A stretch of 47,297 nucleotides of DNA, from assembly GCA_041576165.1 (NCBI GenBank), contig JBFGLM010000036.1, positions 1 through 47,297 of the forward strand. Reading direction: 5' to 3'. This stretch comes from Acidimicrobiia bacterium. GTDB taxonomy: Bacteria; Actinomycetota; Acidimicrobiia; Spongiisociales; Spongiisociaceae. The notes under the pieces were generated by a model. It saw only the letters and a program-made list of their open reading frames with translations, ran no database searches and was not told where the DNA came from. Of this stretch, positions 1 to 47,297 are shown in pieces (the stretch's first letter is position 1; each line of letters opens with the position of its first letter). The position numbers and the translations under genes were made by a program.

Positions 1-9
1 CGGGCGCGG

Positions 10-40
10 CCCGAGCCCGCGATTCAAACACGGGCTCGGG
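10..40 (-). terminator. Stem-loop downstream of the ester cyclase gene (putative terminator)
   Basis: Perfect 10-bp inverted repeat CCCGAGCCCG (10-19) / CGGGCTCGGG (31-40), 23 nt past the stop at 64. No U-tract. Confidence 0.5.
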
Positions 41-63
41 TCATTTCGTTCAACGTCGCTACA

Positions 64-477
64 TCAGCCGGCCATCTGCGGAACCACTCCGATTTGTTGG
101 AGCATCCCGAGATTGTCGGCTTGGATCCAGCTCTCCACAACCTTGCCCTCGGAGAACTTCGACATCGTCATGCCGGAGATGACGTACGGCAGGTTGGTGG
201 CAGGAATGCCCCTGAACTCGGCGCTGTGAGTGCCGCTGAATGTCCAGCGCGTCGCGGTCATATCGCCCTCGGCCACTGTCTCATGGAGGTTCAGATGTAT
301 ATCCGGGGATATCCGGCGGATCTCCTGAACCCACTCGCGCATTCCTTCCCGACCTTCGATCGGGTTCTGGGGATCATGGCCGGAGAAGTTCTCCGCAAAG
401 AGCTCGTCGATGACGTCCAGGTTGCCCTCGTTGTATAGCTCAGTGATGAGTGTCCGCACACGTGCGACATCGATCAT
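64..477 (-). CDS. Ester cyclase / SnoaL-like (NTF2-fold) protein, 137 aa
   Basis: Signature NEGNLDVIDELFA...GREG...PDIH...VAEGD...RWTFSGTH...GIPAT...GKVVESW...LGMLQQIG. Start moved to ATG 477, which has AAGGGG upstream. Confidence 0.85.
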   Translation of the reverse strand: MIDVARVRTLITELYNEGNLDVIDELFAENFSGHDPQNPIEGREGMREWVQEIRRISPDIHLNLHETVAEGDMTATRWTFSGTHSAEFRGIPATNLPYVISGMTMSKFSEGKVVESWIQADNLGMLQQIGVVPQMAG

Positions 478-738
478 GTTGTCACCCCTTTCGAGGCAGT
501 GGATGGACTGCGCGACTTTGAGCGCCGTCACGGGTACTTCCCGACCCGTTCTGCGAACGACCGTGCGAGTCAAAGCACCTGCGGGAAGGAGCGGGATACC
601 GGACGTTTGCCATCCGCGCGATTCTGTTCGTTCCGGAAGGTTGCTGCCGTAGGGAGCTATCACCCCCTCCCGTTCCGCACCTCCGGAGAATCTACGCCTC
701 GAACCCCGGCCGCGGGGAACGAAATCTGGCCGGCGAAG

Positions 739-1758
739 TCACAACCGGGCGTGGAGCCGGAGGGCCTGTTCCCCGGCCTTGGTACGTATCTCGGCCCCGT
801 CCACCCGGGTGGGCCCGGACGCATCCAGCACCTTTTCACCGTCCACCACCACCTCGAGCGGCCGGACCCCTGCAGTGAAGGCCAGGTGCCAGGGTTCCAT
901 CGGTTCGTACGACCACGTCACCTGGTCCCGGCGGGCTTCTGGCAACAAGTCCCACCCAGTCTCCAGCCACCACCAGGCAGCCTCGGGACTGGCGGTGACG
1001 TCGACCGATCGGTGCAACACGTACGCCAGGCGGAACTCCTCCAGCACGTTGGCGCCGATCCCATCCGTACCGAGCGCCACCGGATTGGGAAAGCGGATCG
1101 GGTTGGCGTAGCCGACCGCATTGTTGAGGTTGGACCTGGGGTTGTGCACGATCGTGCCCGCCAGGCCGTGGTCGGTCGGTAGGTGCACACAGTGGGCCAG
1201 CAACCAATCGTCGCGCGTGAGGCCTTTGAGTTGGCTCGGAGCTTCGGCGTCCTCGGTACCCTCACACACGTGGATGTGCACGCCTACGCCGTACTCGACG
1301 GCGAGCGCCGCAGCTTCTTCGAGCGTGCCGCGCGAACACGTGAAGGCAGCGTGGATGCCCACCAATCCCTTGCCCCCGGCGGCCAGGAACCGGCGATTCT
1401 CTTCGAGGCCCCGGCGGGTCCCATCCGGACCGTGCCGGTCGGTAACCCCATACGCCGCCAGCACGCGCACGCCGACCTCGGCGCAAGCGTCGGCGATGAC
1501 CGACAGGCTGCCTTCGATCGCGTTGGGCGACTCGTGGTGGTCGATGATGCCGGTGGTGCCCGATTCGAGCGCCTCGAGTGCGGCCAGCTTGGCCGACCAT
1601 TCGATCATCTCCAGGTCGAGCGCCGTGTCCAGCCGCCACCAGATCTGCTCCAGGATGCCCCGGAAGCTCCGGGGCACCGCTGGGGGCGGGGGCATGCCCC
1701 GGGCCAGCGCGGAATACATGTGATGGTGGGCGCAGACCAGCCCGGGCGTCACATTCAC
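739..1758 (-). CDS. ssnA: SsnA-like metal-dependent amidohydrolase (short form, 339 aa)
   Basis: PGLVCAHHHMYSALARGM, IWWRLD, GTTGIIDHHESP, GIHAAFT, HIHVCE, AHCVH, HNPRSN, LGTDG. Lies directly downstream of xdh. Confidence 0.8.
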   Translation of the reverse strand: MNVTPGLVCAHHHMYSALARGMPPPPAVPRSFRGILEQIWWRLDTALDLEMIEWSAKLAALEALESGTTGIIDHHESPNAIEGSLSVIADACAEVGVRVLAAYGVTDRHGPDGTRRGLEENRRFLAAGGKGLVGIHAAFTCSRGTLEEAAALAVEYGVGVHIHVCEGTEDAEAPSQLKGLTRDDWLLAHCVHLPTDHGLAGTIVHNPRSNLNNAVGYANPIRFPNPVALGTDGIGANVLEEFRLAYVLHRSVDVTASPEAAWWWLETGWDLLPEARRDQVTWSYEPMEPWHLAFTAGVRPLEVVVDGEKVLDASGPTRVDGAEIRTKAGEQALRLHARL

Positions 1759-1791
1759 GCGCCGTGCCTCACCGATCCGCCAACGACCGGG

Positions 1792-4383
1792 TCACTCGTC
1801 CGCTCCGGCTTTCCCGTTCGACCGCATCGGGAGGTGCGTTCGCCACTGGCCGTCGACGGCATGGAGCGCCGCCGCGACGGCGCCGGCGGTCGGTACGAGC
1901 CCGATCTCACCGACCCCTTTGATGCCGTAGGGCGACCGGGGCTGAGGGGCCTCTACGAGCGTCACCTCGATCTCCGGAACGTCCTTGGGCCGGATGATCC
2001 CGAGGCTGCGGATCGTCATGTTGGTCGGTCGACCCGACTCATCGGTGGGGAAGTCCTCGGTCAGGGCATATCCGAGCCCCATGTGGACGGCGCCCTCGAT
2101 CTGGCCGCGGCACAGGAGCGGGTTGACCGCCTTGCCCACGTCGTGGGCGGCGATGACCTTCTCGATCTCGCCGGTCTCCGGATCGGCAATCACCATCTGC
2201 GCGGCGTAGCCGAAGGCCGAGTGGATGATCGGCGACTCGACGTCGTCTTCGATTTTGTTGGTCCAGTCGATGCGGTATTCGCCCTCGTAATCCACACCGA
2301 TGCGGCAGCCGTCGGCAACTGCGGCCTGACACGCCGCCTGTACCGCTCCGGCTCCCATCAGGGTGCCCCGGGAGCCGGTGGTTTGGCCGGCACCCAGTTC
2401 CCGGGAGGTGTCCACAACCACACGGATCTCGTCGGCGGAGACGTTGAGTTCCTGGGCCGCTACCTGCAGGGCAACGGTGTGGATTCCCTGGCCCATTTCC
2501 GTCCAGCAGTGCCGGACCTCGATGGTGCCATCCTCTTGATGTCGTACGACCGCCCGGGCGATCTCCAGAAATCCGTTGCCCAAGCCCGAGTTCTTGATCC
2601 CCAGACCGAGCCCGACCGCCTTTCCGGCCGCCACCGCTTGGTCGTATGAGTCCTTGACCGCCTCCAGGCACTGCTTGGCACCGGCGGCTCCGTCATCCAT
2701 GGTCTGGCCGGGTCCCCACATAGAGCCGGGCTCGACCGCGTTCCGGTGGCGAATCTCCCACCCGGAGATACCCACCTTTTCGGCCAGGCGATCCATGATG
2801 CCTTCCATCGCAAACTGCGCCTGGTTGGCGCCAAACCCGCGGAAGGCGCCACACACCGAGTTGTTGGTCCGGACGGCAATGGCATGAACGTCGATGTTCG
2901 GCACCGCGTAGGGACCGCTGGCGTGGCCGGCAGCCCGTTCGAGCACCTTCATCCCGACCGAGGCGTACGGTCCGGAGTCGCCCACCATTTGCACCCGCAA
3001 CGCGGTCAGCTTCCCGTCTTTGTTGCACCCGGCCCACGACTCGATGTGGATCGGATGCCGCTTGGGGTGCAGCAACATGCTCTGTTCCCGAGTCAGGGTG
3101 CACTTCACCGGCCGGCTCGTGAGCATGGCCGCCAGGGCCGTCTGTGCCTGGTTGGCCATGTCCTCCTTGCCCCCGAACGCGCCGCCATTGGACACCAGCT
3201 CCACCGTGATCTTCTCCGGCTCGACCCCCAGGACCGAGGCGATCTGGTTGCGGTCGTCCCATACGCCCTGACCACCCGAGTACACATGCATGGTGCCGTC
3301 GTCGTTCGGTATCGCCAGGGTGGACTCTGGCTCCAGGAAGGCATGCTCGACCCGCTGGGTCTTGAAGACCTCATGCACCTGATGGGCCGAGCAGGCCAGG
3401 GCCGTCACCACGTCTCCCCGGTCGTAGCGGGACACCGAGAGGGTGTTGCCGTCAAGCTCCCACACCGCGTCCTCATCAGAAGCCAGGGCTGCGAACGGAT
3501 CGGTGATCGGCTCGTGCACCTCGTACGCGACTTCGATCAGCTCGGCGGCTTCACGGGCCGTCTGCTGATCCTCCGCCACAACGATCGCGAGCACATCTCC
3601 CAAATAGGAGGTCCGGCCTCCGACCGGGATGAACACGGGCCAGTCGATGTGGATCAAGCCCACCCGTAGCTCTCCGGGCACGTCGTCGGCCGTGTAGACG
3701 GCGACGACGCCCGGAACCGCCTCAGCCGCGCTGGTGTCCATGGCCAGGACGTCGGCGCGGGCGTGGTCGGTCAGCCGCAGCGCGCCATGGAGCATGCCGG
3801 GCACTCGCAGATCGTCGATGTAGTCGCGATCGCCCAGCGCCAGCTCTTCGGCTTCATACTTGATGCCGGACGCGCCGACGCCGCCTTCCAGCCTCGGTTC
3901 CGGGATCGGGTCACCGGACGCAAGCAGTTCGATTGCCTCCACGATCGACACGTACCCGGTGCACCGGCACAGATGTGCGCCGAGACGGCCTTTGATCGTG
4001 CTCTGATCGAGAGTGCTGCCCTTCAAATCGATCAAGGCCTTGGCTCGCATGAGGATGCCGGGCGTGCAGAAACCGCACTGCAGTGCGCCCTTGGCCGCGA
4101 AGGCTTTCGCAAATCGGGCGCGCTCATCCTCGCTGAGGCCCTCGAGAGTGATGACGTCTTTCCCGTCGGCCTTCTCCATGCTCACCAGGCAGGCTTGGAT
4201 CGCTTTGCCATCGAGCAGGACCGTGCAGCATCCGCATTGGCCTTGGGGGGAACATCCGTCTTTGGGCGACGTGACATTCAACTCTTCGCGCAACGCCGCC
4301 AGGAGATGCGGGTGGCGGCTGGACACCACCGCCGGCTCGCCGTTGACGACGAGGTCAACCGTCTGGCTTTGCACCACGGTCAT
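1792..4383 (-). CDS. xdh: Xanthine dehydrogenase-family molybdoenzyme with fused 2Fe-2S domain (architecture of the selenium-dependent Xdh type), 863 aa
   Basis: GCSPQGQCGCC, QCGFCTPG and LCRCTGY Fe-S motifs. Moco motifs GGAFGGKE, LERA, AFRGFG, EMGQG, SRGT and KGVGEIG. ATG 4383 overlaps the upstream stop (ATGA). Confidence 0.9.
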   Translation of the reverse strand: MTVVQSQTVDLVVNGEPAVVSSRHPHLLAALREELNVTSPKDGCSPQGQCGCCTVLLDGKAIQACLVSMEKADGKDVITLEGLSEDERARFAKAFAAKGALQCGFCTPGILMRAKALIDLKGSTLDQSTIKGRLGAHLCRCTGYVSIVEAIELLASGDPIPEPRLEGGVGASGIKYEAEELALGDRDYIDDLRVPGMLHGALRLTDHARADVLAMDTSAAEAVPGVVAVYTADDVPGELRVGLIHIDWPVFIPVGGRTSYLGDVLAIVVAEDQQTAREAAELIEVAYEVHEPITDPFAALASDEDAVWELDGNTLSVSRYDRGDVVTALACSAHQVHEVFKTQRVEHAFLEPESTLAIPNDDGTMHVYSGGQGVWDDRNQIASVLGVEPEKITVELVSNGGAFGGKEDMANQAQTALAAMLTSRPVKCTLTREQSMLLHPKRHPIHIESWAGCNKDGKLTALRVQMVGDSGPYASVGMKVLERAAGHASGPYAVPNIDVHAIAVRTNNSVCGAFRGFGANQAQFAMEGIMDRLAEKVGISGWEIRHRNAVEPGSMWGPGQTMDDGAAGAKQCLEAVKDSYDQAVAAGKAVGLGLGIKNSGLGNGFLEIARAVVRHQEDGTIEVRHCWTEMGQGIHTVALQVAAQELNVSADEIRVVVDTSRELGAGQTTGSRGTLMGAGAVQAACQAAVADGCRIGVDYEGEYRIDWTNKIEDDVESPIIHSAFGYAAQMVIADPETGEIEKVIAAHDVGKAVNPLLCRGQIEGAVHMGLGYALTEDFPTDESGRPTNMTIRSLGIIRPKDVPEIEVTLVEAPQPRSPYGIKGVGEIGLVPTAGAVAAALHAVDGQWRTHLPMRSNGKAGADE

Positions 4384-5312
4384 GGCGTCTCCTCGGGTGG
4401 CGGGACGACACCGCGTTGGTCGGTGATCCGCCGGTAGGCGGCCGGGACGCGGTAGAGATCGAAATCGAACAGAGTCTGCTTGTAGCTTGCGCAGAAGTCG
4501 AGGTCCAGGTCCGCGACGATCACTTCGTCGCCGGTGGTGATGGCCTGGGCGATGATCTGGCCGGAGGGGGCAACTATGAGGGAATGCGCCAGCGATTCGA
4601 CGCCTTCTTCGAATCCGCCCTTGGCGATACCCATGACGTAGGTGCCGTTCTGGTAGGCGCCCGCCTGCATCACCAGCGAGTTGTGGAACGAGGCGAGCGG
4701 ATTCTGGGTGGGATCTGGGGCGTAGCTGAGCGGCGTGTTGTACCCGATGATTATGAGTTCGACGCCCTGCAGGCCCATCACCCGGTACGTTTCCGACCAC
4801 CGGCGGTCGTTACAGATCGCCGCACCGATGATGCCTCCGAACGCCTGCCAGACCGGGAAATCATCACCGGGCTCAAAGTAGTGCCGCTCCGCATGCTGGA
4901 ATTCACGCCACGCCTCGTACTCACCGTGACCTGGAATGTGCACCTTCTTGAAGACGCCGATGGTCGATCCATCCTTGTCGACGAGGTGGTAGACGTTGAA
5001 ATGCCGGTCATCACTCGTGCGGAGGGCGTAGCCGAGACCAAACCCAACGTTCAGCCGCAGCGCCTCATCGAAAAGCGGCTTGGTCTCCGGACCGGGCATC
5101 TCGGTCTCGTAGTAGTACGCCGCCTCTTCGAGCGGAACATGCCACCGGGGGAAGAAGGTGGTGAGCGCCAGCTCTGGGAAGGCTACGAATTCGACGCCGC
5201 GGCCCGCGGCGTCGCGCAGCATCTCGATGAGCCGTTCCACCACTACCGCTCGGGTGTCGGCGCGCTGCACAGGACCCATCTGTGCTGCTGCCACCGTCAA
5301 TTTCCGTGTCAA
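4380..5312 (-). CDS. N-carbamoyl-D-amino acid hydrolase (nitrilase superfamily)
   Basis: AAAQMGP, FPELALTTFFPRW, KKVHIPGH, ICNDRRW and GYNTP match D-carbamoylase, with the Glu-Lys-Cys triad intact. TTG start. Confidence 0.88.
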   Translation of the reverse strand: MTRKLTVAAAQMGPVQRADTRAVVVERLIEMLRDAAGRGVEFVAFPELALTTFFPRWHVPLEEAAYYYETEMPGPETKPLFDEALRLNVGFGLGYALRTSDDRHFNVYHLVDKDGSTIGVFKKVHIPGHGEYEAWREFQHAERHYFEPGDDFPVWQAFGGIIGAAICNDRRWSETYRVMGLQGVELIIIGYNTPLSYAPDPTQNPLASFHNSLVMQAGAYQNGTYVMGIAKGGFEEGVESLAHSLIVAPSGQIIAQAITTGDEVIVADLDLDFCASYKQTLFDFDLYRVPAAYRRITDQRGVVPPPEETP

Positions 5313-5456
5313 ATCGCTTCTCCGCGGGCCGTGCAGGCTCCCGAGACTACGCCGATCGCCAGTTCTATTCGCCGGCCGGCCGCCCTACGTCTGTCGCAAA
5401 ACTGCGCCGCGCTCGAGCGTCCAGGGCAGGCCAAAGCCCGGCCGGGCGCCGGAGCT

Positions 5457-5490
5457 TTTACATTTTGCAAAGGCTTTGACATTCTGTCAA
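5457..5490. promoter_or_regulatory. Two tandem palindromic operator sites overlapping a minus-strand sigmaA-type promoter
   Basis: TTTACA-TTT-TGCAAA (5457-5471) and the perfect palindrome TTGACA-TTC-TGTCAA (5476-5490). The minus strand reads TTGACA-17 nt-CAAAAT. Lies in the divergent intergenic region. Confidence 0.7.
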
Positions 5491-5537
5491 GGTCCGCCGG
5501 GCCGGGTGTAACCTTCGGCCGAGGCAAAGGAGACGGT

Positions 5538-6377
5538 ATGCAGGGAATCGTCCGCGCCGCCCTGGTCCAGGCAGAGTGGACTGGCGACCAGGAATCCATG
5601 ATCCTCAAGAACCAGGGTTATGCCCGGGAGGCGGCCAACGACGGGGCCCAGGTGCTGTGCTTTCAAGAGATCTTCTCGGCGCCCTATTTCTGTACCACTC
5701 AGGACCGCCGCCACTTCTCCTACGCAGAAGAGATGCCGGGCCCGACCACCGCACGGATGCAGCGTCTGGCTCGAGAGACCGGCATGGTGCTGGTCGTGCC
5801 CATGTTCGAGAAAGTCGACGAGGGCACCTACTACAACAGCGCGGCGGTGATTGACGCCAATGGCGAATACCTGGGCATATACCGCAAGAACCACATTCCC
5901 CAGGTGCAGGGGTTTTGGGAGAAGTTCTACTTCCGGCCGGGCAACCTGGGATATCCGGTGTTCGACACCGCGGTCGGCAGGGTCGGCGTGTACATCTGTT
6001 ATGACCGCCATTTCCCGGAGGGATGGCGCGAGCTTGCTCTGAACGGCGCCAAGATCGTTTTCAACCCATCGGCCACCACCCGCGGTCACTCCATGTATCT
6101 GTGGCAAGTGGAGCAGCCGGCGGCCGCCGTGGCCAACGAGTACTTCATCGGCGCCAGCAACCGGGTCGGGCCTGAGCCGGCCGAGAACACCGACTACTAC
6201 GGGTCGTCCTACTTCGTCGACCCGCGGGCACAAATCATCGGTGAAACAGCGTCGGACACCGACGACGAGGTGGTCATTCGCGATCTCGACATGTCGATGA
6301 TCGAGGAGATCCGCAACTACTGGCAGTTCTTCCGGGATCGCCGGCCCGACTCGTACACGGCAATCTCGGCGCTATGA
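5538..6377 (+). CDS. Beta-ureidopropionase-like carbon-nitrogen hydrolase, 279 aa
   Basis: CFQEIF, YYNSAAVID, YRKNHIPQ, FWEKFYFRPGN, ICYDRHFPE, FNPSAT, NRVG. RBS AAGGAG before ATG 5538. Confidence 0.88.
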   Translation: MQGIVRAALVQAEWTGDQESMILKNQGYAREAANDGAQVLCFQEIFSAPYFCTTQDRRHFSYAEEMPGPTTARMQRLARETGMVLVVPMFEKVDEGTYYNSAAVIDANGEYLGIYRKNHIPQVQGFWEKFYFRPGNLGYPVFDTAVGRVGVYICYDRHFPEGWRELALNGAKIVFNPSATTRGHSMYLWQVEQPAAAVANEYFIGASNRVGPEPAENTDYYGSSYFVDPRAQIIGETASDTDDEVVIRDLDMSMIEEIRNYWQFFRDRRPDSYTAISAL

Positions 6378-6622
6378 CGATTCAACTGTCGGCGGAGTTC
6401 CTGGTTGAGCCGTTCGCAGAAGGCACTCCGGGTGAACATGTCCTGGCGGCCGTGGCGGCGGTCGAGTCGCACGGCCTGGAGGTGGAATTCGGCCCCTTCG
6501 GCACCACGACCGCCGGCGACGACCGGACTGTCCTCGCTGCGCTGCACGAGGCGTTCGGCGCCGCCCTCGCCCGTGGCGCCAGCCGGGTGAATCTGACGCT
6601 CGTGCGACTGGACGACCAATGA
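6374..6622 (+). CDS. Small thiamine-binding-protein-like (YkoF/MTH1187 fold) protein
   Basis: AEFLVEPF...GLEVEFGPFGTT.AGD...GASRVNL pattern. ATGA overlaps on both sides. Confidence 0.7.
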   Translation: MTIQLSAEFLVEPFAEGTPGEHVLAAVAAVESHGLEVEFGPFGTTTAGDDRTVLAALHEAFGAALARGASRVNLTLVRLDDQ

Positions 6623-6978
6623 TCGACGAACGACTGACCGCAGCACTGGAGCCTCTGCTGAACGCGCTGGGAGCGGCAGCAATCGCGCCCGAGGACGCCG
6701 AAGAAGCCGACGTCATGCTGGAGTGGGAGGGGCGCCCGGCCGTGGCCGTCCGGCTGGACTTCGCCGCCACGACCGCCGCGCAGGTCCGTTCGGTCGAACG
6801 CGAGCTGGGTGCACCGCTCTCGGAGCTGGATCGGACCGGCAAACAAGCGGCGGTCCGGATCTTGGAAGAGCGCGGCGCTTTCTTACTGCGAAGGGCAATC
6901 GAAGACATCGCCGACGCTATGGGCGTTACCCGGATAACGATCTACAACTACCTCAACGCCATCCGGGAGCCGGTTTGA
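6619..6978 (+). CDS. YheO/DauR-like C-terminal HTH domain protein (putative transcriptional regulator)
   Basis: KQAAVRILEERGAFLLRRAIEDIADAMGVTRITIYNYLN is the HTH_22-type motif. No full PAS domain. Confidence 0.8.
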   Translation: MIDERLTAALEPLLNALGAAAIAPEDAEEADVMLEWEGRPAVAVRLDFAATTAAQVRSVERELGAPLSELDRTGKQAAVRILEERGAFLLRRAIEDIADAMGVTRITIYNYLNAIREPV

Positions 6979-6993
6979 TCGCGTCCGGGCCCT

Positions 6994-8139
6994 TTACCGC
7001 TCAACGCCCGTGAACAACGCCACCGTGGGCAGGTTGGTGGGGATGGACCCTTCGCGCACATTGTGCAGAATCCCAGCGAATCCGGCCGTGCCGGTGGGAT
7101 CAGCCTCGATTGAGGTGTGTGCCCGGGCCAGGCGGTGCGCCTCCACAACAGTCTCTTCGGCCACCGTCGTGGGCCAGCCGCCGGTGATGAGCGTTGCCTC
7201 GAGGATGGTCGGCCAGTCGTACGTAACATCATCGAGGATTCCCGACGCGGCCGAGGTCCCCACCGGCTCCCACGGCCACATGAAGCGATCCGGTTCGTCA
7301 TGAATCAGCACAAGCTGTGTGTGGGTGTCACTGCTCTCCTCATTCAGCAAGTCCCAGGCGCGAGTGAGCGGAGCACACGCTTCTGTCTGCACCGGATGTA
7401 GCACAAGGTCGAGACCCGATGCAGCCTCGAGACCGAGCCACAGCGACGTGGCGAGCGCGCCTCCCCCCACCTGGACGAACACCCGGACCGGCCCTTCTAT
7501 GCCTGCCGCGATCAACTGGTCGGCCAGTTCCCAGCCGATCGTCCGCCCCCCGTCCAGGGTGATGGGCGTCACCGTGCCCTGGCACGAGAAGGGCACCGCT
7601 CCCCCGGCCACCGCCTCGACGAAGCGCAGATAGGTCGGATCGCCGGCTTCGCCCGGTCGTCGCTCGCAGACGCTGATTCGTGCTCCCAGCTCCTCGAGCC
7701 GAGCAACCACCAGCGGGTCTGCCCAGGTGGGTATGAAGACGCGCAGAGGCCGGTCGGCCGCTCGCGCCACCACCGCAGCCGCCAGCGCCGCATTGCCACA
7801 CGAGGCGATTGCCAGCTCGCCAACGGTTTCGGTGGTGACCGCGTGATGCAGCAGGACGCCGAAGAGATGCCGTGCCTTGTGCGATCCACCGACGTTGCGC
7901 GTCTCGTCCTTGATCCACAGCGCCCCCGCCTGCAGTCCTGCCGCTTCAGCTAGTGCCCCCTCGTTGGTGGTGGGCGTGACCGCAAAGCCGGTCCCTTCCA
8001 CGTCCTGAACTGCCAGGTCGAGTCGTTCGACGAGTGCCACGAAGCGCCGGTCTGTCCAACCGCGCTCCTGCGCGAGCCGGTACGAGTCCAGCCGAACGCG
8101 GTAGCGGATGAACGGATTGGCCGGCGCCGTGGGCATCAT
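6994..8139 (-). CDS. PLP-dependent fold-type II enzyme (threonine synthase / beta-eliminase-like), 381 aa
   Basis: [16 protein letters not shown] (PLP Lys), [30 protein letters not shown] 8139 overlaps the upstream stop. Confidence 0.82.
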
Positions 8140-9623
8140 TCGATGGTTACACCGGTCCGGGCGTTCAACTCGCCGATCATCTCGTCCCAGCGGGCGGGAT
8201 AACCGCGTAGACCATCCCACCAGTCTTGCGACCGCCTCGCCTCGAACCGGTCGAAGTCCACTCCCTGCTGCTCGACCCACGTGTAGTACCCGAGGTTGAA
8301 GATCCGCCGCCGCCCTGCTTCGTCCAGCTCCATGACGTGCTCGGTGTCGACCGCCTGGAGGAACCTGGCATGGGTGGCAATCGCTTCAGAGTGCCCGAAT
8401 TCGCCGCCGTGATCCCGGGCGGTGATTTTGTCGAGTTCCGATCGGTAGAGCTCCATGCCGTCGGTCGCGACGGTGACGATTACATCTCCCGTCCCGTATC
8501 CGTGGTACTTGGCCAGCTTGACTGCGGCCAGCATGTTGGCGATCGACGACAGGCCCAGATGGCGCAAGCTGTCGACGAGACGGGGTTCAATCCCTTGAGT
8601 CTGCAACAGCTTCTTTCCGGACTCGGTGTTGAACAGCACCAACAAGCTGTCGGTGGCTCGATCCGAAACCGCGATCACATCGTCGGAGTTCGTCACGTTG
8701 TGGATCAACGGGATGTGTTTGTCGCCGATGCCCTGAATGTTGTGCTCGCCGTAACCGTTGTAGAGCATGGTCGGGCATTCCAGCGCTTCGACCGGCACGA
8801 TACGCGAGCCAAACCGGGCCTTCAGGTAGTCGCCGGCCCCCAATGTCCCGGCTGAACCCGATGCGGAGATGAAGGCCACCAACCGTCCTGCATCCGCGTG
8901 TTCCACGACCTTCTCCAGCGCAGGACCGGTGACCGCGCGGTGGCCGAGGTGGTTGGAGAACTCGGAAAACTGGTTGAGGATGATGTTGTTGGGGTCCTTG
9001 GCCAGCTCATTGCATTGGTCGTAGATCTCTTTGACGTTCGACTCGGTCCCGTACGTCCTAATGATGTCGTCCGGCGACGAGGTCCAGGCGTCGAGCCACT
9101 CGAAGCGCTCGCGGCTCATCCCCTCCGGGAGAACAGCCACACCACGCGCACCCATGATGCGCGAGATCGCCACCCCGCCCCGCGCGTAGTTCCCGGTGCT
9201 GGGCCAGATCGCTCGGTCCCGAGTCGGATCAAAGCGCCCAGCCACGATGCGCGGAGCCAGACAGGCGTACGCAGCCAGCACCTTGTGGGCGCGAATCATC
9301 GGGAACCGGTTGCCGAGCGCGATGAGGATGGTGGCGTCCACCCCGGTCAGCTCGCCGGGCAACGAGAGGTATTCGGGAACGCCGACCATCGACGTACGGT
9401 CGGAACCGTTGTGCCAGTGGACCCGCCACAAGTTGAGAGGATCCGGGTCATCAGGAGCCACCCGCGCCAGTGCTCGAATCACCGGCGGCGGGATGGTCGA
9501 TGGCTCGGCCAACTGCGCGAACGTCGGAAGCAGTATCCCGCGCTCGGAGAACCGTGCGACGGTGGCGGCCAGCGCGCTCTCATCCTCGATGGAATCGTAG
9601 AGTCCGAGTTCCTGATCGCTCAC
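8136..9623 (-). CDS. PLP-dependent fold-type II enzyme (cysteine synthase-like, long form), 495 aa
   Basis: AHKVLAAY (PLP Lys), [52 protein letters not shown] before the GTG start. Confidence 0.85.
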
Positions 9624-9647
9624 GCAGGCCCTCCCTATCCGCCGCTT

Positions 9648-9676
9648 ATGTTGGAGTTCGCTTTACAGGTTGTCAA
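9648..9676 (-). promoter_or_regulatory. SigmaA-type promoter with an overlapping palindromic operator
   Basis: The minus strand reads TTGACA-17 nt-CAACAT. The operator TTTACA-GGT-TGTCAA (9662-9676) matches the sites at 5457-5490. Confidence 0.7.
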
Positions 9677-9807
9677 AGCCCCGGGGAGCCGTCACTCGGC
9701 GAGAGTGTGATTGTGTGCGCCACCAGCGACTGTTATTTTCTGGATGACGCTGACTCGGCGTTGTGCCCCGTCGCCTGGCGCGCACGGGTAGTCGATTTCG
9801 GACCGGG

Positions 9808-11490
9808 ATGCTTCCGTATCAAACCCCATATACGCCACAGCCACGAGCAGTCGATCGACTCGATGAACTGATTGTTCGGATAGCGACGTCGATAGCGGCG
9901 TTGTTCTGCGTCACGTTGCTTCTTTCTTGGGTGTTCACCCAGGATTCGAGCCTCCTCGTCCGAGCGGTCAATCCTGCCGTGGTCGCGGCCGTCGGAGCCG
10001 TGATGCTGGTTCGCGGCGAGCCGCGTGCAATCGTCCAGCTGATCGTCGGAGCTGCCACCTTCGTCATCCACGTCGGGTTCATCGATGTCACCGCCCGCAG
10101 CGGAGGCTTGTTCGGACTGCTGAGTATGGGGATCGTCGGAGCGTTGCTCGTCGAACGGCGACGGGTGGCATACCTGGCAGGTACCGGTGTGGCTCTTGCG
10201 GCCGTTGCGTATTGGTGGAACGTCGGTGACTCGGCTCCGGCAACACGCGCTTCCGAGGCGGTGTCGCCGGCCTTGGCGTATCTTCTCACCGCCACGCTCG
10301 TGATCTGCCTGCGGGTCGGCCTCGAGCGCGAATCCGCTGCCCATCGTGACGCGGCCGCTGCGCTGTCGGCCAGCGAAGACCGGTTTAGACGGGCGTTCGA
10401 GGTGGCGGCCGCTGGAGTGGCCCTCGTCAGCATTCCGGACGGCCGGTTCTTACAGGTGAATCAGGCCGGCTGCGACTTGCTTGGTTACACCGAGACCGAG
10501 CTTCTCGGCATGAACGTCCAGGATGTGACCCATCCCGACGATCGAGAGGAAAGCCTGAAGCGCTTTCGAATGGTCGCCCTCGGCGAACACGCCTCTTCGC
10601 GGATCACCGTCCGATACGTGCGCAGCGACGGCACCACTGCGAGGGCTCTCATTTCCGCCGCGCTGGTGAAGGATTCTGACGGCCGACCCTCTCACATGGT
10701 GGCCCACGCGGTTGATACCACCGAACTCCACGCAACTCAGCAGCGCCTGACAGACCTGGTCAACTCGAAGGATCAACTGATCAGCTCCGTCTCACACGAG
10801 ATCCGTACGCCGCTCACTGCGGTGCTGGGATATGCCGAGCTTCTGCGCGAACGCTGGGCCGGACCGCCAACCGCCGAGCAGGTGGAAATGATCGACGACA
10901 TCGTGGCCCAAGCGACCGCGTTGGCCAACATCGTCGATGATCTCCTAGTGGCCGCCCGGGCCGAAACTGGGCAGCTACATGTCTCCCGAGAGGCGGTCGA
11001 TTTGCGGGCCGAGGTTGCCGCCGTGGTCGAGAATCTCGGCCGGCAGTCACATACCGCCCATATCCGGCTGTGCGGCTCGGGCGTATACGCGCTGGGTGAT
11101 CCGGCCCGGGTGCGCCAGATTCTCCGTAACGTCATCTCGAACGCTTTGCGCTACGGCGGGGATGCCGTCCAGGTAGTGCTCAGCGTGCACAGCGACCAAT
11201 GCTGCGTCGTCGTAGCCGACAACGGGACGGGCATTCCCGAGGACCAGCGAGAGCTGGTTTTCGCAGCATATGAACGGGCGGACCCAGCGAAAGGTCTGAC
11301 GCCGGCGATTGGTCTGGGCCTGACCGTGGCCCGGGCACTCGCCCGGCTCATGGACGGCGACCTCGTCTACAAGTACGAAAACGGCCAAAGTCTGTTCGAC
11401 CTGTCGCTACCGTTGGCGCCGGGCGCCGACATCGGCATGGAACATGCTGCGCCGGGCTCGGTTCCGGGTTCTCGCGAAGCTCCGGCGTAG
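9808..11490 (+). CDS. Membrane PAS-domain sensor histidine kinase (no response regulator in window)
   Basis: N-terminal TM helices, PAS (VNQAGCDLLGY...THPDD), H-box SHEIRTPL, N-box NVISNALRYG, DNGTGI, GLGL. Start approximate. Confidence 0.88.
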   Translation: MLPYQTPYTPQPRAVDRLDELIVRIATSIAALFCVTLLLSWVFTQDSSLLVRAVNPAVVAAVGAVMLVRGEPRAIVQLIVGAATFVIHVGFIDVTARSGGLFGLLSMGIVGALLVERRRVAYLAGTGVALAAVAYWWNVGDSAPATRASEAVSPALAYLLTATLVICLRVGLERESAAHRDAAAALSASEDRFRRAFEVAAAGVALVSIPDGRFLQVNQAGCDLLGYTETELLGMNVQDVTHPDDREESLKRFRMVALGEHASSRITVRYVRSDGTTARALISAALVKDSDGRPSHMVAHAVDTTELHATQQRLTDLVNSKDQLISSVSHEIRTPLTAVLGYAELLRERWAGPPTAEQVEMIDDIVAQATALANIVDDLLVAARAETGQLHVSREAVDLRAEVAAVVENLGRQSHTAHIRLCGSGVYALGDPARVRQILRNVISNALRYGGDAVQVVLSVHSDQCCVVVADNGTGIPEDQRELVFAAYERADPAKGLTPAIGLGLTVARALARLMDGDLVYKYENGQSLFDLSLPLAPGADIGMEHAAPGSVPGSREAPA

Positions 11491-11511
11491 CCGGCTCAGG
11501 CTGCGCCGGCC

Positions 11512-12588
11512 TCAATCAGACGAGGACGCAGGGGGAACCCAGATATCCCGACCCTGCATCAGCTGTACCTGCCGATCGATGACTTTCGTCCGGTATTCGG
11601 CATGTTTGTACGGCTCACGATCCGCATAGAGGTTCTTGGGATAGATGGGCTGCTCATAGACGATCTGATACAGCTCGGTGCGGAGATCCTTCATCCAGTT
11701 GGTCCAGAGCGAACGCGAACGGTGATGGCGCAGCGCTTCGATGTTGATGGGCCCGCACACCCAGGAGGACACACCCGAGTAATCGTGTTTGCCGACAACC
11801 TGGCCGCGGTAGTCGACGATCATCGATCCTCCGCCAAACGCATCGATGGGCGTGTCGCTGTCGACCGTGAGGTAGTAAGTGCCGACATTCGGGGCCAGCA
11901 CATACATGTTGTTGTCCAGCGCACGAGCTCGGGTCTGAACCTCGAAGTAGTCGTTGCTTGCAGCTGGGTGCGGGATCGATGCGCGATATACGAGCTCAGC
12001 GCCGTTCATGGCCAGCGCCCGCGCGTTCTCCGGGTAGGAGCCCTCATTTGCCATCATGATGCCCATCCGGCCGATGTCTGTGTCGACTACCGGCCAGAAG
12101 GCCTCCAGGGTGCGGCCATACCGATCCACCCACCAGTCGTACACGTCATGCGGACACATCGAATGCTCGACCGGAAACAGGGGCGTGGTCTTGTAGTGCC
12201 GCAGGATCACCGCTCCGGTGGGGTCCAGGATGAACCCCACGTTGAAGAACCGATCCTTCCATTCGGGGTGGCGCGCTTTGGCCTGCGCCATGACGTACAC
12301 GTCGTACTGGCGAGCGATCTCTCCGAGGGCGTCCGTCTCCGAACCGGGGATGTCGATAGCGCATGTGTTGGCAAACTCAGCATGGTCGAGGTCCATCACC
12401 TCGTCATTGAATCCTTGGAGTGCACCTTCCGGATAGGCAATCAGCCGGACGGGGAGGTCGAGTGTCGTCAGCCAGCAGGCCGCCTTGACGATGTGCGCTT
12501 GATGCTCGATGTTGCGCATGATGTCGGCCCGCGCGCTGACGCCCCACATCGTCGGGACGAGACCAACTGCGTTGTACGGTTCGATCAC
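11512..12588 (-). CDS. Nitrilase-superfamily protein with Ala at the catalytic Cys position, 358 aa
   Basis: YPEGALQG, FFNVGF, HYK, DTDIGRMGIMMANEGSYPE, RARALDN, GGSMIVD. GTG 12588 after GGGAGG. Confidence 0.82.
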   Translation of the reverse strand: MIEPYNAVGLVPTMWGVSARADIMRNIEHQAHIVKAACWLTTLDLPVRLIAYPEGALQGFNDEVMDLDHAEFANTCAIDIPGSETDALGEIARQYDVYVMAQAKARHPEWKDRFFNVGFILDPTGAVILRHYKTTPLFPVEHSMCPHDVYDWWVDRYGRTLEAFWPVVDTDIGRMGIMMANEGSYPENARALAMNGAELVYRASIPHPAASNDYFEVQTRARALDNNMYVLAPNVGTYYLTVDSDTPIDAFGGGSMIVDYRGQVVGKHDYSGVSSWVCGPINIEALRHHRSRSLWTNWMKDLRTELYQIVYEQPIYPKNLYADREPYKHAEYRTKVIDRQVQLMQGRDIWVPPASSSD

Positions 12589-12719
12589 GACAGCCTCCCT
12601 CTGGTGACGCCCACCGATCCTGGCACGTCGGATCTGATGGAACAACGGCCCGACAGAACCGCCCATCGAGACTGGGGTCGCCGCTTGACCGCCTTCGATC
12701 CAGTGCTGATCATGTGCGG

Positions 12720-13520
12720 ATGGAGGACGAATCTCGATATCGCGCCACCGAGTTCTCCGAGCGGTACAAGCTCGTTGAGCATCCATCGATGGCTCGGGCC
12801 GAACGCCACGTCATCGGCGCTGCCTACGGTGCCACGAGTTACACAACCAGCGCCCAGGCAGATCGCCTGGGCGGCATCCTCAACCTCGGACGCGGCAAGC
12901 GGTTGCTCGACGTTGGGGCCGGGGCCGGCTGGCCTGGTGTCTACATGGCCGCCAGCACCGGATGCGACGTCGTCCTCACCGATCTTCCGCTCGAGGGCCT
13001 CCTGGTCGGCATGAGCCGGATGGGGCGCGACGGCGTCTCCGGATACGCCGTCGGTGCCTCTGGTGATGCCCTGCCGTTCCAAGACGGTGTGTTCGACGCG
13101 GTTACCAGCTCCGATGTGCTCTGCTGACTAGAACCCAAGCTCTCCGTGTTGAGAGCCAGTCACCGGGTCCTCAAAGCTGGCGGGCGCCTGGCGTTTGTGG
13201 TGATTGCCGTCCCGGAGGACCTTCCGGCCGCCGCGCGCGCCACTGCTAGTGAGCTGGGACCGGACCACGTGGACGGCGACGCCTATCCCAGCTTGGTCTC
13301 TCATGCCGGTTTCGTCGACTGCGACGTCACCGACGTATCGCACGAGTACGCCGACACCCTGCTCGCCTGGATTCGGGAGTGGGAGGTCGAGCGCGACGGG
13401 CTGACATCTGTAATGAGTCGGGACGAGTTCGAGGACTGGCAGGCGCGGCGCCGGCGGGCGCTGGGGGCGATCAGACGCGGTCTTCTGCGCCGCTACCTCG
13501 TTGCCGCCTCGCGGCCATAA
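12720..13520 (+). CDS. Class I SAM-dependent methyltransferase with in-frame UGA (candidate selenoprotein, Cys-Sec), 266 aa if read through
   Basis: Motif I LLDVGAGAG, DALPFQDGVFDAVTSSDVLC-TGA(13125-13127)-LEPKLSVLRASHRVLKAGGRLAF. The two ORF-track pieces share a frame and together make one complete domain. Confidence 0.75.
13125..13162 (+). promoter_or_regulatory. Candidate bacterial SECIS element
   Basis: UGA, 11 nt, stem GCUCUC/GAGAGC (13139-13144/13151-13156) with loop CGUGUU. A lower stem UGACU/AGUCA (13125-13129/13158-13162) includes the UGA. Confidence 0.6.
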
Positions 13521-13622
13521 CGCAAGCAAAGGTCGACCTCCGCCGAGATGTGAACCGTGATGACCTCGGACCCTTCCGCCAGCTCACCCCGGCCCACAAG
13601 ATGGAAGCGAAGGAGGTGCGTC

Positions 13623-14408
13623 ATGCGGCGCCTGCTCATAGCGCTTCTGGCTGTCGGCCTGGCCGGCTGCGGGACCGGTGATGATGGTCCGGTATCGGCT
13701 ACTGCCCAGCCAGCGGCAACCGGCACGGCCGTTGCGGCGCGATCAGAAGCGCCTGTCTCCGCCGGTGATCCGGCAGTAGTCGATCATGAAAACGAACGCA
13801 GCATCACGATCGGAGGAATGGGAGCCGAGTACGCCGCCCCGGATCGGTGCATCATCGATATCGGTGTGACCAGCCGCAGGCCGACCGTCGGAGAGTCGAG
13901 TCGGGCTGCCGCGACATCCGGTCAGGCCATGACCGAAGCTTTGCTGGCCGCCGGAATCGAGGCGAGCGACATACAGACGTCGGAGTTCTCGATCCATCCG
14001 TACTACGACTACTACCCCACCCTCACGGGATTCGAAACGAACATCGCATACCGGGTGACAATGCCCACCATTGATGCGGTCGGCACCGTCCTGGCCAGCG
14101 CCATCGCCGCCGGAGGCGACGACGCCCGGGCATGGGGCGTCCGATTTGAAGTCGATCCTACCGGACTGGTCGAGCCTGCTCGGGCCGAGGCCTGGGCGGA
14201 TGCGCAAGCCCGGGCCCAATCGCTGGCAAGTCTGGCGGGCGAGCCCCTCGGCCGTGTTCTCGACGTACATGAGAAAGTACTGCTCTCTTCCACCCAGGGA
14301 ATGATGGCGGGGGGTGAAGGCGACGCGGCCGCATTCGACATCCCGGTCGCACCCGGGGTGTCAGGAGTGGTGGTGCTCCTGACGGTGACATTTGAGATCG
14401 GCAGCTGA
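13623..14408 (+). CDS. SIMPL (DUF541) domain lipoprotein
   Basis: Lipobox LAGC, AGIEASDIQTSEFSIHP, ARAEAWADAQARAQSLA, VTFEI. RBS AGGAGG. Confidence 0.85.
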   Translation: MRRLLIALLAVGLAGCGTGDDGPVSATAQPAATGTAVAARSEAPVSAGDPAVVDHENERSITIGGMGAEYAAPDRCIIDIGVTSRRPTVGESSRAAATSGQAMTEALLAAGIEASDIQTSEFSIHPYYDYYPTLTGFETNIAYRVTMPTIDAVGTVLASAIAAGGDDARAWGVRFEVDPTGLVEPARAEAWADAQARAQSLASLAGEPLGRVLDVHEKVLLSSTQGMMAGGEGDAAAFDIPVAPGVSGVVVLLTVTFEIGS

Positions 14409-14524
14409 CGGGTTTTGGGTGGCCGGGCTCACCTTGCCGGCTAGGTTTGCCGGGTGGGCTGTGAGCGCGTCTGGTTGGCTGCCGTAGGTCGGTCCCTCGT
14501 CGGACTCGCCGGTCCGCTTGCCTC

Positions 14525-15406
14525 GTGATCGAATTGATAGCGGGGACGCCCCCTGGCGGCGGACAGGATCGAGTGGCGCGAGCCGTGGCCGCCGCCCTGG
14601 ACGAGCTGGGGCTGGCGGCCGAGGTCAGCAACATGGCCGGTCGGGGCGGGGCCAACGGATGGGACCGGCTGGCCAGAAATCCTGCCGACCCCCATCTTGT
14701 CGCGGTGAGCTCCCCCACTCTGGTGACCAATGACCTGCTCGGGCTCGGCGCCACCCACCACAGAACGCTCACTGCACTGCCCACCCTCTGCACCGAGTAC
14801 ATGGCTTTCGTGGTGGCAGCAGAGTCATCGATCATCTCAGCCGATGCTTTCTTGGAGCATCTTTCCCGCCGCCGCCCGACTCCACCGGTATCGCTGGCCA
14901 CAGCGGCAGGCAACATCAATCACATGACGCTGGCCATGGTGGCCCGCCACGCGGGAATCAAGCCGAAAAGCGTGCCTATCCGAGTGTTCGATTCAGCCCG
15001 CAAGGCCGTAGCCGACGTGCTATCCGGCGCAGCAATTGCAGCGGTGGTCAGCGCTGCGTCCGCCGTTCCCGAGATCGAGGCCGGCAGCCTGCAGGCCATC
15101 GCCGTTTCCTCCTACGCCAGGCTGCCTCCACCTTACGGCGGAGTACCGCCGTGGGTGGAACTCGGTGTTCCCGTCACGCTCGGGACCTGGCGAGGGTTGG
15201 TCGGGACGCCCGGCCTCGGTCCCGACCAGGTCAACCACTGGGACACGCTGGCGCGTGACCTCACAGCTACGCCGGCATGGCAAGCCGCACTCACCGCCCA
15301 CAGGTGGGAGCCCACGCTCTCGACCGCCGGGGAGACCCGGACCATGCTCGGCAAGGTCCATCGCGACTACCTACAGATTCTGACCGATCTCGAAATGATC
15401 TCCTGA
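14525..15406 (+). CDS. TctC/Bug-family tripartite tricarboxylate transporter substrate-binding protein, no signal peptide
   Basis: PPGGGQDRVAR, NMAGRGGANG, WRGLVGTPG motifs. In-frame stop at 14462 and no hydrophobic leader. Confidence 0.75.
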   Translation: MIELIAGTPPGGGQDRVARAVAAALDELGLAAEVSNMAGRGGANGWDRLARNPADPHLVAVSSPTLVTNDLLGLGATHHRTLTALPTLCTEYMAFVVAAESSIISADAFLEHLSRRRPTPPVSLATAAGNINHMTLAMVARHAGIKPKSVPIRVFDSARKAVADVLSGAAIAAVVSAASAVPEIEAGSLQAIAVSSYARLPPPYGGVPPWVELGVPVTLGTWRGLVGTPGLGPDQVNHWDTLARDLTATPAWQAALTAHRWEPTLSTAGETRTMLGKVHRDYLQILTDLEMIS

Positions 15407-15421
15407 TCGACCCAGTCACCG

Positions 15422-16366
15422 TTACGGATTCAGCACGCGAATCGGGCTCCCGGCAGCCCAAGCTGCAATGTCCTCGACCGCCGCCGGATAGAACACTTCG
15501 TAGGTCTGACGGGTCACGTATCCGATATGGGGCGTCGCGATGATTCCCGGCTCGGTGCGGAACGGATGATCGGGAGGCAGCGGCTCGACGTCGAAGACGT
15601 CGAGCGCGGCACCGGCGATCGTCCCGCTCCGTACTGCCGCCAACAACGCTCGCTCATCCACGATCGGGCCTCGCGAGGTGTTGACGAGATAGGCGGTTCG
15701 TTTCATTGCAGAAAGCTCGGCACCCCCCACCAGACCCCGGGTGCGTTCGCTCAGTTTCAGATGGATCGAGACGAAGTCGGACCGCCGGAACAGTTCGTTC
15801 TTTTCAACGAGGGCTGCTCCATGCTCGGCCGCCACGTCGCGTGTCAGATTCTCGCTCCACGCAACGACATCCATTCCGAACGCTTGGCCCAGCCGGGCGA
15901 CGTGTGCTCCCAGCCGACCCAGACCCACAACACCGAGCACTGCACCATGCAGGTCGGTGCCGACCGTCACCTGCCAACCACCACTCGCCACTGACGCGCT
16001 CTCGGATACGAGGCCGCGAGCAAGTGCGAGCATGAGCGCCATCGCAAGTTCGGCCGTCGCATGACCCGGCGATGGCGTCCCGCACACAACGACGTTCTGC
16101 TCGCGGGCGGCTTCGAGATCGATGGCGGGGTTGCGCATGCCGGTGGTGACGAGCAAGCGCAGCTGTGGTAGCAGTGGAAAGACGTTGGCGGGAAACGGTG
16201 TCCGCTCCCGCATGGCCACGATGACGTCGAAGCGCTGGGCGCGGTCGACCAGGGCCGCACGGTCGGAGAACGACTGGGCAAAGAATTCCACTTGGGCCCC
16301 AAGAGAAGACCAATCCGCCAACGACTCGGCGACCTGCTGATAGTCATCCAAAACAGCGATGCGCAC
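15422..16366 (-). CDS. D-2-hydroxyacid dehydrogenase family protein
   Basis: LDDYQ, MRERT, TTGMRN, GLGRLG, VNTSRGPIVDE, DVFDVEP, TPHIGY. Confidence 0.92.
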   Translation of the reverse strand: MRIAVLDDYQQVAESLADWSSLGAQVEFFAQSFSDRAALVDRAQRFDVIVAMRERTPFPANVFPLLPQLRLLVTTGMRNPAIDLEAAREQNVVVCGTPSPGHATAELAMALMLALARGLVSESASVASGGWQVTVGTDLHGAVLGVVGLGRLGAHVARLGQAFGMDVVAWSENLTRDVAAEHGAALVEKNELFRRSDFVSIHLKLSERTRGLVGGAELSAMKRTAYLVNTSRGPIVDERALLAAVRSGTIAGAALDVFDVEPLPPDHPFRTEPGIIATPHIGYVTRQTYEVFYPAAVEDIAAWAAGSPIRVLNP

Positions 16367-16442
16367 GGGGTGACCGTACTCGATCGCGCCCTGCCCTCAG
16401 GGCCTCAGATCATTTACTCTTCCGCATGGATATGGAAAACGC

Positions 16443-16901
16443 GTGAGCGCGCCGAGGCAATGCCAAGCCATCGGGCAGTTCGAGCTACCGCTGGCGGCGC
16501 GAGAGGCCATGTGGCTGTTCACCCCGGAGGGCGAGCGGGCCTGGGTCCCCGGCTGGGATCCGGCTTATCCGGCCGGTCAGGTCAGCGAGGCCGCCGGGAC
16601 CGTGTTCACCACCTCGGCCGGCGGGATTGGGACGACATGGGTGATCGTCGAACTCGACCGGACCGGGCGGCACGCCCGCTACGCCCGCCTCACGCCCGAT
16701 CGTCACGCCGGGATCGTGAGGGTCAGTTGTACGGATACCCGGCCGGGACATTGTGACGTCACCGTCCACTACGACATGACCGCGATCGGAGACGCCGGGT
16801 CAGACGTTCTGGAGCCCTACAGCCCCGAACAGTTCGCAGCCATGCTGGAGCAGTGGCGTGGAACCATAGAGCGGTATCTGGATCGGGCCGATCGGTCTTG
16901 A
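16443..16901 (+). CDS. Hypothetical protein, SRPBCC/START-like fold
   Basis: LFTPEGERAWVPGW, GTVFTT, VHYDMTA and a C-terminal amphipathic helix. Confidence 0.65.
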   Translation: MSAPRQCQAIGQFELPLAAREAMWLFTPEGERAWVPGWDPAYPAGQVSEAAGTVFTTSAGGIGTTWVIVELDRTGRHARYARLTPDRHAGIVRVSCTDTRPGHCDVTVHYDMTAIGDAGSDVLEPYSPEQFAAMLEQWRGTIERYLDRADRS

Positions 16902-16922
16902 GTGGCCGGCGATCCGTCGGCT

Positions 16923-17813
16923 TCACTGCCGTGCGTCGGCCACTGCAGACCGCACCGCCCCGGCCACGTCCGCGAACCGCCGGGCCTGGTCGAGTGGATT
17001 CTCCTGAGGCCAGAACACAAAAGAGTCAAACCCATGAACAACGGCCAGGTTGGTCAGATCCTCGGTCCACTGCTGGGATGGTCCGCGCAGGTAACCCTCC
17101 GAGGAACCATCGGTGATGAGACCATTGACGTTGGCAATCCGCCGTATATCCGACGGGTTCCGGCCGGCCTCCACCGCGCCCGCGTCGATGATCTCGTTCT
17201 TTGCCGCCAGGCTCTCCACCGACGTTGATGGCAATGAAGGGACCCAGCCGTCGGCACTTCGCCCCAGGAGGTCGAGGGAGCGCGGCCCTCCCACACCGAG
17301 CCAGATTCCCACGGGGTGCGCGGGAACCGGACCGGAGTGGACGCCCTTCAGCTGGTAATGCTCGCCGTCGAAATGCAGCGACCGGTCCCCGCTCCACAGC
17401 AGCCGGATCACTTCGATCGCCTCGGCGAGCGCAGCCAGTGCTTGACCCGGGGTCCGGCGGGGCCCGCCGTAACCTTCGATGGCGTCCCAGAACGCACCTG
17501 CGCCGAGGCCCAGCTCGAACCTGCCGCCGCTGACGATGTCCAAGCTGGCGGCCATCTTCGCCAGAACGGCGGGCGGCCGAAGGGGTAGGCACACGACATC
17601 GGGGAAGAACGAAACGCGCGTGGTGCGGGATGCCAGAAACGTCATCAGAGTGAACGCGTCCAGAAACCTGCGTTGATACGGGTGATCCTGAACACCGATC
17701 AAGTCGAGGTCCATGTGATCCGCCGTCTCGGTCACTGCGAGCGCCTGATCGAGCGATGCGGCTTCCGGAATGACGAATATCCCAAACTGCAAGTCTCTCC
17801 CGTAATCAGGCAC
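16923..17813 (-). CDS. LLM-class flavin-dependent oxidoreductase
   Basis: QDHPYQ, LRPPAVLAK..ASLD..SGGRFELGLGAG, ADGWVPS. Confidence 0.9.
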   Translation of the reverse strand: MPDYGRDLQFGIFVIPEAASLDQALAVTETADHMDLDLIGVQDHPYQRRFLDAFTLMTFLASRTTRVSFFPDVVCLPLRPPAVLAKMAASLDIVSGGRFELGLGAGAFWDAIEGYGGPRRTPGQALAALAEAIEVIRLLWSGDRSLHFDGEHYQLKGVHSGPVPAHPVGIWLGVGGPRSLDLLGRSADGWVPSLPSTSVESLAAKNEIIDAGAVEAGRNPSDIRRIANVNGLITDGSSEGYLRGPSQQWTEDLTNLAVVHGFDSFVFWPQENPLDQARRFADVAGAVRSAVADARQ

Positions 17814-17824
17814 CTACACCTCCT

Positions 17825-18742
17825 CTACGCTCGTTCGAGACCCGGTCGGGCTTCCATGCCGGTTGTGCTCGCGCTGCGCGACCTTGGATCCCTGCGACCC
17901 CATACCCCAGCGGCGACGTCGCCGAGGAAGCTCTCAATCAGCTGGTTGAACAGCTCCGGTTCTTCGAGATTCAGGGTGTGACCGGTCCGCGCAAAGACAA
18001 ACAAGCCGGCCGTGGGGATGGTCCGCTTCATCATCATGGAAGGCTCGATGGCGCCCTCGTCCTCGTCACCCACCATGATCAGGACGGGGATCGCCATCCC
18101 AGCGAAGTCGTCACGGAAGTCGTATAGAGACGGCCGCTCCTTCTGGAATCCCCGCATGGTGCGGGCCGACCCCTCACCGGAGTGTTCCGCCAGCATGCGA
18201 GCAAACTCCGCGTGACCTCGGGGGTTCTTGTTCTGAAACTGAACCCTCGCGGGCCCCACCGCATATCGGACCGCCACCTGCTCCGCTCCTTCTTCCTCGA
18301 ACGCGCGTGCGATCAGTTCACACTCTTGCCGGAAGGCTTCACGGCTCTCGGATCGGGCGCCGTATCCAACGCCTCCAATAGCAACCGACAGAACCCGATC
18401 GGGATGCCGCAAGCCGACGTGCAGCGCGCAGAAGCCGCCCATCGACAACCCAACCAGGTGGGCACGGTCGATCTCCAATGCGTCGAGTACTGCGACTGCG
18501 TCGGAGATCGCATGCTCTTGTGAATATGCGGCCGGATCGTCGGGCACTCCCGAAGGTGGGTAGCCACGGGCCGCATAGGTGACACACCGGTAGCGGCGGG
18601 AGAAGGCCCTCACCTGCGGCTCCCAACTGCGATGATCCCCGGCGAATTCGTGGATGAAGAGGATCGGTTCGCCTGCGCCGGTCACCTCGACGTGAAGCGG
18701 TACCCCGTCGGGGGCGTCCGCTATCACGTCGGTAGACGGCAT
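17825..18742 (-). CDS. Alpha/beta hydrolase, 305 aa
   Basis: HEFAGD, GLSMGG nucleophile elbow, GDED, GH..NLEEP. TAGGAT box 7 nt before ATG 18742. Confidence 0.88.
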   Translation of the reverse strand: MPSTDVIADAPDGVPLHVEVTGAGEPILFIHEFAGDHRSWEPQVRAFSRRYRCVTYAARGYPPSGVPDDPAAYSQEHAISDAVAVLDALEIDRAHLVGLSMGGFCALHVGLRHPDRVLSVAIGGVGYGARSESREAFRQECELIARAFEEEGAEQVAVRYAVGPARVQFQNKNPRGHAEFARMLAEHSGEGSARTMRGFQKERPSLYDFRDDFAGMAIPVLIMVGDEDEGAIEPSMMMKRTIPTAGLFVFARTGHTLNLEEPELFNQLIESFLGDVAAGVWGRRDPRSRSASTTGMEARPGLERA

Positions 18743-18840
18743 ACATTCGATCCTACAGACTGGTGATAACGGAGACAGGAGCCCCAGACCGGCGCGATAC
18801 TGCTCGGCGGTACTGCTGAGCGATCCCACGGGGAGGCGAT

Positions 18841-19524
18841 ATGAGCGCCCGGATCGAGGACCGTGCTTCGGGACTGCGCTTGATCCTGCTGGATCGTCCG
18901 GGGAAACGAAACGCAATTGACGGAGGACTGGTCAACACGATCCGGCAGGCGGTCGAGACGGCCACCGGAAACGCGATCGTGCTCGGGTCTACGAATCCCA
19001 CCGCGTTCTCGTCTGGGGCGGATCTCGGGCTGGAGGACGCCGACCGGGCTGCGGTCAGCGCTGCGCTGTATGAGTTGTACGCAGTGATGCGGGAAGCCCC
19101 GCAAGTGATAATCGCCGCCGCCAATGGCCATGCGGTAGGTGGGGGCGCGCAACTCCTGCTCGCCTCAGATCTCCGCTTCGCCGACCCGGGCGTCACGATT
19201 CGTTTCGTCGGTGCCGGGTATGGGTTGGTGGTCGGCGCGTGGGGTCTTCCGTCTCTGGTGGGCCGGGGACGCGCTCTCGATTTGTGCGTCTCGATGCGGC
19301 CGGTGAGCGCTGAAGAGGCGCTGGTCATCGGTCTGGTTGACCGACTCGTCGACGATCCGCTGGCGGCGGCAATCGAATACGGCGATCAACTCGAAGATCT
19401 GCCGCCCAGCTCGGTAGCTCATGCAAAACAGATCGTCGGAATCTCCGATCTGGATGCCGCGCTCCGGGCCGAGCAAAAACGCAACGCGGGCTGGGACGGC
19501 TCGATGACACCCGGGACGGGCTGA
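18841..19524 (+). CDS. Crotonase (enoyl-CoA hydratase/isomerase) family protein lacking both catalytic Glu
   Basis: RPGKRNAID, FSSGADL, NGHAVGGGAQLLLASDLR, AEEALVIGLVD. Confidence 0.85.
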   Translation: MSARIEDRASGLRLILLDRPGKRNAIDGGLVNTIRQAVETATGNAIVLGSTNPTAFSSGADLGLEDADRAAVSAALYELYAVMREAPQVIIAAANGHAVGGGAQLLLASDLRFADPGVTIRFVGAGYGLVVGAWGLPSLVGRGRALDLCVSMRPVSAEEALVIGLVDRLVDDPLAAAIEYGDQLEDLPPSSVAHAKQIVGISDLDAALRAEQKRNAGWDGSMTPGTG

Positions 19525-19525
19525 A

Positions 19526-21154
19526 GTGACCTCTCGCGGTTTCCGTGTCGATGACCACCGAATCCACCCGCCGTCGCTGGCCGCATGGGCCCTCCATTTC
19601 GGACGGCCGATCGCCGATCCGGCAAGTATGCGAGCCCGGCTCGGGGAGGGCGATCTGCCAACAGCCGTGGCAGAGGCCGCCGCCGCCCGGCCCGGCGCGC
19701 CGGCCCTTCGTATAGGCGAAACGTCTGTCACACATGGCTGGCTGGAGGATGCCGCGGGGAGAGCGGCCGGCGCCCTACAGCGGCTCGGCACGGGCCCGGA
19801 GCGGATCGTACTCCTCATGGCCGACCCGACGATCACAACAATCGTTGCCTACCTGGGCGCGCTGCGGAGCGGCGCAGCAGTCGTGCTCGGACACCCCGGA
19901 TCGACGCCGGATGAGCTGCGGCGGATGGCCGAGGCAGTACCGCCCCACGTGGCAATTGGTCGCGGGCCCGGCCTCCGGACGGCGATCGAGGCGGGTTTAC
20001 CCTCAGTCGACGACTTCGTCGGTCTTGGAGAAGACGACCGCTCCCACGCCTCGTTGGTGCTCGACGGATCAGATCACGACTATCTACCGGCCCGGCCGCT
20101 TGACCCGGACCAACCCGCCATTCTCGCCTTCACATCGGGCACGACCGGATCGCCCAAGTGTGCCCCTCTGTCGCACCGTAACCTGCTCGCGTCGATCCGA
20201 GCGGCGATGTGGGCGTGGCAATGGTCACCCCACGATCACCTGGTCCATTGTCTCCCAATCAGCCATCAGCACGGCCTCAGCGGCATCCACGCCACGCTCC
20301 TGTCCGGCAGCCGGGCCACCGTCCTCGTGAGTTTCGACGCCGACGCACTCCTGGCGACAGTGCAGGAGCGGAATGCGACCGTCATGTTCGCCGTGCCATC
20401 GATTCATGCCCGCTTATTGGAGGAGCTGGGATCCCGGGCGGCGGAGCTGAGCATCCTCCGCATCGCCACGTCTGGCTCCGCGCCGCTGCCCATCGAACTC
20501 GCCCGGCGAGTGCAGCAGGCCACCGGCCAACTCCCCCTGGAGCGATATGGTTCGACCGAGGCCGGGCTCAACGTATCGAATCCCTTGCACGGTCGGCGCG
20601 TCCCGGGAGCGGTGGGCCTGGCCCTCCCCGGTGTCGAGGTGTGCGTGGCCTCCAGCGAGGCCGACGTGCTTCCGCCAGGCGAGCCAGGCGAGATTCTGGT
20701 CCGGGGACCACAAGTGTTTTCCGGGTACCGCGGCGTTCCGAGCGAGAACGACTTCACGCTGGATTGGTTCCGTACGGGCGACCTGGGTGTCGTCGATCCC
20801 GAAACTGGGTACCTGTACCTCGTCGGGCGCAGCAAAGACGTCATCATCACCGGCGGGATGAACGTCTACCCCCGCGAGGTCGAGGATGCCATCCGGTCTG
20901 CTGGGATCACCGACGTCGCAGTGGTCGGAGTCCCGTCGGAGCGATGGGGCGAGGAGGTGATCGCGGTCGTGGCGCCGGCCGGCCTAGAAACCGAGCCGAT
21001 CGCAGCGGCCGCGGCTGCCGTCCTGGCACCCTACAAGCGACCCAAACGGATCGTCGCCGTTCCAATGATTCCTCGCTCCGAGACCGGCAAGGTGGACACG
21101 ACCGCAGTGGCAAAACTCGTTTCGTCCTCGAGGCGTCTCCGGGGCGGCATATGA
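19526..21154 (+). CDS. Acyl-CoA synthetase (AMP-forming), malonyl-CoA synthetase (MatB)-like
   Basis: FTSGTTGSPK, LPISHQHGL, SGSAPL, LERYGSTE, WFRTGDLG, GRSKDVIITGGMNVYP, GKV. Confidence 0.85.
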   Translation: MTSRGFRVDDHRIHPPSLAAWALHFGRPIADPASMRARLGEGDLPTAVAEAAAARPGAPALRIGETSVTHGWLEDAAGRAAGALQRLGTGPERIVLLMADPTITTIVAYLGALRSGAAVVLGHPGSTPDELRRMAEAVPPHVAIGRGPGLRTAIEAGLPSVDDFVGLGEDDRSHASLVLDGSDHDYLPARPLDPDQPAILAFTSGTTGSPKCAPLSHRNLLASIRAAMWAWQWSPHDHLVHCLPISHQHGLSGIHATLLSGSRATVLVSFDADALLATVQERNATVMFAVPSIHARLLEELGSRAAELSILRIATSGSAPLPIELARRVQQATGQLPLERYGSTEAGLNVSNPLHGRRVPGAVGLALPGVEVCVASSEADVLPPGEPGEILVRGPQVFSGYRGVPSENDFTLDWFRTGDLGVVDPETGYLYLVGRSKDVIITGGMNVYPREVEDAIRSAGITDVAVVGVPSERWGEEVIAVVAPAGLETEPIAAAAAAVLAPYKRPKRIVAVPMIPRSETGKVDTTAVAKLVSSSRRLRGGI

Positions 21155-21180
21155 TTCCAGTCCGGTGACTGGAGGTCGCG

Positions 21181-21978
21181 ATGCACCTGAATCTCGAGGG
21201 CAGGAACGTGCTGATCACGGGCGGCAGCATGGGAATCGGCAGGGCGTGTGCCCAGCTGTTCGCCGCAGAAGGGGCCAACCTGGCTCTAACCGCCCGAACG
21301 CAATCAACCCTGGACGAGACCGTGAAGGCCATCGCCGGCGAACACGATGTCACGGTTCTGGGGTTCCCGGGCGACATGACCGTTCCCGAGGACGTGGCAC
21401 GGGTGGTGGCCGACGCCATCGACGGCTTGGGCGGGATCGACGTGCTGGTGACCTGTGCCGGTAGTTCCCCGGGTGGCCTCATCGAAAACCTGACGGAAGA
21501 GGAGTGGTACTCCTCGCTCAATCTGAAGTTCATGGGCTACGTCAGGGCGATGAAGGCCGTTCTGCCCCACATGCGGGAACAGGGCTCGGGATCGATCGTG
21601 CTCGTTATCGGAAATGACGGGGTCAAAACGTCCTATTGGGAGACGACCGCAGGCGCGGCGAACGCGGCCGGTATCAACGTGGCCTCGTCGATGGCGGAGC
21701 AGTACGGAAGGCACGGGATCCGGGTGAACACGGTGAACCCCGGCCCGGTCAACACCCAGCGCTGGGACGGCCTCGAAAAGGCGATGGCCCGCGATATGAA
21801 GATCACTCAGCAGCAGGCCCGCGAGTTCGCCGTTGCCAGTATCCCGTTGGGTCGGATAGCGGAACCGGAGGAGGTGGCAGACCTCGTCGTCTTCTTGGCC
21901 AGCGATCGGGCCAGCTTCATGAACGGCGCTCACATCGTCATCGACGGGGGCCAGCGCAAGGCGTTGATGGACCGCTGA
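21181..21978 (+). CDS. SDR-family oxidoreductase (atypical active site)
   Basis: TGGSMGIG, VNPGP, IPLGR, DGG. The YxxxK region reads TAGAANAA. Confidence 0.88.
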   Translation: MHLNLEGRNVLITGGSMGIGRACAQLFAAEGANLALTARTQSTLDETVKAIAGEHDVTVLGFPGDMTVPEDVARVVADAIDGLGGIDVLVTCAGSSPGGLIENLTEEEWYSSLNLKFMGYVRAMKAVLPHMREQGSGSIVLVIGNDGVKTSYWETTAGAANAAGINVASSMAEQYGRHGIRVNTVNPGPVNTQRWDGLEKAMARDMKITQQQAREFAVASIPLGRIAEPEEVADLVVFLASDRASFMNGAHIVIDGGQRKALMDR

Positions 21979-22004
21979 CCGGCACGGGTACCTACCATCC
22001 GCCT

Positions 22005-23213
22005 ATGCGCTTCGATGTCGCTGTCGTCGGCTTGGGATTGATCGGAGCAGCTGCGCTCAGACACCTGGCGGCCGGCGGGGTATCCGCCATCGGGATCGGT
22101 CCCGCAGAACCGGATGACTGGGCCGCCAGTGCCACACCGTTCGCCAGTCACTACGACTCCGGGCGGATTACCCGTAGGCTCGACGCTCGTTACGAGTGGG
22201 CGGTCCTGGCGTCGCGCTCGATCGATCAGTACCCGGTACTCGAGCGCGAGTCCGGCATCACGTTCCACCATCCGGTGGGCCTCCTCTTCGTCCGCAACGA
22301 CCACTCCGGCATCGCCAACCAGCGCCAGGTCATCGAGCAACTGGGCCTCCCAGTCGGAGTCGCTACCACCGACAGCGGCCGGGCCCGGTTCCCGTGGTTC
22401 GAATTTCCCGGCGGATGGACTCTGCTCCATGAGCCGGGGCCGGCGGGGTACATCGATCCCCGACTGATGCTCCGGGCGCAACTCAGCGTCGCCAGCCAGC
22501 AGGGTGCCGACATCCGCCGCGCGGTCGCGAGTTCACTCGAGCGATATGAGAACGGCTATCGAGTGCACTGCATGAATGACGAACCGGTTGAGGCCGAACG
22601 AGTCCTCCTTGCGACGGGTCCCTATCTGGACAGCCTGCTGCCGCGGCCGCTTGCGGCCACCGTTGTTCCGGAGGCGATCATCCTCGCCGAGGTGGCCCCG
22701 GCCGAAGCCGAACGGCTGGCGGTGATGCCGTCCGTCATCTACCTACTCGACCACGCAGAATTCAACGACGTCTATCTGGTGCCGCCCACTCGCTACCCCG
22801 ACGGCCGCCTCTACCTGAAGATGGGCGGCTCATGCCGGGCGGCACGTCCGCTGCGCCACGATGATGAGAAGCGGGCGTGGATGTCGGGGGCGGGAGCCGA
22901 CCGATACCTGGGCGCCATGCGGGAAATCTTGATTGCCCTCTTGCCGGACGTTCGGTTCGAGGGGTTCAGCATGAAGCCGTGCATGATCACCGACACGGCC
23001 CATGGGTTGCCGTTCATCGACGCCGTCGACGACGGCCTGTTCGTGGCTGCCGGAGGGAATGGTCATGCTGCCAAGAGCGCCGATGCGATCGGTGCGCTGG
23101 GCGCCGAGATGGCAGCCACCGGTCGCTGGCCCGATCCAGACCTCGACCCTGCAGCGTTCACTTTGGTGACGGGTGAACGCGTCCCACAGGCGGGTAGCCG
23201 CCACGGGAACTGA
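22005..23213 (+). CDS. FAD-dependent oxidoreductase (monomeric sarcosine oxidase-like)
   Basis: GLGLIG, SHYDSGRITR, AGYIDP, GGNGHAAKSADAIG. TACCAT box 6 nt before ATG. Confidence 0.85.
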   Translation: MRFDVAVVGLGLIGAAALRHLAAGGVSAIGIGPAEPDDWAASATPFASHYDSGRITRRLDARYEWAVLASRSIDQYPVLERESGITFHHPVGLLFVRNDHSGIANQRQVIEQLGLPVGVATTDSGRARFPWFEFPGGWTLLHEPGPAGYIDPRLMLRAQLSVASQQGADIRRAVASSLERYENGYRVHCMNDEPVEAERVLLATGPYLDSLLPRPLAATVVPEAIILAEVAPAEAERLAVMPSVIYLLDHAEFNDVYLVPPTRYPDGRLYLKMGGSCRAARPLRHDDEKRAWMSGAGADRYLGAMREILIALLPDVRFEGFSMKPCMITDTAHGLPFIDAVDDGLFVAAGGNGHAAKSADAIGALGAEMAATGRWPDPDLDPAAFTLVTGERVPQAGSRHGN

Positions 23214-23236
23214 GAGTCGGGATTGTGTGAGGCTGC

Positions 23237-23542
23237 TCAGCCAAAGGCCCCGTACTGGCCGACAACCGCCTGCGTCACGGCATCGGGCGGGATCTCGCAC
23301 CGCTCGGCGATGTTCTCCGTGAATGCCTGGAAGGCGGCTGTCTGCCCGAGACTGGCCCGTGCTTCTGCGGAGTCAAACACGGCGACATGCGTGAAGCTCA
23401 CGCCGTCTTCAGCCTGAAACGTGGCGTAGCGCACCCCGCTGGGCGATGCCGCTGCCAACTCAGCGAACACGGCTTTCACGAACTCAACGTTCTCCTCGAT
23501 CCGGTCGTCTTGTAGCCGGTACCTGACAATCGTCGCCTGCAT
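23237..23542 (-). CDS. Conserved hypothetical protein (ABM-like dimeric alpha+beta barrel)
   Basis: VRY...EN...VKAVFAEL...GVRYATF..DGVSFTH...AFQAF pattern. AAGGGA upstream. Confidence 0.65.
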   Translation of the reverse strand: MQATIVRYRLQDDRIEENVEFVKAVFAELAAASPSGVRYATFQAEDGVSFTHVAVFDSAEARASLGQTAAFQAFTENIAERCEIPPDAVTQAVVGQYGAFG

Positions 23543-23570
23543 TCCCTTCTCCTCTCGCGCGGCGGCCTGG

Positions 23571-24038
23571 TCAGCTGATTATCACGGGCATGCCTGTCTC
23601 GACCCATCCGGTGACCATGACCCGGGCATACCAACGACTCCAACCCGGGTGCTGGTCCTCCGACATTCTCCGGAAGTCTCGACCGATGAACCACCCTGCA
23701 TTCTTGCTGCACGGCGCCGCCGGCCATGTCGCCTCGGCCTCGACAGTGTCGCCGATGCAGAACGTTGTACCTGGACCGATCGAACTCCATTCGAAGCCGG
23801 CGATCGTCAAGTTTTCGCCAGTGGCGCCCGGATAGATCGGATGTCCTTCGGCACGGAGGGCTTCGATCAGTTCGAACGAGTAGAGGCACAGCGCCTGGTC
23901 GCGGCTGCCGTGATGTGTGCGGTCGGCCTGACGATCCCCGACCACGCCACGCGGTCCGACCTCGGCACTCGGTACCGGCGTCTTGGGTACGCCTCCATCC
24001 GATATGTTGATCTGGTGGAGCAAGCCAGTGCGTGACAT
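23571..24038 (-). CDS. MOSC domain protein (YiiM-like)
   Basis: GGVPK, GDRQ...HHG...ALCLY, GENLTI, PCSK, RWYARV. Confidence 0.88.
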   Translation of the reverse strand: MSRTGLLHQINISDGGVPKTPVPSAEVGPRGVVGDRQADRTHHGSRDQALCLYSFELIEALRAEGHPIYPGATGENLTIAGFEWSSIGPGTTFCIGDTVEAEATWPAAPCSKNAGWFIGRDFRRMSEDQHPGWSRWYARVMVTGWVETGMPVIIS

Positions 24039-24099
24039 TGGAGACGAGCGTACCCGGCCGGGCCGGTCCGACATCGGTACGAGGCCCGAGCGGGCTCAC

Positions 24100-24534
24100 A
24101 TGGGCGTTCCCGCCCGCCGGACTCGATCCCTGCGCGTCTGCTGCGCGCTGGTCATCGCAGTGGCCGCTTGCGTTCGGCCCGCACCGGTCGACGTGGTCGA
24201 TGCGTACCAGCAGGCGTTCGCAAGCAACGACCTCGAAACCCTCGTGGCCCTGTTCACACCATTCACCGTTGTGAGCGGTCACCCGCTGGACGGAGGTGAC
24301 GTCAGCGGGCTCGAAGCGATCCGGCTCCTGGAAGAACAGGCGCTCGCCTGGGCGCGGCCCGATGACCCACTTCGGTTCGACGACGTCCGCGTCTCCGGGG
24401 ATTCCGTGACCTTCGACCAAGTCATCTACGGAGCAGACGGCGGCTGCATCAGCGGCCGCCAGAACCGGATAGTCGTGGATACAGGGAAGATCCTTCGGTG
24501 GGAATGGGGCAGCGAGCAGATGTCCTGCGGATGA
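24100..24534 (+). CDS. Secreted/lipoprotein with NTF2/SnoaL-like fold
   Basis: Signal-like VIAVAAC, then VVDAYQQAFASNDLETLVALFT...GLEAIR...GKILRW. Confidence 0.6.
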   Translation: MGVPARRTRSLRVCCALVIAVAACVRPAPVDVVDAYQQAFASNDLETLVALFTPFTVVSGHPLDGGDVSGLEAIRLLEEQALAWARPDDPLRFDDVRVSGDSVTFDQVIYGADGGCISGRQNRIVVDTGKILRWEWGSEQMSCG

Positions 24535-24548
24535 GATGCTCGATGCGG

Positions 24549-25442
24549 CTAGCCGGCCGCTGCCGGCAGATGCTCACGCAGGTGGGCGATGTGGTCGGGT
24601 CCGATGCCGCAGCAGCCGCCGACCACCTGCACACCACGCTCGACCCAGCCAAGACACCGCTCCGTGTAATCGGCCGGAGGAAGCGTGCCGTCGTAAATCC
24701 ACTGCACGCCCTCGATCCGGCCCATATGGGCGTACACGCCAACCGGACCATCCCAGTGCTCCGCGACAACGTCCAGGCACCTGTCGATGTCGGCGACCTC
24801 GCTGTGCATGATCGCCACCAGTTCTATGGGCTGGCCGGCGACCGCGCGCAGCGCATCCGACAGGCGATCGTTCAAGTTGTACAGCCAGGGCTCTCCGTCC
24901 CGCATCTTGCACGAATAGCCGGCCCAGACGGGCAGACCCGTCGCGTAGACCGCGTCAAGCGCCAGTTGTGTTTGAGTGATGTCGCGCAGCATCTCCAGAG
25001 CGATCAAGTCGGCCCCGGCGTCGGCCTGGATCCTCGCCTGATGGAGAAAGTTCTGGCGGCCCACGTCAACTGGAGGGAACTCGCCGTCCATCTCCGTGGT
25101 CGAAATGGACCCCGCTACGGTTACCTCCCCGCCAATTGCATTCCGGGCGGCGCGCGCCAGGTCGACACCCACTCGGTTGAGGTACTCGAAGTCACCACCA
25201 AGCTCAGCCCCTTCGAGCACATGGAGAGAACACGCATATGTATTGGCGATGATCACCTCGGCGCCAATGCGGATGTAGTCCTCGTGGACCTCCTGGATGA
25301 CGTGGGGGTGGGTCAGCGCAGCTGCTCCCGACCACACCTTGTCCGCCATCGGCACCCCCCGTCGCTCGATCTCGGTCCCGGTGGCGCCATCGATGAGAAT
25401 GACGTCGCCTCGGGCCAGCCGGTCGGAGAGGTTGGTTGCCAT
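24549..25442 (-). CDS. Homocysteine S-methyltransferase family protein
   Basis: IDGATGTE, HEDYIRIGAEVIIANTY, AGSIS, GADLIALEM, GGCCGIGPDHI. TAGGTT box 7 nt before ATG. Confidence 0.88.
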   Translation of the reverse strand: MATNLSDRLARGDVILIDGATGTEIERRGVPMADKVWSGAAALTHPHVIQEVHEDYIRIGAEVIIANTYACSLHVLEGAELGGDFEYLNRVGVDLARAARNAIGGEVTVAGSISTTEMDGEFPPVDVGRQNFLHQARIQADAGADLIALEMLRDITQTQLALDAVYATGLPVWAGYSCKMRDGEPWLYNLNDRLSDALRAVAGQPIELVAIMHSEVADIDRCLDVVAEHWDGPVGVYAHMGRIEGVQWIYDGTLPPADYTERCLGWVERGVQVVGGCCGIGPDHIAHLREHLPAAAG

Positions 25443-25532
25443 TGGATACAACCTAATTGCGCGAAAGGTCCGCTGACGCAGGGACCTTCATACGCCCCGC
25501 CTGTCATGCTGCAGCCCGGCCTAGCCGCGCAG

Positions 25533-26699
25533 TCAGCACATAGAACGCTGCCACGGTGGGAGCGTGACGAGCGCAATGGCACTCCCGACAGACAGGCTCG
25601 TACCGGCCAGCAGCCCAACCACTAGCGGAACGGCCAAACTAGCGGCGCGCAACCCGGCCGTGAGTGCACCCAGACCTGCACCAGGCCGGCCCGGCGATTT
25701 GGCCGCCTTGTCGTAGAGCCCGGGTAGCACGGTGGCGACTCCCAGGCCCGCACCCGCAAAGCCAACGAGTACAAGGGTCTGGTTGGGGGAAAGCGTGGCC
25801 GTCGCCAGCCCGACCCCCGTGAGCGCCGTGGCTCCGGTCATGAGCCGGGCCGGGCCGGCTCGATATGCGATCGAATCGCCGGCAAGGCGGCCCACCGTCA
25901 TACCCGCGGTTACGGCGACATAGCCCAGGGCCGCGACCCCGGCCGAGGCTGCAAAGTCGTCCCCAATGCGGAACGCAGCCCAGTCAATGGCGGTCGACTC
26001 CAGAGTGAAAGCAAACAACCCCGCGAAGAAGAATGCGAACAACAGCCATTTCGTCCGGCTGCTCCCCGAGGCGACGGTCGACGTGTTGGCGGAGGGCAGG
26101 TCGGACCCCAGCAACCCGTTGGCGACCAAGCCGAGGGCTGCGAACAGCACCAGTGCCGCTCCGAAGATGTGAACCGACAACGAAACGCCGGCCGCTGCCA
26201 TTCGGGCGGCCGCGAGGCCGCCCACGACCGAGCCCAGGCTCCAGAGCCCGTGCAACCGGTTCATCACAGGGCGGGTCCGGCGAGCGCTCAGCCACGAGCC
26301 CTGCAGATTCATTCCTACGTCCACGAATACATCGAAGGTCAACATGCCGGCGAGCCCGATCAGGAGTAGAGGGCTAGTGGTGGCAAGACCGATCACCGCC
26401 AAAGCGAACGAGACCAGGGTTCCCGCCGCCAGGATCACCGTCCGGCTGCCGAACCGTTCGATTGCGGGTCCAACGACCAGGCTGCCCAAGATGCTGATAG
26501 AGGCGGCAATCGACATCATCAGCCCGACTCCGGCCACTGTGACGCCCACGCGATCACGGATCTCCGGCAGACGAGGAATGAATGAGGCGAACAATGCGCC
26601 GTTGATGAAGAACTGCGCAGCAACTGCCGCCAGCGCCCGACGGTCTCGTGTGGCCCATTCGCCGGCCTCGAGTCGGTCGCCGGACCCAGACAGCGTCAT
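25533..26699 (-). CDS. MFS transporter (probable 1-nt frameshift near the C-terminus; alternative end 25504)
   Basis: PRLPEIR, ERFGSR, DVGMNLQG, MNRLHGLWSLG, GRLAGD and multiple TM segments. Confidence 0.85.
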   Translation of the reverse strand: MTLSGSGDRLEAGEWATRDRRALAAVAAQFFINGALFASFIPRLPEIRDRVGVTVAGVGLMMSIAASISILGSLVVGPAIERFGSRTVILAAGTLVSFALAVIGLATTSPLLLIGLAGMLTFDVFVDVGMNLQGSWLSARRTRPVMNRLHGLWSLGSVVGGLAAARMAAAGVSLSVHIFGAALVLFAALGLVANGLLGSDLPSANTSTVASGSSRTKWLLFAFFFAGLFAFTLESTAIDWAAFRIGDDFAASAGVAALGYVAVTAGMTVGRLAGDSIAYRAGPARLMTGATALTGVGLATATLSPNQTLVLVGFAGAGLGVATVLPGLYDKAAKSPGRPGAGLGALTAGLRAASLAVPLVVGLLAGTSLSVGSAIALVTLPPWQRSMC

Positions 26700-26843
26700 A
26701 CCCCTTCGTTGTTCCTCAGCTGCCCGGCCCACTGCAAGGCAGGGCGCCACTGGCGGACCGGTCACTCCTGCGTCGTCGGTTACCTGCTCCTGTCGAGCAT
26801 GCGTCGCCGCAGCAACAGGCATCGCACCCTGCCGGTTCGGGCG

Positions 26844-27548
26844 TCACAGGCCCAGATATGCCTTCCGGAGGCGCTCATCGGCAAGAAGCTCTCCTGATGA
26901 AGCGTCGCCCACGATCTTGCCCTCCTCGAGCACGTAGCCGCGCGACGCGAGATCGAGGGCTTCCACAGCGTTCTGCTCGACCAGCAGGATGGAGAGGCCC
27001 TGTTCGTTGAGTTGGCGCAGGATCGCGAAGATGTTCTCGACAATGATCGGTGCCAGCCCCAGCGACGGCTCGTCGAGCAAGAGCAGGGTGGGACTGGACA
27101 TCAGGGCCCTGCCGATTGCGAGCATCTGCTGTTCTCCGCCGGACAGCGACCCGGCGAGTTGTCGTCGACGCTCCGCCAAGCGCGGAAAGATGTCAAACAC
27201 ACGCTGCAAGTTGTCATTTCGGTCCGGCCGCGCCCTGCGGTTGTACGCGCCGACGTCGAGATTGTCGGCGACGTTCATTTCCGGAAAGATCCTCCGACCC
27301 TCGGGCACGATCGCCACGCCTTGTGCGCTGATCTGATGTGGTTTGATCTGCGCAAGATCGCGCCCATCGAGTGTGATCCGCCCCGACCAGGGGGGAGCAA
27401 TCCCGGAGATGGCATTGACCAGGGTGGTTTTGCCGGCGCCGTTGGGTCCCAGCAGCGTGACGATCTCACCGTCGCCGACCGACAGCGAGACATCCCAGAG
27501 AACTTGCGCGTGTCCATAGCCGGAGGCGAGGTCGGCGACCTGCAACAT
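26844..27548 (-). CDS. livF: Branched-chain amino acid-type ABC transporter ATPase
   Basis: GPNGAGKT, VPEGRRIF, LSGGEQQM, LDEPSLGLAP, LVEQN. Confidence 0.92.
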   Translation of the reverse strand: MLQVADLASGYGHAQVLWDVSLSVGDGEIVTLLGPNGAGKTTLVNAISGIAPPWSGRITLDGRDLAQIKPHQISAQGVAIVPEGRRIFPEMNVADNLDVGAYNRRARPDRNDNLQRVFDIFPRLAERRRQLAGSLSGGEQQMLAIGRALMSSPTLLLLDEPSLGLAPIIVENIFAILRQLNEQGLSILLVEQNAVEALDLASRGYVLEEGKIVGDASSGELLADERLRKAYLGL

Positions 27549-28273
27549 CAGATCCGCTTTCCCCCTAGATAGGCGCTGATCACCGCTTGGTCGGTCATCA
27601 CCGTCGACGGGTCACCCTCAGCGATGACCTGCCCCTGATCCAGCACGATGATGCGGTCAGACAGGCTCATGACGGCTCGCAGCACGTGTTCAACGATCAC
27701 GATGGTTATGCCCTGGCTGTGGATGCGACGAATCATGTTCACGGATCCCTCGATCTCGGAGGGGTTGAGGCCGGCGAGCACCTCATCGAGGAGCAACAGC
27801 TTTGGCTCGGTGGCGAGTGCCCGGGCCAGCTCCAGGAATTTGAGCTGCTGCAGGTTGAGCTGATCAACCCGGTGATCCGCCACTGCGGCAAGACCCGTGA
27901 ACGCGAGCCATTCCTGGGCGGCCCGGCGAGCAGACGCAAGAGAGTGCTTCTCCTGGCCGAACATATAGCTGACGGCGACGTTCTCGCGGGGTGTCATGGT
28001 GCCGAAGGGCCGCGGGATCTGGAACGTGCGGGCAATCCCGCGAGCGGCGACCTCGTGGGCGTCCAATGTCAGCAGGTTCACGCCGTCAAAGTCCACTCGA
28101 CCGCGGTCCGCCGGATAGAAGCCGCTCAGGACGTTGATCAGCGTCGACTTCCCAGATCCGTTGGGGCCGACCAGGCCCAGGATCTCTCCGGCGTCAACCC
28201 GCATGGCCACTTCATCAAGGGCCTGTACCCCGCCAAAAGCCTTACACACACCAGTACAGCCGATCAGGCTCAT
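27548..28273 (-). CDS. livG: Branched-chain amino acid-type ABC transporter ATPase
   Basis: FGGVQAL, GPNGSGKST, GIARTFQ, LLDEVLAGL, IVEH, AYLG. ATG 28273 overlaps the upstream stop. Confidence 0.9.
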   Translation of the reverse strand: MSLIGCTGVCKAFGGVQALDEVAMRVDAGEILGLVGPNGSGKSTLINVLSGFYPADRGRVDFDGVNLLTLDAHEVAARGIARTFQIPRPFGTMTPRENVAVSYMFGQEKHSLASARRAAQEWLAFTGLAAVADHRVDQLNLQQLKFLELARALATEPKLLLLDEVLAGLNPSEIEGSVNMIRRIHSQGITIVIVEHVLRAVMSLSDRIIVLDQGQVIAEGDPSTVMTDQAVISAYLGGKRI

Positions 28274-29454
28274 CGTTCGGCCCCCTCGAGCTCGCGCACC
28301 GGCTCCGCCTGCGGCGCACGACCGGCGGCCGGCCAGGCGCGCTCGGGCACCAGCGCCATCGCCAGTGTCGCCAGGGAAGCCCAGAGGAACTTCCATACCA
28401 TCGACGAGTCGTTGAACAGGAACAAAGCCAGGAAAGTGACTGCGAAAACGGCCAGCGTCGCCACCCAGCGCTCGCGCAGTCGCAGATACACGCCCTCGCG
28501 GACCGCCAGCACCAGGACGATGAGCAGTCCGCCGATGAACAGCTGATTGAAGTCCTCGAAACCCGCACTGTTGAACCGGTCGGTGATCGTGAAGATGATG
28601 ACCGCGCCTACCACCGGACCCATCCAATGTCTGGTGCCGCCCAGGACGCTCATCAAGATCACGAACAGCGGAACCCGGATGTTGAACACGTCCTCCACGG
28701 TGATGAAGCCAATCTGCAATGCCCACACCCCGCCCATCAGCCCTGCGAAGAAAGCGTTGGCGCCGAGGGCCGTCATCTTGTAGCGGAAGACGGGCACCCC
28801 CAGGCCCCGGGCGACCTGCTCGTCGTCCCGAATCGCAAAGAGTCCCCAACCGAGCCGTGACTCGTAGATCAGATAGGCGGCGAGCAGCGTGGCCATCATG
28901 ATCACCAGCGACATGCGATACATCGCGGGGCGGAACTCGCCGAGAAACTCCGGGGTGGGGATCCCGGTCATGAACGCTCCCCGTCCCCCGTCGATCGCAG
29001 GGAAGATCCGCGCGAGGGAGGCCAGGACGAAGGCCACCGCCAACGTCGTAAGCGCAAATATCTCGCCGCCGAGCGAGCGCAGCCGGAACACGACGAAACC
29101 GAGCAGCAGCCCGGCAATCAGAGCTGCCACCCCCGCCAGCGGCAGCGCAGTGATGAAATCCCACCCCCGCTTGCCGGCGAGCACCCCGGTCGTGTACACG
29201 CCTACGCCGAACCACGCGCCCTGTCCGAACGAGAAATAACCCGAATAGCCCGTGAGCATGTTCCAACTCGACGCCTGCGTGATCCAGAAGAAGGCGGTGA
29301 ACATGAATGTGAGGTAGAAGCCCGGGAAATCAAATCGATCGGCGAGATGTGGCACCGCCAACAGCACCACGAACGTTGCGGCGAAGCCGTACAAGGCGCG
29401 CCGGCGGGATCTGACGGGGGCCTGGTTGACTCCTGCCTCAGGTGCGGCGGTCAT
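28270..29454 (-). CDS. livM: Branched-chain amino acid-type ABC transporter permease
   Basis: WNMLTGYSGYFSFGQ, SRLGWGLFAIRDDE, LGG...GPVVGA. Confidence 0.9.
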   Translation of the reverse strand: MTAAPEAGVNQAPVRSRRRALYGFAATFVVLLAVPHLADRFDFPGFYLTFMFTAFFWITQASSWNMLTGYSGYFSFGQGAWFGVGVYTTGVLAGKRGWDFITALPLAGVAALIAGLLLGFVVFRLRSLGGEIFALTTLAVAFVLASLARIFPAIDGGRGAFMTGIPTPEFLGEFRPAMYRMSLVIMMATLLAAYLIYESRLGWGLFAIRDDEQVARGLGVPVFRYKMTALGANAFFAGLMGGVWALQIGFITVEDVFNIRVPLFVILMSVLGGTRHWMGPVVGAVIIFTITDRFNSAGFEDFNQLFIGGLLIVLVLAVREGVYLRLRERWVATLAVFAVTFLALFLFNDSSMVWKFLWASLATLAMALVPERAWPAAGRAPQAEPVRELEGAER

Positions 29455-30344
29455 ACGGTGACCCCGCGAGTGAAAAGCCCCTGTGGCCTGAACAGCAACG
29501 CCAGCACCATTATCGAGAAGGTCACGAGCGCCGCGCTGAGCGGGCCCCACACCACCGTGGCCACGCCGGCTGCGACGCCGATGATGATCCCGGCCAGAAA
29601 GTTGCCGGTCGCGTTCCCGAGCCCGCCGAGAATCACCACCGGGAAAACGATCCCGAACCAGCCGACTGCCATGGTCGGGGACAGCGACTGAAACGTGGCG
29701 ATGAGCACCCCGGCCAGGCCGGAGTACGCTGTGGCGATACCGGCCAGGAGGACGCCGACACGCTTGCGGTCGATCCCGAATGCTTGCGCCGTGTCCCCAT
29801 CGTGAACGACAGCCCTCACTGCCTTGCCGAAGTAGGTGCGCGTCAGCAACCAGTGCGTTCCGAACGCAATCAGGCCGGCCGCCACGAACGCGATGACCAG
29901 GGGTATCTGGAAGGCGATGCCGCCAATCGAAACTGAGGCAGAAACGTAGGGACTTTGGGTCTGATCGAGAGTACGGAAATCGGCCGACCAGATACTGCGG
30001 GCAATGCTCTGCACGATGATGAACAGTCCGAATGTGATGATCAAAGACTTGAACTCATCGAGATTCGCCGCCTCGAAGAAGATCTGCAGCAGCGCTCCGA
30101 CCACGAACGCCGCCGGCGCGACAATGACAGCTGTGACGAGCGGATCCATCCCCGACGAGATAGTCAGCTGATACGTGAGGTAGGCCGCGACGAGAATGAC
30201 CGCAAAATGAGCCAGGTTGATGATGTCCAGGGCACCCCAGCTCAGCGATATGCCAAGCGACATCAGCGCATAGAGCCCTCCGATCAGAGCGCCCGACACA
30301 ATGGCCTGGATGAGGAGATCGGCTTCCACGTTCAGAAGGTACAC
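29451..30344 (-). CDS. livH: Branched-chain amino acid-type ABC transporter permease
   Basis: GGLYALMSLG, INLAH, TYFGKAVRAV, VILGGLG, FRPQGLF. Confidence 0.9.
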   Translation of the reverse strand: MYLLNVEADLLIQAIVSGALIGGLYALMSLGISLSWGALDIINLAHFAVILVAAYLTYQLTISSGMDPLVTAVIVAPAAFVVGALLQIFFEAANLDEFKSLIITFGLFIIVQSIARSIWSADFRTLDQTQSPYVSASVSIGGIAFQIPLVIAFVAAGLIAFGTHWLLTRTYFGKAVRAVVHDGDTAQAFGIDRKRVGVLLAGIATAYSGLAGVLIATFQSLSPTMAVGWFGIVFPVVILGGLGNATGNFLAGIIIGVAAGVATVVWGPLSAALVTFSIMVLALLFRPQGLFTRGVTV

Positions 30345-30349
30345 GGTCG

Positions 30350-30383
30350 GGACGGGAGGGACTTGCTGGGGTCCCTCCCGTCC
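30350..30383 (-). other. 13-bp perfect stem-loop between the binding-protein and permease genes
   Basis: GGACGGGAGGGAC (30350-30362) / GTCCCTCCCGTCC (30371-30383). This is the usual position for an mRNA-stabilising or attenuating hairpin in ABC importer operons. Confidence 0.7.
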
Positions 30384-30401
30384 TGATCCTGGGTGGCCGT
30401 T

Positions 30402-31730
30402 CTACAACTCAGGCACGGCGCCGGGGAGCGCCTTGTCCTCTGGATACACCACGACCCACTGACCGTCTTGGATCTGCTTCACCACGGACAAATCGCCGTA
30501 GTAATTCTGCTGATCGGGATCGAAGTCGATTGTCCCGATGATCGTCTCCACGGGGTTGTCGACCAGCCAGTCGCAGATGGCCTGCTGATCGAGGCTACCG
30601 GCCCCCTCGACGCCGGTGGTGAGGACCTGCCAGGCGGTCCATGACACCGCAGCTTGTACATCGAACGCCGTATACGGCAGTCCCTCCGCCGCGGCGGCGT
30701 CCGAGAACGCCTGCACGATCTCGGCCGCTTCCGGATCATCTGTATAGGGCGGATGACTCTCGAAGACGGTCACCGACATCGCGCCCTCAGAATTGGGGGC
30801 GCCGAGCATCGGACCCGGTGCGGGCCACTGGTAGAAATGGCCCCGAGGCTGATAACCGATCGCGTCGAGGGCGGTGAGCAGGTTCAGACCATCGACACCG
30901 ATGGCTCCCATGTAAATGAAGTCGGGATCAGCCTCCGCCACCTGGGCGGCGATCGGTGCCCAGTCGCTGGTGGCGGTCGGGAAACTCACCTCGAGGACAA
31001 CGTCCCAGCCGCGTTTCTCCGCCTCCGACACAGCTCCTCCAGCGTCGGAGTTGGGTGGGCCGTAACCGATGTACTGCGTACCAGGAAACTCATTGAGCAC
31101 GAAGCCGATCGTCTCCGGCGGACTGCCGGAGGCTTCCAGCGCGTCGTAGATGATGTTGGGATTCGAGATGTTCGTGGTGACCCCGGTGGGCCACGTCGGG
31201 AAATGGCATGCGTAGGTGTACGCATAGGTCAGCGATGCGGTGTGGTGCGGGAACACGTAGCCCTCGCGCTCGGCCACCGCCATGGCCGCCGTGATCGTGC
31301 CGGTTCCGTACGGCCCGAGTATCAGATCTACGTTCTCCTCGGTTATCAACCGTTCGTAGATGGCGGCAGCCTGGTCGGGGACGGACTCGTCGTCGCGTAC
31401 ATCCCACACCACCGGACGTCCGAGCAATCCACCGTTCGCATTCAAACGCTCGACGAACAAGTCACCCGCGATCTTGTGGATAGCGGCCGTCGGTGCCAGG
31501 AAGCCCGTCAGCGCCAGCGACCCCCCGACAACGATCGGGTCATCGCTCGCCGGCTCATCGGCTGCGGCGGCCGTTGTTTCGGGAGCATCCGCCGCCGACG
31601 TCGGCGTCTCCGCAGCAACCTCGGTCGTAGCGGTATCACCATCGGAATCGTCATCTCCGCTGCCACAGGCGGCCGCCAGTAAGGCGAATGAGGTGAGGAT
31701 CACGAGAAACCGCACGTACGTCTCAGACAT
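30402..31730 (-). CDS. Liv-type ABC transporter substrate-binding lipoprotein
   Basis: Lipobox AAAC, acidic linker, NANGGLLGRPV, DDES, LILGPYGT. RBS GGAGGAGG. Confidence 0.88.
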   Translation of the reverse strand: MSETYVRFLVILTSFALLAAACGSGDDDSDGDTATTEVAAETPTSAADAPETTAAAADEPASDDPIVVGGSLALTGFLAPTAAIHKIAGDLFVERLNANGGLLGRPVVWDVRDDESVPDQAAAIYERLITEENVDLILGPYGTGTITAAMAVAEREGYVFPHHTASLTYAYTYACHFPTWPTGVTTNISNPNIIYDALEASGSPPETIGFVLNEFPGTQYIGYGPPNSDAGGAVSEAEKRGWDVVLEVSFPTATSDWAPIAAQVAEADPDFIYMGAIGVDGLNLLTALDAIGYQPRGHFYQWPAPGPMLGAPNSEGAMSVTVFESHPPYTDDPEAAEIVQAFSDAAAAEGLPYTAFDVQAAVSWTAWQVLTTGVEGAGSLDQQAICDWLVDNPVETIIGTIDFDPDQQNYYGDLSVVKQIQDGQWVVVYPEDKALPGAVPEL

Positions 31731-31774
31731 ATCGGTGCCTCCTCCGTATGGTCACTCGGCGGGAGCGACCGTCT

Positions 31775-31819
31775 GCGATTGTCGCACGGCGGTGGGTTGC
31801 CAACAAACGATTGCACAAC
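31775..31819. promoter_or_regulatory. Possible operator region upstream of the ABC operon
   Basis: Related imperfect sites TTGTCGCAC, TTGCCAACAA and TTGCACAAC, reminiscent of GntR/FadR-type boxes. No cognate regulator in the window. Confidence 0.3.
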
Positions 31820-31885
31820 TCCACCTTCGGTTTGCCGGTGCTGAGAGCGCCGGCCCCAGCCGGCGCCCGGCTGTATGCCGACGGC

Positions 31886-32311
31886 CTAGCCAATGGCGGC
31901 GACTGCCCGCAGCTCGAGCACCAGGCGCGGATCCGTGGCCAGACGCACGACTTCTACCGTCGTGCTGGCGGGGCGATGATGACCAAATGCCCGACCTAGG
32001 ACCTGGTTGATGGCGTCCTGGTTCCGGGCGACATCCTTGATGTAGCGCGTGATTTCTACGATGTCGTGCAGGGTTCCACCGGCCGCGGCGAGGATGCCTT
32101 GGAGTGCCTCGACCGCCATGCGCGCCTGATCTGCGGGATCGAGTGGGATATCGTCGAACTCCTCGGCAATATGGGGATGTGAGTGATACACCGGTGCGGC
32201 AGTGACCCCAGCCAGGAACACGATCGATCCAGAGGTGACCTTGATCGCCGGCGCGTACGGCATGTTGAAACGCGCATCGTTCTCCGCAGTGTGAATGACC
32301 TCGAAAGCCAT
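31886..32311 (-). CDS. Rid (YjgF/YER057c/UK114) family protein lacking the catalytic Arg
   Basis: PYAPAIKV, VFLAG, DQAR, AAGGTLHDIV, RPASTTVEV, LEL.A.A. RBS GGAGGAG. Confidence 0.85.
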   Translation of the reverse strand: MAFEVIHTAENDARFNMPYAPAIKVTSGSIVFLAGVTAAPVYHSHPHIAEEFDDIPLDPADQARMAVEALQGILAAAGGTLHDIVEITRYIKDVARNQDAINQVLGRAFGHHRPASTTVEVVRLATDPRLVLELRAVAAIG

Positions 32312-32397
32312 GGCTCGCTCCTCCCTCACGGCCCAGCGGCTGATGTTACGTTCAGCCGGACTCGCCCCTGCGGGTGCCCCTAGCAAGGAGCCCAGAC

Positions 32398-33987
32398 ATG
32401 AAGGTGCAACCCCACCGATTGCTCACCAACGGCAAGATCTGGACCGGCGTCGAGTTCGTCGAAGCGCTGGCGTTCAGCGGGGGCCGAGTGGTCGGCGCCG
32501 GATCACACCAGGACGCTCGGGACCAGGTGCCCGGCTCGCCCGAGGTGATTGATCTCGAAGGCCGGACGGCCATTCCCGGACTGATCGACTCACACATCCA
32601 TTTTGTCAGGGCGGCACTGACCTGGAAGGACATCGTTCGCTGGGACGGCGTGTCCAGCCTGGCGGACGGACTGCACCGCATCCGCTCGGCGGCGTCAGCT
32701 AGCCCGCCTGGAACGTGGCTCCGGGTCGTCGGGGGTTGGCATCCGGGTCACTTTCAGGAAGGCCGGGGGCCGTCGGCCGCAGAGCTGAACGAGGCTGCGC
32801 CCGAGAACCCGGTCTACGTGCAGCTGCTGTACGAGAACGCAATCCTCAACGATGCCGCCGCTGCCTACTTACCCGAAGCCGATCCGCCCGGTGGCACCAT
32901 CGAGCGGCATCGCGATGGCAGCCCCACCGGCAGGATCTTCGGTCCAGCCGCCTTCGCAGCCATTCTGTCCCAAATCCCGGCGCCCAACCGGGCCGCTCAG
33001 CTCGCCTCGACCAAGGCTCTCGCGGCGGAACTCAACTCGCTCGGTATCACCGGCGTGACGGACCCAGGTGGATTCGGCGTCACGCCTGATACGTATGCCG
33101 CGCTGTTCGACGTCTGGCGGGAAGAGGAGCTGACCGTGCGAACCCGCCTCTATCTAGTACCGGCCGGACGCGGGACCGAGGTGGAAGACGCTCGCCAGTG
33201 GGTGAAATACGTCCAGCCGGGTTTTGGGGACGACATGCTGCGCTACACGGGCTTCGGCGAAGTCCTTTCGTTCGGCTGCCATGACATGGAAGGGGTTCGA
33301 CCGTGGACCATGGCCGACTCAGCCAAGGCGGACCTCCATGAGATCAGCCTCATCCTGGCCCGGGCCGGCTGGCCGATGCACATCCACGCCATTTTCGATG
33401 CGACCATCTCGCACATCCTCGACGTGTGGGAGGCCATCGACGCTGAGATCGGGCTGCCGCGTACGTCGCTGGCGCATGCTGAGCCAATCAGCCGACTCAG
33501 CCTCGAGCGAGTAAAGGCGCTGGGCACCGGAATTGCCATCCAGGATCGGATGGTCTGGCGCATGGCGGACTCCGCAGCCCTCTGGGGTGATGAGGTCGCA
33601 TCCAACGCCCCGCCGCTCCGTGACATCCTGGACCTCGGCATCCCTCTCGGTGCCGGGACAGATGCCACGGTCGTTGCCGAGATCGATCCATGGCGGTCGA
33701 TCTGGTGGCTGGTCACCGGAGAGTCGGTCGACGGCGCGCCACCACGCACGGAGCGGCACCGTCTCACCGTAAAAGAGGCGTTGACGGCCTACACCGCCGG
33801 TTCAGCCTGGTTCTCACTCGACGAGGGAGAACGAGGCACCCTGACGCCGGGCATGGCGGCTGATGTCGCGGTGTTGACCGGCGACGTGTTCGGTGCGGTG
33901 GACAACCTCGCCTCGGTCGCTGCTGATCTCACACTGGTAGGCGGCAACGTTGTGCACGCCGGCGGGCCGTTCGCCGGCCTCGTCTGA
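32398..33987 (+). CDS. Amidohydrolase 3 (YtcJ-like), 529 aa
   Basis: NGKIWT, IDLEGRTAIPGLIDSHIH, HIHAI, AHAE, GAGTDA, ALTAYTAGSAW, GTLTPGMAAD. RBS AAGGAG. Confidence 0.9.
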   Translation: MKVQPHRLLTNGKIWTGVEFVEALAFSGGRVVGAGSHQDARDQVPGSPEVIDLEGRTAIPGLIDSHIHFVRAALTWKDIVRWDGVSSLADGLHRIRSAASASPPGTWLRVVGGWHPGHFQEGRGPSAAELNEAAPENPVYVQLLYENAILNDAAAAYLPEADPPGGTIERHRDGSPTGRIFGPAAFAAILSQIPAPNRAAQLASTKALAAELNSLGITGVTDPGGFGVTPDTYAALFDVWREEELTVRTRLYLVPAGRGTEVEDARQWVKYVQPGFGDDMLRYTGFGEVLSFGCHDMEGVRPWTMADSAKADLHEISLILARAGWPMHIHAIFDATISHILDVWEAIDAEIGLPRTSLAHAEPISRLSLERVKALGTGIAIQDRMVWRMADSAALWGDEVASNAPPLRDILDLGIPLGAGTDATVVAEIDPWRSIWWLVTGESVDGAPPRTERHRLTVKEALTAYTAGSAWFSLDEGERGTLTPGMAADVAVLTGDVFGAVDNLASVAADLTLVGGNVVHAGGPFAGLV

Positions 33988-34007
33988 CCCGGTACCCGGC
34001 CACTCGT

Positions 34008-34194
34008 TTACCTCCTCCGGAGAGGGAGGTGCACCGCAGGGGCGGAGGGGGCGTTTTGTTTCGGAACGTGGCGTCGCTGACCCTCCGCGCAGAGGAAACC
34101 GTGAAGGGCGCGTCGGTGCATCGCGCCGGACCGCGCTCCCCCTCCGACTTCGGCTCCTACCGTCGCCGAACCCACCTCCCCGCTGGGGAGGAAA
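34008..34194. repeat. Composite inverted-repeat element (REP/REPIN- or MITE-like) between convergent genes
   Basis: Outer arms CCTCC/GGAGG and GGGAGGTG (34024-34031)/CACCTCCC (34173-34180). Inner arms CGGAGGGGG/CCCCCTCCG. Each end also forms its own hairpin. Confidence 0.55.
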
Positions 34195-34209
34195 CCCTGC
34201 CGACGCTGA

Positions 34210-35100
34210 TCAACTCTCCAGCTTTTCCGTGAGGTATTGCCAGTCACGTGTGAATCGGTAGGAGTGACGAGCCGGCGGAGCCGGTGCCTGGGTTTCGAGC
34301 CAGCGGACGATGCCGTCGCCCACGTTGGTGAAGGAGTGGACGCAGCCAACTCCTGCCCACGCGATGTCGCCCGGTTCGAGCCGGTACGCCGCACCGTCGA
34401 ACATTGCCTCCACGTCACCTTCCAGGATCAAGTACGCCTCTTCGAGCGGATGGTCATGGGCGCCCGCCAGCCCGTTGGGTTCGTACTGGACCATGAACAT
34501 GGTCGACAGCTGAGCTCCCAGGTCCGAGTCGACCATCATCTTGACCGTGATGCCGCTGTAGACGAGCAGCGCCGTGCGCATGCTGGCCGACACAGCCAGC
34601 ATGTCCTGTGTCTGCTTCGTCGGGTCCATGTTCGCCGCATCGATATGACCGAACGAGAGATTGCGTGGGTCGCGAGTGTCAACCGGCCGCGGGTCGCCGG
34701 CGCGTACGGGTTCTGTGAAATACGTGTCGTTGCCGAACCGTTCGCGCGGCATGGGCGCCAGCATGTCCGCCCACCGGGCCGCCGTGTCACCGATGTTCCG
34801 CCAGGAGTGGGCTCCGCCGACCGGGACCACGCCGTAGTCGCCCGGTCCCAGCAGCACGGATCCCTCCGTCGTGTCGATCACGACCGCGCCTTCCAAGATG
34901 TAGAAGCTCTCCTCGAAGGAGTGGACGTGAGTGTCGATGCTTCCGCCGGGCTCGAGCACACTGATACCGAAGCCCATCTGGACCGAACCTCCGGCCTCGT
35001 CTACGGCGGCAGCCCTCGTGAGACCCCTCGAACGCCCTTCATACTCGGCAGGTGTCCGATAATCGCGCTCGGCCGCTCGTTGCACGATGTGATGTGACAT
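34210..35100 (-). CDS. Bicupin protein
   Basis: Two cupin motifs: HVHSFEESFYILEG...HSW and HDHPLEEAYLILEG...HSF. RBS AGGAGG. Confidence 0.88.
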   Translation of the reverse strand: MSHHIVQRAAERDYRTPAEYEGRSRGLTRAAAVDEAGGSVQMGFGISVLEPGGSIDTHVHSFEESFYILEGAVVIDTTEGSVLLGPGDYGVVPVGGAHSWRNIGDTAARWADMLAPMPRERFGNDTYFTEPVRAGDPRPVDTRDPRNLSFGHIDAANMDPTKQTQDMLAVSASMRTALLVYSGITVKMMVDSDLGAQLSTMFMVQYEPNGLAGAHDHPLEEAYLILEGDVEAMFDGAAYRLEPGDIAWAGVGCVHSFTNVGDGIVRWLETQAPAPPARHSYRFTRDWQYLTEKLES

Positions 35101-35137
35101 AGGCCTCCTTCTTGGTCATGGATCATGGGCCGGACGG

Positions 35138-36031
35138 TCAGCCGCTGGACTGGGCACCTTCACGCAATTGGACGGCGAGCGCACTCATGTCCCTGTCGCC
35201 AAGGCCGGTGGCGATGGCGCGTCGGGTCAGATCGAGGGCGGCATTGGCCATGGGCATTTCGACCCCAACCCGCGAGCCGAGACCGGTGATCAACTCCAGA
35301 TCCTTGGCGACGAGGCTCAAACTGAAGGCCACTGGTGCTTCGTCAGGATTCTCGTACGCCGCTCGCTTGTAGTGCACAAAGGGAGCACCGCCCGCCCCAG
35401 CTGCGAATACTTCGTACGCCGTGCTGCGATCGACGCCTGCTCTCTCGGCCAGGACGAGGGCTTCGGCCAGGGCGCCGTTGATGCCGTGCACAAGTGCATT
35501 GACGGCGAGCTTGGTAGTGGCGCCTGATCCTCTCGGGCCGACGTGGAACACCTTGGCTGCCAGCGCATCGAGCACAGGCCCGGCCGGCTCGAGCGCGGCT
35601 TCGTTCCCACCGGCCATGATCGTCAGCGCCCCCTGTTCGACCAGCTGAACGGAGCCCGACACCGGGGCATCGATCAACTCGCCTCCCGCTGCGTCCACCA
35701 GCCGGCCGATCTCGACTACCACCGCCGGATCGATAGTGCTCATCTCCAGGACTATCTGACCAGGACGTAGGCCGGCCGCAACGCCGTCGTCTCCCCCAAA
35801 CACAGCGCGGACCGCGGCGTCATCGGCCAGACTCGAGATGACAATGTCGGCGGCAGCGACTGCTTCCCGAGGACTCGCTGCCACCGTTGCGCCCAATCGG
35901 TCGGCGACATCTTCTGCAGTCCGGCGGGTGCGGTTGTAAAGAACGAGCGGGAAGCCTGCCCGAGCCAGAGTGCCCCCCACCGCAGCACCCATCCGTCCCA
36001 GTCCGAGCACCGCAACCGTCAGCTGACCCAT
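35138..36031 (-). CDS. Beta-hydroxyacid dehydrogenase (HIBADH/6PGDH family)
   Basis: GLGRMG, YNRT, EMST, DAPVSGS, KLAVN, KDL. Confidence 0.88.
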   Translation of the reverse strand: MGQLTVAVLGLGRMGAAVGGTLARAGFPLVLYNRTRRTAEDVADRLGATVAASPREAVAAADIVISSLADDAAVRAVFGGDDGVAAGLRPGQIVLEMSTIDPAVVVEIGRLVDAAGGELIDAPVSGSVQLVEQGALTIMAGGNEAALEPAGPVLDALAAKVFHVGPRGSGATTKLAVNALVHGINGALAEALVLAERAGVDRSTAYEVFAAGAGGAPFVHYKRAAYENPDEAPVAFSLSLVAKDLELITGLGSRVGVEMPMANAALDLTRRAIATGLGDRDMSALAVQLREGAQSSG

Positions 36032-36170
36032 GACTCGCGCCTCCCCCACCGGATACCGGCGTGTCGAAATGCGGCCGCGGCGCAAACTAGCGTCCGCCGC
36101 ACCGACACGTCGACTGAGGACACAATGCCCACCCATCGGCGGCCAGAAGAGGATTCGGGCTGGCGGTCGC

Positions 36171-36881
36171 TCAGGCGACGACCACCGATATCGACTCGAA
36201 GGGCTCCAGTACAAAGCTGAACTGTGTGCCGTCGGTCACCGGGATCGGCGGAATCACCGAGCCGGTGATGATGACATCACCTTTCCGGAGGCGCTCACCT
36301 TGTGAGGCCAGCGTGGTGGCAACGGTCGAAACGATATCGGGATAGCGCCCGGTAATCGCTTCGAGGTCGGTCGTCGAATGCCGCTCGGCGCCGTCAACCG
36401 AGATGCGAGCGGTCAGACCGGAGATGTCGATTCCCGCCCGTCCACTATCGGCTGTGCCCAGCACAACACCTCGGTGGAATATGTTGCCGGCGACGATCTG
36501 GCTGACCCCCTCGGGTCTGATGGGCATGTCGATGTTGGCCAGTTCAATCGCCGGTCCTATCGCCGAGACGGCCGACCGTGCTGCATCCTCTCCAGCGTAA
36601 GGCCCGAGGTCCGATCCCAAATACACGGCGACCTCGAACTCGACGATGCCCCGCTCCCAGGCCGATGCTGCAACTGTTGCGCCGGACGGCAGCAGGCTTG
36701 CGTCGGTGAGAAAACCCAGCAGCGGCGCGCTGATCTGCATGAGTTCGAGCGAACCCGGCGCCCCAAATCCAACCTTCCATCCAATCGGCGCGGCCCCAGA
36801 GTGGAGCAGAGCGCGTCGCCGCGCCAGCAACTCGGCCAGGCCCGCCCGGACGCGAGGGTCGTCCCAAGGTCCGCCCGTCAC
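36171..36881 (-). CDS. FAH-superfamily protein (2-keto-4-pentenoate hydratase-like)
   Basis: GWKVG, EFEVAV, PAIEL, GDVIITGS. GTG 36881 overlaps the upstream stop. Confidence 0.8.
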   Translation of the reverse strand: MTGGPWDDPRVRAGLAELLARRRALLHSGAAPIGWKVGFGAPGSLELMQISAPLLGFLTDASLLPSGATVAASAWERGIVEFEVAVYLGSDLGPYAGEDAARSAVSAIGPAIELANIDMPIRPEGVSQIVAGNIFHRGVVLGTADSGRAGIDISGLTARISVDGAERHSTTDLEAITGRYPDIVSTVATTLASQGERLRKGDVIITGSVIPPIPVTDGTQFSFVLEPFESISVVVA

Positions 36882-37276
36882 AGCTCGCCGACCTCGTAGC
36901 CTGAGTCCTCCAACGACCCGCAGCCGCTCCAGCCCCATACCAATACGACATCGGTGGTGCCGGTGTTGTCGAAGCCGTGCCAGTTCCCGCGCGGGGTCCA
37001 CACAACATCCCCAGCTGATGCGTCCTCTGTGCCCTCGTTGGTGTAGATCTGGCCGGACCCTTCCAGGACGATGAAGAACTCATCGGCGTTTCGATGCAGG
37101 TGTCGGTCGTGCCGGGCACCGGGCGGCAGCACCGTCCAGCCGAGGAGAAAATCGTCGCTACCGGCGCGGGCCTGGTCGATGAGGAACTGGACCCGCATGT
37201 CGACCCAGCCCTCGTCTTCGCGGAGTCCACCGGCGTGCGGCACGTTGGACAGGTTGGTGCGAAACGGCCCGGTCAC
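36878..37276 (-). CDS. Cupin domain protein
   Basis: HDRHLHRNADEFFIVLEG...GDVVWTPRGNWHGFDN. Confidence 0.85.
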   Translation of the reverse strand: MTGPFRTNLSNVPHAGGLREDEGWVDMRVQFLIDQARAGSDDFLLGWTVLPPGARHDRHLHRNADEFFIVLEGSGQIYTNEGTEDASAGDVVWTPRGNWHGFDNTGTTDVVLVWGWSGCGSLEDSGYEVGEL

Positions 37277-38154
37277 CGTGTGCCTCCTGACAGCATGTGA
37301 TACACATCGAATACGGTCACGAAGTCGCGATGGTCGATCCCCAGCCCCCGACAGGCGTTGAGCAGTTCGTTGGCCACCGCGCCCAGCGGTGCGGCTGAGC
37401 CCTGACGGCGGGCCACTTCCAGCGCCAGCACCATGTCTTTTTGCTGCAGTGTCACGTCGGCCAGTGGTTTGTCGGGCATCTCGAGGATGAAAGGGCCCCG
37501 GTAGCCCATCACAGGCGACGCGACCACGCTCTTGAGCATCGCATCGACGGCTACCGCACGATCGACTCCACCCTTCTCGGCCAGCGCCACCGATTCGCAG
37601 AACGCCACCATCTCGACGATGAGTGTCAGGTTGATGGCTACTTTCATTTGTACTGCGGTCCCTGCGAGCCCGATGTAGCTGACCTTGGAGCCGATGGCGG
37701 ACAGTACGGGCTCAACTCGCCTGTAAGCAGCCGGATCGCCTCCCACCATGGTCGACGCCGAGCCTTGCGCAACGGTGATGGGACTGCCCGACAGCGGGGC
37801 GTCAAGCATCGTCAGCCCGCGTTCAGTGAACGCATGCGCAATTGACCGGCTGACGTCGGGGTCGATCGTGCTCATGTCGAGATAGATTCCGTCCGACCCG
37901 AGGCCGGCGATCACACCATCATCGCCCAGTGCGACAGCCTGAACCGCGGCAGCGTCGGTGACCATAGAAAAGACGAAATCCGACGCCGCGCCGACCTCCC
38001 GGGGTGAGTCCGCCCAAGCCATTCCCTGCTCTACGAGCGCATCTGCCTTCGATGGCGTTCGGTTCCATCCAGTGACGTCGTGACCGGCCGATAACAACCG
38101 TGGCACGATGACTTGGCCCATGTCCCCGAGGCCAATCCATCCCACCCGCATCAC
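37273..38154 (-). CDS. Beta-hydroxyacid dehydrogenase (HIBADH/6PGDH family)
   Basis: GLGDMG, WNRT, DMST, DAPLSGS, MKVAIN, KDM. Confidence 0.88.
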   Translation of the reverse strand: MMRVGWIGLGDMGQVIVPRLLSAGHDVTGWNRTPSKADALVEQGMAWADSPREVGAASDFVFSMVTDAAAVQAVALGDDGVIAGLGSDGIYLDMSTIDPDVSRSIAHAFTERGLTMLDAPLSGSPITVAQGSASTMVGGDPAAYRRVEPVLSAIGSKVSYIGLAGTAVQMKVAINLTLIVEMVAFCESVALAEKGGVDRAVAVDAMLKSVVASPVMGYRGPFILEMPDKPLADVTLQQKDMVLALEVARRQGSAAPLGAVANELLNACRGLGIDHRDFVTVFDVYHMLSGGTR

Positions 38155-38374
38155 CGGGCCTCCTCCCAGAGCTGTTGATTCTTCCGCACGCTACCGGATG
38201 GGCCGTGGACTGGGCACGCCACGAGGCCTGACGTCAATACCGGCAAACTCGTCAGCTTTCGACACCGATCACACTGCGCCCCCGGCCGACGGGTACCGGG
38301 GGGTCTCACCGGCGCCCGCCGACGGCTTGCGCGGTCCCGGGGTGCAGCAGTACTCGCCACCTACCATGCTTGGC

Positions 38375-39160
38375 ATGCGAGCCGCGCTCATCGATCTCGA
38401 CGGCGTGATCTATGAAGGAGAACGCGGGGTCTCGGGTTCAGCCGAGGCCATCGCCTGGCTCGACCAGCAGCAAATCCCTTTCATATTTCTGACCAACACG
38501 ACCTCGCGACCTCGCGGTGCCCTGGCAGCCAAGCTGCATGGTCTTGGGATCAAGACGACTGCGGATCGCATCCTGACACCTCCGGTTGCTGCCAGCCGGT
38601 GGCTGACCAAGTACGCGCCGGGCCCGGTAGCGCTTTTCGTTCCCACGGCGACAGTCGGCGAGTTTGGCGCCAGCCCACAGCTCGGGCCGGAACAGGAATC
38701 GGGGGCAGCGGCTGTGGTACTCGGCGATCTAGGTGAAGCCTGGGATTTCGCCACGTTGAACCGAGCTTTCCGGCTGCTGATGGCCAAGCCGCGTCCGGTG
38801 CTGGTGGCGTTGGGCATGACGCGGTACTGGCGAGCGCCGGACGGGCTCCGACTGGATGTGGCGCCGTTCGTGAAGGCGCTCGAGCACGCAACAGGTACCC
38901 AAGCTGTAGTTCTCGGCAAGCCGGCTCCGGAGTTCTTTCGGGCCGGGTTGGGTCTTCTCGAATGCGGGGCGGAGGACACGGTGATCATCGGTGACGACAT
39001 CGTGGGCGACGTCGGTGGCGGCCAACGAATTGGCCTACACGGCGTGCTCGTGCGGACGGGCAAGTACCAGCAGGGAGATCTCGACGGAAACGTCACACCC
39101 GACACCGTGCTCGACTCAATCGCCGAGCTGCCAGCGTGGTGGCGACGGCAGCGTCACTGA
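38375..39160 (+). CDS. HAD-IIA hydrolase (LHPP/HDHD2-like)
   Basis: DLDGV, LTNTT, GKP, IGDDIVGDVGG, VRTGKY. TACCAT box 7 nt before ATG. Confidence 0.88.
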   Translation: MRAALIDLDGVIYEGERGVSGSAEAIAWLDQQQIPFIFLTNTTSRPRGALAAKLHGLGIKTTADRILTPPVAASRWLTKYAPGPVALFVPTATVGEFGASPQLGPEQESGAAAVVLGDLGEAWDFATLNRAFRLLMAKPRPVLVALGMTRYWRAPDGLRLDVAPFVKALEHATGTQAVVLGKPAPEFFRAGLGLLECGAEDTVIIGDDIVGDVGGGQRIGLHGVLVRTGKYQQGDLDGNVTPDTVLDSIAELPAWWRRQRH

Positions 39161-39218
39161 CGGCTCCAGGGCTGGCCGGCCGGCATCCGGGCGACCGGGG
39201 AATCCCGGCGGTGGACGC

Positions 39219-39869
39219 TCACACCGTGCGCACCGGGTGGCGCAGGACTGTCCTCAGGCTCTCCGGCTTGGCCCGGCGCGGATCCCCCAAATAGATTTCG
39301 TGGTGGCGGCCGTGCTTTGCCAGCCCATGCTCTTCCGCGTATGCGTCGAGTCTCGCCACCGTGGCCGGTTCATCCGCGTAGGGCCCGATGTGCATCACCT
39401 GGATGCTGGGACCTTCGCACCACCTTTCCATCCGTATCCGTTCAAATCCGGGGTTGGGGCGCCGCTGTGCGGCCTGGGCAACCGCCGCTTCGAACATTGT
39501 GTCCGTGATGTGGTCTGGTTGCATCATCAGCAAGCTGAACAGCCATGGCTGATCGGCTTCGAACCCGAAACCTCCCGATTCCGTCGACCAGAGTCCCTCG
39601 ATCGCCATGACCGTGAAGTCCAGTGGACTATCTGGATCGAGCTTCGACATGAACTTGAGTGTGTATGCCACGCCGTACATCGCCGTCATTGCGTCCACGA
39701 AGCCTTTGGACTGGGCGGGCGGAACGCCCGGCTCGATCTGGCCGTCGATCATCGTGAATTGAAACTCGGGTACGTCGACAAGAGAGACCTGCTTCGCCGA
39801 CGGGAGATAGAGGTGTTTGTACTCCTTCTTGAGGTCGAGCTTTTGAACCGGTGTCTTGGTGGCGGGCAT
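39219..39869 (-). CDS. GyrI-like small-molecule-binding domain protein
   Basis: KLDLKKEYKHLY, EGLW, HIGPYADE, HHEIYLGDPRR...TVLRHPV. RBS AGGAGG. Confidence 0.85.
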   Translation of the reverse strand: MPATKTPVQKLDLKKEYKHLYLPSAKQVSLVDVPEFQFTMIDGQIEPGVPPAQSKGFVDAMTAMYGVAYTLKFMSKLDPDSPLDFTVMAIEGLWSTESGGFGFEADQPWLFSLLMMQPDHITDTMFEAAVAQAAQRRPNPGFERIRMERWCEGPSIQVMHIGPYADEPATVARLDAYAEEHGLAKHGRHHEIYLGDPRRAKPESLRTVLRHPVRTV

Positions 39870-39989
39870 GTTTCCTCCTGATCGACCACTCAAGTGTGGC
39901 GGAGCCCAGAGCGCACAGGCACCCGCCGTTTGGCCCTGTTTCAGTGACGGGCTCGACAGGCCCCGGCAGCACCGCCGGTTTGTCGGGGA

Positions 39990-41348
39990 TTACTCCTGGC
40001 GCCGCTTCGCGAGCTCGTCCACGAGGTGATTGCGCGAGTCCTCGATGAGGTTCAGCGCCCGGTTCATATCGACTCCAACCAACTGGCCCGCTTCCTTGCG
40101 CACGACGCCGTCGATGATGACCGTGTCGACGTTGGAGACGTCGGCGCTGATGACCACTGCGGCCACCGGGTCAATGACCGGTGCCACATTGGGGGCCTTG
40201 CCGTCGAGGATCACTATGTCCGCCTTCTTACCCGGAGTGAGGCTGCCGGTCTCACCGTCCCGGTCGGCGACAGCGGCACCGTTGATCGTCCCCATCTCGA
40301 GCACTTCGCGGGCCGGCAGGAGCGTGTCGGGTGGGTCAACGTTCTCCGCCCACGCATCGTTGAGCGTCAGCAGTCGCTCATTGCCAAACGCTGCCCGCAT
40401 CTGGGTGAAGATGTCGCCCGGCACCGTCGTCACGACATCGATGGACAAACTGGGTTTGATCCCGTGGTTACGGCACTGGATCGTTGGCGGCGTGCCATGG
40501 CCCATCTGCATTTCCACTTGGGCCGCAACCGAGATATGCCCACCCGAGTCCTTGACCAGCTCCCACTCTTCGTCGCTCAGATAGCAAGAGTGGATGTAGG
40601 TCGTACCTTCAAACAACAGGCCCATCTCGGACAGCGTCTTGACCATCCCGAAGCGCCCTGCCAGCCGACCCATGCCAACGTGAACCGTTACTGGGACGTC
40701 GAGCTCGCGTGCCAGTTCCCACTCGCCCCGGACCACCTCCGGCTTGCAGAAGCCCGGACCGCGGGTCGCCAGGGCGAGCGAGATCAAGCTGTCTTCTGAG
40801 GAGAAGTAGGTTTCGCGAACTCGCCGGATGTCGTCTTCTGGCATGACGATTTCGCTCTCGAACCAGTAGGCGACCAAAGAGGTATTGGCGCTGCCGTAGG
40901 CGTACTGCGCTCGGATGCCCGTTTCCTGCAAGCCTTGGATTGCGGCGTCGGGATGATCTGGGGTGTTGTTGATGTGCGACCAGTCGACCAACGTGGTGAT
41001 GCCGGCATTGATACATTCGAGCGATCCCCACAAGTTGGATGCGTAGACGTCCTCAGCCCGGTAGAGAGGAGCGAACGAGTCGAGAACCTCGACGAAGTAG
41101 TCGTCGAGAGTGGCGTTGGGCGCGCAATTGCGGATCGCCGCCTCCCACGTATGGCGATGCGAATCGATGAAACCCGGAATCACGATGTCGCCCGCCGCGT
41201 CGATCACCCGGGCATCGCCCGCTGCGATGTCCGGCCCGACCTCCGCTATCCGATCACCCTCGATCAGCACATCCCCGGGCGAAAAGTCCCCCACTGCGCC
41301 GTCCATCGAGACGACGTGCCCACCCTTGATCAAGATACGATCGGCCAT
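39990..41348 (-). CDS. Amidohydrolase (ATZ/TRZ-MTA/SAH deaminase-like fold), 452 aa
   Basis: IPGFIDSHRHTW, AGITTLVDWSH, VHVG, YIH, SLSIDV, TINGA, GSLTPGKKAD. RBS GGAGG. Confidence 0.88.
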   Translation of the reverse strand: MADRILIKGGHVVSMDGAVGDFSPGDVLIEGDRIAEVGPDIAAGDARVIDAAGDIVIPGFIDSHRHTWEAAIRNCAPNATLDDYFVEVLDSFAPLYRAEDVYASNLWGSLECINAGITTLVDWSHINNTPDHPDAAIQGLQETGIRAQYAYGSANTSLVAYWFESEIVMPEDDIRRVRETYFSSEDSLISLALATRGPGFCKPEVVRGEWELARELDVPVTVHVGMGRLAGRFGMVKTLSEMGLLFEGTTYIHSCYLSDEEWELVKDSGGHISVAAQVEMQMGHGTPPTIQCRNHGIKPSLSIDVVTTVPGDIFTQMRAAFGNERLLTLNDAWAENVDPPDTLLPAREVLEMGTINGAAVADRDGETGSLTPGKKADIVILDGKAPNVAPVIDPVAAVVISADVSNVDTVIIDGVVRKEAGQLVGVDMNRALNLIEDSRNHLVDELAKRRQE

Positions 41349-41537
41349 CAGATGCCTCCGTTGTGCACCAAACCGTGGTGCGGCCACCACTCCAACCTGG
41401 CCCGCCCCTCTGTCGGGTCAGGACCCCTATCTTGGCAAATCGAGTTGGCCGGGGCCCCGAAAGCCGCCACCAATTGACGGCATCCACCGAGGCACCCGTC
41501 CCATGGCTAAGCCTCCGGGTTGAATGCCGCTCGGCCG

Positions 41538-42236
41538 TTAGGACAACAACCAGCCGCCGTCGACCGTCAAGTTGACGCCGTTCATTGAGGGGTTCTCCAA
41601 CAGGAACCTAACCGCATCCACTACGTGCGCCATCAAGACCGGCCGCCCGGTTGGCGTTTTGGCCAGAACGGATTCTTTTACCGTTTCCTTGTCGGCCCAA
41701 TACCAGCTGTCGAGTACGAAGCCCGGATGCACCGCATTGACGCGGATCGGTGCAATCTCGAGCGCCATAGTGTTGACCATCTTCTCGACCGCGCCGTTGA
41801 CCGACGTCACGACCGTGGACCCCGGATAGGGTCGCTCCTTGGCGAGGCCGCCGAAAAGCACAATCGCGGATTGTTCGGTCATGCGATCGAGCAGCCGGTG
41901 CACGGTCTCGGGATAACCCACGACTTTCAGCGTCGCGAGATTGGTCCCGCGCTCGACGTTGAACTCCCGCAGCTTGTTCTGGTCGCGTTCCACCGCCGGG
42001 ATGATCAGATAATCGATCGGACCCTCCACTGAGGACAGGGCCGCCTCGATGCCCGCTGGTTGCGCCAGATCGACGGCAAGCCCGCGAGAATCGCCGCCGA
42101 TCCGGCCCGCCGCTGCGTCTGCGCGCTCTTGGTTGCGACTCGTGACATAAACCCGGCGACCGTCAGAGGCGTAATGCCGTGCGATCTCCTCGCCAATACC
42201 TGAACTGGCCCCAACAACGACAACACTTCCGGCCAT
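41538..42236 (-). CDS. SDR-family oxidoreductase (atypical active site)
   Basis: GASSGIG, RVNAVHPG, VDGG. The YxxxK region reads VTSVNGA. RBS AGGAGG. Confidence 0.85.
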   Translation of the reverse strand: MAGSVVVVGASSGIGEEIARHYASDGRRVYVTSRNQERADAAAGRIGGDSRGLAVDLAQPAGIEAALSSVEGPIDYLIIPAVERDQNKLREFNVERGTNLATLKVVGYPETVHRLLDRMTEQSAIVLFGGLAKERPYPGSTVVTSVNGAVEKMVNTMALEIAPIRVNAVHPGFVLDSWYWADKETVKESVLAKTPTGRPVLMAHVVDAVRFLLENPSMNGVNLTVDGGWLLS

Positions 42237-42320
42237 GCGATGGTTCCTCCTACGCGGGAGCGATGAGTCTACGAGCCTCTCACTCCCCCGGCCGGTTCGC
42301 CCGCTCAGTCGGCGTCGAGA

Positions 42321-43463
42321 TCACAGCTCGGACCAGCGATCGCCTTCCGCCAGATCGATGACGGTCCAGGCCATCGTGAGTGCCGCGTCTCGGAGAGCCA
42401 ATTCCCCAGCTGCGCTGACGGTGTGCTCGGCGAAGCCCTTTTGATGGTTCGTCCATTCCCCCGGGTCGATCGTCAGTTCAGGGTGAATGGACGGCACGAC
42501 ATAGCTGACATTGCCCATGTCGGTGGAGCCGGCCTCATCCGGCGGATACTCGCTCTGCCGCCTCATGTCGCGTCCAAGCTCTCGAGCATTGGCAGCGAAT
42601 AGATCGATCATGACGTCGTTGGTCTGCAGATCCAAGAAGCGGTGGCCAATCTCCTCGGTGACAAGCTGGCAGCCGGTGCCAACTGCCGCAGCCTCGAAAC
42701 AGGCCATAACCTTGGCCTTCAGCTCTTCGAACCGCTGGTTGTTCGCGGCTCGGATGTACCACGACATCGACGTGAACGATGGAATCACATTGGCGGCGCC
42801 GCCGCCGTAGGTGATGACACCGTGCACCTTGTCGGTGGGATATAGCGCCTGACGCAGATGACTGACATTGGTGTACGCGGCCACTGCTGCATCGAGCGCG
42901 TTGATACCTTTCTGCGGACTGGCCGCTGCGTGGCTCTCTCGGCCATGGAACTGGACGCCGATCTCCTCGATTACGAGGCACACGGGGTCGAGCACGTTGC
43001 GGTCGGTCGGATGGACCATCATCGAGCACGCCGCGCCGGAAAAGGCACCGGCATTGATCAGGTCGATCTTTCCTCCGTTCTTCTCCTCCGCCGGAGTGCC
43101 CAAGACGGTGACCCGGAAGCCCAGCTCATCGGCCAGCCCCGCCAACGCCACGCCGGCACCCGCCGAGGATGCCGCGATGATGTTGTGCCCGCAGGCGTGT
43201 CCAACCTCCGGCAACGCGTCGTACTCACAACAGATGACGACTTCCGGTCCGCTACGGCCCGCGCCCGCAGCGAATGCCGTCTGGAGGCCGTACGCCGGAT
43301 ACTCCACCTCAAATCCGTGGCTCTGCAGGAACTCAGCCAGCTTGGCGGACGAGTCGTGTTCCACGTACGCCGTCTCCGGATGCTCGTACATCCACCGGCT
43401 GATCTCCTGAAGCTCGGACTCAACGGCTTCGAACGCGGCCGCCGCGCGTTGCTTGGTCAACAT
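42321..43463 (-). CDS. M20 family amidohydrolase (ACY1L2/AbgB-like)
   Basis: HPE, CEYDAL, GHACGHN, GTPAEE, MVHP, HAA, NVIP, GSTDMGNVS. Start may be 43499. Confidence 0.9.
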   Translation of the reverse strand: MLTKQRAAAAFEAVESELQEISRWMYEHPETAYVEHDSSAKLAEFLQSHGFEVEYPAYGLQTAFAAGAGRSGPEVVICCEYDALPEVGHACGHNIIAASSAGAGVALAGLADELGFRVTVLGTPAEEKNGGKIDLINAGAFSGAACSMMVHPTDRNVLDPVCLVIEEIGVQFHGRESHAAASPQKGINALDAAVAAYTNVSHLRQALYPTDKVHGVITYGGGAANVIPSFTSMSWYIRAANNQRFEELKAKVMACFEAAAVGTGCQLVTEEIGHRFLDLQTNDVMIDLFAANARELGRDMRRQSEYPPDEAGSTDMGNVSYVVPSIHPELTIDPGEWTNHQKGFAEHTVSAAGELALRDAALTMAWTVIDLAEGDRWSEL

Positions 43464-43541
43464 TTCGCTTGTTCTACCCCGCTCCGCCGGTTTCTCCAAT
43501 CCGCGTGGAGGCGCGCACTCGCCGCCCGACCGGAAAAACAG

Positions 43542-44660
43542 TCACATGGCCGCTGGGTCGACCGGCTCCACGTCTCGCACGTGGACCCGCGCCAGCTTGC
43601 CGGTGGCAAGGCGGCGTTCCATCCACTTCCCGACCCAGACGACCGCCGGTATCAACGCAATGCAGATAGCTGCGCCGATCACCAGTTGCAGCCATACGTC
43701 GGCCAGAGTCGCCCCCTCCACTGCTATTGCGAACACGGGTTGGAGGAAGTAATACGTCGGCCCGGTCTGGGCGATCCAGGACGGCAGATCGGGCCAGATG
43801 TAGAAGATGACGGGGTACATCAGCAGGATTCCGCCGCTCTTCCATGCGGTGAACATGGCGTTGGCGTCGCCCGCCCACGCGCCCAGCAAGAGCCCAACCT
43901 CGGCCATCATGACGGCGCCCACGACGAGCGACAGGACCATCGCCAGCGGGGCGCGGCCAAAGGCACTGTTCAGTGCCAGGGCGATGAGTCCGGTCAGAAT
44001 GGCGAGGACAAAACCAAATGCGGCTTTCGCGGCGAGCACTTCGTTCACGGTCACCGGCGATACCAGCACGGCGTCGAGTGTCCGCCGCTCCTTCTCCTGC
44101 ACGAGCGCGGCAGCAGTGACGAACACTCCGGATACGGCCACCGCAAAAACAACGATCAGGGGCAGCAGCCGGGCGGACAGTTCTACCTCGGCCTCACCCA
44201 GGGAGACGATCTGAACGTCCACCGGAGCGGAGGTCCCCGCTACCTCGCGGACCAGCTCCAGGGTGCTGACCGACAGAATGATCCGGTTCGACGCCAGGCT
44301 CTCGCCGCCGACAAAGAACATGAGCGCGGGCTGCGCGCCGGCCCTGACAGCATCGTCAAAACCCGGCGGCAAGATCAGTGCCGCATCGAGGTTGTTGGTC
44401 TCGACGTCAGCGAGCACCGTGTCGCGATCTTGGTACACCGTGACCTGTATCCCGTCGAGGGTCTGCGCCTCGGTGGTTATCGCCGAGGCCCCTTCGTCCA
44501 GGATTCCCAGTCGTGGCTCGGGGTCGAACAACCCGCCGAAGACGCCGCGGATCACGACGGTCAAAATCACGGGCAGCACAAGCGCCCATAGAAGCAGCGG
44601 CGACCGCGGCCCCATCGCCAGGTCTTTGCGCAGCACTCTCCAGATGTTGCGGAGCCTCAC
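43542..44660 (-). CDS. ABC-2 type exporter permease
   Basis: LVQEKERRTLDAVLVSP...AK with TM helices. GTG overlaps the upstream stop. Confidence 0.87.
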   Translation of the reverse strand: MRLRNIWRVLRKDLAMGPRSPLLLWALVLPVILTVVIRGVFGGLFDPEPRLGILDEGASAITTEAQTLDGIQVTVYQDRDTVLADVETNNLDAALILPPGFDDAVRAGAQPALMFFVGGESLASNRIILSVSTLELVREVAGTSAPVDVQIVSLGEAEVELSARLLPLIVVFAVAVSGVFVTAAALVQEKERRTLDAVLVSPVTVNEVLAAKAAFGFVLAILTGLIALALNSAFGRAPLAMVLSLVVGAVMMAEVGLLLGAWAGDANAMFTAWKSGGILLMYPVIFYIWPDLPSWIAQTGPTYYFLQPVFAIAVEGATLADVWLQLVIGAAICIALIPAVVWVGKWMERRLATGKLARVHVRDVEPVDPAAM

Positions 44661-45745
44661 AGTGTTGCCACCCTTCGCTTGAGGATCATCCACCCCATCG
44701 CAAACACGGCCACGCACCATGCTGCCAGCAGCGCGAGGTTGGGCATGGTCTCGGCCCATCGTTCACCGTACGTTGTGACTCCGACGATCGCTTGGACCAG
44801 GCCATAGGTCGGCAGAGCTCGCACCCAGGCGGATGCAGTCCCCGGGAACAGGGCTGCGATGGCCGGCACCATCAGCGGGACCATGAAGGCGACACTGATG
44901 AACGCAATCGTGATGAAGTCCTTGCCAAAGGAACCGGCGACCAGCCCGATCCCGGTGGCGAGAATCGCGCCCAGTAACAAGATCACGGCCATCAGATCGG
45001 GCGACGTACCGAGCGAGCCGATGAGCGCCAGCAGCAACAGCGCCTGGCCGAAGGCAAGCAAAGTGCCGAAGATGCCTTTCGCGGCCAGGAAGTCGCTGAT
45101 CCGGGCGGGTGTGGTCAAGACGGCGGTGACCGTCCGCTGCTGGATCTCGCTGGCGACCAGCGAACCCAGCGCCAGGATCTCGAGGATCAGAATGAAGAAG
45201 ACGAGGAGCGGCCGCATCCGCTCCTGGAGCGACACCTGTGCACCCACCCGGTCGACACCGAGGACGAGTTCGGTGGGATCGGGAGGCATGACCGGTGGCG
45301 GGTTGCCGGCCACGGTGTAGGCCATCTCCCGCACGAACGCTGAGACTGCGAAGCGGATCTCGTCGGGCAGGTCGCCCGGCACGTACACCGTCACCGTGGA
45401 TCGGCCACCGGCTGCTGTGGTCGAAACGAAATCCGGTGGGAACGAGACACCCGCAACCACGTCGCTGTCGGTCTCGCCGGCCACAGCGGCTTCCAAGTCG
45501 GCTTCGGTTTCGAATTCCTCAAAACGCAGTCCTGTCTCGTCGCCGGTGAGCGTTGCCAGGATCTCTCCAAACGCGCCACCGTGGACGCCGAGTTTGAGGG
45601 TCTCATCGACTCGGGAGGGCAGGATCCAGAATATGGCGACGTAGAACACGATTCCGAGGACGGAGACCACCACATAGAAGCGGTCGCGACTCAGCTCTCG
45701 GAAGTCTTTGGCCACGATTGCCCGGATGATCTTCGCCCGGCTCAT
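44657..45745 (-). CDS. ABC-2 type exporter permease
   Basis: KDFREL, EIQQRTVTAVLTTP...AK, LPTY with TM helices. Confidence 0.87.
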   Translation of the reverse strand: MSRAKIIRAIVAKDFRELSRDRFYVVVSVLGIVFYVAIFWILPSRVDETLKLGVHGGAFGEILATLTGDETGLRFEEFETEADLEAAVAGETDSDVVAGVSFPPDFVSTTAAGGRSTVTVYVPGDLPDEIRFAVSAFVREMAYTVAGNPPPVMPPDPTELVLGVDRVGAQVSLQERMRPLLVFFILILEILALGSLVASEIQQRTVTAVLTTPARISDFLAAKGIFGTLLAFGQALLLLALIGSLGTSPDLMAVILLLGAILATGIGLVAGSFGKDFITIAFISVAFMVPLMVPAIAALFPGTASAWVRALPTYGLVQAIVGVTTYGERWAETMPNLALLAAWCVAVFAMGWMILKRRVATL

Positions 45746-46611
45746 CCCGCCAGTCCCCTGCCGGCGAACTCGATGAATATGTCCTCCAGGGTTGCTTCTT
45801 CGGTGTGGATTGTCATCAGGTCCTCGACGGCGACGGCCGCCCGGATCCGGTCTTCCGCCCCGGGCTCGTCCAGCGGGATGAGTGTCTCCTCCACTTCGCC
45901 GTTCACCCGGGCACGTATGCGAACGTTGCGCCGCCCATACGCCAGCTTGAGGTTCTCGGGTGAGTCGACGGCCAGGATGCGGCCTTCGTCGATGAACGCC
46001 ACCCGATCGGACAGCTTGTCCGCCTCCAGCATGTCGTGGGTCGTGAGCAGGACGGCGACGCCCTGGCTCGCCTCTTCGCCGATGACCTCCCGGATCGCTT
46101 TCGAGGACACGGGATCCAGGCCGTCGGTTGGCTCGTCCAGGAACAGCACATCGGGTGTATTCAGCAAACAGCGCGCCACCATCAACCGCTGCCTCATGCC
46201 CTTGGAGTAGCCGGACACGCGGTCGTGCCCCCGATCGAACAGTCCCACCCGACGCAGGAGAGGATCCGGATCGAAGTTGTCGAGGCTGTACAAGCGGGCG
46301 AAGAACTTCAGGTTCTCTCGTCCGGACATGTCGAGATAGAGGTTCTTCTCCTCGAAGCAGACGCCGATCCGGGCCTGGATCGACTGCTTGTCCTCTGGCA
46401 TCCGCATGCCGAGTACAGAGATGTCTCCGGCCTCGGGATCGAGCAGACCTGTGAGCATTTTGATCGTCGTCGATTTGCCGGCACCGTTGGGGCCGAGGAA
46501 GCCCAGGATCTCGCCCGGGGCGACGGAGAACGACACGTCATCGACAGCCACGACATCCCCGTACGAAAACCTCAGCCCGGAAACGTCGATGGCGGCAGTC
46601 TCGGTGATCAT
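45742..46611 (-). CDS. ABC-2 type exporter ATPase
   Basis: GPNGAGKS, YSKGMRQR, LDEPTDGLD, LTTH, TLEDIF. Confidence 0.92.
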   Translation of the reverse strand: MITETAAIDVSGLRFSYGDVVAVDDVSFSVAPGEILGFLGPNGAGKSTTIKMLTGLLDPEAGDISVLGMRMPEDKQSIQARIGVCFEEKNLYLDMSGRENLKFFARLYSLDNFDPDPLLRRVGLFDRGHDRVSGYSKGMRQRLMVARCLLNTPDVLFLDEPTDGLDPVSSKAIREVIGEEASQGVAVLLTTHDMLEADKLSDRVAFIDEGRILAVDSPENLKLAYGRRNVRIRARVNGEVEETLIPLDEPGAEDRIRAAVAVEDLMTIHTEEATLEDIFIEFAGRGLAG

Positions 46612-46676
46612 GTCATCAAGTCTGGCTGATAATCATGTTCGGGTCCCAGGACCGAAAGCCCTTGTTCGTCCATCCA

Positions 46677-47297
46677 TCAGGAGGCAGAACCAACGGTCGC
46701 AAAGACCGATTGGATCCCCGCAAACTCGACCCCGACGTCGCTCGAATCGGAATATCCGCACAGGGTGAATGAGTGCGCGCCTGCGCTCACCGCCACTGCA
46801 AAGCTCCCCGAAGCGGTATCGAAGTTGTCGGTGCCGGTCACCATCCCGAGCGCCTGGGTTGGGTTCGGGGTGACGGAGATTGGGCTCACGCACGCCGTGT
46901 CATCCACCTGGACGTAGGCCCGGTACTCCGTATCGGTCCCGAGCCGTTCCACGCTGACGTAGTACGTCAACAGGACCAGGCCCGCCTCGGGCGCCGCCAT
47001 GCCGGTGGTGGCCACGAGGGTTGGCGTTGCTGCAACGAGGCTCACACCGGCGGCAGGGTCATACTGGTCGCCGTTGATCTGCGCCAAGTAGTGACTGGGC
47101 GGCTGTCCATCGAGCAGGGCGGAGTCGGCCGCTTGGTCTGTCGCACCCAGGAACGCGGTGCTGTCCAGCCCATCCAGCAAATCCGAATCTGCCGCCTTGT
47201 CCGTCGCACCCAGGAACGCCGTACTGTCCAGCCCATCCAGCAAATCCGAATCTGCCGCTTTGCCCGTCGCACCCAGGAACGCCGTACTGTCCAGCCC
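46677..47297 (-). CDS. Partial (5'-truncated by window edge) hypothetical surface-type protein with 21-aa repeats and a C-terminal beta-rich domain
   Basis: Frame open to the window end. Repeats of DSDLLDGLDSTAFLGATxKAA, then about 140 aa of beta-strand-rich sequence. Confidence 0.7.
   Translation of the reverse strand, partial: GLDSTAFLGATGKAADSDLLDGLDSTAFLGATDKAADSDLLDGLDSTAFLGATDQAADSALLDGQPPSHYLAQINGDQYDPAAGVSLVAATPTLVATTGMAAPEAGLVLLTYYVSVERLGTDTEYRAYVQVDDTACVSPISVTPNPTQALGMVTGTDNFDTASGSFAVAVSAGAHSFTLCGYSDSSDVGVEFAGIQSVFATVGSAS
47107..47297. repeat. 63-bp coding tandem repeat, about 3 copies, continuing off the window
   Basis: CTGTCCAGCCC recurs at 47161, 47224 and 47287 (period 63), with a more degenerate copy from 47107. 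Confidence 0.9.

Follow-up and report, generated by a model that had tools for sequence, protein, structure and literature searches.

A predicted selenoprotein methyltransferase of Acidimicrobiia with a vicinal Cys-Sec pair at the position of a catalytic histidine

Methyltransferases of the ArsM family carry three to four conserved As(III)-binding cysteines, one of which lies in an SNCV motif after strand 4 of the fold, and a vicinal pair of cysteine and selenocysteine (Sec) is known from thioredoxin reductase, which ends in GCUG. Selenoprotein forms of ArsM are represented by the model NF008823 and the fusion models NF041536 and NF041537, all with Sec in a UxxG motif (Table 1 of PMC13188914). 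The table in that publication also contains MduS, a methyltransferase domain-containing selenoprotein (PF13649) with two Sec residues and a CxxU motif, predicted by comparative genomics (Haft and Tolstoy 2025, as given in PMC13188914), and SaoL, HgcA, SaoC and MbdU, metal- or organometal-handling selenoproteins with a CU motif, the sulfur forms of which have Cys-Cys. Among small-molecule methyltransferases, the phosphoethanolamine N-methyltransferase (PMT) PfPMT is reported to employ a Tyr19-His132 catalytic dyad (PMC6705855).

The stretch of DNA analysed here in its full length of 47,297 nucleotides (the window) contains two open reading frames, at 12714-13127 and 13146-13520, which lie in one frame and are separated by nothing more than a TGA (13125-13127) and six sense codons, the arrangement from which the original prediction of a selenoprotein started. 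Standard ORF calling yields two fragments, as foreseen, while reading through the TGA gives ...FDAVTSSDVLC-U-LEPKLSVLRASHRVLKAGGRLAF.... The first frame opens with an alternative GTG start at 12714; the ATG at 12720 is the likelier one, and the N-termini of seven homologues align from there. The read-through product was recognized by the Pfam Methyltransf_11 model (PF08241) with 52.1 bits against a gathering cut-off of 21.2, which identifies it as a class I SAM-dependent methyltransferase, and the match, covering residues 65-161, crosses the stop, so that neither half is a whole domain, as had been claimed. An AlphaFold2 model of the entire read-through chain (mean pLDDT 94.6) displays a Rossmann-like fold with the GxGxG motif, and its top PDB matches are methyltransferases without exception. 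Judged from the sequence, positions 12720-13520 form a single class I SAM-dependent methyltransferase gene in which codon 136, a UGA, is very probably decoded as selenocysteine. The coordinates of its features are collected below, with residue invariance based on alignment A2, which comprises 39 sequences.

Features of the predicted selenoprotein gene and their positions in the window
Feature	Position	Strand	Details
CDS, 266-residue class I SAM-dependent methyltransferase	12720..13520	+	ATG 12720 to TAA 13518-13520, through UGA 13125-13127; from frame and translation
Motif I, SAM-binding loop D64-V-G-A-G-A-G-W-P72	12909..12935	+	G66, G68 and G70 invariant, W71 and P72 nearly so (A2)
D88, acidic residue at the end of strand 2	12981..12983	+	Invariant in A2; strand E83-88 in the model
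D132, four residues ahead of Sec	13113..13115	+	Invariant; aligns with Asp of the plant PMT motif RDTILH
Cys135 (TGC), first of the vicinal pair	13122..13124	+	Invariant in A1, A2 and A3; TGC or TGT in 31/31 sequences
UGA, predicted Sec136	13125..13127	+	Aligns with second Cys of Cys-Cys forms and with catalytic His of RebM, MitM and PMTs
K140	13137..13139	+	Invariant (A2); AAG in 31/31; last base is first base of the stem
Predicted SECIS hairpin, inside the CDS	13139..13156	+	Stem 13139-13144 (GCUCUC) with 13151-13156 (GAGAGC), loop 13145-13150 (CGUGUU)
R258, C-terminal half	13491..13493	+	Invariant (A2)

The motif D-x-x-C-U-x-x-x-K is found throughout the Sec-form homologues, and D88 presumably makes the motif II contact with the ribose of SAM. 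Since R258 is invariant, the part of the protein downstream of the UGA is under selection. The closest structural relatives of the model are RebM, MitM, AtmM and phosphoethanolamine N-methyltransferases (PDB entries 3bus, 8zc8, 6uv6, 5wp5 and 3uj7), which have the fold and a C-terminal lid in common with it (TM 0.72-0.78), and their profiles match that of the window family with E-values of 1e-17 to 1e-30. D132 and K140 of the window protein align with an Asp and a Lys/Arg of these enzymes. The catalytic histidine that follows strand 4 in RebM and the PMTs, however, is replaced in the window family by Sec or Cys with a further Cys before it; in RebM the equivalent residue is the second histidine of an HH pair. 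The proposal that Sec136 occupies a position that is usually His and faces the methyl acceptor is thus in keeping with the profile alignments to RebM, MitM and the plant PMTs, and by way of the plant PMT alignment Sec136 would correspond to His132 of PfPMT. Sec in the place of the catalytic base would be a rarity among small-molecule methyltransferases.

The ArsM selenoproteins are likewise class I SAM methyltransferases with Sec, but the window protein reaches 39 bits with NF008823, for which the cut-off is 263, and falls outside that family. While the Sec of ArsM belongs to a UxxG motif further along the chain, that of the window family forms part of a CU pair immediately after strand 4, where the sequence reads SSDVLCU rather than SNCV. 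The cysteine set of ArsM is absent: C135 and C136 are the sole invariant positions of this kind, so that a third cysteine as in ArsM is lacking. MduS, with two Sec residues and a CxxU motif, differs from the window family, with its single UGA and CU motif, a distinction that follows the listed description of MduS alone and leaves room for a distant relationship. SaoL, HgcA, SaoC and MbdU share the adjacent Cys and Sec with the window family, as does the GCUG end of thioredoxin reductase, but the folds are unrelated and the likeness is restricted to the dyad. The best NCBIfam match, NF045667 (DVU_1556 family methyltransferase), has a methyltransferase fold; at 51.2 bits against a cut-off of 155, the window protein is not a member. 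Comparison with the NCBIfam collection, proposed alongside the original prediction, found no selenoprotein model that reaches its cut-off with the read-through protein and, more generally, no NCBIfam model that claims it.

The UGA is a conserved character of the gene. Exactly one TGA, in the column of codon 136, was present in 7/7 best matches from 61 related genomes, in 14 of the 15 matches above 250 bits from 401 genomes of the class and in all 19 matches from 401 genomes of the phylum. The sole stop-free close homologue, in genome G322 of the class sample, has DVLCC at this point and no longer carries the hairpin; neither selA nor, at E <= 1e-8, tRNA-Sec was found in that genome. Homologues keep either TGA or Cys at this codon, a point that the original prediction had asked to be checked, and Cys-Cys is the usual stop-free form. 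Among the 150 best library representatives, 69 were full-length proteins with Cys-Cys, two had Cys-Trp, 22 ended at ...DxxC, just before the UGA, which answers another question posed with the original prediction, six were C-terminal pieces and 51 were fragments or could not be read. Cys-Cys accordingly accounts for 69/71 full-length library proteins with a readable motif, the other two being the Cys-Trp proteins, and a further search gave Cys-Cys in 118/120 matches. In a quick SH-aLRT tree, switches between Cys-Cys and Cys-Sec are repeated. Across the alignments, the hallmark of the family is an invariant vicinal pair, either Cys-Cys or Cys-Sec, just past strand 4. With both forms occurring naturally, the family lends itself to the question of what an enzyme gains from selenium.

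The hairpin is located where the original prediction had placed it, with a 6-bp stem that follows the UGA after 11 nt and a loop that follows it after 17 nt. The form GCUCUC-CGUGYU-GAGAGC was present at the same distance from the UGA in 32/32 Sec-form loci found by protein similarity. Folded alone, the hairpin has an energy of -12.3 kcal/mol with z = -1.0, and 42/200 shuffled sequences fold as well; single-sequence folding is therefore no evidence by itself, and it is the recurrence of the same stem at the same distance in all 32 homologues that takes the hairpin beyond chance. Stem positions are paired in 98.9% of cells across the Sec-form homologues, versus 32-62% when the 3' arm is slid. 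The covariation that had been looked for exists, with compensatory changes at two stem pairs: G-C stands in place of U-A in three cells, two of them at one pair and the third at another (double changes in 3/186 cells), and U-A became U-G twice. With a stem that hardly varies, the signal is thin. Codon entropy is 0 bits at the hairpin residues K, L, S and V, while other conserved residues outside the UGA-to-hairpin stretch mostly show 0.6-2.1 bits, the lowest being 0.23, and the hairpin Arg codon is AGA in 26/30 sequences, a codon that accounts for 2.7% of Arg codons genome-wide. To judge by these patterns, the hairpin is under RNA-level selection.

The bSECIS model requires a loop of 3-9 nt, a stem of 4-16 bp, a G in the first two loop positions, a distance of 16-37 nt from the UGA and an MFE <= -7.5 kcal/mol (Fig. 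2 legend of PMC13188914). All of these ranges accommodate the window hairpin: its loop measures 6 nt and has a G, then a U, from position 2 onwards, its stem has 6 bp, its distance is 17 nt and its MFE is -12.3. A search against Rfam gave no match at E <= 1 within 12900-13400. The lower stem UGACU/AGUCA, which had also been proposed, can form in the window copy, but it is paired in 50.3% of cells across the 32 homologues and was rejected as a conserved feature. The hairpin at 13139-13156 would thus function as a bacterial SECIS element, bringing SelB and Sec-tRNA(Sec) to a ribosome paused at the UGA.

The source genome also carries the decoding machinery on which such a reading depends: selA and selB in two copies each, selD, itself with a UGA, and two copies of tRNA-Sec with anticodon UCA. 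This genome is a bin with 7.5% contamination in which the Sec genes are doubled; the key contigs all have about 65% GC, and GC and tetranucleotide composition do not tie the window contig to either Sec gene set. In the class sample, selA was detected in 12 of the 13 genomes with the Sec form; in the 13th no selA was found, and tRNA-Sec is present. Across the sampled Acidimicrobiia, 275/401 genomes have selA.

Two readings of the UGA other than selenocysteine have to be weighed. The division into two fragments by standard ORF calling, and two related loci (L097 and L132) that look degraded upstream of the motif, are what one would see in a pseudogene or a pair of gene fragments that owed the TGA to an isolated nonsense mutation or a miscalled base, but such an origin deserves hardly any credence when a TGA stands in the same column in every Sec-form homologue, in at least 118 genome stretches, and when conservation extends to residues beyond the stop, among them the invariant K140 and R258. 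Base-call error, raised with the original prediction as a possible undoing, is further contradicted by independent assemblies that reproduce the TGA, namely contigs from two other samples that span it with 0 differences; two further sequencing runs, X5 and X7, have no coverage of the UGA. A UGA read as Trp, Cys or another standard residue, through a reassigned code or near-cognate suppression, is very unlikely, even though the two library proteins with Cys-Trp (P0009 and P0064) could be taken that way; these probably stem from gene callers using a table with UGA as Trp. Against a reassigned codon, 4/7 homologous genes themselves end at TGA, the Sec machinery is present, the hairpin conforms to the bSECIS model and bears the marks of RNA-level selection, and stop-free homologues have an aligned Cys, as in the genome where selA was not found.

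Gene neighbourhoods were compared at 97 distinct Sec-form loci, within the DNA available for each. A gene for an ArsM-like methyltransferase lies within 4 kb, just upstream, in 10/97 loci, and in 8/8 of those examined it has a UGA of its own in the motif DLWTGU-IAG; its product scores 221 bits, under the ArsM cut-off of 263. An ArsR/SmtB-rhodanese regulator is found at 7/97 loci and an MFS transporter at 8/97, and the ars-like neighbours are often tightly packed on the same strand. Of all these loci, 83/97 are without ars-like neighbours. The window copy has none either, being flanked by genes for a CN-hydrolase, a SIMPL/DUF541 protein, TctC and a histidine kinase, and in a comparison of 18 loci no neighbour was common to more than four. 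The source genome contains a stop-free ArsM-like gene on another contig, unlinked to the window. The linkage to a Sec-containing ArsM-like gene hints at metalloid or chalcogen methylation, a role in the cycling of these elements that is open to experimental test.

It is quite possible, if somewhat short of probable, that the Cys-Sec pair binds a soft metalloid or chalcogen substrate (As, Sb, Se, Te or S species), holding it beside the methyl group of SAM. The pair may, in addition, reduce an oxidized intermediate via a selenenylsulfide; a similar action has been proposed for the cysteines of ArsM. Against such a function speak the want of ars-like genes beside the window copy and at 83/97 loci, the missing third cysteine and the sub-cut-off score of the ArsM-like neighbour. 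An alternative in which the pair is a redox switch, gated by a selenenylsulfide, or a self-methylating relay, in which Se-methyl-Sec passes on the methyl group, draws on the catalytic position of the pair and, for the gate, on the selenenylsulfide formed by the vicinal Cys-Sec of mammalian thioredoxin reductase; the relay was put forward in the original prediction. Both variants appear improbable; in none of the loci examined is a gene for a thioredoxin, a reductase or an acceptor protein linked. An ordinary organic substrate, with Sec or Cys replacing His as general base or serving as a covalent nucleophile and no metalloid involved, carries more weight but is still rather unlikely. In its favour, methyltransferases for natural products and phosphobases (AtPMT, RebM, AtmM, TleD and MitM) come closest in structure, an organic anion would be a fitting partner for the invariant K140 and R258, and most loci lack ars-like neighbours. 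Against it stand the family-wide invariance of the vicinal Cys-Cys or Cys-Sec pair and the repeated association with genes for an ArsM-like selenoprotein and an ArsR/SmtB regulator, and the CU motif belongs to the metal and organometal proteins SaoL, HgcA, SaoC and MbdU in the published table (PMC13188914).

Extending the metalloid or chalcogen reading to the whole family, the CU and CC methyltransferases could tentatively be regarded as an unrecognized class of metalloid/chalcogen methyltransferases, in which the dyad would replace the catalytic His, bind the substrate and be recycled via a selenenylsulfide, and which in some bacteria would act as second enzyme in an operon that also encodes an ArsM-like methyltransferase containing Sec, a sensor of the ArsR/SmtB-rhodanese type and an exporter of the MFS class; on present evidence this broader proposal is doubtful. 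If it were true, part of the environmental methylation of As, Sb, Se and Te in Acidimicrobiia, Chloroflexota and other uncultured groups would be selenium-dependent.

A scan for the exact DNA pattern of UGA plus hairpin turned up at least 118 stretches from species-representative genomes in several phyla, and among the matches listed a methyltransferase context was found at 80/80 pattern loci. No such methyltransferase has an entry among the 119 selenoprotein families of a table from 2026 (Table 1 of PMC13188914), and a literature search found no paper describing a CU/CC methyltransferase family, although supplements could list candidates. The family is widespread and absent from the current published bacterial selenoprotein list as represented by that table. 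Its recognition would enlarge the bacterial selenoproteome, and it is especially common in Acidimicrobiia. In the annotation of at least 118 species-level genomes the gene would be wrongly split in two, with databases holding truncated pieces that end in ...DxxC. In the protein atlas, the library homologue P0154 bears generic methyltransferase names only.

In the window, two open reading frames share one frame and are separated by a TGA and six sense codons, as described in the original prediction of a candidate selenoprotein methyltransferase. Read through, they encode a protein of 266 residues counted from the ATG at 12720 (268 from the GTG at 12714) with a predicted Cys135–Sec136 (CU) pair, hereafter the CU-methyltransferase; in the 268-residue form, Pfam Methyltransf_11 matches residues 65–161 with 52.1 bits (cut-off 21.2), and the match crosses the stop. 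The hairpin was borne out by the window sequence in its position, stem, loop and spacing. The bSECIS model comprises a loop of 3–9 nt and a stem of 4–16 bp (Fig. 2 legend, PMC13188914), a G as the first or second loop nucleotide, commonly with a U after it, and a UGA-to-loop distance of 16–37 nt with an MFE of at most −7.5 kcal/mol (PMC13188914); the window element lies within all four of its constraints. Folded alone, the hairpin is unremarkable (−12.3 kcal/mol, z = −1.0 against shuffles) and Rfam gave no match at this region, so the case depends on the comparison of homologues. The lower stem UGACU/AGUCA, proposed to pair the UGA itself, is not conserved across them.

Coordinates of the features discussed (window positions unless a contig or locus is named)
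Feature	Location	Strand	Details
CU-methyltransferase, read through	12720–13520	+	
Upstream reading frame	12714–13127	+	
In-frame TGA	13125–13127	+	codon 136
Downstream reading frame	13146–13520	+	
Hairpin	13139–13156	+	stem GCUCUC/GAGAGC, loop CGUGUU, 11 nt from UGA
Relative on run X3 contig	13137–13172		aligned stretch
Carbon–nitrogen hydrolase gene	4416–6377	+	
Carbon–nitrogen hydrolase gene	11512–12786	−	divergent from the CU-methyltransferase
Two PLP-dependent enzyme genes	6994–9623		
Second CU-methyltransferase copy	C90:4502–5323		54% identical to window copy
selD	C1:171385–172317		locus L039
ArsM-like neighbour	L070:2504–3313		upstream of CU-methyltransferase; also L054, L092, L104, L124, L051, L144, L097
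Metallo-β-lactamase (GloB-like)	L124:2971–4509		rhodanese-fused
Metallo-β-lactamase (GloB-like)	L070:1–1101		

Six-frame searches that took the read-through protein, or else its alignment, as query found TGA at this one codon, or Cys in its place, the two states that the original prediction had proposed to look for. Among 61 related genomes, the best seven matches (35–100% identity, two in the window's own genome) each contain exactly one TGA, and the weaker non-family matches, among those listed, contain none. One TGA was found in 14 of the 15 matches above 250 bits from 401 genomes of the class, and in all 19 matches (17 genomes) from 401 genomes of the phylum, four of these matches being from unpublished genomes (G596, G644 and G656). 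In these Sec forms the surrounding motif is always D-x-x-C-U-x-x-x-K. The sole stop-free close homologue, from genome G322, reads DVLCCLPEKHAALGE and lacks the hairpin; selA had no match in G322 or in the other three genomes sampled from its genus, and no tRNA-Sec was found in G322 at E ≤ 1e-8. In the class sample, selA is present in 12 of 13 Sec-form genomes and the thirteenth (G039) has a tRNA-Sec at 80 bits. This distribution suggests that Cys takes the place of the UGA where Sec is unavailable.

Protein similarity yielded 32 Sec-form loci, and in every one a 6 bp stem lies 11 nt past the UGA (31 of the loci are distinct; unpublished genomes supply four rows, three of which are also in public records). 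The stem is GCUCUC/GAGAGC in 27 loci, GCUCGC/GCGAGC in two (U–A to G–C) and GCGCUC/GAGC(A)GC in one, and two others have the 3′ arm GAGGGC (U–A to U–G). In the alignment 98.9% of stem cells are paired, compared with 32–62% when the 3′ arm is slid, and none of 500 shuffles reached the observed covariation score. The anticipated covariation was found as changes on both sides at two stem pairs, and is thin because the stem scarcely varies. The signal at synonymous sites is stronger: the hairpin codons are fixed wherever the residue is present (Lys AAG 31/31, Leu CTC 30/30, Ser TCC 29/29 and Val GTG 31/31), with a codon entropy of 0 bits. In other parts of the gene, conserved Gly, Leu and Arg positions have 1.5–2.1 bits (0.59 at one Leu position), the lowest value among other conserved residues being 0.23 bits. 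The 3′-arm Arg is AGA, a codon accounting for 2.7% of Arg codons genome-wide, in 26 of 30 cases. Codon usage of this kind argues for selection on the hairpin at the RNA level.

The best 150 matches in a library of 1.84 billion representative proteins, classified by a motif test, comprise 69 full-length Cys-Cys proteins, two full-length Cys-Trp proteins, 22 that terminate exactly at ...DxxC, the truncation sought in database proteins, six C-terminal pieces and 51 fragments to which the test gave no class. Cys-Cys was also found in 118 of the 120 matches listed in a second search, and no His, Ser or residue other than Cys and Trp occupies the Sec column among the matches classified. In the Cys-Trp proteins, P0009 (where KLSVLRAS follows) and P0064 (known from its motif match alone), the UGA was probably translated as Trp by the gene caller. 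A quick midpoint-rooted tree, built on 84 Sec and 49 Cys rows (133 in all) after exclusion of duplicates, rows without the full 220-residue core and rows carrying extra stops, requires at least five Sec/Cys switches on branches well supported by SH-aLRT, the sole support measure, in a sample that is biased because most Sec rows were found via the hairpin pattern.

A scan of species-representative genomes located that exact DNA pattern, TGY-TGA-N11-GCTCTCCGTGYTGAGAGC, in at least 118 stretches. The methyltransferase motif surrounds it in all 80 loci returned and motif I lies in the open upstream frame in 72; the remaining eight are truncated at a locus end, seem degraded or carry a motif I that its search pattern missed. 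By record title, the loci are mostly from Acidimicrobiia (Ilumatobacteraceae and Acidimicrobiaceae), the others being from further Actinomycetota, Chloroflexota (Dehalococcoidia and Chloroflexia), Longimicrobiales, Thermoanaerobaculia and Dormiibacterota. Loci L097 and L132 have an intact UGA and hairpin, yet no recognizable methyltransferase sequence in frame upstream of the motif; they could be genes in decay or the result of assembly frameshifts. A contig of sequencing run X3, from the same metagenome, holds another Sec-form relative with an identical hairpin; its unaligned letters before 13137, ...GTCATGTGTTGAATC..., read V-M-C-U-I.

All four components of the Sec machinery named in the original prediction are in the genome: two tRNA-Sec with anticodon UCA (contigs C1 and C145), two selA–selB pairs (C24 and C100) and selD. 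The last is itself a selenoprotein (...SHGAGUACKLG...), with a 6 bp hairpin AGCUCG/CGAGCU (loop GUCCCGG) 7 nt past its own UGA, comparable to that of the methyltransferase. Since the Sec genes are doubled, the bin measures 5.1 Mb with 7.5% contamination and the locus of the second CU-methyltransferase copy is near-identical in appearance to a contig of another genome (G319), the bin is probably a mixture of two Acidimicrobiia genomes; composition gave no separation of its contigs. A base-call error at the TGA was ruled out, as two further samples from the same study yielded contigs that cover it with zero differences. The class is unusually rich in Sec users: selA was found in 275 of its 401 sampled genomes, those of family f16 (~1 Mb) among them.

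On comparison with NCBIfam, selenoprotein models included, the window protein falls below every cut-off (best matches DVU_1556 methyltransferase, with 51 bits against 155, and ArsM, with 39 against 263), and the source-database names of homologues are only generic. Table 1 of a May 2026 review gives 119 prokaryotic selenoprotein families, among which the methyltransferase entries are ArsM (UxxG), MGMT, MduS, methyltransferase/UXPK-star and two ArsM fusions; that table has no entry for a single-Sec CU class I methyltransferase, and its description of MduS (CxxU, two Sec) sets that family apart in motif and Sec number (PMC13188914). No description of the family was found in the literature, and we file it as a new family inside a well known kind; the family may have been listed earlier in Haft and Tolstoy 2025 or in supplements.

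The AlphaFold2 model, from a 39-sequence alignment, is confident (pLDDT 94.6), and the nearest solved structures (TM 0.72–0.78) are plant and parasite phosphoethanolamine N-methyltransferases (PMTs), RebM, AtmM, TleD and MitM. In profile alignments, RebM has its own His-His (SLHHMPDR) opposite the Cys–Sec pair, and MitM (SIIHMPDR) and the plant PMTs (RDTILHIQDK) each have their own His opposite the Sec; the plant motif also has its own Asp opposite Asp132 and its own Lys opposite Lys140. Judged by the D-x-x-x-H spacing, this motif would map onto the numbering of PfPMT, the catalytic dyad of which is Tyr19 and His132 (PMC6705855) and the D128A and H132A mutant structures of which occur among the structure-search matches. 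Gly66, Gly68, Gly70, Asp88, Asp132, Cys135, Sec/Cys136, Lys140 and Arg258 are invariant in the 39 family members.

The genes flanking the window copy are uninformative on function; the window also holds two carbon–nitrogen hydrolase and two PLP-dependent enzyme genes. Over 97 distinct Sec-form loci, in which varying flank lengths make all counts lower bounds, an ArsM-like methyltransferase lies within 4 kb in at least ten (upstream on the same strand in nine of the ten), an ArsR/SmtB-rhodanese regulator in at least seven, one particular MFS transporter in at least eight and any of the three in at least 14. Packing is tight in L054 (regulator, ArsM-like, CU-methyltransferase) and L124 (MFS, MBL-rhodanese, ArsM-like, CU-methyltransferase). 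Because of these neighbours and the metal-handling company of the CU motif, which otherwise occurs in the metal- or organometal-handling selenoproteins SaoL, HgcA, SaoC and MbdU (PMC13188914), a metalloid or chalcogen substrate is, tentatively, the most likely reading. Action on an ordinary organic substrate seems somewhat less likely, and a role of the Cys–Sec pair as a redox switch or methyl relay takes up most of the remaining probability.

In all eight loci examined, the ArsM-like neighbour also carries a UGA, within DLW(T/S)(G/A)U-IAG, followed by a hairpin of its own with CGUG in the loop. It scores 221 bits, under the 263-bit ArsM cut-off, and reads SNGVINLC, without the Cys of SNCV, the Cys-bearing ArsM motif. 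Its UGA site agrees with UxxG, the motif given for ArsM selenoproteins (PMC13188914). The same clusters contain a GloB-like metallo-β-lactamase protein, which in its rhodanese-fused form resembles persulfide dioxygenase–rhodanese fusions, a hint that the chemistry involves sulfur or selenium.
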